Source: Anaerolineales bacterium (GTDB lineage Bacteria; Chloroflexota; Anaerolineae; Anaerolineales; E44-bin32). From it: a stretch of 43,516 nt of DNA. The translations under genes and the position numbers were made by a program. The notes beneath the pieces are model-generated. The model saw only the letters and a list, made by a program, of their open reading frames with translations. It made no database searches and was not told where the DNA came from. The stretch covers positions 1 through 43,516 of the forward strand of contig JBFFMI010000003.1 of NCBI GenBank assembly GCA_041554155.1, given 5' to 3'. Below, in pieces: positions 1-43,516 of this stretch; position 1 is the first letter of the stretch, and each line of letters starts with the position of its first letter.

Positions 1-47
1 GCCCCCATAATTCATCTACACCCGGGTCAATCCCGGAAAGTTACCCG

Positions 48-1307
48 TTATATGACATTTGAGGATGGTTCCTCCGCCAGGGGTGCAGCATCTGGCTCGC
101 GTTGGTGAAGGTTCATCAACCAGAACGCGCTCGCAGCCATCAGGCCCACTATTACCGCTGCGTACCAGATCCAGTTAGGGTCATAATTGTCCAGGATCAA
201 TCCTGCGAAATACATCCCCATTGCGCCGGGGATGCTCCACGCAAAGCCATAGATAGCCATATATCGACCACGCATCTGCTCTGGGGCGAGCTTGGCCGCG
301 ATGCCCTGGCCCACGGGCGCGACCAACATTTCTCCTATCGTGATGATCGCCATAGCTACCATGAACAAGACATATGTTGAGACAAAGCCATACATCCCAA
401 AACCTACTACCAGGACCAGGGTACCGAAGGTCAGGATCAAAAATGGTGGATATTTATCCACCCTACGGGAAATGGCAAACTGGAATAGGACAACCATCGT
501 CGCGTTCAGGCTCAAGATCCATCCAAACAGCTGTTCCTGAAGACCATGAACATCCCGCAGGAAGACAGAGAGCGGGCCGTGAAGTAGTGAGAAAACCAGC
601 GCCATCAGCATCGATGCGATCACGAAGAACATGAAGAACTGATCTTTCAAGACCCGGCCATACCCGGTAAAAGTTTGCGTCGCTGTCTCTGGAGATGTCC
701 GTGGATCCTGGGCAGGTTTGGTTTCCGGAATCAATCGATAAACAATATATGCAGTGACTAAACTCGTGATCGTGTCAAATATGAAGAGGGCAAGATAGGA
801 GTAAGCTGCTAGAAACCCACCTAACGCAGGACCAATCACGAAGGACAGGTTGAACGTGACACGATGCAACCCATATCCCCCCGCAATTTTATCTTCCGGC
901 AGGATATCGGCAATCATGGCTGAACGCGCCGGTCCGCCCACATTGCCGGTGAGGCCAGCAAAAATGACCAGCGGTAAGAAAGCGGATAAATCTTGCACAA
1001 AACCAAGCACCAGGATACTGAACGCGCTTGATACCAGGCCGAAAATCGCCATCGGTTTGCGTCCAAAGCGATCGGTCAAACCGCCCCCCAGTGTGGTCCC
1101 GACCATAGAAGCAGCGGTTAACGCTGCAAAAATAAGCCCTACCTCCGATAGTCCTACACCAAACTTGCGGGTGACGTACAGTGCGAAGAAAGGATATAGC
1201 AATGCACTCCCGAGAGAGTCTACAAAAGAAGCTCCCATTAACACCCAGAAATGGCGCGGGTATTCGTGGTAGGTATTTCTAATTCTCTCTATCTGTGATT
1301 CAAACAT
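48..1307 (-). CDS. Major facilitator superfamily transporter (DHA-like efflux)
   Basis: About 12 hydrophobic segments; MFS motif A 'GGLTDRFGRKP'. Start moved to ATG at 1307 (GGAG upstream); the ORF track starts at 1328. Confidence 0.9.
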   Translation of the reverse strand: MFESQIERIRNTYHEYPRHFWVLMGASFVDSLGSALLYPFFALYVTRKFGVGLSEVGLIFAALTAASMVGTTLGGGLTDRFGRKPMAIFGLVSSAFSILVLGFVQDLSAFLPLVIFAGLTGNVGGPARSAMIADILPEDKIAGGYGLHRVTFNLSFVIGPALGGFLAAYSYLALFIFDTITSLVTAYIVYRLIPETKPAQDPRTSPETATQTFTGYGRVLKDQFFMFFVIASMLMALVFSLLHGPLSVFLRDVHGLQEQLFGWILSLNATMVVLFQFAISRRVDKYPPFLILTFGTLVLVVGFGMYGFVSTYVLFMVAMAIITIGEMLVAPVGQGIAAKLAPEQMRGRYMAIYGFAWSIPGAMGMYFAGLILDNYDPNWIWYAAVIVGLMAASAFWLMNLHQREPDAAPLAEEPSSNVI

Positions 1308-1337
1308 CCCTAACTCCCTGGGTTTCACTTCATCACA

Positions 1338-2306
1338 CTAAAGCTTCAAGAGCATCCAAACCAGATGGCGTTTTGCGATGAATCCCATTGTCTCGAGCAC
1401 CTCTCCAGCGACGGATGATGGGTAATCCAGCTGGATAACCTCACTAACGGATCCCATTTCTCTTATAGCGGCCGCGATCAAATCCGCTTCAATCTTTCCG
1501 CGCCTTTCATGATCCACAACCAGAATCATGCGCATCGTCCCGGGTTCAAGCGCCCAGCGAAGGCTTACCATGCCCACCAAACGATCACCCTCCGGCCAGA
1601 CCCAATGCCGATCGAGACGCAATCCCAATTGCTGCTGCCATGAGCGCTCTCGAAAATAGCCTGGGCTTACTGGAAAGGGCCATAGCAAACCCTCAGGGTG
1701 TAACCTGCGGGCCATCTGCCATTGTTGTTGCCACTCACCCTGCTTACGAGGCCGCACCGGGGATGGGTGCGAGACGCCAAGGTTTAACTTTGCCGTCCGC
1801 CCTACCCAGGTCGTGCGCGGGGCAGCTGCATTGAAATCCATGGAATGGTAAAGTGAAGTAGCTGCAGTATTTCCCTTATCCACTTGCAGGATGATTTCTT
1901 TTGCACCTTTCTCGCGTGCGAGATCAATGGATTTTGTCACCAGCATGCGTCCAATCCCCTTGCGTCGTTCTTGCGGTGACACAACGACATTGGCCATTAC
2001 CCAGCGTTGCGGATATCCCGTTACAGGTAATAAGCTAGCATTGCCCAGGACATGGCCATCAGCCTCAAAAACATACCCTTGCGGGTTGGCGGCTGGGGGA
2101 AGAAACCAGCGACTGAGCAGCCCACCAAGCCATCCCAGTCTTCCAAAAACTCGCAAACTTCGAACCATCCGCCTACCTGATCGGTCAAGATTGTCCGCGA
2201 ATCCAACTTCGATCAGGTTAGACAGGGAGGCGAGATCGCGCCCCGGGTCAAAACGTCTTATGCGAGAACCTGTCCCGGTGTAACCTGCACTTACCGCTGC
2301 GGTCAA
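1338..2306 (-). CDS. GNAT-family N-acetyltransferase (N-terminal GNAT plus a degenerate second domain)
   Basis: 'VVVSPQERRKGIGRML' acetyl-CoA motif A and 'NTAATSLYHSMDF' motif B; TTG start overlaps the upstream stop (TTGA). Confidence 0.85.
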   Translation of the reverse strand: MTAAVSAGYTGTGSRIRRFDPGRDLASLSNLIEVGFADNLDRSGRRMVRSLRVFGRLGWLGGLLSRWFLPPAANPQGYVFEADGHVLGNASLLPVTGYPQRWVMANVVVSPQERRKGIGRMLVTKSIDLAREKGAKEIILQVDKGNTAATSLYHSMDFNAAAPRTTWVGRTAKLNLGVSHPSPVRPRKQGEWQQQWQMARRLHPEGLLWPFPVSPGYFRERSWQQQLGLRLDRHWVWPEGDRLVGMVSLRWALEPGTMRMILVVDHERRGKIEADLIAAAIREMGSVSEVIQLDYPSSVAGEVLETMGFIAKRHLVWMLLKL

Positions 2307-3445
2307 CCCTCACCCTCCAGCGCCTTCAGAAGACCTTCAGCCTCATCCACGGAAATCTTGCCCTGCTCAACCATCTGCAAAATGGCAAGACGTTCCTCAT
2401 CGGATGCAGCCCTACTCGATGAAGAGAATTCAGCAACCCTTAGATCGGGCCATTCTCCGTCAACGTCAAATTTAAAGTGCTTACCCTGGGCTTGACGGGC
2501 TTTATCGTCAGCTTTGCGCACCGCGCGCTCAGCGCGCCGTTGTGCCTGGCGCACAGAACGCCGCACGCGTTCTCCGATGCGGTCTGCATCAAAACTGACC
2601 ATACCTGCCCCCATCGCATTGAAACGGGCCTCCATCTCAGCTAACTTGGCATCCACCTCGGTAAGGATGTCCCCTACGAATGCCGTGTCAAAACCAGCCT
2701 GCGTAGTTCCATACTGAAGGTTAAGATCGGCCCCCGCGCGCAGCTCAATCTCCTTCTCGGCCTTTCCAAGGCTGATTTCAAACTCGCTTGCATCTGGATA
2801 ATTTCCCAGACTTGGAGGGATATGCGTAATGCCCCCGGCCCGGACATTGATCTTCGCCGAGAGATTTTCTGGCAGCCGACAGGAGAGATCACTGCCGGTT
2901 TGGATCCTGGTCTTCGAACCAGTCTCTGGATCGAGGTTAACCACCGCATCCCCTCCCACCCTCACATCAACAGATCCTGATGCTTCACCCAACAACAGGT
3001 CTCCGCCCACCCTCCGTAAATGCAAGTCACCAGCAATGCCGCGCAGCACCGCATCGCCTCCGACGTGATCGACCATCAGATTCCCGTCTATTTCACGAAT
3101 CTGTGCATCCCCTCCAACCCTTTCGATGCTGGTATTCCCAAGACGCCGCAGACTAACATCGCCTCCGATCGTTCGGATCAGCACGTCTCCCTGGACATCT
3201 GTCAACCGCCCGTCGCCGCCGACATCACCGGCTTCAAGGCGTGATCCTTTCGGGAGATAAAGTAGACAGCCCGAGCGGCAACTGATTTCAACACCTTTCT
3301 TGGTTGTCTCAACCTTGAGTTCGCCCTTCTCAGGAGCTAGCGCCTCCAGCTGTTCGCCATCACGGCCAGACACGCGCAAATCGCCACCGATGTTGCTTAT
3401 AACAATCGTCGGATTGACACCAACTTCATGAAGGATTCTTTCCAT
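2303..3445 (-). CDS. DUF4097-like beta-strand repeat protein with coiled coil and C-terminal SHOCT-like domain
   Basis: Repeated '(I/V)GGD' beta-repeats; C-terminal 'EERLAILQMVEQGKISVDEAEGLLKAL' resembles the SHOCT-like / YvlB-LiaX N-terminal motif; GAGGAGG RBS. Confidence 0.8.
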   Translation of the reverse strand: MERILHEVGVNPTIVISNIGGDLRVSGRDGEQLEALAPEKGELKVETTKKGVEISCRSGCLLYLPKGSRLEAGDVGGDGRLTDVQGDVLIRTIGGDVSLRRLGNTSIERVGGDAQIREIDGNLMVDHVGGDAVLRGIAGDLHLRRVGGDLLLGEASGSVDVRVGGDAVVNLDPETGSKTRIQTGSDLSCRLPENLSAKINVRAGGITHIPPSLGNYPDASEFEISLGKAEKEIELRAGADLNLQYGTTQAGFDTAFVGDILTEVDAKLAEMEARFNAMGAGMVSFDADRIGERVRRSVRQAQRRAERAVRKADDKARQAQGKHFKFDVDGEWPDLRVAEFSSSSRAASDEERLAILQMVEQGKISVDEAEGLLKALEGEG

Positions 3446-3496
3446 GACTTAGACCTCCTCTAACAACTGGCGAGCTGTATATTTCGCCGGGCAACC

Positions 3497-3871
3497 TCAT
3501 TCGCCTTCCAGCAACTGCATCGCTTCTTCAGAGCTCACCTTTCCGGTCGCTAGATCATCCAGTATCTGGTGGCGTTCCTCGTCGCTCAATCGCCCGGTGT
3601 CAGGACCTACTGGAAAACCCATTGTCTGTATGATCTCGTTGAGCCTGGCGCGCAGGGTTGGGTAGGACATGCCCATCTCTGGTTCCATCCGGTTCAACTT
3701 TCCCTCACATCGAACGAACGTCTCCAAGAAGTTCATCTGGTCAGCATTGAGACGCCCGAAGCGACCGAGATCAAAATGCCCCTCGATGGTCGTGTCACAA
3801 TTACGACAATGCAGGCGTGTGATCGACATGCGTTCTTCACATACCGGGCAGGTGGTTAGTATCGGGTTCAT
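3497..3871 (-). CDS. DUF2089-family protein (Zn ribbon + HTH + SHOCT-like tail), putative regulator
   Basis: 'CPVC...CRNC' Zn ribbon, 'MGMSYPTLRARL' HTH, tail 'ILDDLATGKVSSEEAMQLL'. Start at ATG 3871 with GGGAG RBS. Confidence 0.85.
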   Translation of the reverse strand: MNPILTTCPVCEERMSITRLHCRNCDTTIEGHFDLGRFGRLNADQMNFLETFVRCEGKLNRMEPEMGMSYPTLRARLNEIIQTMGFPVGPDTGRLSDEERHQILDDLATGKVSSEEAMQLLEGE

Positions 3872-3986
3872 TAGCCGCTCCCACTCACTACCGTTTTGAA
3901 CGGTTAGACTTTGTCTCTCATCCAAACCAACCTGAACGGGCAGGATAATCAGGAGGCCCAATCAGAAGGCATACTTTAATAAAAAT

Positions 3987-4063
3987 TCAATATGATATGA
4001 ATCTTATTGATATTTTAATAGCATATTTTCCTGTTTTGTCAATGATTGTCTTTATTTTATTGA
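3987..4063 (-). promoter_or_regulatory. Sigma70-type promoter with overlapping inverted-repeat operator for the DUF2089 operon
   Basis: TTGACA on the minus strand (4037-4042) followed by TGcTATTAA/TAAAAT; inverted repeat TCAATATGAT-N4-ATCTTATTGA (3987-4010); extra half-site ATTTTATTGA (4054-4063); strongly AT-rich. Confidence 0.6.
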
Positions 4064-4229
4064 AATATAATTTGAGTTTCTTGAGAAACAGCCATAGATC
4101 GAGCAACCAGGAGGTGACGGGTATCTGCGCAATTGAATACGCCTGGCTTTGATACAATGGCATGACTTTGCGCAATGAGATACGCATTATCCCCCGAATG
4201 ACATCTGGCTGCGTGATCGGGGACACTTG

Positions 4230-5471
4230 ATGAAATCAGATCCAGCAGAATCAATCGAGGTTAGCCTGACAGGCTGGGCTTACGGCGGTGAGGCGCTTGG
4301 GCGCACCAACGAGGGCCGGATGATTTTCGCTCCCTTCTGTATCCCAGGAGAGAGCGTACGTGGCGCTCCCATCGAGGAGCGTCCCAGCTGGGCTCGCATC
4401 CTTCCCCGAGAATGGTTGCACGAATCAGCCGAGAGGATCGCCGCTCGCTGTCCTCACTTCACCAAGTGTGGAGGCTGCCATTACCAGCACGTTAGCTACG
4501 ATCAACAACTTGAACTGAAGAGGTCGATCGTCACAGAGCAATTACAGCGCATCGGGGGTTTGGCCAACCCGCCCGTTGGCCGTACGGTTCCCTCCCCAAA
4601 AGCATGGGAGTATCGAAATCACATGCGCTACCACGTGCTAGCTGACGGATCGCTCGGGCTCATGCGTTTCAAGGAGCCCACGCCTCTAGCGATCGAGGTT
4701 TGTTTCCTCCCTGAGCCAGCGCTTCAGGACATCTGGGCTCGCATTGATCTCCCCGGCGAAAGCGCTGTCGATCAAGTCGCATTGCGCCAGGGCACCTCCG
4801 GTGATGTGATGGTCATCCTGCACGGGGATATGCAACACATCAACGAGCTCGCCATCGATTTTCCTGTCTCAATTGTCTGGCAGGACGGGGATAGCTGGCG
4901 CGTATTGGCCGGGGATAGCGCAATCCAGTTTGAGATAATGGACCTCTCTTTTCGCGTATCCGCCCCTTCATTCTTCCAGGTCAACACAAGCATTCTCCCG
5001 GATCTCGTGCAGCAAGTGATGTCTGCAATAGATGTAGAACCGGGTATGACCTTTATTGATCTCTACGCGGGGGTGGGACTTTTCAGCGCCTTTGCAGCAA
5101 AACAAGGGGCGCACGTTTTTGCGGTTGAAGAATCAGGCTCGGCTTGTGCTGATTTTGAGGTCAACCTGGAGCACTTCAGGGAGATATCGCTCTATGAATC
5201 GCCCGTCGAACTTGGTTTACCGGCGATCAAGGCTTCGCCAGATGTGATTTTGGTTGATCCACCGCGCGCTGGATTGTCCAGAAAAGCGCTCGACGCGTTG
5301 TCGGCTATGACAGCTGAACGTATCGTTTACCTGTCATGTGATGTCGGCACGCTGGCACGTGATGCCAAACGGTTGGAGAAAGCCGGCTATCAGCTTGATC
5401 AGGTGTCCCCGATCGACTTGTTTCCTCAAACGTTTCATATCGAGACCCTCTCCACCTGGTCTCATCACTGA
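4230..5471 (+). CDS. rlmD: RlmD/TrmA-family RNA (uracil-C5)-methyltransferase with TRAM domain
   Basis: 'CPHFTKCGGC' Fe-S motif, 'SFFQVN', 'DLYAGVG' SAM motif, 'VDPPRAG', 'YLSCD' catalytic Cys, 'DLFPQTFHIE'; TGaTACAAT extended -10 at 4150-4158. Confidence 0.85.
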   Translation: MKSDPAESIEVSLTGWAYGGEALGRTNEGRMIFAPFCIPGESVRGAPIEERPSWARILPREWLHESAERIAARCPHFTKCGGCHYQHVSYDQQLELKRSIVTEQLQRIGGLANPPVGRTVPSPKAWEYRNHMRYHVLADGSLGLMRFKEPTPLAIEVCFLPEPALQDIWARIDLPGESAVDQVALRQGTSGDVMVILHGDMQHINELAIDFPVSIVWQDGDSWRVLAGDSAIQFEIMDLSFRVSAPSFFQVNTSILPDLVQQVMSAIDVEPGMTFIDLYAGVGLFSAFAAKQGAHVFAVEESGSACADFEVNLEHFREISLYESPVELGLPAIKASPDVILVDPPRAGLSRKALDALSAMTAERIVYLSCDVGTLARDAKRLEKAGYQLDQVSPIDLFPQTFHIETLSTWSHH

Positions 5472-5537
5472 GCCGGACAGACATAAAACGTCGAGCTCGG
5501 GATTGCCTTCCCGCACGTTCGTTATACAATTCAACCT

Positions 5538-6167
5538 ATGAGTTCACCTCGCGGCCCAATTTTGATCGTTGAGGATATCCCGCATATCCTGGAACTTCTC
5601 GAGGTCACCCTGAAATTTAAGGGTTATGATGTCGTCACGGCACGTAATGGTGATGAGGCGCTCGAATATATCTCTTCTGAGCAGCCCGCGCTGATCCTCA
5701 CCGACATCTTAATGCCCAAGCTGGATGGCTATGCCCTTGCACAACGTGTGCGTAGCAATCCGAAAACTCGTCACATCCCGATCGTCTTCGTCTCAGCCAC
5801 TTTTATCACTGAAGAGGATAAACAATTTGCGCTCAGCCTGGGCGCAGTGCGCTTTCTCGAGAAGCCGATCGAGGCTTCCGAGCTCCTGCTGACCGTAGCG
5901 GAAGTCCTTACCGGCGACGCAGTGCAGCAATCAGCCCCGCTTGCCAGCCGCGCCTTCCACAAGGGTTATTCAGATCGTCTTCAAGAGAAATTACAGCAGA
6001 AAGAAAATCAGATACGCCGGGCACAACGCCTGGTAGAGACCGTCCCGGCAGAACAACGCCCCGCCTTCGAAGCGCTCCTGGCGCAGACAAAAGTCCAGCG
6101 AAATCAAATCCTGGAAGAATTACAAACGATAGACGACTTACTTAAATCCAACCCCGGCGACAGTTGA
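5538..6167 (+). CDS. Response regulator: receiver domain plus coiled-coil C-terminus
   Basis: 'ILIVED', 'LTDILMPKLDG' (phospho-Asp), 'FLEKP'; helical Q/E-rich tail. Confidence 0.85.
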   Translation: MSSPRGPILIVEDIPHILELLEVTLKFKGYDVVTARNGDEALEYISSEQPALILTDILMPKLDGYALAQRVRSNPKTRHIPIVFVSATFITEEDKQFALSLGAVRFLEKPIEASELLLTVAEVLTGDAVQQSAPLASRAFHKGYSDRLQEKLQQKENQIRRAQRLVETVPAEQRPAFEALLAQTKVQRNQILEELQTIDDLLKSNPGDS

Positions 6168-6195
6168 CCAAAAACCTAATACCCCATTAGGGACC

Positions 6196-7038
6196 TCAGC
6201 AGATTCCGGGAGCCTCTCGCAGCGAGGCTTCCAACGGAGCGAACGCCACCCGTGAGGTTAGATCCAGACTCAGAGGGGTGACCGATACAACTTTTTCAAC
6301 ACAGATCGCATGTACATCTGAATCTGGCTCAAGACGCGACTCATCCACTTCAACTTCATAGCCTAATTTGACCGCCTCCTCCAGATGCGTGCGCGGCGGC
6401 ACCTTGGGCACATAATACTTCTGGCGGGACAGACGGGTCATCTTCCAGGGAGTCTCTGGAGTCGCATGACGGGGGACATCGAGCTTTAGCACATCCACAT
6501 CTGGCACCTTAGGGGCTAGCAAGAGGCGGCTGGCAAAGTAGCAGGTGAAATAGGTTGCCGCACTAAAGTCAATCTCCTCGGTGTGCGAGAGAAAATCGTG
6601 CTGTGACATTTCGAGTGACACCGCCAGAGCAGGCACGCCCGCAGCCGCACCCTCTAATGCGGCGCCGACGGTCCCCGATATTGTGATGCCAATCGTGAGA
6701 TTCTCGCCGTAGTTGATGCCTGCAACGACCAGGTCGGGCGTGCGTGGAAGCAATTCCAGCATGCCATGCTGTACCGCCTGCGCCGGGGAACCACCCACAG
6801 CATATACCTTCCAGGTCTTGCCGCTTACTTCCATCTCCTCTTCGCGCAGTCTTCCGTCCGATGAGATCGGCATGCTGCGGCCAGCGCCTGAGCTCTGCTC
6901 CCTTGGCGCGGCAACAACCACGAAACCGAGTTCTGAGAGCCCCTCGGCCGCAGCCCATAGACCCGGTGAGCGAATGCCGTCATCATTGGTGAGCAGGATG
7001 AGCTTTTCGTCGTTCGTCATCTTTGTCCCTGTCATCAT
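6196..7038 (-). CDS. surE: 5'/3'-nucleotidase SurE
   Basis: 'LLTNDDG', 'QSSGAG', 'GINYGENL', 'SGTVGAA', 'VSVTPL'. Start uncertain (7038 or 7020). Confidence 0.92.
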   Translation of the reverse strand: MMTGTKMTNDEKLILLTNDDGIRSPGLWAAAEGLSELGFVVVAAPREQSSGAGRSMPISSDGRLREEEMEVSGKTWKVYAVGGSPAQAVQHGMLELLPRTPDLVVAGINYGENLTIGITISGTVGAALEGAAAGVPALAVSLEMSQHDFLSHTEEIDFSAATYFTCYFASRLLLAPKVPDVDVLKLDVPRHATPETPWKMTRLSRQKYYVPKVPPRTHLEEAVKLGYEVEVDESRLEPDSDVHAICVEKVVSVTPLSLDLTSRVAFAPLEASLREAPGIC

Positions 7039-7062
7039 ATTCTCTTCGCTGTGATCGCGCAA

Positions 7063-7698
7063 TCAATCCTCATCCTGTGCCTCCGCAGCCAGTTGATCAA
7101 AATAGCTACATAGCAACGCATGACGACCCTCTGCGATTTTCTTTGCGGGGGCTGTGTACAGGCGCGCTTTCACATGACGAAGCTTGAAGAGATACTCATG
7201 GTAGGCGCTGTGCGGCTCGCCGGGCGCTGCTTCGCCCCGCTCTCGGAATTCTTCGGAAGGTTTCGTATAGATGGGCTGCCCATCCTGTAATGCGTAACCA
7301 ATCGTTCGGGCAACCCCGAACGCACCAAGGACATCCAGCTTATCAGCATCGAACAGAACTCTGGCCTCGAGCGTTTGAGGTTGCTCTTTCCCACGGAAAC
7401 GATGCGCCCGGATGCAATGCTCAACCGCTTCAATCGCCTCACCGGTCCATCCTTCGGTTTCCAAAATGCGGCGGGCAAACGCCGCGGAGGATTGTTCGTG
7501 TTCCCCACGGCCACTCGATCCGCTGGGGTGAGCGCCTTCAGCATCGTGGAGCAAGGCGGCTGCTTGCAAGATGGTCAGGTTTGCTCCAAGCTCCTGACCT
7601 ATTTTTTCCGCCATCCGCATCACCCGCAGGACGTGATCAAAACCATGCACCGGATCGTTTGCGGGATACCAGGTTTTGGCTTCTTCGATCGTTGGCAT
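7063..7698 (-). CDS. HD-domain metal-dependent phosphohydrolase (YedJ-like)
   Basis: 'HGFDHVLRV', 'ALLHD', 'H..F', 'DADKLD' motifs. Confidence 0.88.
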   Translation of the reverse strand: MPTIEEAKTWYPANDPVHGFDHVLRVMRMAEKIGQELGANLTILQAAALLHDAEGAHPSGSSGRGEHEQSSAAFARRILETEGWTGEAIEAVEHCIRAHRFRGKEQPQTLEARVLFDADKLDVLGAFGVARTIGYALQDGQPIYTKPSEEFRERGEAAPGEPHSAYHEYLFKLRHVKARLYTAPAKKIAEGRHALLCSYFDQLAAEAQDED

Positions 7699-7719
7699 TC
7701 ACATTTCCTGTCTGATCCA

Positions 7720-8499
7720 TCATTCGCCAGCCAGGATCAACGGATTACCGTTCAATGGATGGCTCATTACATGGATCTGGACTCCGTAAACCTGTGCCAG
7801 TATATCCGGTTTTAAAACTTCTCCGGGCGCCCCTTGCGTATGAATACCGCCATTGGACAACAGGGCCACTCGATTGGCTAAGCGCGCCACGAGGTTCAAA
7901 TCATGCAGGGTGACCAGCACCGCGAGTTGCTCTTCCACACAGAGCGACCGGATCAATTGGAGTAAGCGTTCTTGATGGCGCAGATCCAGGTGGGCAGTCG
8001 GCTCATCCAACAACATCACAGGCGCAGACTGTGCTAGCGCCCTGGCGATCAACACCCTTTGTTGTTCGCCCCCGGAGAGCTCACCCATGCGGCGTTCAGA
8101 CATGCCCAGCATTTCGGTTCGTTCAAGCGCCGAGGAGGCGATTGCCCGGTCATTTTGATTCTCCCGCTCAAACCAATTCAAGTACGGTGTCCGGCCCATC
8201 AACACCACATCCATCACTGAGAACGCTTCCGGCAGGTTAATCGCCTGTGAAACGACCGAAACACGTTGTGCTCGGGACGAGGCTTCCATCCTGGAAAGGT
8301 CCTCTCCACCGACCATAACCTGGCCGCTCAAAGGACGCAAACTCCCCGAAGCCGCCCGTACCAGTGTGGATTTCCCCACACCGTTCGGACCGACAACTGC
8401 CAGAATTTCCCCGGGATCAACTTGCAGGTCAATATGGTGTAGAACCGGGATGCCCGCATACCCACAACTGAGCGCCTGTAGTTTAAGTATCATGCTCAC
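7720..8499 (-). CDS. Cobalamin/Fe-chelate ABC transporter ATP-binding protein (BtuD/FepC-like)
   Basis: Walker A 'GPNGVGKST', signature 'LSGGEQQR', 'LLDEPT', 'LHDLN'; GTG start overlaps the permease stop (alternative ATG 8493). Confidence 0.9.
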   Translation of the reverse strand: MSMILKLQALSCGYAGIPVLHHIDLQVDPGEILAVVGPNGVGKSTLVRAASGSLRPLSGQVMVGGEDLSRMEASSRAQRVSVVSQAINLPEAFSVMDVVLMGRTPYLNWFERENQNDRAIASSALERTEMLGMSERRMGELSGGEQQRVLIARALAQSAPVMLLDEPTAHLDLRHQERLLQLIRSLCVEEQLAVLVTLHDLNLVARLANRVALLSNGGIHTQGAPGEVLKPDILAQVYGVQIHVMSHPLNGNPLILAGE

Positions 8500-9557
8500 C
8501 AAAATCCCACCTTCATCTTGGCCTTGTGCAGCAAGTACAGGAAAAACGGCGCCCCAACGGCAGCAGTCACCAACCCAACGGGCAGTTCACGCGGCGCCAG
8601 AATTACACGCGCAACAACATCAGCACCCAGTAAGAAGGCCCCACCGATGATGATCGCCAGCGGGATGAGGCGACGGTAATCCGGACCCCATAGCAGGCGC
8701 ACAACATGGGGAACCACCAAACCAACGAAGGCGATGATCCCCGAGAAAGACACGGCCGTAGCCGCCACCATTGTAGCCGCAATCACCAGGACCAACTTCA
8801 GCCTCTCAACATTCAAACCCAGCTGGCGTGCCTGGTCGTCGCCGAACTGCAGGACATTTAAAGGCCGCCCCAGCAAGCTGAGAAGCAGTAATCCTAGAGC
8901 CAGATAGGGTAAGGAGGCAATGACCGGGGCCCATCCTCCTAAGGAGAAGCCTCCCACCATCCAGTTCACCGCTCGATGCAGTTCATCCGTTGACAGCAGC
9001 ATGATCAAGCTCGTCATCGCTGTGGCAAACGAACTCACAGCCACACCGGCAAGGATCAAGGTTGTAACTGGCGTAGATCGCCCGACCCGGGCGATGCTAT
9101 AGACGATGAGAACTGTTAAGACGGCACCCATGAATGCGGCAGCGGGCACCACGGCCATGCCAAGGAAGTTCACAGGCCAACTGGCTGCCATAGCAATCAC
9201 TGCGCCCAGACCTGCTCCCGAGGCAACACCGATGATGTAGGGATCCGCCAGCGGATTTCGGAAGAGACCTTGAAACGCTGCTCCTGAACCGCCCAGGGCC
9301 ATGCCCGTCAGCGTAATTAACACCATATTGGGGAGCCGGATCTCATAGAGGATGATCGCACTCGTTCCCGGTATCTCGGGTGCTGTAGTGCCAGGTAAGA
9401 AGCCCGACACGATGAGATCCAGGAGCTCCCTGAGCGGTATGGACACCGGGCCTACGGCGATGTTGAAAATGCCCATGACCACCAAACCGCCAACGGCTGC
9501 CGCCCATGGCCACCACTTGGTACGGGTGCTTCTGGTTTCTACCTTTGCTTTTTCCAA
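8496..9557 (-). CDS. Cobalamin ABC transporter permease (BtuC/FecCD family)
   Basis: 'QGLFRNPLADPYIIGVASGA', 'GIIAFVGLVVPH', 'ELPVG...GAPFF'. Confidence 0.92.
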   Translation of the reverse strand: MEKAKVETRSTRTKWWPWAAAVGGLVVMGIFNIAVGPVSIPLRELLDLIVSGFLPGTTAPEIPGTSAIILYEIRLPNMVLITLTGMALGGSGAAFQGLFRNPLADPYIIGVASGAGLGAVIAMAASWPVNFLGMAVVPAAAFMGAVLTVLIVYSIARVGRSTPVTTLILAGVAVSSFATAMTSLIMLLSTDELHRAVNWMVGGFSLGGWAPVIASLPYLALGLLLLSLLGRPLNVLQFGDDQARQLGLNVERLKLVLVIAATMVAATAVSFSGIIAFVGLVVPHVVRLLWGPDYRRLIPLAIIIGGAFLLGADVVARVILAPRELPVGLVTAAVGAPFFLYLLHKAKMKVGFW

Positions 9558-9566
9558 AATTTCCTG

Positions 9567-10547
9567 CTACTTGAAGAGGTCAGGCTGGACCACTTCCGCA
9601 AAGCGTTCCAGTGCATCCACCAGACGGGGGCCAGGTCGATCGATCCAGTTGGTATCGACCCCATAGACCCGACCATTTACGACTGCGTCAATACGCGCCC
9701 ATCCGGTTCGTTCTGCGATTGACTCTGAGGTCGTCGGTACCCATGGCCCTTCACCAAAAAGGATGACTTCAGGATCCCGCTCGACGATTTGTTCCAGATT
9801 CATCGGGCCCCATCCCTCCAGATCACCAGCAATATTCTCCCCTTTAACCATTTCGATCAGGACCTGCTGGAAAGTGCCTGCGCCTGTCGTCCAGGGTGCA
9901 GTTGGATCACTGCCATCGACTTCATAGAATACTCGCACACGAGTGGCTTCAGCCACCGTAGTTTCTACTGTTGTCACACGTGCCCGGAGGGCGTCGATCA
10001 GATCTACTGCCGTTTCCTCCCAGCCAGTGATCTTTGCGACGGTTTCCAGGGTGACAAATAGATCTTCAAACGTCATCGGGTTGGCTATCTGAAAAACTTT
10101 AAGCCCCAGTCCATTTAAGGCCTCGATCTGTTCAATTGGGGTGATCTCGGCCACCAGGATCAGATCGGGCTCGAGAGTCACAATAGCCTCGGTGTTCAAT
10201 TCACCGTATGTATCGCCGATGCTGGTCACCTCAAGTGCTTCGGTTGGATAATCTGAGTACTCATCTCGGCCCACTACCTGGCCTGCAGCTCCGACAGCGA
10301 AAAGGATCTCGGTGTTCGATGGCGCCAACGAGATGATCCGCCGAGGTGGGGAGTCAAACGAGATCATCCGGCCCAGGCCGTCTTCCAACACCAGGACATC
10401 CGGCGTTGGCTCGGCCTGGCTTTCTACAGGGGTCGATGCGGGCTCGATATCAACCTGCATGTCCGTCGGCGCGGGGGTTGTTGAGCATCCGGTCACTAAA
10501 GTGATCAAGATTGTGATGCAAAAAACCAGCGCGTATTTGTTCTTCAT
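9567..10547 (-). CDS. Cobalamin-binding lipoprotein (BtuF-like)
   Basis: Lipobox 'VTGC', 'RIISLAPSNTEILFAVG', 'RPGPRL'; lies downstream of a B12 riboswitch; GGAGG RBS. Confidence 0.9.
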   Translation of the reverse strand: MKNKYALVFCITILITLVTGCSTTPAPTDMQVDIEPASTPVESQAEPTPDVLVLEDGLGRMISFDSPPRRIISLAPSNTEILFAVGAAGQVVGRDEYSDYPTEALEVTSIGDTYGELNTEAIVTLEPDLILVAEITPIEQIEALNGLGLKVFQIANPMTFEDLFVTLETVAKITGWEETAVDLIDALRARVTTVETTVAEATRVRVFYEVDGSDPTAPWTTGAGTFQQVLIEMVKGENIAGDLEGWGPMNLEQIVERDPEVILFGEGPWVPTTSESIAERTGWARIDAVVNGRVYGVDTNWIDRPGPRLVDALERFAEVVQPDLFK

Positions 10548-10609
10548 TGTTCAATTCCTCCATCATTAGATGCATCCAAAGTGTCGTTGAAGCTTCCAGG
10601 AAAGCATCG

Positions 10610-10638
10610 GGCCTTCCTCGCGTCTCCAAAGGAAGGCC
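10610..10638 (-). promoter_or_regulatory. Stable hairpin in the riboswitch expression platform
   Basis: GGCCTTCCT (10610-10618) and AGGAAGGCC (10630-10638) form a perfect 9-bp inverted repeat; no long U-tract follows. Confidence 0.5.
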
Positions 10639-10663
10639 TCAGAAATGATCCATATCGGCACTG

Positions 10664-10830
10664 CCTCCTTTCCGCGAAGGAGATCAACGTGAATTGCATG
10701 GGTGGGTATCCTGGCTTGGGAACTCTGATTTCCCTTACAGTTGCGGGACAGCGCCGGACTACCATCTGTGTGACGGGCACCGGCTTCCCCTTGATCGCTT
10801 GAGCGTCCGGGCTCAATGCGACCCGTGCAA
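10664..10830 (-). ncRNA. Cobalamin (B12) riboswitch including the downstream P13 kissing-loop hairpin
   Basis: Minus strand reads AAGGGGAAGCCGGTG...TCCGGCGCTGTCCCGCAACTGT...AAGCCAGGATACC (B12 box); P1 TTGCACGGG/CCCATGCAA; downstream hairpin CTCCTT-CGCGGA-AAGGAG has a loop complementary to L5 CCGC; sits upstream of btuF-like gene. Confidence 0.92.
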
Positions 10831-10849
10831 TATCTGAATTGTCACACGG

Positions 10850-10879
10850 AGTATACGGCGATGTTGTGTGTCCGGTCAA
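10850..10879 (-). promoter_or_regulatory. Sigma70-type promoter for the riboswitch/btu operon
   Basis: TTGACC-N18-TATACT on the minus strand, about 20 nt upstream of riboswitch P1. Confidence 0.65.
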
Positions 10880-10982
10880 TGGTCGTAGGTCATCAGAGTG
10901 GGATGACGATCGTTTGTGCATATCCCTATCACGACATATGAGAGATTGTGTTAGAATTCACCCGGTTCCAGAAGGAGTACGT

Positions 10983-11195
10983 GTGGCAAAGCGAACGAAA
11001 GGCGTTGTGCGCTGGTTTGATGGATCTAAGGGGTATGGATACATCGATGCCCAGGAGGGCGAAGATGTGTTTGTGCACTACTCAAATATTTCTGGGGGCG
11101 GGATGCAGCTTCTCAGGGTTGGTGAGGAGGTTGCCTTTTTCATGGAGACCACCATTCGCGGATGGCAAGCCACCGACGTCACCCGCTTGAACTAA
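10983..11195 (+). CDS. Cold-shock domain protein (Csp family)
   Basis: 'KGVVRWFDGSKGYGYI' (RNP1) and 'DVFVHYS' (RNP2); GTG start at 10983 after GAAGGAG; TGtTAGAAT extended -10 at 10949-10957. Confidence 0.92.
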   Translation: MAKRTKGVVRWFDGSKGYGYIDAQEGEDVFVHYSNISGGGMQLLRVGEEVAFFMETTIRGWQATDVTRLN

Positions 11196-11224
11196 CGCAG
11201 GAACCTTTATGGATCAGATTAAAT

Positions 11225-11264
11225 GCCCCGCCCGGCCATCGTGGCTGACGGGGTTTATTGTTTT
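11225..11264 (+). terminator. Probable intrinsic terminator after the csp gene
   Basis: GC-rich stem GCCCCG..GCCA-TCG-TGGC..CGGGGT followed by TTATTGTTTT. Confidence 0.55.
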
Positions 11265-11304
11265 AGTTATCAGCAAAAGAACAAACGATTGAGGAAAGAT
11301 TGAT

Positions 11305-12954
11305 ATGAGTAAGACATTGAGAATCGTCCCCCTGGGGGGATTAGGCGAAGTTGGAAAGAACATGATGGCGATCGAGTACGGGGAAAACATTCTCGTGATC
11401 GATACCGGCATTATGTTTCCAGAGAACGACATGCTGGGCGTTGATTACATCATCCCCGATTTCCGCTACCTCCAGGATAAAGTTTCCAGGATACGCGCCA
11501 TCATCGTCACCCATGGTCATGAAGACCACACCGGTGCGATCCGCCACGTGCTCGAGATGGTCCAGGCGCCGATCTACGCCACTGGGCTCACGCGCGGATT
11601 GCTGGAAGTCAAGCTCAAGCGGAGCGGGATGCTGGGAACTGCCCAGCTCAACACGATCAATGCTGGAGATCAGCTGCAGATTGGCCCCTTCGATATTGAG
11701 ACCTTCCACGTATGCCATTCGATACCTGATGGGATCGGCATGGGCATCACCACACCGGCGGGTTTGATCGTCCACTCGGGAGATTACAAATTCGATCACA
11801 CGCCGGTAGATGGTTGGCCCACGGATTTTGGGAAGTTAGCCCAGTTCGGAGAGCGAGGGGTACTGGCCCTAATGGCCGACTCGACCAACGCCGATGAATC
11901 CGGTTGGACTCCTTCAGAAGCGGTGATCGACCCGGCTTTTGATACGGTCTTTCGTGAGGCCAAAGGCCGCATCCTTATTGGTTCATTTGCCTCCCTGATC
12001 TCCCGCATGCAGCAGGTAGCAAATGCTGCGCAGCGGCATGGTCGTGTGCTGGCCTTTGTAGGGACCAGCATGGTTGAGAACGCCAAGATGGCACGCAAGC
12101 TTGGTTACCTCGATGTGCCAGATGGGCTGATCGTCAATCTGGACCAGGCATTAAAGATGAAGCCATCAAAGGTTATATTAATGTGCACAGGCACCCAGGG
12201 TGAACCCTCTTCGATCCTCGGACGGCTTGCTAACGGCTCTAACCGCCAGTTTGACATCTCTCCCGAGGATACGATCGTGCTGTCCTCCACCCCCATACCG
12301 GGCAACGAGGAGATGGTTCATCGAACCATCAATCGTTTGTTTCATCGAGGAGCAGATGTGATCTACGATTCGATCGCTCCCGTGCACGTATCCGGACATG
12401 CCAACCAGGAAGAAATGAAGCTGATGATCCAGCTCGTCAAACCTGAGTACTTGATCCCGGTGCATGGCGAACTTCGCCATTTGAAACAGCATGGTGTGCT
12501 TGGCCAGGAGCTTGGGATTCCGGAGGATAAGATCGCAGTGGTTGAGAATGGAACTCCGATAGAGTTCCGCGACGGAAAGATGACGATCCTTGACCGTGTT
12601 CCCGGTGGATATATCTTTGTGGATGGCAGCGGTGTGGGCGACATCGGGCCCACTGTTATGCGCGAGCGTGAAGCACTCGCCCGGGATGGATTTGTCCTGG
12701 TGCATCTGGTCCTGGATTGCGACAAAACTCACCTCATCGGAGATCCCGAAATCATCACAAAGGGTTTTGTCTTTGTGCGTGATTCCGAAATACTCATGGA
12801 TCAAATCAACACCTATGTGCGCCAGCTTGTCAAAGACGGACCGCTGGCAGACGTTGAAAAACGAATTGAAAGCGGCCTATCGAAGTTCTTTTATGATGAG
12901 ACTCGCAGGCGCCCGATGGTTTTTGTGTTCACCTCCGTCGATCAGGCTGGGTAA
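11305..12954 (+). CDS. rnj: Ribonuclease J
   Basis: 'PLGGLGEVGKN', 'THGHEDH', 'HSIPD', 'DSTNA', 'TGTQGEP', 'HVSGH', 'PVHGE' (MBL/beta-CASP). Confidence 0.96.
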   Translation: MSKTLRIVPLGGLGEVGKNMMAIEYGENILVIDTGIMFPENDMLGVDYIIPDFRYLQDKVSRIRAIIVTHGHEDHTGAIRHVLEMVQAPIYATGLTRGLLEVKLKRSGMLGTAQLNTINAGDQLQIGPFDIETFHVCHSIPDGIGMGITTPAGLIVHSGDYKFDHTPVDGWPTDFGKLAQFGERGVLALMADSTNADESGWTPSEAVIDPAFDTVFREAKGRILIGSFASLISRMQQVANAAQRHGRVLAFVGTSMVENAKMARKLGYLDVPDGLIVNLDQALKMKPSKVILMCTGTQGEPSSILGRLANGSNRQFDISPEDTIVLSSTPIPGNEEMVHRTINRLFHRGADVIYDSIAPVHVSGHANQEEMKLMIQLVKPEYLIPVHGELRHLKQHGVLGQELGIPEDKIAVVENGTPIEFRDGKMTILDRVPGGYIFVDGSGVGDIGPTVMREREALARDGFVLVHLVLDCDKTHLIGDPEIITKGFVFVRDSEILMDQINTYVRQLVKDGPLADVEKRIESGLSKFFYDETRRRPMVFVFTSVDQAG

Positions 12955-13014
12955 GACCAGCAGTACCTTCGGATGGTTGCTGCTCATGTCAACGAAGGTA
13001 TAATGCAGCCCGTT

Positions 13015-13911
13015 ATGCGAAAGCTCCACCTGTTGATTTGGGCGATCGTGCTCTGCCTGGGTATATCTGCTTGTAATTACCCCGGTAATGGTACAAACGG
13101 CACAACACAGGAACCCACCCCAACGCAGGCCCCACCTTCCGAAACCCCGATCCCGCTTGCGGCCAATGTCGCCGGGGAAATCCTGCCACTCGAAATCTAT
13201 GAAGCTGAAGTCGCCCGCTTCGTTAATCAACAATCCCGTGTTGGCATCGACCTTGCAACAATACCCAACTACAGAGAGCAGGTTTTGTGGGGTTTGATCG
13301 ATTTAAAATTGCTCGCTCAGGGGGCGATGGAAGCCGGGTACACGATCGATCCAGCATCGCTAGACACCCGCATAAACAGCATCCAAGACACACAGGATGC
13401 ATTCGAAACCTGGCTGAATGAGAACCTTTACAGTATGGATAGTTTTCGTAGCTCGCTAGAAGAGGAGCTTCTCGCGGCCGAGATGGTTGCCGTTATTGTT
13501 AACACGGTACCTGAAAGTACGGAGCAGGCCCATGTCCGACACATCCTTGTTGCAACACGCGAGGATGCGGAGGATCTGCGGGCACAGATCACAGCAGGTG
13601 AGGATTTCGGTGAGCTGGCAAAAATCTATTCGATTGATGCGAGCACACGCCCGGCCGGTGGTGATCTAGGCTGGTTCCCTCCGGGCTTTCTCTTATGGTC
13701 CGAACTGGACCAAGCGGTATTTCAACTGAACCCGGGCGACCTCAGCGATGTGGTCGAGACACAACTGGGGTATCATCTGATCGAAGTACTCGAGCGTGGA
13801 GAACATCAACTGGATTATCAAACACGGCTGTATCTTCAGGAGCAAGCCGTGGAAGACTGGCTAATCAATCAAAAAGAAGTTAAGGACATTCAAGTCTTTC
13901 TTGAACCATAG
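13015..13911 (+). CDS. PpiC/rotamase peptidyl-prolyl isomerase lipoprotein (PrsA/SurA-like foldase)
   Basis: Lipobox 'ISAC'; 'HVRHILV', 'FGELAKIYS.D', 'GGDLGWF', 'ETQLGYHLI'. TATAAT at 12999-13004 favours ATG 13015 as start. Confidence 0.88.
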   Translation: MRKLHLLIWAIVLCLGISACNYPGNGTNGTTQEPTPTQAPPSETPIPLAANVAGEILPLEIYEAEVARFVNQQSRVGIDLATIPNYREQVLWGLIDLKLLAQGAMEAGYTIDPASLDTRINSIQDTQDAFETWLNENLYSMDSFRSSLEEELLAAEMVAVIVNTVPESTEQAHVRHILVATREDAEDLRAQITAGEDFGELAKIYSIDASTRPAGGDLGWFPPGFLLWSELDQAVFQLNPGDLSDVVETQLGYHLIEVLERGEHQLDYQTRLYLQEQAVEDWLINQKEVKDIQVFLEP

Positions 13912-13934
13912 ATGCCAGTCAGGAGAGGAACACC

Positions 13935-14648
13935 ATGGATGACCAATTTGTACGGGTCCCCCGCAAACGCAAAAGCCGCCTTGGCGGCGTGATCCTGAAC
14001 CTGCTCACACTCGTCATTCTTGCAGCGATTGTGGGCGTTGTGGGCATCTTTGGGATGATCTTCTTGAATCCCCAGGTGGGATTTAACCCGTTCCCGCCGC
14101 CAACCTTACCAGCCCTGCTCGGTACGCCGACGGCAACGTTTACGCCTGCGGTTGAGCTGGGTGTGGCGACGTGGACACCGACTCCCACCTTCACCATCGC
14201 TCCGACTGACACTGTTGTACCAACGGACACCCCAACACCCGTACCTACCGCTACCTCGATTCCTCAACCACCCTTTGCTTTGCAACCAGGCAATCCTGTG
14301 CGTATTCCCAACATCGCAAACGATGACGCTTGTGATTGGATGGGTGTTGGCGGACAGGTATTCAACCTTGAGAATCAACCCATCTCGAACCTGGGTGTAC
14401 ATATCGAAGGCGATCTGGACGGGGAAGCGATCAGCCTTGACACCGTCACCGGCAGCGCACCCGACATTGGTCCATCCGGCTATGTGTTCAACCTGGCTAG
14501 TGAGCCTATCGCCAGCGATGAAACGCTCTGGGTGCAGTTACATGATGGCACCGGCAAGCCGCTATCCGATCAGGTATTTATCATCACTTCTACGGACTGC
14601 AACGAGAACTTCGTGATGGTCAATTTCAGACAAGTACGCGAGCAATAG
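13935..14648 (+). CDS. Hypothetical membrane-anchored protein with Pro/Thr linker and Cys-paired beta-rich domain
   Basis: Basic patch, one TM helix, PT-rich linker, C-terminal domain with two Cys; AGGAGAGG RBS. Confidence 0.75.
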   Translation: MDDQFVRVPRKRKSRLGGVILNLLTLVILAAIVGVVGIFGMIFLNPQVGFNPFPPPTLPALLGTPTATFTPAVELGVATWTPTPTFTIAPTDTVVPTDTPTPVPTATSIPQPPFALQPGNPVRIPNIANDDACDWMGVGGQVFNLENQPISNLGVHIEGDLDGEAISLDTVTGSAPDIGPSGYVFNLASEPIASDETLWVQLHDGTGKPLSDQVFIITSTDCNENFVMVNFRQVREQ

Positions 14649-14668
14649 AACTACCCAGAGGATAGAGC

Positions 14669-14703
14669 AAAAGCCCCCGGCATCGAGCGCGGGGGCTTTT
14701 TAT
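14669..14703. terminator. Bidirectional intrinsic terminator
   Basis: AAAAGCCCCC...GGGGGCTTTTT between convergent genes. Confidence 0.85.
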
Positions 14704-14732
14704 ATCTCCTGGATGTCACCGGGGGCTCCAAT

Positions 14733-15491
14733 TTAGAGCACCCTGCCATCCGCAAGAGCTATTGTGCGAGTAGCCCTGGCGGCCAGCTCATCATCGTGCG
14801 TGACCATAAGAATCGTTTTCCCACTGCTTACCAGCTCCTCGAATAAGCGGATGACCTTGCCGGCTGAGACCGAATCGAGATTGCCGGTCGGTTCATCCGT
14901 GGCGATAATTGGGGGATCGTTTGCCAGGGCGCGCGCGATCGCGACCGCCTGTTGCTGCCCACCAGATAGCTGAGCCGGAAGATCATGGGCATGCTCGCCC
15001 AGACCCACAAGACTGAGCAGGTAGTGTGCACGTTCCTCACGCGCCCCGTTCTCGAAGAGCCCACTGAAATCCATCGGGATTCGCACATTTTCGAGCACCG
15101 TCAGCGTCGGCAACAATTGAAAGAATTGAAACACAATGCCCATCGTGCGCCCTCGCCACACTGCCCGTTGCCCTTCCTTCAGGTAGTGCACCGCAGTGCC
15201 ATCAACAAAGATGCGGCCATCGGAGGGTTGATCGATGCCTGTAAGAAGGTTGATCAGGGTGGTCTTTCCACTGCCGGACTTTCCCACGATCGAAACAAAT
15301 TCGCCGCTGTTGATGGTCAGGTCCACATCCTCGAGGGCGGTAAACGTTCCCGCCGATGTATTATAAAGTTTCGAGACACGTTCAAAGGCGATTAACGAAT
15401 CCATCTGTATGGATTCGCTCGGCCCATTAGGTTTGCCATTGCCGTTAACCCGTGTGTGCTTGCCATTTCCGTTCGTGCGCGTAAAGAGCAT
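14733..15491 (-). CDS. ABC transporter ATP-binding protein (LolD/MacB type)
   Basis: 'GKSGSGKTT', 'VFQFFQL', 'LSGGQQQ', 'DEPTGNLD', 'VTHD'. Confidence 0.92.
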
Positions 15492-15500
15492 ACTCCCGCC

Positions 15501-17909
15501 TTATTCGTAATCCAGGACTTCCCGAACTGTAAGTGATGCAGCACGTTGGGCTGGTCCCAGGCTCGCCACCACACCGATTACTCCAATAACCACAAGCCAG
15601 ATAAGCAGTCCCGGGTAGGAGTATTGATAACTTAGATCAGCGTTCAGGATAGCCGTAACAATAGCCGCAGCCAGCGCCAATCCGGCTGGTGCAGACACGA
15701 TCGCTCCCAGGATCCAGCTTACAAATCCGATCACCACACCTTCGATCAAGATCACCCCACGCACAGAATCGTTTGAAGCGCCAACCGCTCGTAAAACCCC
15801 GATTTCGCGCGTCCGCTCGAGGACATTAATCGACAGTGTTCCTGTCAATCCCAGGCCACCCACAATTGCCAGGAGTGCGGCCATGATGATAAGCACAATC
15901 AAGACGATGTCGAAAACATCCGTGAAATCGCCAAATACCGCGTATTGCGTAGTGCTCTCACTGCTTGAGATCCCGGCGTTTTCAAAGCGCGTCTCAAGCT
16001 GTTGGCCCAGTTGATCCTGGGCCGACGGGCTGCTGAGTGCATCTGCATTGAGGCGAAGGCGTACGGAATCGGCCTGGTTATAGCGGTTGGTCAATCGACC
16101 AAACATCGTGGGCGTCATGTACACACGCGGCCCGGAAAGGTGCTTTGATGCAATACCTACGACGCTGAATGTCTGTTCCTTTATTCCCACCTTTAAGGTA
16201 ATTTCGCTACCGAGTCCAATATCTGATTCGACACCGCTGAGATCCTCGTTGATCACGACGCCGTCGGTTTCTCCGTCAGTGAGCCAGCGACCTGCGACCA
16301 AGATTGGATCGATGGTCAGCGAATCATAGGGCAATCCGATCACATCGAGTTGTTCAGACTCACGCTCGCCGCTGTACTGTATGGTGGCACTATCCCGCAC
16401 CCAGCTCTCGACCACGGCCACGCCCTCAATCCGGCGCGCTTCCCGTTCCACCGTCGCTCGCATTGAACCCCGCGGTACCGATATGGCCGCATCGAAATCC
16501 AGATAGCGGGCGATCTCATCGATCTGGGAAGACAGCGATGCACGCGTGCTAAAAACGCTGATGAACATCGCCCCGGACAGCGTCAGGGTCACTAGCGTGA
16601 AGATGAGCCGCGCCTTGTTACGAAAGGTATTGCGCAGCGAGAAGAGGAGAGGCGGGGTTAATCCTCGGATACGCCCAAGAATTCGATCGAAGAGCCCTCT
16701 CTTGGCTTTGCCTACGATCCCGTACTGATAGATGGCATCGTAAACCGATAGTCTGGTGCTCGAGAGCACCGGCAACATCGCCACGCCCAGCGGCAGCAGG
16801 AGGCCCAGAATGACCTGGAGCGCCAACACCTGCAGCGGCAGATTAATTGAGCGAAGATCAAAGTTCGCAAAATTGGATGCGAAGGAGGCCAGCCACCAGG
16901 CACCAACCAGTCCCATAGGGATTGCAATCAACAATCCGAGCACGGTAAATATAAAAACATTAAACAGGTACATGCCAACAATCTGCGTGCGAACAGCACC
17001 GATCGAACGCATAATGCCAATCTGTTTGATTTGTTGAACAATAATGGCTGAAATCGTGTTCACCACCAGCCCACTACTCAGCAGGATCGCCATTACCCCC
17101 ATGATCTGGAAAATAAGCAGCAATCCGTTGATTTGATCTTCAGCCCAATGCCGCCCGGGATCCGAGCCGATCCCCGGAATCTCGGTCCTCAAGGTGAGAT
17201 GACCCCCCGGTGCGAGAACCTGTTCTTTAACCTGCTCTCCAACAGCGAGAACATGATCGCGATCAGTCTTCATATCAGAAACGATAAGGTCCAGGCGATT
17301 GTACAGCGCCGGGTCTCCCATCCAGGTCATGGTATCCATCGATATGAATGCGGTCGCCATGCCGAGGAGTTCATATGGCATCACATAAAGATCATGCACA
17401 ATACCGACCACAGTCAGTTCGTATTCCCGCTCTTCATCATTCTGTAAGACGAGCACATCGCCCAGTTTTAGCCCCAGCGCTTTTGCCGATTGTCTTTCGA
17501 TTGCTACTTCGCGAACGGAGAGCGACATGCGGCCTTCTTCGAGCGTTGGCACATTGACGGCGATGTCCCCGATATCCGGGAAAGCGTTGAGGGTGATATC
17601 TTCCCAGCTACCTTCCGCTGTTAAGAAAGAAGCGTTCTTTATTCTGCGTGGTTGTGTGACTTCAACCTCACGAACCTTTTCCACGGCAGCTGCCACGCCT
17701 TCACCGAAGGCGGAAATATATATTTGCAGGCTCGCCGGCTTGCCTTCTTCAAACGCCCCGAAGAGATCGCGTTGGATATAGATCGCCGCACTGTTGATCA
17801 TCCCTACTGTTGCTACGCCGATGGCAATAGATACAACGACAAGGAAGGAGCGAGTCTTATTTGCCCAGATCTCCTTCAGCACCTTCATCCAGCGGGCAGA
17901 TATTCGCAT
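15501..17909 (-). CDS. MacB/FtsX-type ABC permease with two fused permease repeats
   Basis: Two halves, each with a TM helix, an extracytoplasmic domain and an FtsX motif ('QIKQIGIMRSIGA', 'ERTREIGVLRAVGA'). Confidence 0.9.
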   Translation of the reverse strand: MRISARWMKVLKEIWANKTRSFLVVVSIAIGVATVGMINSAAIYIQRDLFGAFEEGKPASLQIYISAFGEGVAAAVEKVREVEVTQPRRIKNASFLTAEGSWEDITLNAFPDIGDIAVNVPTLEEGRMSLSVREVAIERQSAKALGLKLGDVLVLQNDEEREYELTVVGIVHDLYVMPYELLGMATAFISMDTMTWMGDPALYNRLDLIVSDMKTDRDHVLAVGEQVKEQVLAPGGHLTLRTEIPGIGSDPGRHWAEDQINGLLLIFQIMGVMAILLSSGLVVNTISAIIVQQIKQIGIMRSIGAVRTQIVGMYLFNVFIFTVLGLLIAIPMGLVGAWWLASFASNFANFDLRSINLPLQVLALQVILGLLLPLGVAMLPVLSSTRLSVYDAIYQYGIVGKAKRGLFDRILGRIRGLTPPLLFSLRNTFRNKARLIFTLVTLTLSGAMFISVFSTRASLSSQIDEIARYLDFDAAISVPRGSMRATVEREARRIEGVAVVESWVRDSATIQYSGERESEQLDVIGLPYDSLTIDPILVAGRWLTDGETDGVVINEDLSGVESDIGLGSEITLKVGIKEQTFSVVGIASKHLSGPRVYMTPTMFGRLTNRYNQADSVRLRLNADALSSPSAQDQLGQQLETRFENAGISSSESTTQYAVFGDFTDVFDIVLIVLIIMAALLAIVGGLGLTGTLSINVLERTREIGVLRAVGASNDSVRGVILIEGVVIGFVSWILGAIVSAPAGLALAAAIVTAILNADLSYQYSYPGLLIWLVVIGVIGVVASLGPAQRAASLTVREVLDYE

Positions 17910-18650
17910 TTAGGCTACCTGCCTCGCCCGTTGGGCTGCATTCTCTCGTGCAGAAAGGATGGATCCGTCTGCGATTTCAATGATGCTTGAGGCGTATTGC
18001 GCAATTTCCTCATCGTGCGTGGCAACGATGACCGTTTTCCCGGCAGCGACAAGCTCGGAGAAGACCTCGAGTACGCCCTGCGCTGTTGAGAAATCCAGAT
18101 TGCCGGTAGGTTCGTCCGCCACAATAATCTGTGGATCATTGGCCAGGGCGCGCGCGATTGCGACCCTTTGCTGCTGCCCGCCCGAAATCTTTGCAGGTAT
18201 CTTCTTTGCATGTTCGGAAATACCCACTAGCTCCAGCAAATGCATTGCGCGCTGGACTTGTTGAGTCCCCTTATAAGTTCTGCAGAAATCCATGGGCAAT
18301 GTGATGTTTTCGATCAAGGTGAGCGAAGGGATCAGCTGGAAGAATTGAAACACAATCCCCATGTTCGCCCCCCGCCACTGAGAGAGCTCATCACCGTTCA
18401 TTTCATGCAGAGGCACTCCATCCACGACTACCTCTCCGGCCGTTGGTGTATCGATACCGGTAATCATGTTAATCAGCGTGGATTTTCCAGCACCGGATTT
18501 CCCGTACAGCGCGACGAATTCACCTTGCTGGATATCCAGCTGGATGTCGTGCAGCGCTTCGAAATCACCCGCGACCGTAGAATAGACTTTAACCAGATCA
18601 CGGATGGTGATCAGGTTTTCGGTGGGGTATTGGGTTTTGATGCTATTCAT
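17910..18650 (-). CDS. ABC transporter ATP-binding protein (LolD/MacB type)
   Basis: 'GKSGAGKST', 'ISGGQQQR', 'ADEPTGNLD', 'ATHD'; stop abuts the permease start. Confidence 0.92.
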
Positions 18651-18946
18651 CGATGCTTAAGTGTATTAAAGGCGATGCTGTGAGAGCCCCACAGCAACCA
18701 GATTTCCTTTCATGTCATGCAATTGGCAGCGTGCACAACCGCACTCCACCTAAGGGAAGAGATGCCCCCTTAGCGTACCGTAGCGGCGAGCAGATCCTGC
18801 TTTACAGTTGGCTTACGCTTTGGGCTTGGATTTTGTAGCGTGGGGATGCGCTCTCGAAGTGGAGCGCTACACATCATTGAGCCAGGCTTTACCTCACGAC
18901 TTCATCATTGAACGTTCACAAGCTTATTCGCACCAATCTTCAATCT

Positions 18947-20143
18947 TTAGTTTACCACCTCAGCCATTTGTGTGACCACATAGTCGACCTGCGCTTCCGT
19001 CATCACACCGGAGAATGGCAAGGCCAGGCAACGGCGTCCCTGGTCATCGGTGATCGGGAAGTCGCCCATCTGGTAGCCAAAGCGCTCGATGAAATAAGGC
19101 TGGGTATGGATCGGGACAAAATAAGGGCGGGTCGGAACGCCACGAGCCTCGAGTCGTTCGGCCAACTGCAGCCGATCGAGTCCCGCTTGCAAACGCACCA
19201 CAAAGACGAACCAACTCATTCGATCCGTGTCTTGTGTAATCGTCACAGGCTCAATAAACGGCAGCTCACGCAAACGCTCCTGATACCAATTTGCCACTCT
19301 CTCTCGCTTCTCAATCAATTCGTCCAGTCGCCCCATCTGCACTCGCCCGAGAGCTGCGCTGAGCTCATTCAAGCGGTAGTTGTATCCAAGGTGTGTGTGT
19401 TCAAGCCATGTATCACCGGGTGCTCGCCCCTGGTTGCGCATCGCTCGAATCGCTTTAGCATAGGTGTCGTTATTTGTGACGACAATACCGCCTTCGGCTG
19501 TAGTAATCTGTTTGTTGGGATAGAAAGCAAACACACCCAGATCCCCCAGCATACCAGCCGGTGTACCGGCATAGATCGAACCTAAGGCCTCACACGAGTC
19601 TTCGATCAAGATCAGGTTGTACTCTTCGGCAATCGTTTGCAGTTGTTGGTAAGCTGCAGGTTGACCGAAGACATCTACCGGCAGGAGCGCCTTCAACGGT
19701 CCCGGGTTTTCCGCCCCTTTACGTGGCAGCCAGCGCCTGGCAGCTTCACCACCAGCAGCAAGGTCCGCAGCGGCCTGCCGGACAAGATCCGGGTTGATGT
19801 TCCCGGTCTCAGGATCAATATCGACGAAGACCGGTATGGCACGCTCGTACAGCATCACATTGGCGGAAGCAACAAAAGAGAACGGGGTTGTGATCACGAG
19901 ATCACCCTCGCTGATACCCGCAGCACGGACGCAGAGGTGCAAACCCGTCGTCCCCGAACTCACCGCAATGGCGTGTTTTGCACCCACACGCGCTGCGATT
20001 GCCCGCTCAAATTGTTCTACCTCGGGTCCCATACTCAAACTCGGCGTGTGCAAGACGTCGAGCACCGCTTGTCGTTCGGCGTCGGTGATATCCGGGGCCG
20101 ACATGGGGATTCTCATTAAGTCTGTTGTTGGTTTTTCGGTCAA
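18947..20143 (-). CDS. DegT/DnrJ/EryC1/StrS-family NDP-ketosugar aminotransferase (PglE/EpsN-like role)
   Basis: 'VSSGTTGLH', 'EDSCEALG', 'FAFYPNKQITTAEGG' (PLP Lys), 'GYNYRL'; TTG start after GAGG. Confidence 0.92.
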   Translation of the reverse strand: MTEKPTTDLMRIPMSAPDITDAERQAVLDVLHTPSLSMGPEVEQFERAIAARVGAKHAIAVSSGTTGLHLCVRAAGISEGDLVITTPFSFVASANVMLYERAIPVFVDIDPETGNINPDLVRQAAADLAAGGEAARRWLPRKGAENPGPLKALLPVDVFGQPAAYQQLQTIAEEYNLILIEDSCEALGSIYAGTPAGMLGDLGVFAFYPNKQITTAEGGIVVTNNDTYAKAIRAMRNQGRAPGDTWLEHTHLGYNYRLNELSAALGRVQMGRLDELIEKRERVANWYQERLRELPFIEPVTITQDTDRMSWFVFVVRLQAGLDRLQLAERLEARGVPTRPYFVPIHTQPYFIERFGYQMGDFPITDDQGRRCLALPFSGVMTEAQVDYVVTQMAEVVN

Positions 20144-20162
20144 GGCTTCCTCACAGTCGCAA

Positions 20163-21263
20163 TTAATCCCGGGGCCAGATGGTTCCAGCTCGCACTACCT
20201 GGCCGGCAGGCACATCAGCTTTTATGACCGCGGAATTCCCAATCATAGCGCCCGACCCGATGTTGACATGCAGGTTGATGGTAACACCCATACCAACCAG
20301 GACGCTTTCCCCTATCGTCACATTGCCTGCCAGGAGCGCGCCTGGGGCGATATTCACGTAATCGGCCAGGTTACAGTCGTGCGAAACAACGGCAGCGGTG
20401 TTGACTATCACGCCCAATCCAAGCCGCACCTCACTACCAATATATGCATGGGGAAATGTTTGAACCCCAGCTTCCAAGCTTACGCTTGGCTCCACCCAGG
20501 CGCTTGGGTGGATCAAATTCGGGAGCTCGAAACCGTTCACTTGAAGCCGCTCGAACACCTTAGTACGGCTGCTCATATCTCCGATGCCCCCGACCGCGTT
20601 CACCGCCTGGCGAATCCCTTGCTCGCTCAAACTGCGCAGCTCTGCAGCCCCGCCAACCACAGGGATCCCCATGATCTCCACACCCACCGTCAAACCATCA
20701 TCGATGATCCCCGCAATGCGGTATGAACCAATTGCATGGATGAGATCGATCAGCGCCTTGCCATGCCCTCCCCCGCCATAAATAATCAGAGCGGAGCTGT
20801 CGAGCGGTCGATCTGATTTCACCACCCCCCCACCTCCATCGCTGATCATGCGTAGAACTTCCGCTTCGGTGATGAGTATATCTTGTGGAAGATCTTCCAG
20901 ATCTAGTCCACTGGCCCTGGCGAGCTCAAGCGCCGGTCTTGTGATGCGCATGGTTTGAGGTAGTGCTTCCCTATCGGAAACCAGGTCTTCCTCGGGCTCT
21001 TCAGGTGGAACCCAGCTCGCATCATCGGCCAGCCAGCACAATCGCTCTCCAGCCCGGAGCTTATCGCCCTTTGCTTTGCCTAAGGCGACAACATACCCTT
21101 CCCGCTCGGCTGATATCTCGTGGGTTGACTTGGTCGTTTCCACTGTACACAGAAGCTCGCCAGCCGCCAGTTTCTGTCCTTCTGCTACATGGACTTCGAC
21201 AATCTGGACCTCAGGTTCGTTGGGGTTGAGCAGAGGAACAATCACCGCAAAGGCCTCAGACAT
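20163..21263 (-). CDS. Fusion of lipoyl domain, peripheral subunit-binding-like domain and PglD/NeuD-type sugar acyltransferase (hexapeptide beta-helix)
   Basis: N-terminal 'VAEGQKLAAGELLCTVETTKSTHEISAEREG' (lipoyl fold, Lys45); acidic linker; 'ITRPALELARASGLDLEDL' (PSBD-like); 'LIIYGGGGHG', 'LIHPSA', 'NTAAVVSHDC' and hexapeptide repeats. ATG 21263 after GGAG. Confidence 0.85.
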   Translation of the reverse strand: MSEAFAVIVPLLNPNEPEVQIVEVHVAEGQKLAAGELLCTVETTKSTHEISAEREGYVVALGKAKGDKLRAGERLCWLADDASWVPPEEPEEDLVSDREALPQTMRITRPALELARASGLDLEDLPQDILITEAEVLRMISDGGGGVVKSDRPLDSSALIIYGGGGHGKALIDLIHAIGSYRIAGIIDDGLTVGVEIMGIPVVGGAAELRSLSEQGIRQAVNAVGGIGDMSSRTKVFERLQVNGFELPNLIHPSAWVEPSVSLEAGVQTFPHAYIGSEVRLGLGVIVNTAAVVSHDCNLADYVNIAPGALLAGNVTIGESVLVGMGVTINLHVNIGSGAMIGNSAVIKADVPAGQVVRAGTIWPRD

Positions 21264-21350
21264 GGGTTTCTCCATTATCGAGTTCAAACATAAGATCAGT
21301 TCCAACCATCGTCGCTTGAAGGCCAAGACCCACAGCAGGCACCCATGCGA

Positions 21351-22346
21351 TCATCTTTCCATCATCCCGAGCGCCAATTCGACAATCTCATCCACCTGTG
21401 GAAGAACTTCCTGCTCGAGCGTTGCCGCTGCTGGGACGGGCATATTTCTGGCTGCCGCTCGCCCAAATCTCACGTTGGAACGAATATTTTCAAGTGACCT
21501 TGCGGCAAGTTCGGCACTCCAACCCAAATTCAAACTACCTTCTTCAATGGCCAGTATCTTTCCTGTCTTGCGCACGCTCTCATAGAATGGTTCGAGATCG
21601 AAGGGGCTTAATTGAGTCGGAACCACCAATTCGACGAAGATCTCTTTTTCATAAGCCAATTTATGCATCACCTCACGTCCAATTTCCGCCATATAGCCAT
21701 AAGCTGCTAGCGTGAGATCAGCACGTGGCGCACCAGCAATTCCCACTATCGACCATGGATAAGCCCCGCTTACTTTGTGCATCTCAAACTCGCGCCCGGG
21801 AGAGAAGGTAGAAAGCGGATACAGCAGCTTATGCTCAACCAGCAACACAGGATCATCGTCTTCAAGGATAGCCTGGATGAGCACCTGCTCAGGTGCAACA
21901 TAGGTATTGAGTGCCAGGACACGCAAACCGGCTGCGCCCAAGAAGTGCTTCTCCAGCGTTTGGCTGTGTGTCGGTCCGTATCCCCGGTATCCCCCCATTG
22001 GAGTCCTCACGACCAGCGGCACTCGAACCTGATCATTGCTCATCCATCGAAATTTTGCAGCGTGGTTGATGAGTTGATCGGCAGCCAGGGTGAGGAAATC
22101 CCCGAACATAATCTCCACAATAGGGCGCAAACCCCGTAGCGCCATCCCGACTCCCAAGCCTACAATTCCAGCTTCGGATACCGGGGTGGTTATTACCCTC
22201 TCTGGATAATCGGTGGACAATCCCCTGGCCACTTTAAAGGCACCCCCATAGGGATCGAGAATATCTTCTCCTAACAGATATACGTCAGCGGATTTCTCCA
22301 GGCAGTGGCGTAAACCAGCATTGATCCGATCCAGGAATGTCGTCAT
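21351..22346 (-). CDS. 2-oxoacid dehydrogenase E1 beta subunit (PdhB/AcoB-like)
   Basis: 'LLGEDI', 'TPVSEAGIVG..GMALRGLRPIVEIMFGDF', 'DQLIN', 'HSQ', 'DPVLLVEHKLLY'; ATGA overlap with E1 alpha. Confidence 0.92.
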   Translation of the reverse strand: MTTFLDRINAGLRHCLEKSADVYLLGEDILDPYGGAFKVARGLSTDYPERVITTPVSEAGIVGLGVGMALRGLRPIVEIMFGDFLTLAADQLINHAAKFRWMSNDQVRVPLVVRTPMGGYRGYGPTHSQTLEKHFLGAAGLRVLALNTYVAPEQVLIQAILEDDDPVLLVEHKLLYPLSTFSPGREFEMHKVSGAYPWSIVGIAGAPRADLTLAAYGYMAEIGREVMHKLAYEKEIFVELVVPTQLSPFDLEPFYESVRKTGKILAIEEGSLNLGWSAELAARSLENIRSNVRFGRAAARNMPVPAAATLEQEVLPQVDEIVELALGMMER

Positions 22347-23263
22347 GCGCTGGCACCCAGGGCTGGCGTGATGTCGCTTGGGGTCGCCATCGGATCGCTT
22401 TGAGCCTGTTCAAAAGCCGCGTCCACCTCGGCTGTTACCTCGGTTTCTACATCATCGATCTCACCCGTCTTTACCGCTGAGCGGATCATGATCAACGGAT
22501 CGCGTTGTTGGAAATGTGCGATTTCATCTGGGTCACGCACATCATCCCCTTTGGAGTGGGGTGCAAAGCGGTAGGTATCAATGATCAGGGCTTGTGGACC
22601 CTTTCCCTTGCGAACGTGAGAGACCAAGCGCTCCGTTTCTTCCCCGATCTGTTGCACCTCGGTGCTGTCGATGTGTTTGGCAGTGATCCCAAAAGCCCCA
22701 AACCGTGCGGCGATATCTCCGGCCAGGTTCAAGGCGATCGGCGTGCTTTGTGCATAGCGGTTGTTTTCACAGATAAACAGTACTGGCAAGTTCCAGAGAG
22801 AGGCCATATTCAGGCTCTCATAAACGACCCCTTCTCCAAGCGTGCCATCACCCATGAAGGCAAATACGACTGCCCCGGGCTCCCTCTCCCTCAGCGCAAA
22901 CGCCATCCCTGTTGCAAGTGGGATGGTGCCTCCCAGTATTCCATTCGCATAAAAGTTGCGCCACTGGATATGCTGGCTTCCACCTCTTCCCCCACAAACG
23001 CCCGTGGAACGGCCCATCAGCTCAGCCGCCAGAGCATGCATTGAGCCGCCATAGGCAAGAAAGTGACCATGACAGCGGTGGTTGCTCACGACGATGTCGC
23101 TTTTGTCCAACCAGTTAAGCACCCCTACGGCGTTCGCTTCCTGCCCGATATAGGTATGCGTGGTCCCATAAAATAGCCCGCGCGGGAAGAGTTCGAGGAC
23201 TTTCTCCTCAAAACGGCGAATTCGTAGCATGGCACGGTAGGAATCAGCAGGAGTGGACTTCAT
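22343..23263 (-). CDS. ThDP-dependent dehydrogenase E1 alpha subunit (PdhA/AcoA-like)
   Basis: 'IRRFEE', 'HTYIGQEA', 'HRCHGH', 'GRGGSQH', ThDP motif 'GDG...ENN', 'TYRFAPHSKGD'. Confidence 0.93.
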   Translation of the reverse strand: MKSTPADSYRAMLRIRRFEEKVLELFPRGLFYGTTHTYIGQEANAVGVLNWLDKSDIVVSNHRCHGHFLAYGGSMHALAAELMGRSTGVCGGRGGSQHIQWRNFYANGILGGTIPLATGMAFALREREPGAVVFAFMGDGTLGEGVVYESLNMASLWNLPVLFICENNRYAQSTPIALNLAGDIAARFGAFGITAKHIDSTEVQQIGEETERLVSHVRKGKGPQALIIDTYRFAPHSKGDDVRDPDEIAHFQQRDPLIMIRSAVKTGEIDDVETEVTAEVDAAFEQAQSDPMATPSDITPALGASA

Positions 23264-23312
23264 GGATGCATAAGGCGCTCAGCGCGGGAAACTCGCGGCT
23301 TTACCGTCGGCA

Positions 23313-23321
23313 ATCATACCA
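23313..23321 (-). promoter_or_regulatory. Extended -10 promoter for the E1alpha-E1beta-fusion-DegT unit
   Basis: TGgTATGAT on the minus strand, about 50 nt upstream of the E1 alpha ATG and just past a terminator-like hairpin. Confidence 0.5.
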
Positions 23322-23339
23322 CTGCTTCCATAATGAATA

Positions 23340-23369
23340 CGAGCCGCCCCCCAACATTGGGAGCGGCTC
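23340..23369 (-). terminator. Hairpin, probable terminator after the CC1-like gene
   Basis: CGAGCCGC...GCGGCTCG stem with inner CCCAA/TTGGG; AT-rich flanks. Confidence 0.65.
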
Positions 23370-23399
23370 GTTTAACCCGATTTTTGGGTTTACGTCCAA

Positions 23400-23585
23400 T
23401 TACATATTGGCTTCGCCGAAGTCCTTACCAACAATGCGCCAAGCTTCGTGTGTTCCAGCTGGTGCCTTGGTTACGGCAAAGAACTGCACACGACCCTTGT
23501 CGGATACTTTCTTTTCAATCCGCCAATCAGCAGATTTGAACTTGGTCTTGGACTTCACATCATAAAATTCAAGGGTTTCTTTCAT
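23400..23585 (-). CDS. Small basic protein resembling crenarchaeal chromatin protein CC1
   Basis: 61 aa MKETLEFYDVKSKTKFKS...KGRVQFFAVTKAPAGTHEAWRIVGK; AGGAGG RBS; own promoter and terminator. The L-x-F-Y-D-x-K...F-A-V-x-K...R-x-x-G-K pattern matches CC1 as I recall it. Confidence 0.7.
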   Translation of the reverse strand: MKETLEFYDVKSKTKFKSADWRIEKKVSDKGRVQFFAVTKAPAGTHEAWRIVGKDFGEANM

Positions 23586-23625
23586 CACGATCCTCCTAGT
23601 AAATTTTTGGCACTTATTGTGCACC

Positions 23626-23654
23626 ATGCTACCCGTTCTCACAGGTTTGTGCAA
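23626..23654 (-). promoter_or_regulatory. Sigma70-type promoter for the CC1-like gene
   Basis: TTGCAC-N17-TAGCAT on the minus strand, about 40 nt upstream of the ATG. Confidence 0.5.
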
Positions 23655-23694
23655 GCATTTGCTCTTTTGGATATCTGTGCAATTTATAGACAAA

Positions 23695-24375
23695 CTATGG
23701 CGTCGATTCTCCTTCGGTCCCCATAAATTCTTCTGCTGTTGCATGACCGGGCTGGCTGATGCCTTCTCGAGTCAATACCTTCCAGAGCGTCATCAGGAGG
23801 ATCTTGAGATCAAGCCAGAATGACCAGTGGTCGACATACCAGACGTCAAACTTGAATTTGTCCTCCCATGTCAGCGCATTACGCCCATTGACTTGAGCCC
23901 AGCCTGTTATCCCTGGTAGGACTTCGTGGCGCCGAGCCTGCTCTGGAGAGTAGCGTTCTAGGTACTGCACCAGCAAGGGGCGTGGTCCAACCAGGCTCAT
24001 CTCCCCGCGCAGCACGTTGAACAACTCCGGGAGCTCATCCAGGCTGAAAGACCGTAAAAACCGCCCCAATCTGCCCAATCTCTGGGCATCGGGCAGGTAG
24101 GCCCCGGTTTCATCCCGGGCATCCATCATGCTGCGAAATTTGTAAACAGCGAAGAGCTGGCCATGGTATCCCGGCCTCACCTGGCTGAAAAGAACCGGAC
24201 TCCCGAGCTTCCAGCGCACCAAAACAGCGATGATCAACAGGAGCGGGCTTGCCAAAACCAGCCCGGGCAGGGTTATTAGGAGATCGAAAAGCCGCTTTGA
24301 CAGCGGGATTCCAGCGGGGAATACACCGGTTTTTACCTTACGCGCTGATTCTGGAGGGTGACCGGGGTTAGGCAT
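23695..24375 (-). CDS. Monotopic phosphoglycosyltransferase (PglC/EpsL-like, polyprenyl-P sugar-1-P transferase)
   Basis: 'KRLFD', 'KFRSM', 'SLDELPELFNVLRGEMSLVGPRP', 'PGITGWAQVNGRN', 'DVWYV'. Confidence 0.92.
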   Translation of the reverse strand: MPNPGHPPESARKVKTGVFPAGIPLSKRLFDLLITLPGLVLASPLLLIIAVLVRWKLGSPVLFSQVRPGYHGQLFAVYKFRSMMDARDETGAYLPDAQRLGRLGRFLRSFSLDELPELFNVLRGEMSLVGPRPLLVQYLERYSPEQARRHEVLPGITGWAQVNGRNALTWEDKFKFDVWYVDHWSFWLDLKILLMTLWKVLTREGISQPGHATAEEFMGTEGESTP

Positions 24376-25600
24376 CGGGGCCTCCCGCTTGCTGCACCAG
24401 ACTCACCATGATCTTTTCAAGATCTTCAGCCAGACTGACCCGATCATAGTGCGTGTTCACCCAGCGCCGCCCGGCCTCACCCATCTTCCGTGCATTCTCC
24501 CGGTTTGAGGCGAGCTGCTGGACGGCATCAGCGAGGGCCTGGGGGTTCCCGGGTTGGGCGAATAACCCTGCCTCTCCCTGCTCCACGACCTTGCGTATGA
24601 CCCCATCGATTGCACAAACGACGGGCAAGCTCGCTGCCATATAATCAAACACCTTGTTGGGATAGGTCGTCTTATAGGCATCAATCGCCATCAAAATTGC
24701 AAGGCCGGCATCTGCCTGGGCGAGGAGCCCGGGCATATCCTGCTTTGCTGCAGGATCAAGGAAGTGAACCCTTTCAAGCCTTCGCTTTCTTGCCATGGCT
24801 TGCAGCGCTGCTTTCTCTTTGCCGTCACCCACCAGCACAATATGGATATCTGTGCTTGCTTTTAAGATCTCGGCAGCGGATAGCAGGGTTGTCAGATCGT
24901 TGGACAATCCATGTGCACCCGCATACAGCAGCAGGAATCCATCGCCAACTTCCAGCCTTTCTCTCAAATCCCCTTTCGCCCCGGCCTGGGCAAATAAACC
25001 ACAGTCAACCCCGTTGGGCACAATTTCCACACGCCCCGCGCCACGGGCTCGCACATGTTCAACATACCCCGGCGAGTTCACAACGACGACGTCAGCCGCC
25101 CTGTATAATCGCCGCTCGAGCCAGGTAGACATTCCAATTATTAGCCGCGCTCGCAGCACACCGCTTTCAATCGCAAAGTATGGCCATAGATCACGAATTT
25201 CAAGGACGAAGGGCAACCGGCGCAATCGAGCCAGCAGCGCTGCGCTTACAGCCTGAAAAATTGGAGGGGAGGTACCCCACACAAGATCTAGTTCCTTTAT
25301 TCTTAATCCAGCGATGAAAGATCGAAACATAAAGCTAAAGAAACTCAAAAGACGATGGAAAAATGAGCGATGCCAGGCGTGGTAGCCAGGAATTCGCCAA
25401 ATTTCAACGCCCACATCGTCAAACTGGGGGCCTCTTTCGACATGGCGAGCCGTCCGATCACCGGTCAGGTAGCTGCCCTGGCCCGTAATGATGGTAACGG
25501 GGTGTCCTCTGCCTTGAAGATGGCGCGCAAGCTCATGGTGGCGGGTACCCCCCGGCTCATCCAGCGCTGCGAATGCCTGGTGGATCAGCAGGATCTTCAT
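24368..25600 (-). CDS. Glycosyltransferase family 4 (WbuB-like)
   Basis: 'TSPP', 'EIRDLWP', 'PNGVD', 'PNKVFDYMAASLPV'. Confidence 0.9.
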   Translation of the reverse strand: MKILLIHQAFAALDEPGGTRHHELARHLQGRGHPVTIITGQGSYLTGDRTARHVERGPQFDDVGVEIWRIPGYHAWHRSFFHRLLSFFSFMFRSFIAGLRIKELDLVWGTSPPIFQAVSAALLARLRRLPFVLEIRDLWPYFAIESGVLRARLIIGMSTWLERRLYRAADVVVVNSPGYVEHVRARGAGRVEIVPNGVDCGLFAQAGAKGDLRERLEVGDGFLLLYAGAHGLSNDLTTLLSAAEILKASTDIHIVLVGDGKEKAALQAMARKRRLERVHFLDPAAKQDMPGLLAQADAGLAILMAIDAYKTTYPNKVFDYMAASLPVVCAIDGVIRKVVEQGEAGLFAQPGNPQALADAVQQLASNRENARKMGEAGRRWVNTHYDRVSLAEDLEKIMVSLVQQAGGPDA

Positions 25601-25601
25601 C

Positions 25602-27728
25602 TTAATTCGACCACGTTACCGCACCCCATTGAATGCCACCGAAGGCGACCCGGTTTTCTTGGATAGGACTCCATTGAATATCAGGCATAATCTTTTGATC
25701 GCCGTCGAAAACCCAGGTGCTCATCATGCGGACTGGTAGTGTGCGCGTGGATTGCACAACCAGCTGTAACCCCGGCTCTCTCAGGGCATAGGAAGGTGCG
25801 TGCCATCCGTAAACATCCTGCTGATTAACGATGGCTTCTCCCGCAACAGATTTACCGGCCCGATATATGCCCCACTTTACCTCTTCAGCGGGGAAGTTAA
25901 GTGATGCATTGAACTTCTCATGTTTCAGCACAAGCGTGGTATCGATGACATCCCAGGCCAGGTCGGGCAGGTTCCAATTGAGCGCCACCTGATGCTCGTC
26001 TTTTCCCAGAATATCATCCACGACGACAATCCGTTCGCATCCCAGGATCGCGATACTCCTCTGGTGCACCATCCCCGACCACCGCCTGGCGAGATGGCGG
26101 GCAAAGAGTACATGAAGATCATCCTGCTCATAGCGAACCACATTCGCCAGCGACCAATCCAACCAGAGAAAACGACCACCCTTTAGCATGGGTTCACGCC
26201 CATCCAGCATCACGGTGTTATGACACCAGGCCCCTGAGAAAGCATTGTCCCACGGGGTTGGTGCATTGTAGAGGAAGGTGCCTGGATCGTGCGCGAGATT
26301 AATGCCTTCGTACCAAATATCCAGATGCAGCTGGTCGCTGTGACCGGGCCTGTTCTGGAAGGACGCTGCGCGCAGCGATACCTTCAATCCATTCTTGCGG
26401 GTGAGATGGAGCCCTGCCTGTGGCAGATCAATGGCCTGACTTCTCCCGCCATCGTCATTTGTTCTTCTGGGTGCGCCATCAGCGATGCCCAACCACAATG
26501 CCATATCATCCCACTCGCCTTCTGGGTAATACCCCTCGCCGAAGAAGAGCTTCCACGCAGCCTGGATCGTGGGGCGGTAATCGCCGAAGGGGCGAATGCT
26601 CAGCGGCAACAGTCGGGCACCGTCATTCGGCCCGAAGTTCGGGACGGCACCAAGCTCTTCATCCACAAAAACGGCCAGGCAGGTCGCCATTTGCCCCAGC
26701 GCGTTTAGGGTTGACGGCGCCAAAGGGTCCCCTGCGTCTGCGGCGACATGCGCAACAAGCAATCCAATCTCCAATGCCAGACGATGATAATTTGTTGAAT
26801 GTTGCACATAACCCCCGTCCGGGAAGGTTTGCTGAAGGACTCCTGCTTCGAATGTCCGTTTGCCATGTCGCTTCCATCGTTCCGCATCACCCAGTTCTGG
26901 CATCATCAGGCCGGTCAGAAAAAGCCCTGCACTCTCCAAAAGCAGGTGGTTGTTATTTTGGGCACGGGCATAGGACAGAGAAGGCGGGATTCTCTGGGCA
27001 TGGACGGCGATTGCCTTGAGTAGATCTATCCACTTCTCTGGCTGCGACTGAAATTCTGCTGAAAAGGTTTGCGCGGCAAAGAGCAAGGCGATCAACCGGA
27101 AAGCAACTTCCTGGGCCGAATACCAGTGCACACCCATTTGTGGCGGGTTCGCGACCTTCCAGGATTGGTACAGATCCCAGAAGGTGTCAAAATAACGACG
27201 ATCTCCGCTCACAGCGTAGGCTTGCACCAGTGGAAACACCCACGCAAAACGTGAGAGCTCCCAGACCAATTTCACATCGTGGGGCAAAGCGTTCAGATCG
27301 TAACGGCTCCAGTGCATCGTACCCGGAACGGTTATCCCCCGGCCTACACCCGCCAGGGGTGCAAATGCATGCCAATCCGGGGGTATATCAAATTTAACCT
27401 CGTGGCTACCGAATAGGCAAAATTCCCCGGATTCAATAGCCTTCCCCCGCGCCACCAGCGCGTGCTCACTGCCCTTGCGAATGCGATGGACATTGCGTTT
27501 CAGATCAAAACAGGAAGGTTCCCGATTCGCTGCATGATAGGCCAGCAGCGCTTCAGGATCAGATGGAACCCCGCTTCCCAGCAACCCGGAGAGCGCAACT
27601 TGTGACCAGGACCGAAGCGGCAGGCGCCTGCGGAAGTACCCGCTGCGAAGCGCCAGGCTGTACCAGCCATATTGGCTGAGCGAGGGCAGACCTAATTCTC
27701 GAATCGCGCTTAGGACACGCGGGATCAT
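25602..27728 (-). CDS. Heparinase II/III-like (alginate lyase-fold) protein
   Basis: 'DVKLVWELSRF', 'NNHLLLE', 'DGGYVQHSTNYH', 'GHSDQLH', 'DPGTFLY', 'HNTV'. Confidence 0.85.
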   Translation of the reverse strand: MIPRVLSAIRELGLPSLSQYGWYSLALRSGYFRRRLPLRSWSQVALSGLLGSGVPSDPEALLAYHAANREPSCFDLKRNVHRIRKGSEHALVARGKAIESGEFCLFGSHEVKFDIPPDWHAFAPLAGVGRGITVPGTMHWSRYDLNALPHDVKLVWELSRFAWVFPLVQAYAVSGDRRYFDTFWDLYQSWKVANPPQMGVHWYSAQEVAFRLIALLFAAQTFSAEFQSQPEKWIDLLKAIAVHAQRIPPSLSYARAQNNNHLLLESAGLFLTGLMMPELGDAERWKRHGKRTFEAGVLQQTFPDGGYVQHSTNYHRLALEIGLLVAHVAADAGDPLAPSTLNALGQMATCLAVFVDEELGAVPNFGPNDGARLLPLSIRPFGDYRPTIQAAWKLFFGEGYYPEGEWDDMALWLGIADGAPRRTNDDGGRSQAIDLPQAGLHLTRKNGLKVSLRAASFQNRPGHSDQLHLDIWYEGINLAHDPGTFLYNAPTPWDNAFSGAWCHNTVMLDGREPMLKGGRFLWLDWSLANVVRYEQDDLHVLFARHLARRWSGMVHQRSIAILGCERIVVVDDILGKDEHQVALNWNLPDLAWDVIDTTLVLKHEKFNASLNFPAEEVKWGIYRAGKSVAGEAIVNQQDVYGWHAPSYALREPGLQLVVQSTRTLPVRMMSTWVFDGDQKIMPDIQWSPIQENRVAFGGIQWGAVTWSN

Positions 27729-27736
27729 CAGTGGGG

Positions 27737-29890
27737 TTATCTGGTTATCGAAACCGGCTCGCCTGTGCGTAGAGCTTGAACCGCCGCAAAGCTGGCTCGT
27801 GTCACCGCGAACAGTTGATCATAGGGGATCGGCGGCTCCTGCGTATCGAGAATCGCCTCAGCAAACGCCTCCCACTCAGCCCGATGGCCCTTATCCTGCC
27901 TCAACCTGGTTGAAAAACGCTGCTGTCGACCATTCTCGATCCATGTAAGCCGGCGGAAATCATTCAGGATTCCAACACGTCCTGATTGAAATACCTCCAG
28001 ATACTCTTTCGCAAGCGACCGATCGCCATTAGAAAAATAACTCACAGTACCAATGGATCCATCCATAAAGTCGAGGGTGATGCTCACGCTGTCTTCCATC
28101 GAATCACCCGTCATTGGCAATCCGCTTGCACTTACTCTCGTGGGCAGAGAACCACATATGAAAGTCAGAAAATCGATAAAGTGACATGCTTCCCCAATGA
28201 TCCGGCCACCACCTTGATCGGGGTCAAACAGCCAGTGTGTTGCTGGCAAGGAACCGGCATTTACCCTGTAGTGCATTGCTAGAGGCGCGCCGCTCGTTTT
28301 TAAATGCGATTTCAAGCGTACGGCATGCGGTGAAAAGCGTCGATTAAATCCAACGGTCAGGATGGTTTCACTGGATGCCAGCTCCTCCTGGATCTCATCC
28401 AATTCTTCATGATTGAGCGCCAGCGGTTTTTCACAAAAAACATGCTTGCCCGCTGCTAGTCCGGCCACAACGTAAGCTGCATGCAGATGATGGCGCGTTA
28501 GGATGGCTACCGAGTTGATCTCAGGATCCTGGATCAACTGTTCCGCATCCGTGCCAACCCGCTTGAAGTTGAATCGTTTGCCAAGGTCAGCCGCACTGCG
28601 CCCTGCGGCTGAAGCGATTGCTACCAGTCCAACATCTTTGACCTTCTTGATCGCCGGTAAAAGGACAGCGCTGGCAAAGTTGCCCGCCCCAATCACACCA
28701 AGCTTTACCCCAGCCCTGGGGGGCGCTCCTATATCGCGGTAGTTGATCTGGTGTTCAATGGCTGGTTCCGGGGTTTCAGGATACGTTAGCAGGATTCCTG
28801 TGTAACGTGTCTTTCCCTTCCCTGCAATCAAATCGTATGCCTGGAGCGCATCTTCGATGGCGAACTCTTGTGTTATCAAAGGCTCTACATCAACCGATCC
28901 CGATTCGAGCAGTTCAAGAAAGGCCTGTAGATTTCGCCCTTCCGTCCAGCGAACGTATCCGTAGGGGTAATCCTGCCCTGATTCCTCATAGCCTGGATCG
29001 TACCTTCCGGGTCCATAGGAGCGAGAGATATGGAAGCGCAATTCTTTCTCATAGTACATCTTGCGGGGCAGATGAGTCCCTACGACACCTGTCGCCACGA
29101 CAACGCCACGATCTCGTGCAATTGCGCCGGCAAGCTCAACCGTATCATCTGAAGGGGTGTCTGCACATATTTGAACCAGGTCAAAGCCCAGGTGATTTGT
29201 GAATTCGGGCGTCGCTTGCTCAGCTTCTTCGCGCACAGCGGCGTCAAAACCAAGTTGACGTGCTTCTTCAACACGCTGGGGATCGACATCGATGCCCAGA
29301 ACCGCGCAACCTGCCGCTCTGGCGATGTTCGCCGTTAGCAAGCCCAGCAGCCCCATACCGATCACCGCTACTCGATCACGTACGCCTGCTTCTCCCAACC
29401 TGAACCCATGCAACGCGATTGCGCCTACCGTTGCAAAAGCCCCCGCCTTGAAACTGACCTTCTCTGGAATGCGGGCGATTAAATTACGCGGGACGAGGGC
29501 ATATTCCGCATGAACCGCATAACCCCCACCGGCACAAGCAACCCGATCCCCCACCTGAAAACCTTCCATCCCTGGGCCCAGTCCCTCGATCGTCCCCGCT
29601 GAAGAGTAGCCCAGGGGCAGAGGTTGATCGAGGCGATTTGTAACGGCATCGATGGTGGTCAGCAGGCCTTCACGCCGCGCCTTCTCGATCACCTGGCGCA
29701 CCAGATCTGGACGAGAAGCAGCTTTGCCGATCAGGCTTTTCCCCGCGAATTCCACCAGAGCCCGTTCGGTTCCGGCTGAAACAAGCGAGGCGTGTGTGCG
29801 AACCAACGCCATCTTGGGCTGCACGACTGGTACAGGAATTTCGATCAGCTGTGTTTTACCACTGCGAATATCTTGAACAACTTGCTTCAT
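27737..29890 (-). CDS. Bi-domain oxidoreductase (MDR alcohol dehydrogenase + Gfo/Idh/MocA)
   Basis: 'SLVSAGTE', 'PLGYSSAG', 'GMGLLG', 'SYGPGRYD', then 'GVIGAGNF', 'HVFCEKP', 'VGFNRRF', 'GGGRIIGEACHFID'; ATG 29890 after GAAGGA. Confidence 0.9.
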   Translation of the reverse strand: MKQVVQDIRSGKTQLIEIPVPVVQPKMALVRTHASLVSAGTERALVEFAGKSLIGKAASRPDLVRQVIEKARREGLLTTIDAVTNRLDQPLPLGYSSAGTIEGLGPGMEGFQVGDRVACAGGGYAVHAEYALVPRNLIARIPEKVSFKAGAFATVGAIALHGFRLGEAGVRDRVAVIGMGLLGLLTANIARAAGCAVLGIDVDPQRVEEARQLGFDAAVREEAEQATPEFTNHLGFDLVQICADTPSDDTVELAGAIARDRGVVVATGVVGTHLPRKMYYEKELRFHISRSYGPGRYDPGYEESGQDYPYGYVRWTEGRNLQAFLELLESGSVDVEPLITQEFAIEDALQAYDLIAGKGKTRYTGILLTYPETPEPAIEHQINYRDIGAPPRAGVKLGVIGAGNFASAVLLPAIKKVKDVGLVAIASAAGRSAADLGKRFNFKRVGTDAEQLIQDPEINSVAILTRHHLHAAYVVAGLAAGKHVFCEKPLALNHEELDEIQEELASSETILTVGFNRRFSPHAVRLKSHLKTSGAPLAMHYRVNAGSLPATHWLFDPDQGGGRIIGEACHFIDFLTFICGSLPTRVSASGLPMTGDSMEDSVSITLDFMDGSIGTVSYFSNGDRSLAKEYLEVFQSGRVGILNDFRRLTWIENGRQQRFSTRLRQDKGHRAEWEAFAEAILDTQEPPIPYDQLFAVTRASFAAVQALRTGEPVSITR

Positions 29891-29952
29891 AGTTTCCTTC
29901 ACCGTATGACTAGTGGTCAATCAGTGCGCATCCACAGGCGGGGTGCGAGGCG

Positions 29953-29961
29953 ATTATAGCA
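29953..29961 (-). promoter_or_regulatory. Internal extended -10 promoter in the glycan locus
   Basis: Perfect TGcTATAAT on the minus strand in the 115-nt gap upstream of the oxidoreductase. Confidence 0.6.
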
Positions 29962-30005
29962 TCGCGGCTGCCCCCCCACAGATCAATTTGCTTGACAACA
30001 ACCCA

Positions 30006-30803
30006 CTACGGTGTGCGCTCCAGCCTGGCGGCTGCCTTGTCTGCCAGCCGGGGATGGATGACGTAGTATTGCTGTCCATCTGAATCTTTCTGGGCTAGCC
30101 CTTTGAGGGTCCCGCGCTGTAGAGAACCCACGCCATCGACCATAAGGCGCACCATTTCGGGCTCGAGGCGCTGACGCACTCCGCTCAGCTGTTCGCCTGC
30201 GCTCAACCGATAGTAATGGTGCTTTAAGATCGGTCCGGTATCCACTCCGGCATCCATGAGATGCAAGGTGAGGCCAACCTCGGGTAGCCCTTCCCGGGCT
30301 TCAAGGATGCTCCACTCCAGGGTATCCATGCCACGGTAGCGGGGCAGCAATCCGGAGTGACAATTTAACACCCCGATCGTGGGAATTGCGAGTATATGCT
30401 TGCGGATCAATCCCCCACCCGTGAACACAATCAGGTCCGGTGCAAGAGACTTCAATGAGGCTTCGCACCTCTGCGAGTTAAAGTCGCCCACCTGTCGGCA
30501 GGGGATTCCCATCCGGCGACTGATCGCAATCAAGGTGCGCTCTTCCAAGCGCTGTTCTTCCGCCATAATGGCAAGCGGGGTTTCCGATTTGAAAGCTTCG
30601 CTTTCGGGCAGGATCAGTTTATTGAAGGCTTTCTGCAGCAAGCGCGGTCCTTCACGACGGAGATCAACTCGAATACGCTTGCGTGACCAAAGGCGCCTTA
30701 CATAGACTCCCACCAGCGCTACCCCGTCGAGTTCACCCAATCCCCGGGCAACCAGGCGTGAGTATAAACTGCGGTTCGTAGGTGCTAAGAGCACGACGCG
30801 CAT
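30006..30803 (-). CDS. Formyltransferase-family protein (probable sugar N-formyltransferase)
   Basis: 'VLNCHSGLLPRYRG' and 'LHLMDAGVDTGPI' are N10-formyl-THF motifs. Confidence 0.82.
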   Translation of the reverse strand: MRVVLLAPTNRSLYSRLVARGLGELDGVALVGVYVRRLWSRKRIRVDLRREGPRLLQKAFNKLILPESEAFKSETPLAIMAEEQRLEERTLIAISRRMGIPCRQVGDFNSQRCEASLKSLAPDLIVFTGGGLIRKHILAIPTIGVLNCHSGLLPRYRGMDTLEWSILEAREGLPEVGLTLHLMDAGVDTGPILKHHYYRLSAGEQLSGVRQRLEPEMVRLMVDGVGSLQRGTLKGLAQKDSDGQQYYVIHPRLADKAAARLERTP

Positions 30804-31465
30804 CAGGCCGTTAACTCCAAGAAGGTTGCCTCTGTCTCGCTCAAGGCAAGCAGAAAGCGCAGCTGTGATTCAAGATTATGCCCTTTTATGAAATAACCAT
30901 AGGCCCAATCATTAAGTTTCAGTGCTGCGTTTAAATACCGGAAATCACCAACTCGCTGTGCATAGCGGTTGAACAGAAGGCTCATCGATGCCACTGCCTG
31001 CCAGCGCTCCTTTTCTGTCTGTGGATCAACAAAGCGAAGCGCTCCCTGTTTCCAAACTTCAACGTGACGCAGCAGGGCTTCCAGGCTCGCTCGTTGTGTC
31101 GCCTTGAGAGGTTCCTCCCGATCCACCGCCATGCGCAAAGCTTCAATCCCGCCCACATCGATTTTTCCGCTTCGGACAATCGGCTCATCCGTGTCGGCCC
31201 GCCACCCGGTCGGCTCAATGGGGGTGCGCGGCGCTGATACGTCGATGGCAGGCAACCCTTGAAAGCCAGATCGGTCTAATCGAACGAGCACCCGATGTAG
31301 TTGAGATAGGTAGGGGTTGCCTGAGGGTATGCTTCCATCTGCAACCGCTCCGGCGAGTGCCTGCAACCGCACCCTTAGAAAACTATGCAGTTTCCTTTCA
31401 GGGACCGTGTCGTCCAAAAGTTGCTGTGCTATCGAAAGCACCCATCCCATTAAACGTCGGATCAT
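30803..31465 (-). CDS. Hypothetical protein (helical; C-terminal 'DFRYLNAALKLND')
   Basis: ATG 31465 overlaps the upstream stop (ATGA) and its stop overlaps the next start, so it is coupled within the operon; family not recognised. Confidence 0.6.
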   Translation of the reverse strand: MIRRLMGWVLSIAQQLLDDTVPERKLHSFLRVRLQALAGAVADGSIPSGNPYLSQLHRVLVRLDRSGFQGLPAIDVSAPRTPIEPTGWRADTDEPIVRSGKIDVGGIEALRMAVDREEPLKATQRASLEALLRHVEVWKQGALRFVDPQTEKERWQAVASMSLLFNRYAQRVGDFRYLNAALKLNDWAYGYFIKGHNLESQLRFLLALSETEATFLELTA

Positions 31466-32514
31466 GCCAAGTCGCTTTCGATCTGCAAGCTGGCACTGAT
31501 GCCATCCAGGCCTCTTAGCCCTTCGCCGCTGATGTAGAAGCGGCCTTGAGACATCACGCCAGATGGGCAACTCACCACCCCGTACTTAAATAGCTTCATC
31601 GGTCGCCAGAAATCTTTTTCAAAATGATAGATCTCATCCCAATGGAAACCATCCCTGCTGGCAAAGATTCCGGCCGAATCACGCCGTACCGACGGCCCAG
31701 GCTCCACGGTCGTGAACGCCAAGTGCAGCCCCTCCTTCGTGGTGCTGCCATACCAGGCTGGAGCATCCAGAGTCTGACCGAGTGTCAGCTGCATAGTTTT
31801 CCGGTCCCAGCGACAGCTATGGTTTTGCTCCAGTTGGCTGTCTGTGAGCCAGCAGACCGCTTCTGCGGTGAAAAATAGACGTACAGCACGCCATAATTGT
31901 GTACCTTCTCCAATGCGCTCAATGGTGTTAAAGCGATCGCGCGTTCGGTAAAGGTAACACTCACCCATGGCATCACCGCTGGTGACCCAGAGCGCTTCAG
32001 GGTCGTAGGGGTCACGATAGACACCGTGAATATGGCGCACCTCCCCTGCCGCAAACGTGTGCGCAATTTCCCATTTTTCCAGGGACGGATCCAGGCGGTA
32101 GATTTGAACTTCGCCTCGGCCCGGATTCATGAAGTATTCACCGAAATAGGCCCAACCAGCCTGATCCTCACAAATACCCCCATGCAAGACGCTGTCACCT
32201 TGGATCCTGAAAAGCGATTTCAATCTACCGGAAGCCTTGAGGGCATAGACCTGCCCGGCTCGAATTGCCATCACCCTACTTGCTTCATTCACGAAAAGAG
32301 TGGCTTTATCGGCACGCATGGCGCGTGCCGTGGGCCGGCTGAAACCGAAGAGATCGCGGGGGAAAGCAGGCGGGAACACTGCTGTTTTCGCCCATCTCCC
32401 ACCCGGCTCACCGATCAGGATCTTCCGCCCTTTCGTGGCATACAGCCGACCTTCAAGATCCACATGATGCAGAATCGTGGCCTCCGTCATGCGTTCAAAG
32501 CTGGTAACCCTCAT
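31462..32514 (-). CDS. Hypothetical beta-propeller-like protein (BNR/Asp-box-like) of glycan loci
   Basis: 'FGEY', 'VRHIHGV..DPY', 'SRDGFHW' Asp-box; ATGA overlaps at both ends. Confidence 0.65.
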   Translation of the reverse strand: MRVTSFERMTEATILHHVDLEGRLYATKGRKILIGEPGGRWAKTAVFPPAFPRDLFGFSRPTARAMRADKATLFVNEASRVMAIRAGQVYALKASGRLKSLFRIQGDSVLHGGICEDQAGWAYFGEYFMNPGRGEVQIYRLDPSLEKWEIAHTFAAGEVRHIHGVYRDPYDPEALWVTSGDAMGECYLYRTRDRFNTIERIGEGTQLWRAVRLFFTAEAVCWLTDSQLEQNHSCRWDRKTMQLTLGQTLDAPAWYGSTTKEGLHLAFTTVEPGPSVRRDSAGIFASRDGFHWDEIYHFEKDFWRPMKLFKYGVVSCPSGVMSQGRFYISGEGLRGLDGISASLQIESDLA

Positions 32515-33752
32515 GGGCTGCCACCTTCAGGATGGGCGCGATGGGGTCCCTTGCGTGCGAGCGCTTGATAGAACGCATCGAGCGCCTTACCTACCTGGCC
32601 TCTTTCGGCCCGATTGTCAATGAGGGATTGGTTCAAACTATCTGCCTGTTGGCGCAATTGCAGATCACGCAAAGATTTGACAACCGCATTGGCTAGCGCT
32701 TCAGGGCTACCGGGATCGATGAGGAATCCGTTCACACCATCCTGCACCCATTCTCGAAGCGATTCAAGGCCACCCACAACAGGGAAGCACCCACAGGCTA
32801 TCGCTTCTAAAAATGTGTTGGGGGTGCCATCGTGTTCTGATGGTGAGACCATCACCTGACTACGACGGTACAGCATAGCCATGTCTTCGGGTTGTAGACG
32901 GGGCAGGAGATACACAGACGCCTCTATCCCAAGGCGAGCCACCCATTGTTCAGCTGTTCTTTCACCCATCATCGCTGGGGCGAGGAATACAGTCGCCGGT
33001 ATTTCACGCAGGATATGCGGGATCGCCTGGAAAAAGGTATCGTTCCGCACGTAAGCCCGAAAGCCGCGCGGATTGATCACGACCGGGGTATCGGACGAGA
33101 GCGCTTGCAACGCGCTCTGGATCTCAGGACTCAAACCGTGCAATGTGGGCTCACCCGCCCAAAACAGGTTCCGATCCAAACCACCGCTACCGGGTGCCAC
33201 AAGTGTCGGCAAATCCGGGGCCAAGCCCCATTCCTTTGCAATGCGCACATCACGGTGGCAATCCGCGTGCAAGCCATCCACCCTACGGATAGCACGGCGG
33301 GTCAACCAACCCATCCAGGGCGCACTGCGAGCATGAAGGGTAAAGTCGTTGCCCCATACCGAGATGGCCAGCGGCATACCAGGCTTGGCCTCTGCCGCGA
33401 GCATGCCTTCATACGGTATGCGCAGGGCGTGGAGCACATCGATATCGAGATGTTGTAAAAGGGATCGGAGTCGCCGGATCGACCTGGGGAAAGTCGCCAT
33501 ACCCAACCAACGTCTTGCTGCAGCCCGGAGCTGGATCGCTGCTGCGCCGCCTAGCGCCGGGCTCTCAGATCCCGCCTTGCTGGCCCGTATGCCGCTAAAA
33601 GCCACGGGCGCCAGGTGATGAGAGGCAAGCGGTAGATCTACCTGGGTAGGAAAAGTTGAAAGCAGGTGCACTTCGTATTCCAGATCAAGCAACGCTGTGA
33701 GCCAGCCTCGCGTGATCGGACTGCGCCCATCTGCCAGGATGCCAATGCGCAT
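32511..33752 (-). CDS. Glycosyltransferase family 4
   Basis: 'SVWGND', 'SPSEHDGTPNTFLEAIACG', 'DGVNGFL'. Confidence 0.88.
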   Translation of the reverse strand: MRIGILADGRSPITRGWLTALLDLEYEVHLLSTFPTQVDLPLASHHLAPVAFSGIRASKAGSESPALGGAAAIQLRAAARRWLGMATFPRSIRRLRSLLQHLDIDVLHALRIPYEGMLAAEAKPGMPLAISVWGNDFTLHARSAPWMGWLTRRAIRRVDGLHADCHRDVRIAKEWGLAPDLPTLVAPGSGGLDRNLFWAGEPTLHGLSPEIQSALQALSSDTPVVINPRGFRAYVRNDTFFQAIPHILREIPATVFLAPAMMGERTAEQWVARLGIEASVYLLPRLQPEDMAMLYRRSQVMVSPSEHDGTPNTFLEAIACGCFPVVGGLESLREWVQDGVNGFLIDPGSPEALANAVVKSLRDLQLRQQADSLNQSLIDNRAERGQVGKALDAFYQALARKGPHRAHPEGGSP

Positions 33753-34868
33753 CTAGACTCCCTCGCTTGCTAGCATTAGAGCCTCAAGGAACTTCTTTCG
33801 CATGGCATCGATGTTAAATCGATCAACGGCCAAATCATAGGAGGCCGCCCCCATCCGCAGCAATTGTGCCGGGTTGGATAACGCTGTTTTCAGCGCTTCG
33901 ACCAGCGCATCAACATCACCCGATGGGATCAACCACCCATTTTCATCGGTGACCAGATCGTTCTGGGTACCATCACCGGTGGCGACAATCACTGGTAAAC
34001 CTGCGGCCATCGCCTGCTGCACAGCCAATCCACCTGTCCCTGGAAGGACGAAAATATCTGCGGAGGCGAGCGCATGCTGCAATCGATCCTCAAATAATGA
34101 TCCTGGAAATTCGGCTGTAGGAAATTGATCATCCGCGAGCCTCTCCAGCGTCGCTCGCTCTGGCCCATCACCAATGATCATAAGTTCGGGTTGCGGATCC
34201 AATTGTGAGCAGGCCCTCAAGAGCAAGTCCACTCGCTTGCGTGCTTGCAGGCGTCCGACAAAGATGACCCGTGCTGCTCTCCCGGACAACGGTGTACGCT
34301 CTGGTAGATGTGTTGGAGGCGGTGCCACTGCATTGTGGGCCACAACGATCCTCTTGGCTGGATAGTCCAGGGAGATGTATTCTTCCGCGCCTTGCTCGCT
34401 GTAGGCGATCAACACATCGAACTGATTGACAAATCGCTTCCGATACCTCATCCGCACGTTGGTAAAGATGCCGCTGCTCTCCGGAGCACCCAATCCCCAA
34501 CCCAACACTGGTCTGCCCCGATCCTGCATCCAGGTAATGGCTGCACGGCTTGCCAGATAACGCGGGTTCGCCTCCATAATCAATGCATCCGGATTCCATC
34601 CCTGCAACCAGGACTGCAGGTCGTATTGCCAGCAGAGATAGACCGGGGCTCTAAATAGGTGAAGATTGCGGCCGTGGTGATAACGGGCGATGTCCAACCT
34701 GTCTGCAGGATGAATACCCTCCCCTGACCGTGGATGTCCGGCGTAAACGCTTAAACCTTCTGAACAGATCTCGGCCAGATGGTCGAAAAATGGGGCGCGG
34801 TACGTTGGCAGCACTCGCTGCTGCAAACCCAATCGACCACGAAAGTGCTCTACACCGTGTTTTTCCAA
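33753..34868 (-). CDS. Glycosyltransferase family 4
   Basis: 'FVGRLQARKRVD', 'DIFVLPGTGGLAVQQAMAAGLPVI', 'ENGWL'. Confidence 0.88.
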   Translation of the reverse strand: MEKHGVEHFRGRLGLQQRVLPTYRAPFFDHLAEICSEGLSVYAGHPRSGEGIHPADRLDIARYHHGRNLHLFRAPVYLCWQYDLQSWLQGWNPDALIMEANPRYLASRAAITWMQDRGRPVLGWGLGAPESSGIFTNVRMRYRKRFVNQFDVLIAYSEQGAEEYISLDYPAKRIVVAHNAVAPPPTHLPERTPLSGRAARVIFVGRLQARKRVDLLLRACSQLDPQPELMIIGDGPERATLERLADDQFPTAEFPGSLFEDRLQHALASADIFVLPGTGGLAVQQAMAAGLPVIVATGDGTQNDLVTDENGWLIPSGDVDALVEALKTALSNPAQLLRMGAASYDLAVDRFNIDAMRKKFLEALMLASEGV

Positions 34869-34880
34869 GGAATAGCCGAC

Positions 34881-35912
34881 CTAATCTGGATCCCCGAGCC
34901 CCATGGCCGCAAGATAGCCGTCCACCATTTTGGGCAAACCCAGGTGGGTTTCCGCGTGTTTTCTGGCCCTTTTACGATAGCCAACCTGATCCTTCACAAT
35001 ACCCATCGCTGCGTCGGCCAGGGCTTCAAAATCCGGTTGTTCAAGTTTCCAGGGATCTCCTCCATAGGGGACGATCTCACCGCTGCCCCCGACCACCAAC
35101 TCTACCAATGAACCAGTATCAAACCCAACCACCGGGAGACCGCATGCCAGGGCTTCAATCACTGCATTGGGGCAAGCCGGATGAATGTCAGCGGCAAAGA
35201 AAAGGTGTGCCGAACGATCCAGCGCGGGCACTTCATCACGGGCAACAAGTCCTTGCCAACGTAACGCAATCCGGGATTGCCGCTCTGCGTTCAAGCGTGT
35301 TTGCTCATCCACTTGGCCAACAATCATTAATTCAATTGGCAGCTTGAGTCGATCTGCCAGACATTCGCTGAAGCGAATGCCATGATCCAGTCCCAACTCG
35401 TATCCACCGGCCAACGAGCCCTCTACCATCAATATGCGGATATGGTCATTGGGGCGGGCATGATCGCCTTCAGGGGTATAGGCTGTAAGGTCCACCCCAT
35501 TGTGCACAACGCTATGTAGCACAGGAGCGGGACCATAAGTGCGCTCCCACCACTCCACTACAAATTGACTCTGATAGATGACCCCGTCTGCCAACCTGTT
35601 CCGGATGCGCGACAACAACCAATTGGCCATCTCCGCCCGCATCGCATGGCGTAGACCAGTCCTGCGCACGCGGTGAATCCAGTTGATGCCATCCAATCGC
35701 TGAAAGACCGGGATTCTTCTACGGCGAGCGTCGCGTATCTGCGCTAAATGACGGGTACCTCCGACGATCAGTAGCGCGTCAAGCTGTTGAGCCAGATCAT
35801 AGCTCACCTGGATTCCCCGTCGGTCCAGCTCGGCCTCAAGCTTGGCCTGAAAGCTCACCATGCCACCGACGCCATGTGTCTTTGGCAGCATACCCAGTCG
35901 GACTGATCGCAT
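34881..35912 (-). CDS. Glycosyltransferase family 4
   Basis: 'QRLDG', 'IYQSQF', 'HNGVD', 'CPNAVIEALACGLPVV'. Confidence 0.88.
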   Translation of the reverse strand: MRSVRLGMLPKTHGVGGMVSFQAKLEAELDRRGIQVSYDLAQQLDALLIVGGTRHLAQIRDARRRRIPVFQRLDGINWIHRVRRTGLRHAMRAEMANWLLSRIRNRLADGVIYQSQFVVEWWERTYGPAPVLHSVVHNGVDLTAYTPEGDHARPNDHIRILMVEGSLAGGYELGLDHGIRFSECLADRLKLPIELMIVGQVDEQTRLNAERQSRIALRWQGLVARDEVPALDRSAHLFFAADIHPACPNAVIEALACGLPVVGFDTGSLVELVVGGSGEIVPYGGDPWKLEQPDFEALADAAMGIVKDQVGYRKRARKHAETHLGLPKMVDGYLAAMGLGDPD

Positions 35913-35978
35913 CTACGGCATCAAACCTTTCACGCTACTATGTTTTTCATCGATTGTTGAATGCCAGGCTTTGAGCCT

Positions 35979-36425
35979 TTATTGATCGCGCTGGCCCACG
36001 AATTTGGCTGGAACACCCGCCCAGATTTGGTATTCGCCCGTGGAGTCTAAAAGCACAGCGTTCGCGCCCACCACACTTCCCCTACCCACGCGGAGGAAGC
36101 CCTCTTTCCCCAGCACCTTTGCTCCTGGTGCGAGGATGACATCATCTTCTATGATGATCCCTTCAAATTTCGAGTCCTCGATAGGTTGGTAAATATCCGC
36201 CCTACCCAGCGTGACGCCTGGATAAATTTTGACCCGGTTCCCGATTTTGCTGTTGGGGTGGATAACAATCCCAAAACCGCCATGCTCTAGCGTCACACCC
36301 TCTCCAATGGGGACATTGCGTGGCACCTCGGCCCCCAGCAACTTTAAAAGATAGTAGGCCAGGGAGCCCACAAGTGGAAGCCGGCGGCTATACAAAAGGC
36401 GAGTGTAGCGATCTTTCCTGCTCAT
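35979..36425 (-). CDS. Hexapeptide-repeat acetyltransferase (serine-acetyltransferase-like sugar O-acetyltransferase)
   Basis: 'HGGFGIVIH', 'GVTLG', 'VVGANAV', C-terminal 'AGVPAK'. Confidence 0.85.
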   Translation of the reverse strand: MSRKDRYTRLLYSRRLPLVGSLAYYLLKLLGAEVPRNVPIGEGVTLEHGGFGIVIHPNSKIGNRVKIYPGVTLGRADIYQPIEDSKFEGIIIEDDVILAPGAKVLGKEGFLRVGRGSVVGANAVLLDSTGEYQIWAGVPAKFVGQRDQ

Positions 36426-37543
36426 GACTGTCCTGAACCAGCCTGCTTGATTAACGCCTGCACAATATATTCCGCAGCGTGGCCGTCTCCAAAAGGATTG
36501 GTAGCTTGTGCCATGGCAGCGTATGCATCCGTATCCGTCAATAAGGTGCGTACTTCTTCTAAGATCCGCGCCGGGTCACTCCCCACGAGTTTGGCCGTCC
36601 CCGCAAGCAGGGCCTCGGGGCGTTCGGTCCTCTCTCGCAACACCAGAACGGGAGTCCCCAGAGCTGGTGCCTCCTCCTGTATTCCCCCCGAATCGGTGAG
36701 GATGATGCTTGCACGCTTCATCCAATAGGCCATGGGCAGGTAATCCAGCGGCTCTACAAGGCTGACGTTAGCGAGGTTGGAGAGAATCCTGTGCGCCGGT
36801 TCCTGCACTTTAGGGTTCAGATGAACCGGATAGACAACGTGCACCTGATCCTGGTGTTCCTGGGCCAGATCTCGTATGGCTGAGAAGATACGTTCGAAAG
36901 GCTCACCGAAGTTCTCGCGACGATGCGCCGTTACGAGGATCACTTTCTTGTCCTGGGGGATATCGCGCAAAGCGGGCTCAACCGGTTGAAAGGGTCGTTC
37001 TGCGATTTGTAGTAAGGCATCGATCACCGGATTGCCGCTCACCACAATGCGCGCCTCCGGTACGCCCTCTGCCATCAGGTTGTCCCTGGCTTGCTCCGTT
37101 GGGGCAAAATGCAAATCGGCGAGAACCCCTGCAATTTTCCGATTGATCTCTTCCGGAAATGGCTGCCACTTATCCCCGGTTCGCAGCCCGGCCTCGACAT
37201 GGCCAATGCGAACTTGGTGATAATACGCCAGGATTGAGGCCACCATCACCGACGTTGTGTCGCCCTGGATAAGCAGCCAATCAGGTTTTTCCGCCGCAAT
37301 CACAGGGTCAAGACCGGTGAAAATCGCCGCACTGAGATCGGCCAATGACTGATCAGCCGTCATTAAATCCAGGTCGATGTCTGGTTGGATATCAAATATC
37401 GCAAGAACCTGGTCGAGCATCTCGCGGTGCTGTGCGGTCACACAAAGGCGAGACTCGATCCCCGCTGTCGACCGGAGCTGCTGGATAACCGGCGCCATTT
37501 TCACTGCCTCCGGTCGGGTTCCTATGACGGTTAGGACACGCAT
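36422..37543 (-). CDS. wecB: UDP-N-acetylglucosamine 2-epimerase (non-hydrolysing)
   Basis: 'GTRPEAVKMAP', 'QHREML', 'QGDTTS', 'HVEAGLR', 'HRREN', 'TDSGGIQEE', 'NPFGDG'. Confidence 0.96.
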   Translation of the reverse strand: MRVLTVIGTRPEAVKMAPVIQQLRSTAGIESRLCVTAQHREMLDQVLAIFDIQPDIDLDLMTADQSLADLSAAIFTGLDPVIAAEKPDWLLIQGDTTSVMVASILAYYHQVRIGHVEAGLRTGDKWQPFPEEINRKIAGVLADLHFAPTEQARDNLMAEGVPEARIVVSGNPVIDALLQIAERPFQPVEPALRDIPQDKKVILVTAHRRENFGEPFERIFSAIRDLAQEHQDQVHVVYPVHLNPKVQEPAHRILSNLANVSLVEPLDYLPMAYWMKRASIILTDSGGIQEEAPALGTPVLVLRERTERPEALLAGTAKLVGSDPARILEEVRTLLTDTDAYAAMAQATNPFGDGHAAEYIVQALIKQAGSGQS

Positions 37544-37553
37544 TTTAGCTCCA

Positions 37554-38831
37554 CTACGCTGCTCCGACCCCTAATGCATGCAATGTGAACCCCGCTGCCC
37601 TCCAGGCTTCAGCCGACCAGACCCCGCGCGTATCAATTGCTGTCCGACCGGGCATCATCGCTGCTATGGTTGCGGGTTCTAACTCACGGAATTGATCATG
37701 GTCGACCAGCATTAAGATGGCATCCGCGCCTTCCAGCGCCGCTTCCAGCGAAGCACAGCGAGTGGCCCCCTCCAGCTCTGCCTTTGGGGCGAACGGCTCA
37801 TACGTGTTTACGTTCACACCAGCTGCAATTAATTGGGTCACAACTGCAACCGCCGGGCTCTCACGCAGGTCATCCACATTGGGCTTATATGCCAATCCCA
37901 GAGCAGCAATCCTTGTGCCCTTTTTTCCACTCAGCGCCTTATGCACCAACGCCACAACGCGGTCTGGTTGTGAATCATTCACAGAGCGTGCCTGGCGAAT
38001 GAGTTGACTCGTCTCCGGAGCCGCTTCGACCAGGAACCAGGGGTCGACACTGATGCAGTGTCCTCCTACGCCCGGGCCCGGTCGCAGGATGTTGACTCGC
38101 GGGTGCAGATTGGCCAGTGTGATCGCTTGCCAGATATCGACCCCCAGCTCTTCCCCTAACCTGGCAAACTCATTGGCAATGGCGATATTGATATCGCGGT
38201 AGGTATTTTCCATCAATTTGACCATTTCGGCTGTTGTCGCATCCGTAAGATGGATTTCCCCGCGCACGAAGGTGCTGTAGAGATCCCGCGCAGCTTCTGC
38301 AGAGGCTTTATTGATACCCCCGATCACTCGTGCATTTTCGATGAGTTCCTGAAGGATTTTGCCAGGCAACACGCGCTCGGCAGTGTAGGCCAGAAAGAAA
38401 TCCTCGCCCGCACGCAATCCGCTGCGCTCCAGGATAGGAACCAGGCGATCCAATGTGGTGCGTGGGGGAGAAGTCGATTCCAACACGACCAGATTGCCTT
38501 TCTTCAAATTGGGCGTAATCGATTCGGCCGCGGCCTCGACATAACGCATATTGGCACGCTTATCATCCAGTATGGGTGTGGGCACTGCGATGACAAACGC
38601 ATCGGCATCTTCCGGAGTGTCGCTGATCTTTAGATTATCCGATCGAAAGGCCGCTTCAACCAGGGTCCTCAGACCGGGCTCATGGATATGGATTTCACCA
38701 TTGCGCAGCACATCAACCACACGCTGATCCACATCTACGCCAATCACCTTCATCCCATGAGTTGCAAATGTGCTGGCGGTTGGCAATCCGATATAACCCA
38801 AACCAAGCACACAAATGGTTTGAAATTTCAC
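37554..38831 (-). CDS. wecC: UDP-N-acetylmannosamine/UDP-HexNAc 6-dehydrogenase
   Basis: 'GLGYIGLP', 'VPTP', 'LEST', 'ERVLPG', 'KLMENTYRDINIA', 'GVGGHCI', 'DLRESP'; adjacent to wecB. Confidence 0.9.
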   Translation of the reverse strand: MKFQTICVLGLGYIGLPTASTFATHGMKVIGVDVDQRVVDVLRNGEIHIHEPGLRTLVEAAFRSDNLKISDTPEDADAFVIAVPTPILDDKRANMRYVEAAAESITPNLKKGNLVVLESTSPPRTTLDRLVPILERSGLRAGEDFFLAYTAERVLPGKILQELIENARVIGGINKASAEAARDLYSTFVRGEIHLTDATTAEMVKLMENTYRDINIAIANEFARLGEELGVDIWQAITLANLHPRVNILRPGPGVGGHCISVDPWFLVEAAPETSQLIRQARSVNDSQPDRVVALVHKALSGKKGTRIAALGLAYKPNVDDLRESPAVAVVTQLIAAGVNVNTYEPFAPKAELEGATRCASLEAALEGADAILMLVDHDQFRELEPATIAAMMPGRTAIDTRGVWSAEAWRAAGFTLHALGVGAA

Positions 38832-38986
38832 GCGCAGATCCTCCTATAGAACAGGCTTATTATCCCATAAACAGCTGGAGGGCCTAAATCACCGTTCAGC
38901 GCTATTGAGCGACCGGCTTTCCGGTAGAATCAATCCATAGAAAACCATGTTGGTATAAGCGCATTGCTAGAAATGGAGGGTGATTC

Positions 38987-39439
38987 ATGCGTCTGGCAAT
39001 TGGTTCGGATGAAAAGACCCATATGACGACCGAGTTGATCCGTGAACTGGAAAGCGGCGGGCATTCGCTAACCTTATTTGGACCACTCGCCGGGGAGGAA
39101 GCGCTCTGGCCACAGGTGGCACAATCGGTGGCCGAGGCAGTGGCTGAAGGGATCGCTGATGAAGGAATCCTGTTCTGCTGGACCGGCACAGGGGTAAGCA
39201 TCGCTGCGAATAAAGTGCCCGGCATCCGTGCCGCGTTATGTGATGACGCCGAAACTGCGCGTGGCGCTCGCTTGTGGAATAACGCAAACTTGCTGTGCTT
39301 ATCGTTGCGCCGCACGTCAGAGGTCGTGGCAGGTGAGATCCTCACCAGCTGGTTTGAAACGAGTTATCAACCCAACTCGACGGATGACACTTGCCTGATG
39401 CAGTTGCAGCAAATCGAGTCAAAATATACTAATTCTTAG
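38987..39439 (+). CDS. RpiB/LacA/LacB-family sugar isomerase (divergent)
   Basis: 'AIGSD', 'GILFCWTGTGVSIAANKVPGIRAALC', 'NNANLL'; GGAGG RBS; TGgTATAAG at 38951-38959. Confidence 0.85.
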   Translation: MRLAIGSDEKTHMTTELIRELESGGHSLTLFGPLAGEEALWPQVAQSVAEAVAEGIADEGILFCWTGTGVSIAANKVPGIRAALCDDAETARGARLWNNANLLCLSLRRTSEVVAGEILTSWFETSYQPNSTDDTCLMQLQQIESKYTNS

Positions 39440-39647
39440 GCATTTGTAAGCTCCCCCGGTGAAGAAACCATTGGCCTCGGGGTACAATAATCAAATTAAC
39501 AAATCAGATTTGGATAACTGACGATAAACTTTGCCGTTAAGGCTCACTTATCTTGCGCTATCCCCTATCACCCTTTCATGCGGCTTCACCTTGCGTCGAA
39601 GCAGGGGCAGATCAGGCCCGGGTAGTTGCATACAGCGGGAGACATAC

Positions 39648-41156
39648 ATGGGAGAACACATCGATCAATTACGAGAGTTACTCGGGGTCGTATCGGATAT
39701 ACGGCATGCTGCGGCTGTTTTAGGATGGGATCAACAAACGTACATGCCCCCTGGTGGAGCAGGATCACGGGCGATGCAATTAGCCACGTTGAGCCGGCTG
39801 GCGCATGAGCACTTCGTCAGCGACGACCTTCAGGCAGCGCTCGAGAGGGCTAAGAGCGAAGTGGCCAATCTGGATCCAGATTCAAATGACGCCAGATTGG
39901 TAAAGGTGACTGAACGCGAGCTAAAAAAACGCATAAAGGTGCCTGCTGCATGGGTTGAGGAAGAATCGCGCGCTGCTGCTCTTTCTCAACAAGACTGGGA
40001 GAAGGCACGCGCCGATTCCAATTATGCCCTCTTTGCCCCGCATCTTGAGAAATTATTGCAACTCAAACGTGAGTATGCAGAATTTTTTACGCCCTATGAC
40101 AACATCTATGACCCGCTGCTTGATGACTACGAACCGGGGATGAAAACCTCAGACATCCAACCGGTATTTAAACGCTTGCGCGAGCGCCAGGTGCCCTTAA
40201 TTCAGGCCATCATGGACAGCGGGGTTGAGATCGATGATACCCCGGTTCGGATGGATTTCGATGAACAGAAACAATGGGATTTCGGGGTAGAAGTGATCAC
40301 TGCCTTTGGCTACGACTTTAACCGTGGACGACAGGATAAATCTGTGCATCCCTTCACGACAGAATTTGGCACCAATGATGTCAGAATCACAACACGCTTC
40401 GATCCCCAGTTTCTGAATCCGGCTCTATTTGGCACCATGCACGAAACCGGGCATGCGCTCTACGAGTTGGGGGTTGATCCTGCACTGGAAAGGACGCTCC
40501 TGGCCACTGGCACATCACTCGGAATGCACGAATCACAATCGCGCATGTGGGAGAATCTGGTCGGTCGAAGCAAACCCTTCTGGAAGGCCTTCTACCCGCG
40601 ACTCCAGGAAATCTTCGCCGATCAATTAGGCGGGGTTGCACTTGATCAATTCTATGCAGCGATTAACAAAGTCGATCGAACCTTTATCCGCGTCGATGCA
40701 GATGAAGCGACGTATAACCTTCATGTGATGGTGCGCTTTGAGCTCGAGATCGCCCTGCTCAACGGCGAATTGTCCGTAAACGATCTCCCTGAAGCCTGGA
40801 ATGACAAATTTGAAGATTTCCTGGGCGTACGCCCCCCCGACGATGCAAAGGGTGTCCTGCAGGATGTTCACTGGTCCTTTGGTTTGTATGGCTACTTCCC
40901 AACATATACACTTGGAAACGTGATCGCAGCGCAGCTATGGGATAAGATCCATGAGGATATCCCTGATCTTCAGACACAAATCGAACAGGCGAAGTTTGCT
41001 GACCTGCTCACATGGCTGAAAGACAATCTTCATAAGCATGGTTCAAAATACGAACCCCTCGAGTTGTTGGAACGGGTGACCGGTTCAGGGGTCGATGTTG
41101 AACCCTACTTGCAGTATCTAGAATCTAAATTCGGTGAGATCTACTCGCTCACCTAA
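39648..41156 (+). CDS. M32 carboxypeptidase (carboxypeptidase Taq family)
   Basis: 'WDQQT', 'HPF', 'DVRITT', 'HETGH' (HExxH), 'HESQ', 'IRVDAD', 'GVLQDVHW', 'GYFPTY'; ATG 39648 after GGGAG. Confidence 0.95.
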   Translation: MGEHIDQLRELLGVVSDIRHAAAVLGWDQQTYMPPGGAGSRAMQLATLSRLAHEHFVSDDLQAALERAKSEVANLDPDSNDARLVKVTERELKKRIKVPAAWVEEESRAAALSQQDWEKARADSNYALFAPHLEKLLQLKREYAEFFTPYDNIYDPLLDDYEPGMKTSDIQPVFKRLRERQVPLIQAIMDSGVEIDDTPVRMDFDEQKQWDFGVEVITAFGYDFNRGRQDKSVHPFTTEFGTNDVRITTRFDPQFLNPALFGTMHETGHALYELGVDPALERTLLATGTSLGMHESQSRMWENLVGRSKPFWKAFYPRLQEIFADQLGGVALDQFYAAINKVDRTFIRVDADEATYNLHVMVRFELEIALLNGELSVNDLPEAWNDKFEDFLGVRPPDDAKGVLQDVHWSFGLYGYFPTYTLGNVIAAQLWDKIHEDIPDLQTQIEQAKFADLLTWLKDNLHKHGSKYEPLELLERVTGSGVDVEPYLQYLESKFGEIYSLT

Positions 41157-41190
41157 GACCATGATCTTCAATGCGTAAGGAGGAAGACTC

Positions 41191-41559
41191 ATGAACCTAT
41201 CCGTGTTGCATGGAAATTTAGCGAACTCTGTGCTGTTATTTATGGTCATCGCCGGGGTGTGGGGTATTGTGACCAGGTTTCGCAACCAGAGCATCAGCGG
41301 CAATTACTGGGGCATCCTGGCGGTTGGTGAACTGCTCATCCTGGGACAGGGAATCCTGGGTTCCTACCTCTGGCTCATCGGAGAACGCCCGGGACGCATG
41401 GGTGTACATATCCTATACGGGGTGGTTGCGGTAATATCCCTCCCGGCATACTATGCCATAACCAAGGGGCGTGACGACAAGTATGCTTCCCTGGCTTACG
41501 GTTTCCTCTGTCTCTTTCTGGCCGCCATCAGCCTACGCGCAGTGGCGACTGGAGCATAG
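41191..41559 (+). CDS. Hypothetical 4-TM membrane protein
   Basis: Four hydrophobic helices; His residues in 'LHG' and 'HILYG'; AAGGAGG RBS. Confidence 0.75.
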   Translation: MNLSVLHGNLANSVLLFMVIAGVWGIVTRFRNQSISGNYWGILAVGELLILGQGILGSYLWLIGERPGRMGVHILYGVVAVISLPAYYAITKGRDDKYASLAYGFLCLFLAAISLRAVATGA

Positions 41560-41567
41560 GTGGTTGC

Positions 41568-41936
41568 ATGGCGCGAGTATTAATTGTCGATGATCAGGCC
41601 ACTACTGTAGACTTGATCAGCGCTTCTTTACGGCTGCTCGGTCATGAACCGATCTCAGCCTACAACGGCGAGCAGGCTTTAGAACTCTTAGCCGAACACG
41701 AACCTGATATCGTCCTGCTCGATATGATGATGCCAGGGATCGATGGTTTGGAGACCCTGCGCCGACTCCGAAAAACGGCGGGGCTTGAGCACGTCCCCGT
41801 TATCGTCGTTTCTGCTGGGCAAGAATTCGATCTCAACGACCGGGTGCAGAAAGCGGGAGGGGCGGTCGTGCTACCAAAACCGATCAGCCTGGATCAACTT
41901 GGGGCAAAGATCGACGAATGCCTTAATCATGAGTGA
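41568..41936 (+). CDS. Single-domain response regulator (CheY-like receiver)
   Basis: 'VLIVDD', 'LLDMMMPGIDG', 'VSA', 'PKP'. Confidence 0.9.
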   Translation: MARVLIVDDQATTVDLISASLRLLGHEPISAYNGEQALELLAEHEPDIVLLDMMMPGIDGLETLRRLRKTAGLEHVPVIVVSAGQEFDLNDRVQKAGGAVVLPKPISLDQLGAKIDECLNHE

Positions 41937-43020
41937 GTCCGACGTCCATACTATTGTCGTGCTTGAAGGGGATCAAACCGGTCAGGAGCTGCTCGAGCAA
42001 GCCCTTCGGGTAATCGATCCGGAAGTCACGCAAACACCCATCCGCTTTGAGACATTCAATCTGAGCCTGGAATCACGGCGATCTACCCAAAACGCTATTA
42101 TTGAAGAGGCCGCTGCTGCGATTTGCCACAGCGGCCTGGCGATTAAAGCCGCCACCATAACCCCCACCGATCCAGATGATGTTGGCAGCCCTAATGCCCT
42201 CTTGCGAGAAGCCATTGACGGCAAAGTGATATTGCGCACCGGCAGGCGGCTACCGAATGTCCGCCCAGTTGGGGGTGTCCACGCCCCGATATCTGTAGTG
42301 CGCATGGCGGTGGGTGGCGCTTACGGCGCAAAGGAGTGGCGAGAAACCACCCCGGATGGCGAAGATTTCGCTTTCCGAACCGAGAAAATCTCACGCAACA
42401 CCTGTCGGGCTGTCGCTGAATTCTCCTTTCAACACGCCCAAAAAATCGGCGCCAAGGTCTTCGGTGGACCCAAATATACGGTCAGCCCGGTTTATGAAGG
42501 TTTGTTTAAAGAAGAACTCGATGCGGCATCCCAACGTCATCCAGGCGTCCGCTATGAACCTCAATTGATCGACGCCACGTACGCACTCCTGCTTCAAAAC
42601 GCCGGCGAAGCGCTTGTAATCCCCGCCTTAAATCGTGATGGGGATAGCCTTTCCGACCTTGTGCTTCAAATGTACGGTTCCATTGCTGGATCAGAATCGA
42701 TCGTGCTGGGATTCGATCCCAGCGCCACAGAAGTTTGCACTGTTATGGCAGAAGCGCCCCATGGGACAGCCCCTGCACTCGAAGGCAAGGATATCGCCAA
42801 CCCAATGGCGATGATCCTGGCTGGCGCCGCCCTTTTTTCCTACATGGATGATCCGGCCGCCGAAAAAGCCTCCCGCGCCATCTATGAGGCCGCCTTTGAG
42901 GCCGTCTACCAGGGCATTGCCACGCCAGATATGCGCGGACAGTCCACAACAACAGAGTTTACTGACGAAGTTATGCGGCGGGTGACTGCCAAGCTCGAGG
43001 TTTGGGCCAGCCTCGGGTGA
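41929..43020 (+). CDS. Isocitrate/isopropylmalate dehydrogenase-family enzyme (probable isocitrate dehydrogenase)
   Basis: 'LEGDQTG', 'SPNALLR', 'NRDGDSLSD', 'EAPHGTAP', 'ANP', 'TPDMRG'; start at ATG 41929 overlaps the end of the regulator gene. Confidence 0.85.
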   Translation: MSESDVHTIVVLEGDQTGQELLEQALRVIDPEVTQTPIRFETFNLSLESRRSTQNAIIEEAAAAICHSGLAIKAATITPTDPDDVGSPNALLREAIDGKVILRTGRRLPNVRPVGGVHAPISVVRMAVGGAYGAKEWRETTPDGEDFAFRTEKISRNTCRAVAEFSFQHAQKIGAKVFGGPKYTVSPVYEGLFKEELDAASQRHPGVRYEPQLIDATYALLLQNAGEALVIPALNRDGDSLSDLVLQMYGSIAGSESIVLGFDPSATEVCTVMAEAPHGTAPALEGKDIANPMAMILAGAALFSYMDDPAAEKASRAIYEAAFEAVYQGIATPDMRGQSTTTEFTDEVMRRVTAKLEVWASLG

Positions 43021-43048
43021 GCGATTCATGGTCCGAAACACATACGTT

Positions 43049-43516
43049 ATGCAAACAATGAAAAAAACTCGGAAGCTCCGCAAGATCTGGTGGATGATGC
43101 TGCTCTGTGCATGGGTTCTGCCATTCTTGTTCTCCAGTTGCTCTCCCATCTCCCCCCCACTGCCTGTTGCCGAGAGCACGGCATCATCCCAGGCGGCTCT
43201 CACACCCGCTGTGATGGCCTCACTTACCCCCGCAGCGGCTGCTCCCTTCACAATCGAAACACCCGCCATCGTGATTGAGCCGCCGGTCCCGTTGCCCACG
43301 CCCACCGCGATACCTGCTTCGGTAGGTGTGCCACTGGATGAACTGGCCCTGCTCAAACCTGGGGCCGGTTCACTGCTGCGCAGCCCGATCCTGATTGAAG
43401 GTTTCGGCGGTCCAAGCCAGAACAATCGTGTGCAGCTACGCCTTTATGGTGAAGACGGAAGGTTGATCTCCCAGGGATTCACATTTTTGTATTCCTTCCC
43501 TGGCCGCCCAGGACAA
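43049..43516 (+). CDS. Lipoprotein with Pro/Thr/Ala linker and probable Gmad2-like Ig domain (truncated by window end)
   Basis: Open frame from ATG 43028/43049/43058 to the window end: MKKTRKLRKIWWMMLLCAWVLPFLFSSC (lipobox-like)...KPGAGSLLRSPILIEGFGG...VQLRLYGEDG; absent from the ORF track because no stop is reached. Confidence 0.7.
   Translation, partial: MQTMKKTRKLRKIWWMMLLCAWVLPFLFSSCSPISPPLPVAESTASSQAALTPAVMASLTPAAAAPFTIETPAIVIEPPVPLPTPTAIPASVGVPLDELALLKPGAGSLLRSPILIEGFGGPSQNNRVQLRLYGEDGRLISQGFTFLYSFPGRPGQ

Follow-up and report, generated by a model that had tools for sequence, protein, structure and literature searches.

The window, a stretch of 43,516 nucleotides from an uncultured Anaerolineales bacterium (assembly GCA_041554155.1, contig JBFFMI010000003.1), carries four genes that encode the two subunits of an E1-type thiamine diphosphate (ThDP) enzyme, a fusion protein and a DegT-family aminotransferase. 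Their coordinates and those of neighboring features are listed in Table 1. A preliminary description, made from the sequence alone, had reported tight packing of the four genes on the minus strand, ATGA coupling of the E1 genes and the motifs GDG...NN, ETTKS, YGGGGHG and SHD. The ORF coordinates bear out the packing and the domain assignments the gene identities, the overlap is present in the sequence, and all the motifs were found (SHD as SHDC in the fusion).

Table 1. Features of the locus, with positions counted from the first letter of the window.
Feature	Size or residues	Coordinates	Strand	Assignment
DegT-family sugar aminotransferase	398 aa	18947..20143	minus	PF01041 9e-110
Fusion protein	366 aa	20163..21263	minus	lipoyl + acidic linker + PSBD-like + PglD_N + left-handed β-helix
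PglD_N + hexapeptide β-helix acyltransferase	res 159-357	20193..20789	minus	TIGR03570; His295 codon 20379-20381
PSBD-like two-helix segment	res ~103-143	20835..20957	minus	weak profile and structure matches
Lipoyl domain	res ~4-80	21024..21254	minus	PF00364 4e-12; Lys45 at 21129-21131
E1 β	331 aa	21351..22346	minus	Transket_pyr + Transketolase_C; ATGA overlap with E1 α
E1 α	306 aa	22343..23263	minus	short divergent PDH-type ThDP subunit; PF00676 3e-55
Conserved ORF, PglC/E1 α gap	61 aa	23400..23585	minus	conservation by tblastn
Small PglC-type polyprenyl-phosphate phosphoglycosyl transferase	226 aa	23695..24375	minus	Bac_transf 3e-65

The start of the fusion is marked by a GGAG just 5′ of the ATG at 21263, and this methionine begins 14 of 16 aligned sequences. 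The operon is covered by RNA-library contigs from one study; because their depth is flat and spans the flanks as well, DNA carry-over is possible, and expression of the operon is only weakly indicated. The 61-residue ORF has a tblastn match in 24 of 80 loci and none in Pfam. In each of its six best tblastn matches (79–95% identity) it occupies the same place between PglC and E1 α, and it is possibly unrelated to the rest of the system.

The fusion begins with a lipoyl domain. Pfam places Biotin_lipoyl at residues 18–76, the model has a pLDDT of 75–92, and the best solved matches are E2 lipoyl domains (7b9k, 2e-11), compared with 5e-4 for a biotin carrier. Residue 45 is a lysine, and the attachment codon is therefore 21129–21131, where the preliminary description had put it. 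K45, T44 and E42 are each retained in 80 of 80 fusions. The Pfam family is common to lipoyl and biotinyl carriers, and Foldseek matches biotin carboxyl carrier proteins (BCCPs) as well as lipoyl domains; we considered a biotinyl carrier, and rejected it. The motif is ETTKS rather than (A/V)-M-K-M; in all 80 sequences it reads E-[TSN]-T-K-[SAT], with Met-Lys-Met absent. A lipoyl-site pattern matches 74 of the 80 and a biotin pattern none; applied to other proteins of this genome, the patterns gave the correct result for the E2s and for one of the two BCCPs. E2 lipoyl domains also score far better than biotin carriers, and the adjoining genes are E1 genes, not carboxylases. We give the biotinyl alternative almost no credence: the attachment site is predicted to be of the lipoyl type, with Lys45 lipoylatable.

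The segment that follows the acidic linker resembles a peripheral subunit-binding domain (PSBD). Models place helices at 109–117 and 133–143, and R106 and P110 are conserved in 79 of 80 sequences. When the fusion family profile was compared with the PDB, the two best matches were PSBDs, at weak scores (E = 0.02 and 0.07). In a Foldseek search the top seven matches were all PSBD/E3-binding domains, the best at E = 0.28 and none at or below 0.001. The Pfam family E3_binding (PF02817) matches 8 of 44 members, at best with 4e-4. Three lines thus converge on a PSBD at residues ~103–143, all of them with weak scores, and we call the segment PSBD-like. The four domains that the preliminary description expected are thus found by Pfam with one exception: Biotin_lipoyl, PglD_N and Hexapep are present, and E3_binding has no match in the window's copy.

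The C-terminal half is a sugar acyltransferase of the left-handed β-helix type. It scores 180.9 bits against TIGR03570 (NeuD/PglB/VioB; cut-off 160.8; 183.1 bits in the genome scan), and is the genome's only NeuD/PglD-family protein above the cut-off. PglD_N covers residues 159–240, with Hexapep further on. There is no PF00198 match in the fusion, in agreement with the earlier proposal that the E2 core has been replaced by a PglD/NeuD domain. The closest solved relatives are Neisseria PglB-ATD (1e-30) and PerB (2e-29), followed by VioB and PglD; the closest were all crystallized with CoA or acetyl-CoA. His295 aligns with the PerB residue altered in the H141N entry 4eaa, and is conserved in 79 of 80 sequences. 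No sequence feature indicating a loss of acyl-CoA binding was found in this domain, and sequence gives no criterion for telling the binding of CoA from that of a lipoyl arm.

E1 α is divergent, scoring 272 bits against TIGR03182, below the cut-off of 394. Among solved structures, human PDH E1 α comes closest (2e-48), with BCKDH at only ~1e-23. The ThDP motif GDG...NN is present (D in 64 of 65 sequences, second N in 68 of 68). His236 aligns with the histidine of the human YHGHS motif and is conserved in 69 of 69 locus sequences; in E1 β, Glu58 (VSEAG; 74/74) and His127 (THSQ; 75/75) align with the corresponding residues of solved E1 β subunits. The ThDP motif, the cofactor-activating glutamate and the two active-site histidines of a 2-oxoacid dehydrogenase E1 are thus all found in the locus E1; in solved E1s, the two histidines serve reductive acylation. 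Identity to the genome's three housekeeping E1 α paralogs is 28–38%, and a quick tree separates 66 locus E1 α sequences from four housekeeping paralogs (SH-aLRT 99), which suggests that the locus E1 is a dedicated enzyme with its own clade.

Thiamine enzymes also form C–C bonds: YerE and AviB1/B2 add a two-carbon branch to a keto sugar, and E1-like pairs without an E2 are used in this way in secondary metabolism. The E1 pair here could act similarly, with the lipoyl domain a vestige. The Atlas places E1 α among short ‘acetoin:DCPIP oxidoreductase-like’ clusters, which as a lead only would suit such a role. A vestigial domain would, however, hardly have kept Lys45 in every sequence and the lipoyl pattern in nearly all, nor does this account for the invariance of the histidines aligned with the solved E1 active sites. 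Furthermore, a plain PglD never adjoins these E1 genes in the 80 loci. We consider C–C bond formation very improbable.

The fusion belongs to a well-defined family. All 120 relatives listed are full-length, and 119 of them contain lipoyl, PglD_N and Hexapep domains; the same architecture occurs in many genomes, which disposes of the concern that the fusion is an assembly chimera. No longer forms were found, and the only short matches are four probable fragments. Among species genomes, 300 of 361 pattern matches encode a relative of the fusion; the best 80 of these 300 genomes are nearly all Chloroflexota. The N-terminal module is matched by ~90 clusters (50% identity) at E ≤ 1e-30. PglD-type genes on plasmids match the C-terminal half only: none of 185 records reaches 80% query coverage, and the alignments of the 25 listed start at residue 135–163. 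Within the family, the lipoyl module is obligately fused to the acyltransferase.

The family is also linked to E1. Of the 63 loci with enough flanking sequence, 61 have E1 α and E1 β upstream on the same strand, E1 β being within 400 nt in 54, and the co-occurrence that the preliminary description called for therefore exists. It persists at ~30% fusion identity, where the E1 α/E1 β/fusion triad is still intact (locus G369). In the one clear exception (L050), PglC and the two E1 genes are on another contig of the same bin. Dozens of genomes share this architecture and gene order, more than would be expected by chance. The E2 core, E3 and the lipoate ligase LplA were each found in 0 of 80 loci.

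The remaining components are encoded elsewhere in the genome. The window's contig is absent from the matches to the lipoamide dehydrogenase model TIGR01350, in line with the earlier remark that the window has no E3; one true E3 (575 bits, above cut-off) is on contig C12. LipA (373 bits) and LipB (113 bits) are both above their cut-offs, and the genome thus appears equipped to lipoylate the arm and re-oxidize it. Its three PF00198 E2 cores are all on contigs other than that of the window.

We propose that the three genes form a dedicated acyl relay, built like a small 2-oxoacid dehydrogenase complex but with a PglD/PerB-type N-acyltransferase in place of the E2 core. E1 α2β2 would decarboxylate a small 2-oxoacid (pyruvate being the simplest candidate) and reductively acylate lipoyl-Lys45, with the fusion holding E1 through its PSBD-like segment. 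The S-acyl-dihydrolipoyl arm would then enter the thioester tunnel of the β-helix, which is the acyl-CoA site of its relatives. The adjacent DegT would supply an NDP-4-amino-4,6-dideoxyhexose, whose amine His295 would deprotonate there, and the N-acyl sugar would form without free acyl-CoA. The housekeeping E3 presumably re-oxidizes the arm, and PglC and the GT4 genes of the locus would build the N-acyl sugar into a surface glycan.

Residues for each proposed step are conserved, namely the E1 ThDP motif, glutamate and histidine pair, Lys45 and His295. The order lipoyl, linker, PSBD-like, linker, oligomeric core also appears to copy the E2 layout; E2 cores and β-helix transferases are both trimers with active sites at subunit interfaces. 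On the other side, acetyl as the cargo would mean bypassing abundant acetyl-CoA for no evident reason, there is no E3 in the locus, and the acceptor pathway is incomplete, as described below. We judge it fairly probable, on the strength of the conserved genes and residues, that E1 loads an acyl group onto the lipoyl arm and that the fused β-helix hands it to an amino sugar made by DegT.

The β-helix score above the cut-off of an ordinary acetyltransferase family, together with the CoA-bound structures of its relatives, counts against such a relay. The fusion could instead be a conventional acyl-CoA-dependent PglD/PerB-type N-acetyltransferase, whose lipoyl and PSBD-like module only docks onto E1 or PDH for channeling or regulation, and the failure to find any sign of lost CoA binding is in its favor. 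A purely structural module, however, needs neither an invariant context around the lipoyl-lysine nor a dedicated E1 that keeps both active-site-aligned histidines. Moreover, an acyl-lipoyl made by E1 would have no other outlet, because the E2 core, E3 and LplA are missing from all the loci. We regard docking alone as unlikely, though it is the rival that we take most seriously.

The β-helix occupies exactly the position of the E2 core, with the canonical core absent. It might therefore act as a non-homologous E2 core, unloading the lipoyl arm onto CoA or another thiol carrier and so creating a local pool of acyl thioester for itself or another enzyme. The PglD_N nucleotide-sugar domain and the catalytic histidine are nevertheless conserved, as expected for an amine acceptor. 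β-Helix transferases have a single thioester tunnel, and the scanned ORFs, which included part of the small ones, showed no carrier-protein family. This role is improbable.

The acceptor for the relay may be other than a UDP sugar. The best solved relative of DegT is Caulobacter GDP-perosamine synthase (229 bits, compared with 142 for WbpE, 144 for PglE and 134 for PseC), and DegT and the β-helix as a pair are closest to the GDP-perosamine pair Per/PerB. In the 74 loci with at least 1.5 kb downstream, DegT directly follows the fusion in 49 and is absent in 19. The genome, which is 84% complete, yielded neither a PglF-type nor a Gmd-type 4,6-dehydratase, and an SDR gene occurs in only 3 of 80 loci. 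PglC is present in 47 of 59 loci with at least 5 kb upstream; its link to the fusion's product is putative. The lipoyl-arm acylation first put forward for this locus is therefore supported in part: the E1 linkage and conserved residues agree with it, while a UDP sugar as acceptor and the installation of the product by PglC as the first sugar found no specific support.

More tentatively, lipoyl-tethered β-helix acyltransferases may be a general class present in several phyla, which would take acyl groups that have no CoA pool directly from 2-oxoacids or ketose phosphates and place them on glycans or metabolites. The cargo could then be propionyl, a branched acyl or, as in the Qnc system, a glycolyl unit derived from a ketose phosphate or hydroxypyruvate, and the Chloroflexota glycan would bear an unusual N-acyl sugar from CoA-free chemistry. 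On domain content alone, the Atlas has clusters that combine Biotin_lipoyl with Hexapep and in which the main phylum is Pseudomonadota (99 members), Planctomycetota (77) or Actinomycetota (232). We consider so wide a class possible, but doubtful.

To our knowledge, characterized sugar N-acyltransferases of the β-helix fold always take the acyl group from acyl-CoA, and characterized lipoyl arms always hand it to an E2-type core; the related LpxA and LpxD take it from acyl-ACP. No description of an E1 + lipoyl-β-helix fusion architecture was found in the literature searched. The conserved operon, with E1 beside a lipoyl-armed sugar N-acyltransferase, suggests a CoA-free route by which a 2-oxoacid may directly supply the acyl group of an amino sugar. 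If so, the E2 core is replaceable by an unrelated transferase, and the lipoyl arm feeds glycan biosynthesis directly, connecting 2-oxoacid metabolism to cell-surface chemistry. A compact three-protein module would acylate amino sugars from cheap 2-oxoacids, and an N-acyl sugar not yet known would be predicted on the surface of a widespread group of uncultured Anaerolineae.

Like the pyruvate dehydrogenase complex, the system has an E1 of the heterotetramer type, complete with ThDP motif and the two catalytic histidines; it also shares the domain order from lipoyl to oligomeric acyltransferase, and E3, LipA and LipB are present in the genome. It differs in its lack of a CAT-like E2 core, which neither the fusion nor any of the 80 loci contains and whose place a β-helix sugar N-acyltransferase has taken; the locus has no E3, and an amino sugar is expected to replace CoA as the acceptor. 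With PglD, PglB-ATD, PerB and VioB it has in common the PglD_N and β-helix folds, the YGGGGHG motif, the equivalent of PerB His141, a score above the TIGR03570 cut-off and a DegT partner. The solved members of that group are, however, stand-alone acetyl-CoA users of ~200 aa, whereas the fusion bears a 155-residue lipoyl and PSBD-like module and is genetically tied to E1.

In the acetoin dehydrogenase AcoA/AcoB/AcoC, the AcoC of some bacteria likewise combines a lipoyl domain with a catalytic fold other than the canonical one. The lipoyl part of the fusion matches the AcoC model NF011457 (4e-7), and E1 α is short and AcoA-like by its Atlas names, which serve as a lead only. In that system, unlike the one proposed here, acetyl still goes to CoA; it is catabolic, and has neither a sugar-binding domain nor a glycan context.

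A functional parallel is found in the biosynthesis of quinocarcin (QncN/QncL/QncM) and scleric acid (SclQ1-4), where an E1-like ThDP pair and a lipoyl domain deliver a glycolicacyl unit to a non-CoA acceptor (PMC6335953). The same study describes the Scl transferase as a QncL homolog, an acyltransferase catalytic domain, with an acyl carrier protein feeding an NRPS as the acceptor, and gives lengths of 305, 338 and 386 aa for SclQ2, SclQ3 and SclQ4 (PMC6335953). These lengths are near the 306, 331 and 366 aa found here. The acyl carrier protein had no counterpart in our carrier-protein scan. The acyltransferase domain of the QncL type we take to be E2-type; the present locus differs in having a β-helix transferase and no E2 core, and in lying in a glycan locus. 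The Qnc and Scl systems provide a documented precedent for acyl delivery by E1 and a lipoyl domain to an acceptor other than CoA.

The four minus-strand reading frames of the preliminary description were recovered with exactly the same boundaries, and the ATGA overlap by which the two E1 genes were said to be coupled is present in the sequence. The table lists these genes and their neighbors, which make up a glycan locus. The ATG of the fusion (21263) has GGAG immediately 5′ of it and is the start in 14 of 16 aligned family sequences, and only 19 nt separate the fusion from DegT. Biotin_lipoyl, PglD_N and Hexapep were found in the fusion as expected, whereas E3_binding, which had been expected between them, gave no match. 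The fusion scores 180.9 bits against TIGR03570 (NeuD/PglB/VioB), above the curated cut-off of 160.8. Contigs from the RNA libraries of one study, with at least 99% identity, run across three junctions: DegT/fusion, fusion/E1 beta and E1 beta/E1 alpha. Expression of the operon is weakly indicated by these contigs, the library depth being flat over the operon, flanks included, so that DNA carry-over is possible.

Features of the window and of contig C12 from the same genome
Feature	Position	Strand	Domains or remarks
MacB-like ABC export set	14733-18650	-	two ATPases and an 802-aa permease
DegT aminotransferase	18947-20143	-	DegT (Pfam/NCBIfam)
Fusion	20163-21263	-	Biotin_lipoyl (residues 18-76), PglD_N (159-240), Hexapep; TIGR03570
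E1 beta	21351-22346	-	Transket_pyr, Transketolase_C (Pfam)
E1 alpha	22343-23263	-	E1_dh (Pfam)
61-aa ORF	23400-23585	-	between PglC-like gene and E1 alpha
Small PglC-type transferase		-	upstream
Three-gene block, upstream	24368-29920	-	ADH_zinc + GFO/IDH/MocA fusion (727 aa), heparinase II/III-like (708 aa), GT4
ORF, 255 aa	30803-31570	-	inside glycan locus
ORF, 350 aa	31462-32514	-	inside glycan locus
Hexapeptide-repeat protein	36003-36326	-	open frame 198 aa; between GT4 and UDP-GlcNAc 2-epimerase
Further GT4s, formyltransferase-like gene, UDP-GlcNAc 2-epimerase, UDP-sugar 6-dehydrogenase			farther upstream
Housekeeping E2 core match (C12)	15494-16189	-	next to the only true E3; one in-frame TGA

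A search of 5.8 billion proteins gave at least 120 relatives of the fusion, with 53–99% identity and 98–100% query coverage each. PF17836, PF00364 and PF00132 occur together in 119 of the 120 relatives listed, and those that are named belong to Anaerolineales. Pattern matches in species-representative genomes numbered 361, of which 300 encode a relative; Chloroflexota account for all of the best 80 of these 300, except for one locus (L002) labelled Methanosarcinales. The preliminary description had allowed that the fusion might be an assembly chimera. This is ruled out by the full-length relatives, the many genomes and the conserved locus: the same architecture and gene order recur from genome to genome. 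The L002 locus carries PglC-E1a-E1b-fusion-DegT, with 57–75% identity to the genes of the window. Its E1 alpha nests among near-identical Anaerolineales sequences (branch length about 0.02), and the contig is therefore most likely of Chloroflexota origin and mis-binned, not archaeal.

The spread of the family is patchy: it occurs in 7 of 401 sampled Chloroflexota genomes, the window's own counted, six of them from the taxonomic order to which the window's genome belongs. A profile of the N-terminal module, searched against 1.84 billion representative proteins, matched 90 clusters at E ≤ 1e-30, and nine of ten distant full-length matches combine a lipoyl domain with PglD_N and/or Hexapep. The tenth (P0213), in which Pfam recognizes only the lipoyl domain, was considered as a case of the module with another C-terminal domain, but is a copy of the fusion family riddled with frameshifts. 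The Atlas also has lipoyl-hexapeptide clusters dominated by Pseudomonadota, Planctomycetota and Actinomycetota. No longer forms (at least 642 aa) were found, which is weak evidence, nor any convincing split forms, the only candidates being four short matches, three of them on contigs below 1 kb. PglD-type genes on plasmids match the C-terminal half only: none of 185 records covers 80% or more of the fusion, and in the 25 matches listed the alignment begins at residue 135–163. The first 155 or so residues are therefore a module that has been added.

The best solved matches to this N-terminus are E2 lipoyl domains (7b9k, 2e-11, compared to 5e-4 for a biotin carrier). Fold comparison does not tell lipoyl from biotinyl domains. 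PROSITE-style site patterns were checked on the genome's own proteins: the lipoyl pattern matched three of three E2s and neither of two BCCPs, while the biotin pattern matched one of the two BCCPs and none of the three E2s. In the family, the lipoyl pattern is found in 74 of 80 members and the biotin pattern in none, and the motif E-[TSN]-T-K-[SAT] occurs throughout. Motif, site pattern and solved matches thus agree with the earlier call, and by sequence criteria the domain is lipoyl, not biotinyl.

The linker that follows is probably a PSBD. In a profile of 44 sequences its two best PDB matches are PSBDs (E = 0.02 and 0.07); Pfam E3_binding matches 8 of the 44 members (best 4e-4), the window's copy not among them. 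AlphaFold places helices at 109–117 and 133–143, and the block reaches a pLDDT of up to 89 when folded alone. Of the 23 Foldseek matches listed, 13 are to PSBD or E2 entries, among them the top seven; none is individually significant. The linker of G369, a distant Chloroflexota genome with the same triad, is more canonical in appearance. Weak profile, Pfam and Foldseek matches thus point the same way as the proposed PSBD-like segment. A predicted complex of three beta-helix halves (152–366) with the lipoyl domain (1–90) scored 0.05 and 0.00 against a mark of 0.32, which speaks neither for nor against a contact between the two.

The fusion is closely linked to a dedicated E1. Both E1 genes lie upstream on the same strand in 61 of the 63 loci with at least 2.3 kb of upstream sequence, the co-occurrence on which the preliminary description made its reading depend, and in 54 of the 63 E1 beta is within 400 nt of the fusion. 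Of 74 loci, 49 have DegT immediately after the fusion and 55 have it somewhere in the locus; 47 of 59 loci carry a PglC-type gene. In loci without an adjacent DegT, the genes scanned downstream of the fusion are unrelated (for example DNA methylases and phosphatases), and the operon therefore simply ends there. In G369, which belongs to another family within the phylum, identity of the fusion falls to about 30%, yet it still follows E1 alpha (49%) and E1 beta (46%); a divergent DegT there adjoins an SDR of the 4,6-dehydratase family on the other strand. The one clear exception is locus L050, whose 7-Mb bin (G401) has PglC-E1a-E1b on another contig (C615; 61% and 57% identity); neither a fusion nor DegT is encoded in the 7.3 kb downstream of these genes. 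The genome may have a split system, or its bin may combine two organisms.

In a quick maximum-likelihood tree, 66 locus-associated E1 alpha sequences separate from four housekeeping paralogs (SH-aLRT 99, with long branches), and the window's E1 alpha is 28–38% identical to the three canonical copies in its genome. It is nearer to PDH than to BCKDH, and the Atlas puts the E1 among short “acetoin:DCPIP oxidoreductase-like” clusters.

Residues predicted to serve every catalytic step are conserved, as counted across the best 80 loci. The His of “FAPHS” in E1 alpha aligns with that of “YHGHS” in solved human PDH E1, and the His of “THSQ” and the Glu of “VSEAG” in E1 beta align with their human counterparts; we take these His residues to function in reductive acylation and the Glu in cofactor activation. 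E1 alpha His236 is kept in 69/69 sequences, E1 beta His127 in 75/75 and Glu58 in 74/74, the Asp of GDG in 64/65 and the second Asn of NN in 68/68. In the fusion, Lys45, Thr44, Glu42 and His167 are each kept in 80/80 and His295 in 79/80. In the alignment with PerB, His295 falls on the position at which the wild-type and H141N entries differ.

Beside the dedicated E1, no lipoyl-bearing protein other than the fusion is encoded, and the fusion's lipoyl arm has a single catalytic domain tethered to it, a sugar N-acyltransferase. The fusion's layout of lipoyl domain, linker, probable PSBD, linker and oligomeric core copies that of an E2, and E2 cores and beta-helix transferases alike form trimers whose active sites lie between subunits. 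On these grounds the simplest mechanism, and one that we consider reasonably likely from sequence, is a relay in which E1 would put an acyl group onto lipoyl-Lys45, the arm would carry it to the beta-helix domain and into its thioester tunnel, His295 would activate the sugar amine, and a housekeeping E3 would re-oxidize the arm. The main rival is a conventional CoA-dependent enzyme that uses the lipoyl module for docking only; the sequence gives no sign that CoA binding was lost, and we nevertheless think this reading rather improbable. In the lipoyl relay, acetyl from pyruvate would be the default acyl group, because the E1 resembles PDH more than BCKDH. A different small acyl group is quite possible, given the acetoin:DCPIP-type clusters and subunit sizes that match those of the glycolicacyl relays of quinocarcin and scleric acid biosynthesis.

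As regards the acceptor, the beta-helix half has its nearest relatives in Neisseria PglB-ATD, PerB, VioB and PglD, whose PDB entry titles describe action on 4-amino-4,6-dideoxy sugars. For DegT the nearest is Caulobacter GDP-perosamine synthase (229 bits; PglE 144, WbpE 142, PseC 134). A WbpA/B/E/D/I-like 2,3-diamino uronic acid route was considered because the window encodes a GFO/IDH/MocA oxidoreductase, a UDP-sugar 6-dehydrogenase and a 2-epimerase; it is disfavored, since perosamine synthase is a closer match to DegT than WbpE is and the beta-helix is of the PglD/PerB class. The fusion is the genome's only NeuD/PglD-family protein above cut-off. Neither a full-length PglF-type dehydratase nor a Gmd above cut-off was found in this 84%-complete, 2.65-Mb metagenome-assembled genome, in which the window is contig C3; an RmlB/GalE-like SDR, below cut-offs, is on another contig, and no more than 3 of the 80 loci contain an SDR. 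Besides three canonical E1/E2 sets, the genome encodes one true E3 (on C12, 575 bits), LipA (373 bits), LipB (113 bits), an LplA-like protein, BirA and two BCCPs. E2 core, E3 and LplA are each found in none of the 80 loci. The in-frame TGA in the C12 E2 core may stem from a sequencing error or a frameshift, or the gene may be broken.

The three-gene block recurs complete upstream of PglC-E1-fusion in 16 of 80 loci, and its heparinase-like and GT4 genes in 20; in G369 a stand-alone GFO/IDH/MocA gene lies directly 3′ of the fusion. The block may make a second, oxidized sugar of the same glycan. The 61-aa ORF was found by tblastn in 24 of 80 loci, its six best matches being 79–95% identical and in the same position, a conservation that exceeds that of the flanking enzymes; RNA-library contigs cross it, and it has no Pfam match at E ≤ 0.1. 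Nor do the 255- and 350-aa ORFs, which overlap by about 110 nt and may be membrane proteins of glycan assembly or a single frameshifted gene. The small hexapeptide-repeat protein matches the C-terminal end of the NeuD family only weakly and in part (28 bits), and is likely to be just an ordinary acetyltransferase of this locus. The MacB-like set, directly downstream of DegT, is syntenic only in the closest relative (L001).

Full-text literature searches, mostly of non-subscription journals, gave no description of a PglD/NeuD-type transferase that carries a lipoyl domain, or of lipoyl-dependent sugar acylation. In its proposed working the system resembles a 2-oxoacid dehydrogenase complex, whose E2 core and in-locus E3 are however absent here. 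Score and catalytic residue make the fusion a NeuD/PglB/VioB family member, from which its added module and linked E1 set it apart. The nearest documented analogue is formed by QncN/L/M and SclQ1-4, in which an E1 + lipoyl relay moves a glycolicacyl unit to a non-CoA acceptor (PMC6335953); the transferase domain there is different and the acceptor is an ACP.

Follow-up and report, generated by a model that had tools for sequence, protein, structure and literature searches.

Gene content and organisation of the locus

The window, meaning the whole analysed stretch of 43,516 nucleotides from an Anaerolineales bacterium, encodes a small basic protein of 61 amino acids between genes of a glycan locus. 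The gene, its neighbours and the elements recognised around it all lie on the minus strand and are as follows.

22343..23263, minus strand: 2-oxoacid dehydrogenase E1 alpha gene, the downstream neighbour (PF00676, E 3e-55)
23313..23321, minus strand: possible extended -10 element TGGTATGAT, read from the sequence, role putative
23339..23371, minus strand: predicted intrinsic terminator with a 13-bp GC-rich stem and a weak T tail
23400..23585, minus strand: gene for a small basic protein of the CC1 family, 61 aa (translation, match to a CC1-only profile, pN below pS)
23592..23597, minus strand: Shine-Dalgarno sequence AGGAGG, 6 nt 5' of the ATG, read from the sequence
23626..23654, minus strand: predicted promoter TTGCAC-N17-TAGCAT, 40 nt 5' of the ATG, recognised by motif conservation
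23695..24375, minus strand: pglC-type phosphoglycosyl transferase gene, the upstream neighbour (PF02397, E 3e-65)

The reading frame starts with the ATG at 23585 and ends with the TAA at 23400. The product, of 7.0 kDa and pI 9.57, contains 10 lysines and 3 arginines (net charge about +3.6) and no cysteine, in agreement with the original prediction of a lysine-rich protein preceded by a strong AGGAGG; the upstream GGAGG is kept in 23/23 loci of the genus. In a listing of longest open reading frames the gene is hidden, as had been recognised at the outset, in a frame of 114 codons that begins at 23744, within the 3' end of pglC. This longer frame was rejected as an artefact, because homologs centre on a length of 60 aa (44 of 45 close homologs have 56-64 aa) and because the ribosome-binding site and the promoter are placed at the start of the shorter frame. 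Comparison of 23 genus alleles in 253 pairs gave a mean pN of 0.11, far under the mean pS of 0.72 (a value near saturation), indicating that the gene is under purifying selection. The alternative that the frame is spurious, or that the 114-aa frame is the true product, could draw on the longest-ORF call and on the lack of any Pfam or NCBIfam match. It has a negligible probability in view of the 1733 clusters that match the family profile, the homolog lengths, the low pN and the position of the expression signals, and may be taken as already refuted by conservation.

The predicted promoter matches the sigma-70 consensus at only 7/12 positions, and a scan with the strict consensus reported no promoter on the minus strand in this region. 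A motif of the form TTGC-N2, a spacer of 16-18 nt and TA-N2-AT is present 40-58 nt before the start in 23/23 genus loci. Since the pattern was derived from these loci, a fair test is offered by the loci of other genera, 9/15 of which contain it, versus 23/1667 control upstream regions of the same genome. Of the -35/-10 elements first proposed for the gene, it is thus the conserved motif that stands, and not a strict sigma-70 match. The downstream hairpin was borne out: its 13-bp stem folds with a z of -5.0, none of 200 shuffles was equally stable, and a similar GC-rich hairpin lies 3' of the gene in the genus loci. An element of the TGGTATGAT type is also present past the hairpin in several genus loci, and it is possible that it would restart transcription for E1-alpha beyond the hairpin.

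The conserved promoter motif and the hairpin together predict that the gene forms a single-gene transcription unit, the usual arrangement for known nucleoid-associated proteins according to parts of PMC7613761. Eight of 18 listed RNA-library runs were consulted. Two runs, from different studies, contained a near-identical contig that does not reach beyond the predicted unit (spanning 23410-23606 and 23377-23583). Three runs had assembled contigs of the neighbouring genes only, and three runs of one study had dispersed contigs from relatives; two of these contigs extend past the predicted unit. These data are contigs, from which gene expression cannot be ranked, and therefore lend the single-gene unit a weak hint at most.

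The genes downstream form a set of their own (20163-23263, minus strand), comprising E1-alpha, E1-beta and a lipoyl domain fused to a sugar acetyltransferase of the NeuD/PglD type. The fusion protein matches PF00364, PF17836 and a hexapeptide model, with TIGR03570 above its cut-off, and the order E1-alpha, E1-beta, lipoyl is also seen elsewhere in the family and in other families of Anaerolineales. This domain composition suggests that acetyl groups taken from pyruvate may be handed by the lipoyl arm directly to an amino sugar, bypassing acetyl-CoA.

Homology to the archaeal chromatin protein CC1

CC1 (crenarchaeal chromatin protein 1) was reportedly described by Luo et al. in 2007 from Thermoproteus and Pyrobaculum, and is said to have had the older name paREP4. 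The resemblance of the 61-aa protein to CC1, first noticed from a sequence pattern that agrees with the Pyrobaculum proteins retrieved here, was examined with a profile made solely of CC1 sequences (23 from Thermoprotei; four divergent rows of 27 were excluded). Of the 53,499 segments in a six-frame translation of the source genome, only the 61-aa gene matched significantly (E 4.3e-9, the next being 0.22). The protein scored 39.5 bits, its reversed sequence 0.6 bits, and the best of 5000 shuffles (4846 scored) 12.3 bits. In the reverse direction, a profile of 33 rows from Anaerolineales only detected 7/7 proteins named CC1 by NCBI at 30.6-36.7 bits, the best of 2100 shuffles reaching 11.4 bits. 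Because these reciprocal tests hold both ways against shuffle controls, homology of the 61-aa protein to CC1 is shown, and the profile match anticipated by the original prediction is thereby established. A profile comparison at 99.7% probability was set aside, since its CC1-side alignment also contained unnamed members of the family.

The 1733 clusters were matched by a profile of 44 close relatives of the 61-aa protein. A scan of species genomes with the family motif returned 41 loci, six of them in Pyrobaculum, with products of 55-57 aa for which the NCBI cluster names are 'DNA-binding protein CC1' or paREP4; three of the four Pyrobaculum clusters looked up bear one of these names. With a profile lacking any named Pyrobaculum row, homologs were found in 29/120 Thermoprotei genomes (best E about 1e-18). 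Thermoprotei carriers also have, beside typical copies, a longer and divergent CC1 paralog of 66-73 aa with another C-terminus (L112, L140). Searches of Pfam, NCBIfam and PDB sequences returned no match for the 61-aa protein or its profile, and none for CC1 itself.

Pairwise identity between the 61-aa protein and CC1 proteins is 29-35%. The two are similar in size, basic and homologous over their whole length, share the L-x-FYD-x-K, F, FAV and P-x-G motifs, and agree in the order of the five strands of their models. Besides its bacterial host, the 61-aa protein differs from CC1 in its lower net charge (+3.6, A1 median +4.6, versus +6.5 to +9.6, median about +8.5, for CC1), in a neutral C-terminal helix where CC1 has a Lys-rich tail, in a HEAWR motif common to Woesearchaeota homologs, and in being present in one copy per genome in Anaerolineales, whereas Thermoprotei carriers mostly have 2-4 matches.

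Distribution and origin of the gene

The 61-aa gene is present, as a single copy, in 80/98 genomes of one Anaerolineales family, including 33/37 near-complete genomes and 16/24 genera; one draw from the genus of the source genome found it in 22/24 genomes. The Anaerolineales relatives encode proteins 60-95% identical in the same gene order. Some of the absences may be assembly gaps, because in one family genome scored as lacking the gene (G909) a contig (L200:1-90) opens with its apparent last codons, followed by the hairpin before E1-alpha. Outside the family, the gene was found in 0/16 other families of Anaerolineales, in 0/150 genomes of a class sample and in 0/300 genomes of a sample of the phylum Chloroflexota.

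The nearest relatives outside this group are proteins of Woesearchaeota/Nanoarchaeota, with 37/56 and 32/59 identical residues (54-66%). Within the phylum to which a Woesearchaeota record belongs, 18/251 genomes have a match, a count that includes the centre genome and a DUF5679 match. A further bacterial copy occurs in Ca. Euphemobacter, among bacterial genes and beside an outer-membrane protein gene, and one homolog lies near a primase-helicase gene. Two records labelled 'Methanosarcinales' were set aside as probably mis-binned; in one (L081) the gene order is that of Anaerolineales and the protein is identical, and the protein of the other (L064) is that of a genome of the Woesearchaeota phylum (L148).

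Carriage by phages is scarce. No match was found in 50,697 GenBank phage records, and three scans of IMG/VR yielded one true contig with a homolog. Three weak IMG/VR matches were rejected, being located in a long unrelated frame.

Domains of the CC1 family were also observed at the N-terminus of Xre/MbcA/ParS antitoxins (L028:1471-2579, L029, P0136, P0143, P0163, P0295), adjoined in L028 by the gene of a RES-domain toxin. Second copies in two genus genomes are fusions of this kind.

Across the family the gene lies at a conserved position between pglC and E1-alpha, with pglC upstream in 22/22 other genus loci and 14/15 loci of other genera, and E1-alpha downstream in 19/22 and 15/15, respectively. 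Eight genomes of other families have a close E1-alpha, and in four of these pglC is found within 1.5 kb of it. In three of the four the two genes abut, their aligned ends being at most about 80 nt apart; in the fourth they are separated by 1 kb, and this gap contains no homolog. Because pglC and E1-alpha abut in three outgroup genomes, one insertion early in the family is indicated, and the simplest reading of the gene orders would be a single early insertion followed by vertical descent. The gene had first been described as an autonomous unit interrupting the order of its neighbours. The stand-alone unit and the insertion remain, the latter not as a local interruption, the arrangement being ancestral to the family.

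The conserved position could also mean that the protein serves the surrounding glycan locus as a local regulator or accessory factor. There is only a very slight chance of this, as the same glycan genes occur without the 61-aa gene in other families (the three genomes in which they abut) and in one family genome, which has a 270-nt gap between pglC and E1-alpha. The gene has, moreover, its own predicted promoter and terminator, and its archaeal and other bacterial homologs adjoin unrelated genes, namely those for eIF-1A, Kae1/TsaD, a GTPase and an outer-membrane protein. The glycan locus is likely to be only the landing site of the gene.

In phylogenetic trees the Anaerolineales rows formed one group among the rows of the Woesearchaeota phylum, apart from Thermoprotei; an AU test on 35 rows and 61 columns did not reject monophyly of the Woesearchaeota-phylum rows (p-AU 0.379). 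The gene was probably gained once, by transfer from a pool in which DPANN archaea and mobile elements also take part. CC1 is described as archaeal in parts of PMC4200833 and PMC7325993, and as Crenarchaeota-specific in the latter. The homology to a protein described from Crenarchaea, as originally stated, is upheld, and the limitation to Crenarchaea is not, the nearest relatives being those of Woesearchaeota/Nanoarchaeota. A wider archaeal range is already on record, because Table S1 of Hocher et al., which covers archaeal genomes only and mentions CC1 230 times, includes Thaumarchaeota and GW2011-AR archaea among 32 rows of its CC1 entries. No paper reporting a bacterial CC1 was found in full-text searches of openly accessible articles.

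Predicted fold and comparison with Cren7 and DUF5679

In the AlphaFold2 model of the 61-aa protein (pLDDT 94.9) five strands are followed by a C-terminal helix; in the CC1 model the same strands recur and the helix is absent. In a full structural alignment over 48,161 chains the top match was Cren7 on dsDNA (Z 5.9, rmsd 2.4, 52/53 residues), followed by a second-best match at Z 3.4. The alignment tool gives Z 8 as a guide value, and a lower Z can reflect a common arrangement. The Cren7 match, at a moderate Z of 5.9, is below this value, but it extends over the entire domain and is well separated from the other matches. Other comparisons with Cren7 were negative: Foldseek against PDB gave no match at E <= 0.001, a profile-profile comparison with five Cren7-family rows was not significant (E 0.28), and the 61-aa protein was not matched in a search with PF11520 (Cren7). 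The similarity to Cren7, a comparison proposed at the outset, appears in the full structural alignment, and neither in the Foldseek search nor in the profile comparison.

Cren7 is described in passages of PMC5906684 as restricted, together with Sul7, to crenarchaea and bathyarchaea, and as derived from zinc ribbons after cysteine loss (Kaur et al.). Like the 61-aa protein it is small and basic, and it is a five-stranded barrel. It differs in sequence (8% identity), and its conserved W-x-L-x-P-x-G strand and loop are absent from the 61-aa protein. On the basis of the model, the latter is predicted to form, without zinc, a five-stranded barrel of the Cren7 type followed by a short C-terminal helix.

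The connection with DUF5679 (PF18930), a four-cysteine zinc ribbon, came as a language-model lead at 0.86-0.87. The wide family profile matched one four-Cys DUF5679 protein (E 1.3e-4), and D9/S12 and A41/G44 of the 61-aa protein align by eye with the two Cys knuckles of DUF5679. The 61-aa protein lacks these two CxxC knuckles, its columns holding D/S and A/G. A profile-profile comparison with DUF5679 was not significant (probability 0.2%), and a search with PF18930 found no match in the 61-aa protein. A shared zinc-ribbon origin of the CC1 family, Cren7 and DUF5679 would be plausible. The host has a DUF5679 domain of its own, in a long frame on another contig (G000:C63:1982-2101). More generally, this domain was seen in 53/60 Anaerolineae genomes tested (including L035-L063). 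In most cases it forms the N-terminal end of a frame of about 800 aa, which runs on into a VIVESPAKA motif that we take to be the start of topoisomerase I.

Among viral protein models (BFVD), the model of the 61-aa protein matches uncharacterised proteins of Marseillevirus LCMAC (A0A481YWF2, A0A481YYB0, A0A481YUN9 and A0A481YX05) with TM values of 0.64-0.73 and a best E of 0.005; weak matches to phage zinc-ribbon proteins were also observed.

Candidate nucleoid role

CC1 is characterised in parts of PMC4200833, PMC2275093 and PMC3189178 as a 6-kDa, basic, monomeric and abundant protein whose affinities for ssDNA and dsDNA are similar; its binding to ssDNA is cooperative, and a function in ssDNA protection has been proposed. 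Its role in the cell is described as unsettled in parts of the first two of these sources. The 61-aa protein very probably binds nucleic acid, and the preferred reading, to which a probability of about 0.6 is assigned, is that the bacterial CC1-family protein is a small, sequence-independent DNA-coating nucleoid protein.

The residues conserved in the family are K11, K13, K15, K26 and R50, together with F7, F16, F36, A37, V38 and W/Y49. Cren7 contacts DNA via strands 3-5 and the loop between strands 3 and 4, according to part of PMC2275093. By analogy, a monomer of the 61-aa protein would lie on DNA with the three-stranded sheet of strands 3-5 and with the basic loop joining strands 3 and 4. 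K11, K13, K15, K26 and R50 would hold the DNA backbone, and the exposed hydrophobic residues F36 and V38 would contact bases, as does the equivalent face in Cren7. On a mapping made by motif alignment, not by coordinates, F36, V38 and R50 would correspond to positions on the binding face of Cren7. Like CC1, the 61-aa protein would bind both single- and double-stranded DNA.

A role in the nucleoid is supported by the retention of a single copy in 80/98 genomes, by purifying selection, by the scarcity of HU and by the fusions to helix-turn-helix antitoxins. It is weakened by the lower charge relative to CC1, by the loss of the Lys-rich tail and by the three of eight RNA-library runs in which only neighbouring genes were assembled.

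HU (PF00216), which with IHF is the main nucleoid protein of bacteria, was not found in the source genome, which is 84% complete. Among the 98 family genomes HU is present in 14 and absent from 84, and it is missing from 27/35 other Anaerolineae genomes tested, taken from samples in which the 61-aa gene was not found. In a class-wide search HU/IHF was detected in 9/59 genomes, versus 9/14 control genomes by the same search. Replacement of HU by complementary distribution was rejected, HU occurring in 13/80 family genomes with the gene vs 1/18 without it; one-for-one replacement is unsupported, because HU is absent also from most relatives that lack the gene and co-occurs with it in 13 genomes. 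Any likeness to HU/IHF would be a possible overlap in role only; sequence and fold are unrelated, and the distributions are not complementary. Transfer of HU is known in the other direction, from bacteria to Thermoplasmatales, as noted in part of PMC7613761. YbaB/EbfC is present in 5/5 family genomes tested.

If the protein acted mainly on single strands, it would be an RNA chaperone or an ssDNA protector rather than a packager of the chromosome. Such a function would accord with the cooperative binding of CC1 to ssDNA (dsDNA being bound as well) and the ssDNA protection proposed for it, with the aromatic residues kept in the family (F7, Y8, F16, W21, F36 and W49) and with the modest charge of the 61-aa protein. 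It is regarded as unlikely, since the model is closest in fold to a chromatin protein of dsDNA. Canonical SSB, moreover, was matched at least twice in every one of five family genomes tested (5/5), which leaves no SSB gap to fill. Replacement of SSB was rejected on the same finding.

SH3-like barrels often bind peptides, as stated in part of PMC5906684, and the domain might instead be a protein-binding module unrelated to nucleic acids, for example a toxin-antitoxin or stress partner. The fusion to antitoxins beside a RES toxin gene would fit such a function, as would the neutral or acidic character of a few family members, the lowest pI being 4.8. This is improbable, however, for a clear homolog of CC1, a protein shown to bind DNA, in a wide family with a median pI of 9.8.

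Implications

By its reciprocal profile matches, the 61-aa protein is a genuine homolog of CC1 that has become fixed in a single bacterial family, a known protein family in a new domain of life. Its fixation as a single copy extends the CC1/Cren7-like chromatin fold, as predicted, to Bacteria. The match of its model to Cren7, itself a prediction, offers CC1 a testable structural home as well. The broadest scenario is tentative and rather doubtful. An archaeal-type chromatin protein of the Cren7 fold would have reached the ancestor of the family from DPANN archaea or from their mobile elements, and would have become a main nucleoid protein in bacteria from which HU had mostly been lost; CC1, Cren7 and DUF5679 would then make up one zinc-ribbon-derived superfamily across both prokaryotic domains. 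The 61-aa protein is not a general answer to the Anaerolineae without HU, because most HU-less relatives do not have the gene. With most of the Anaerolineae sampled having no detectable HU, it is a candidate that would be easy to express and assay.
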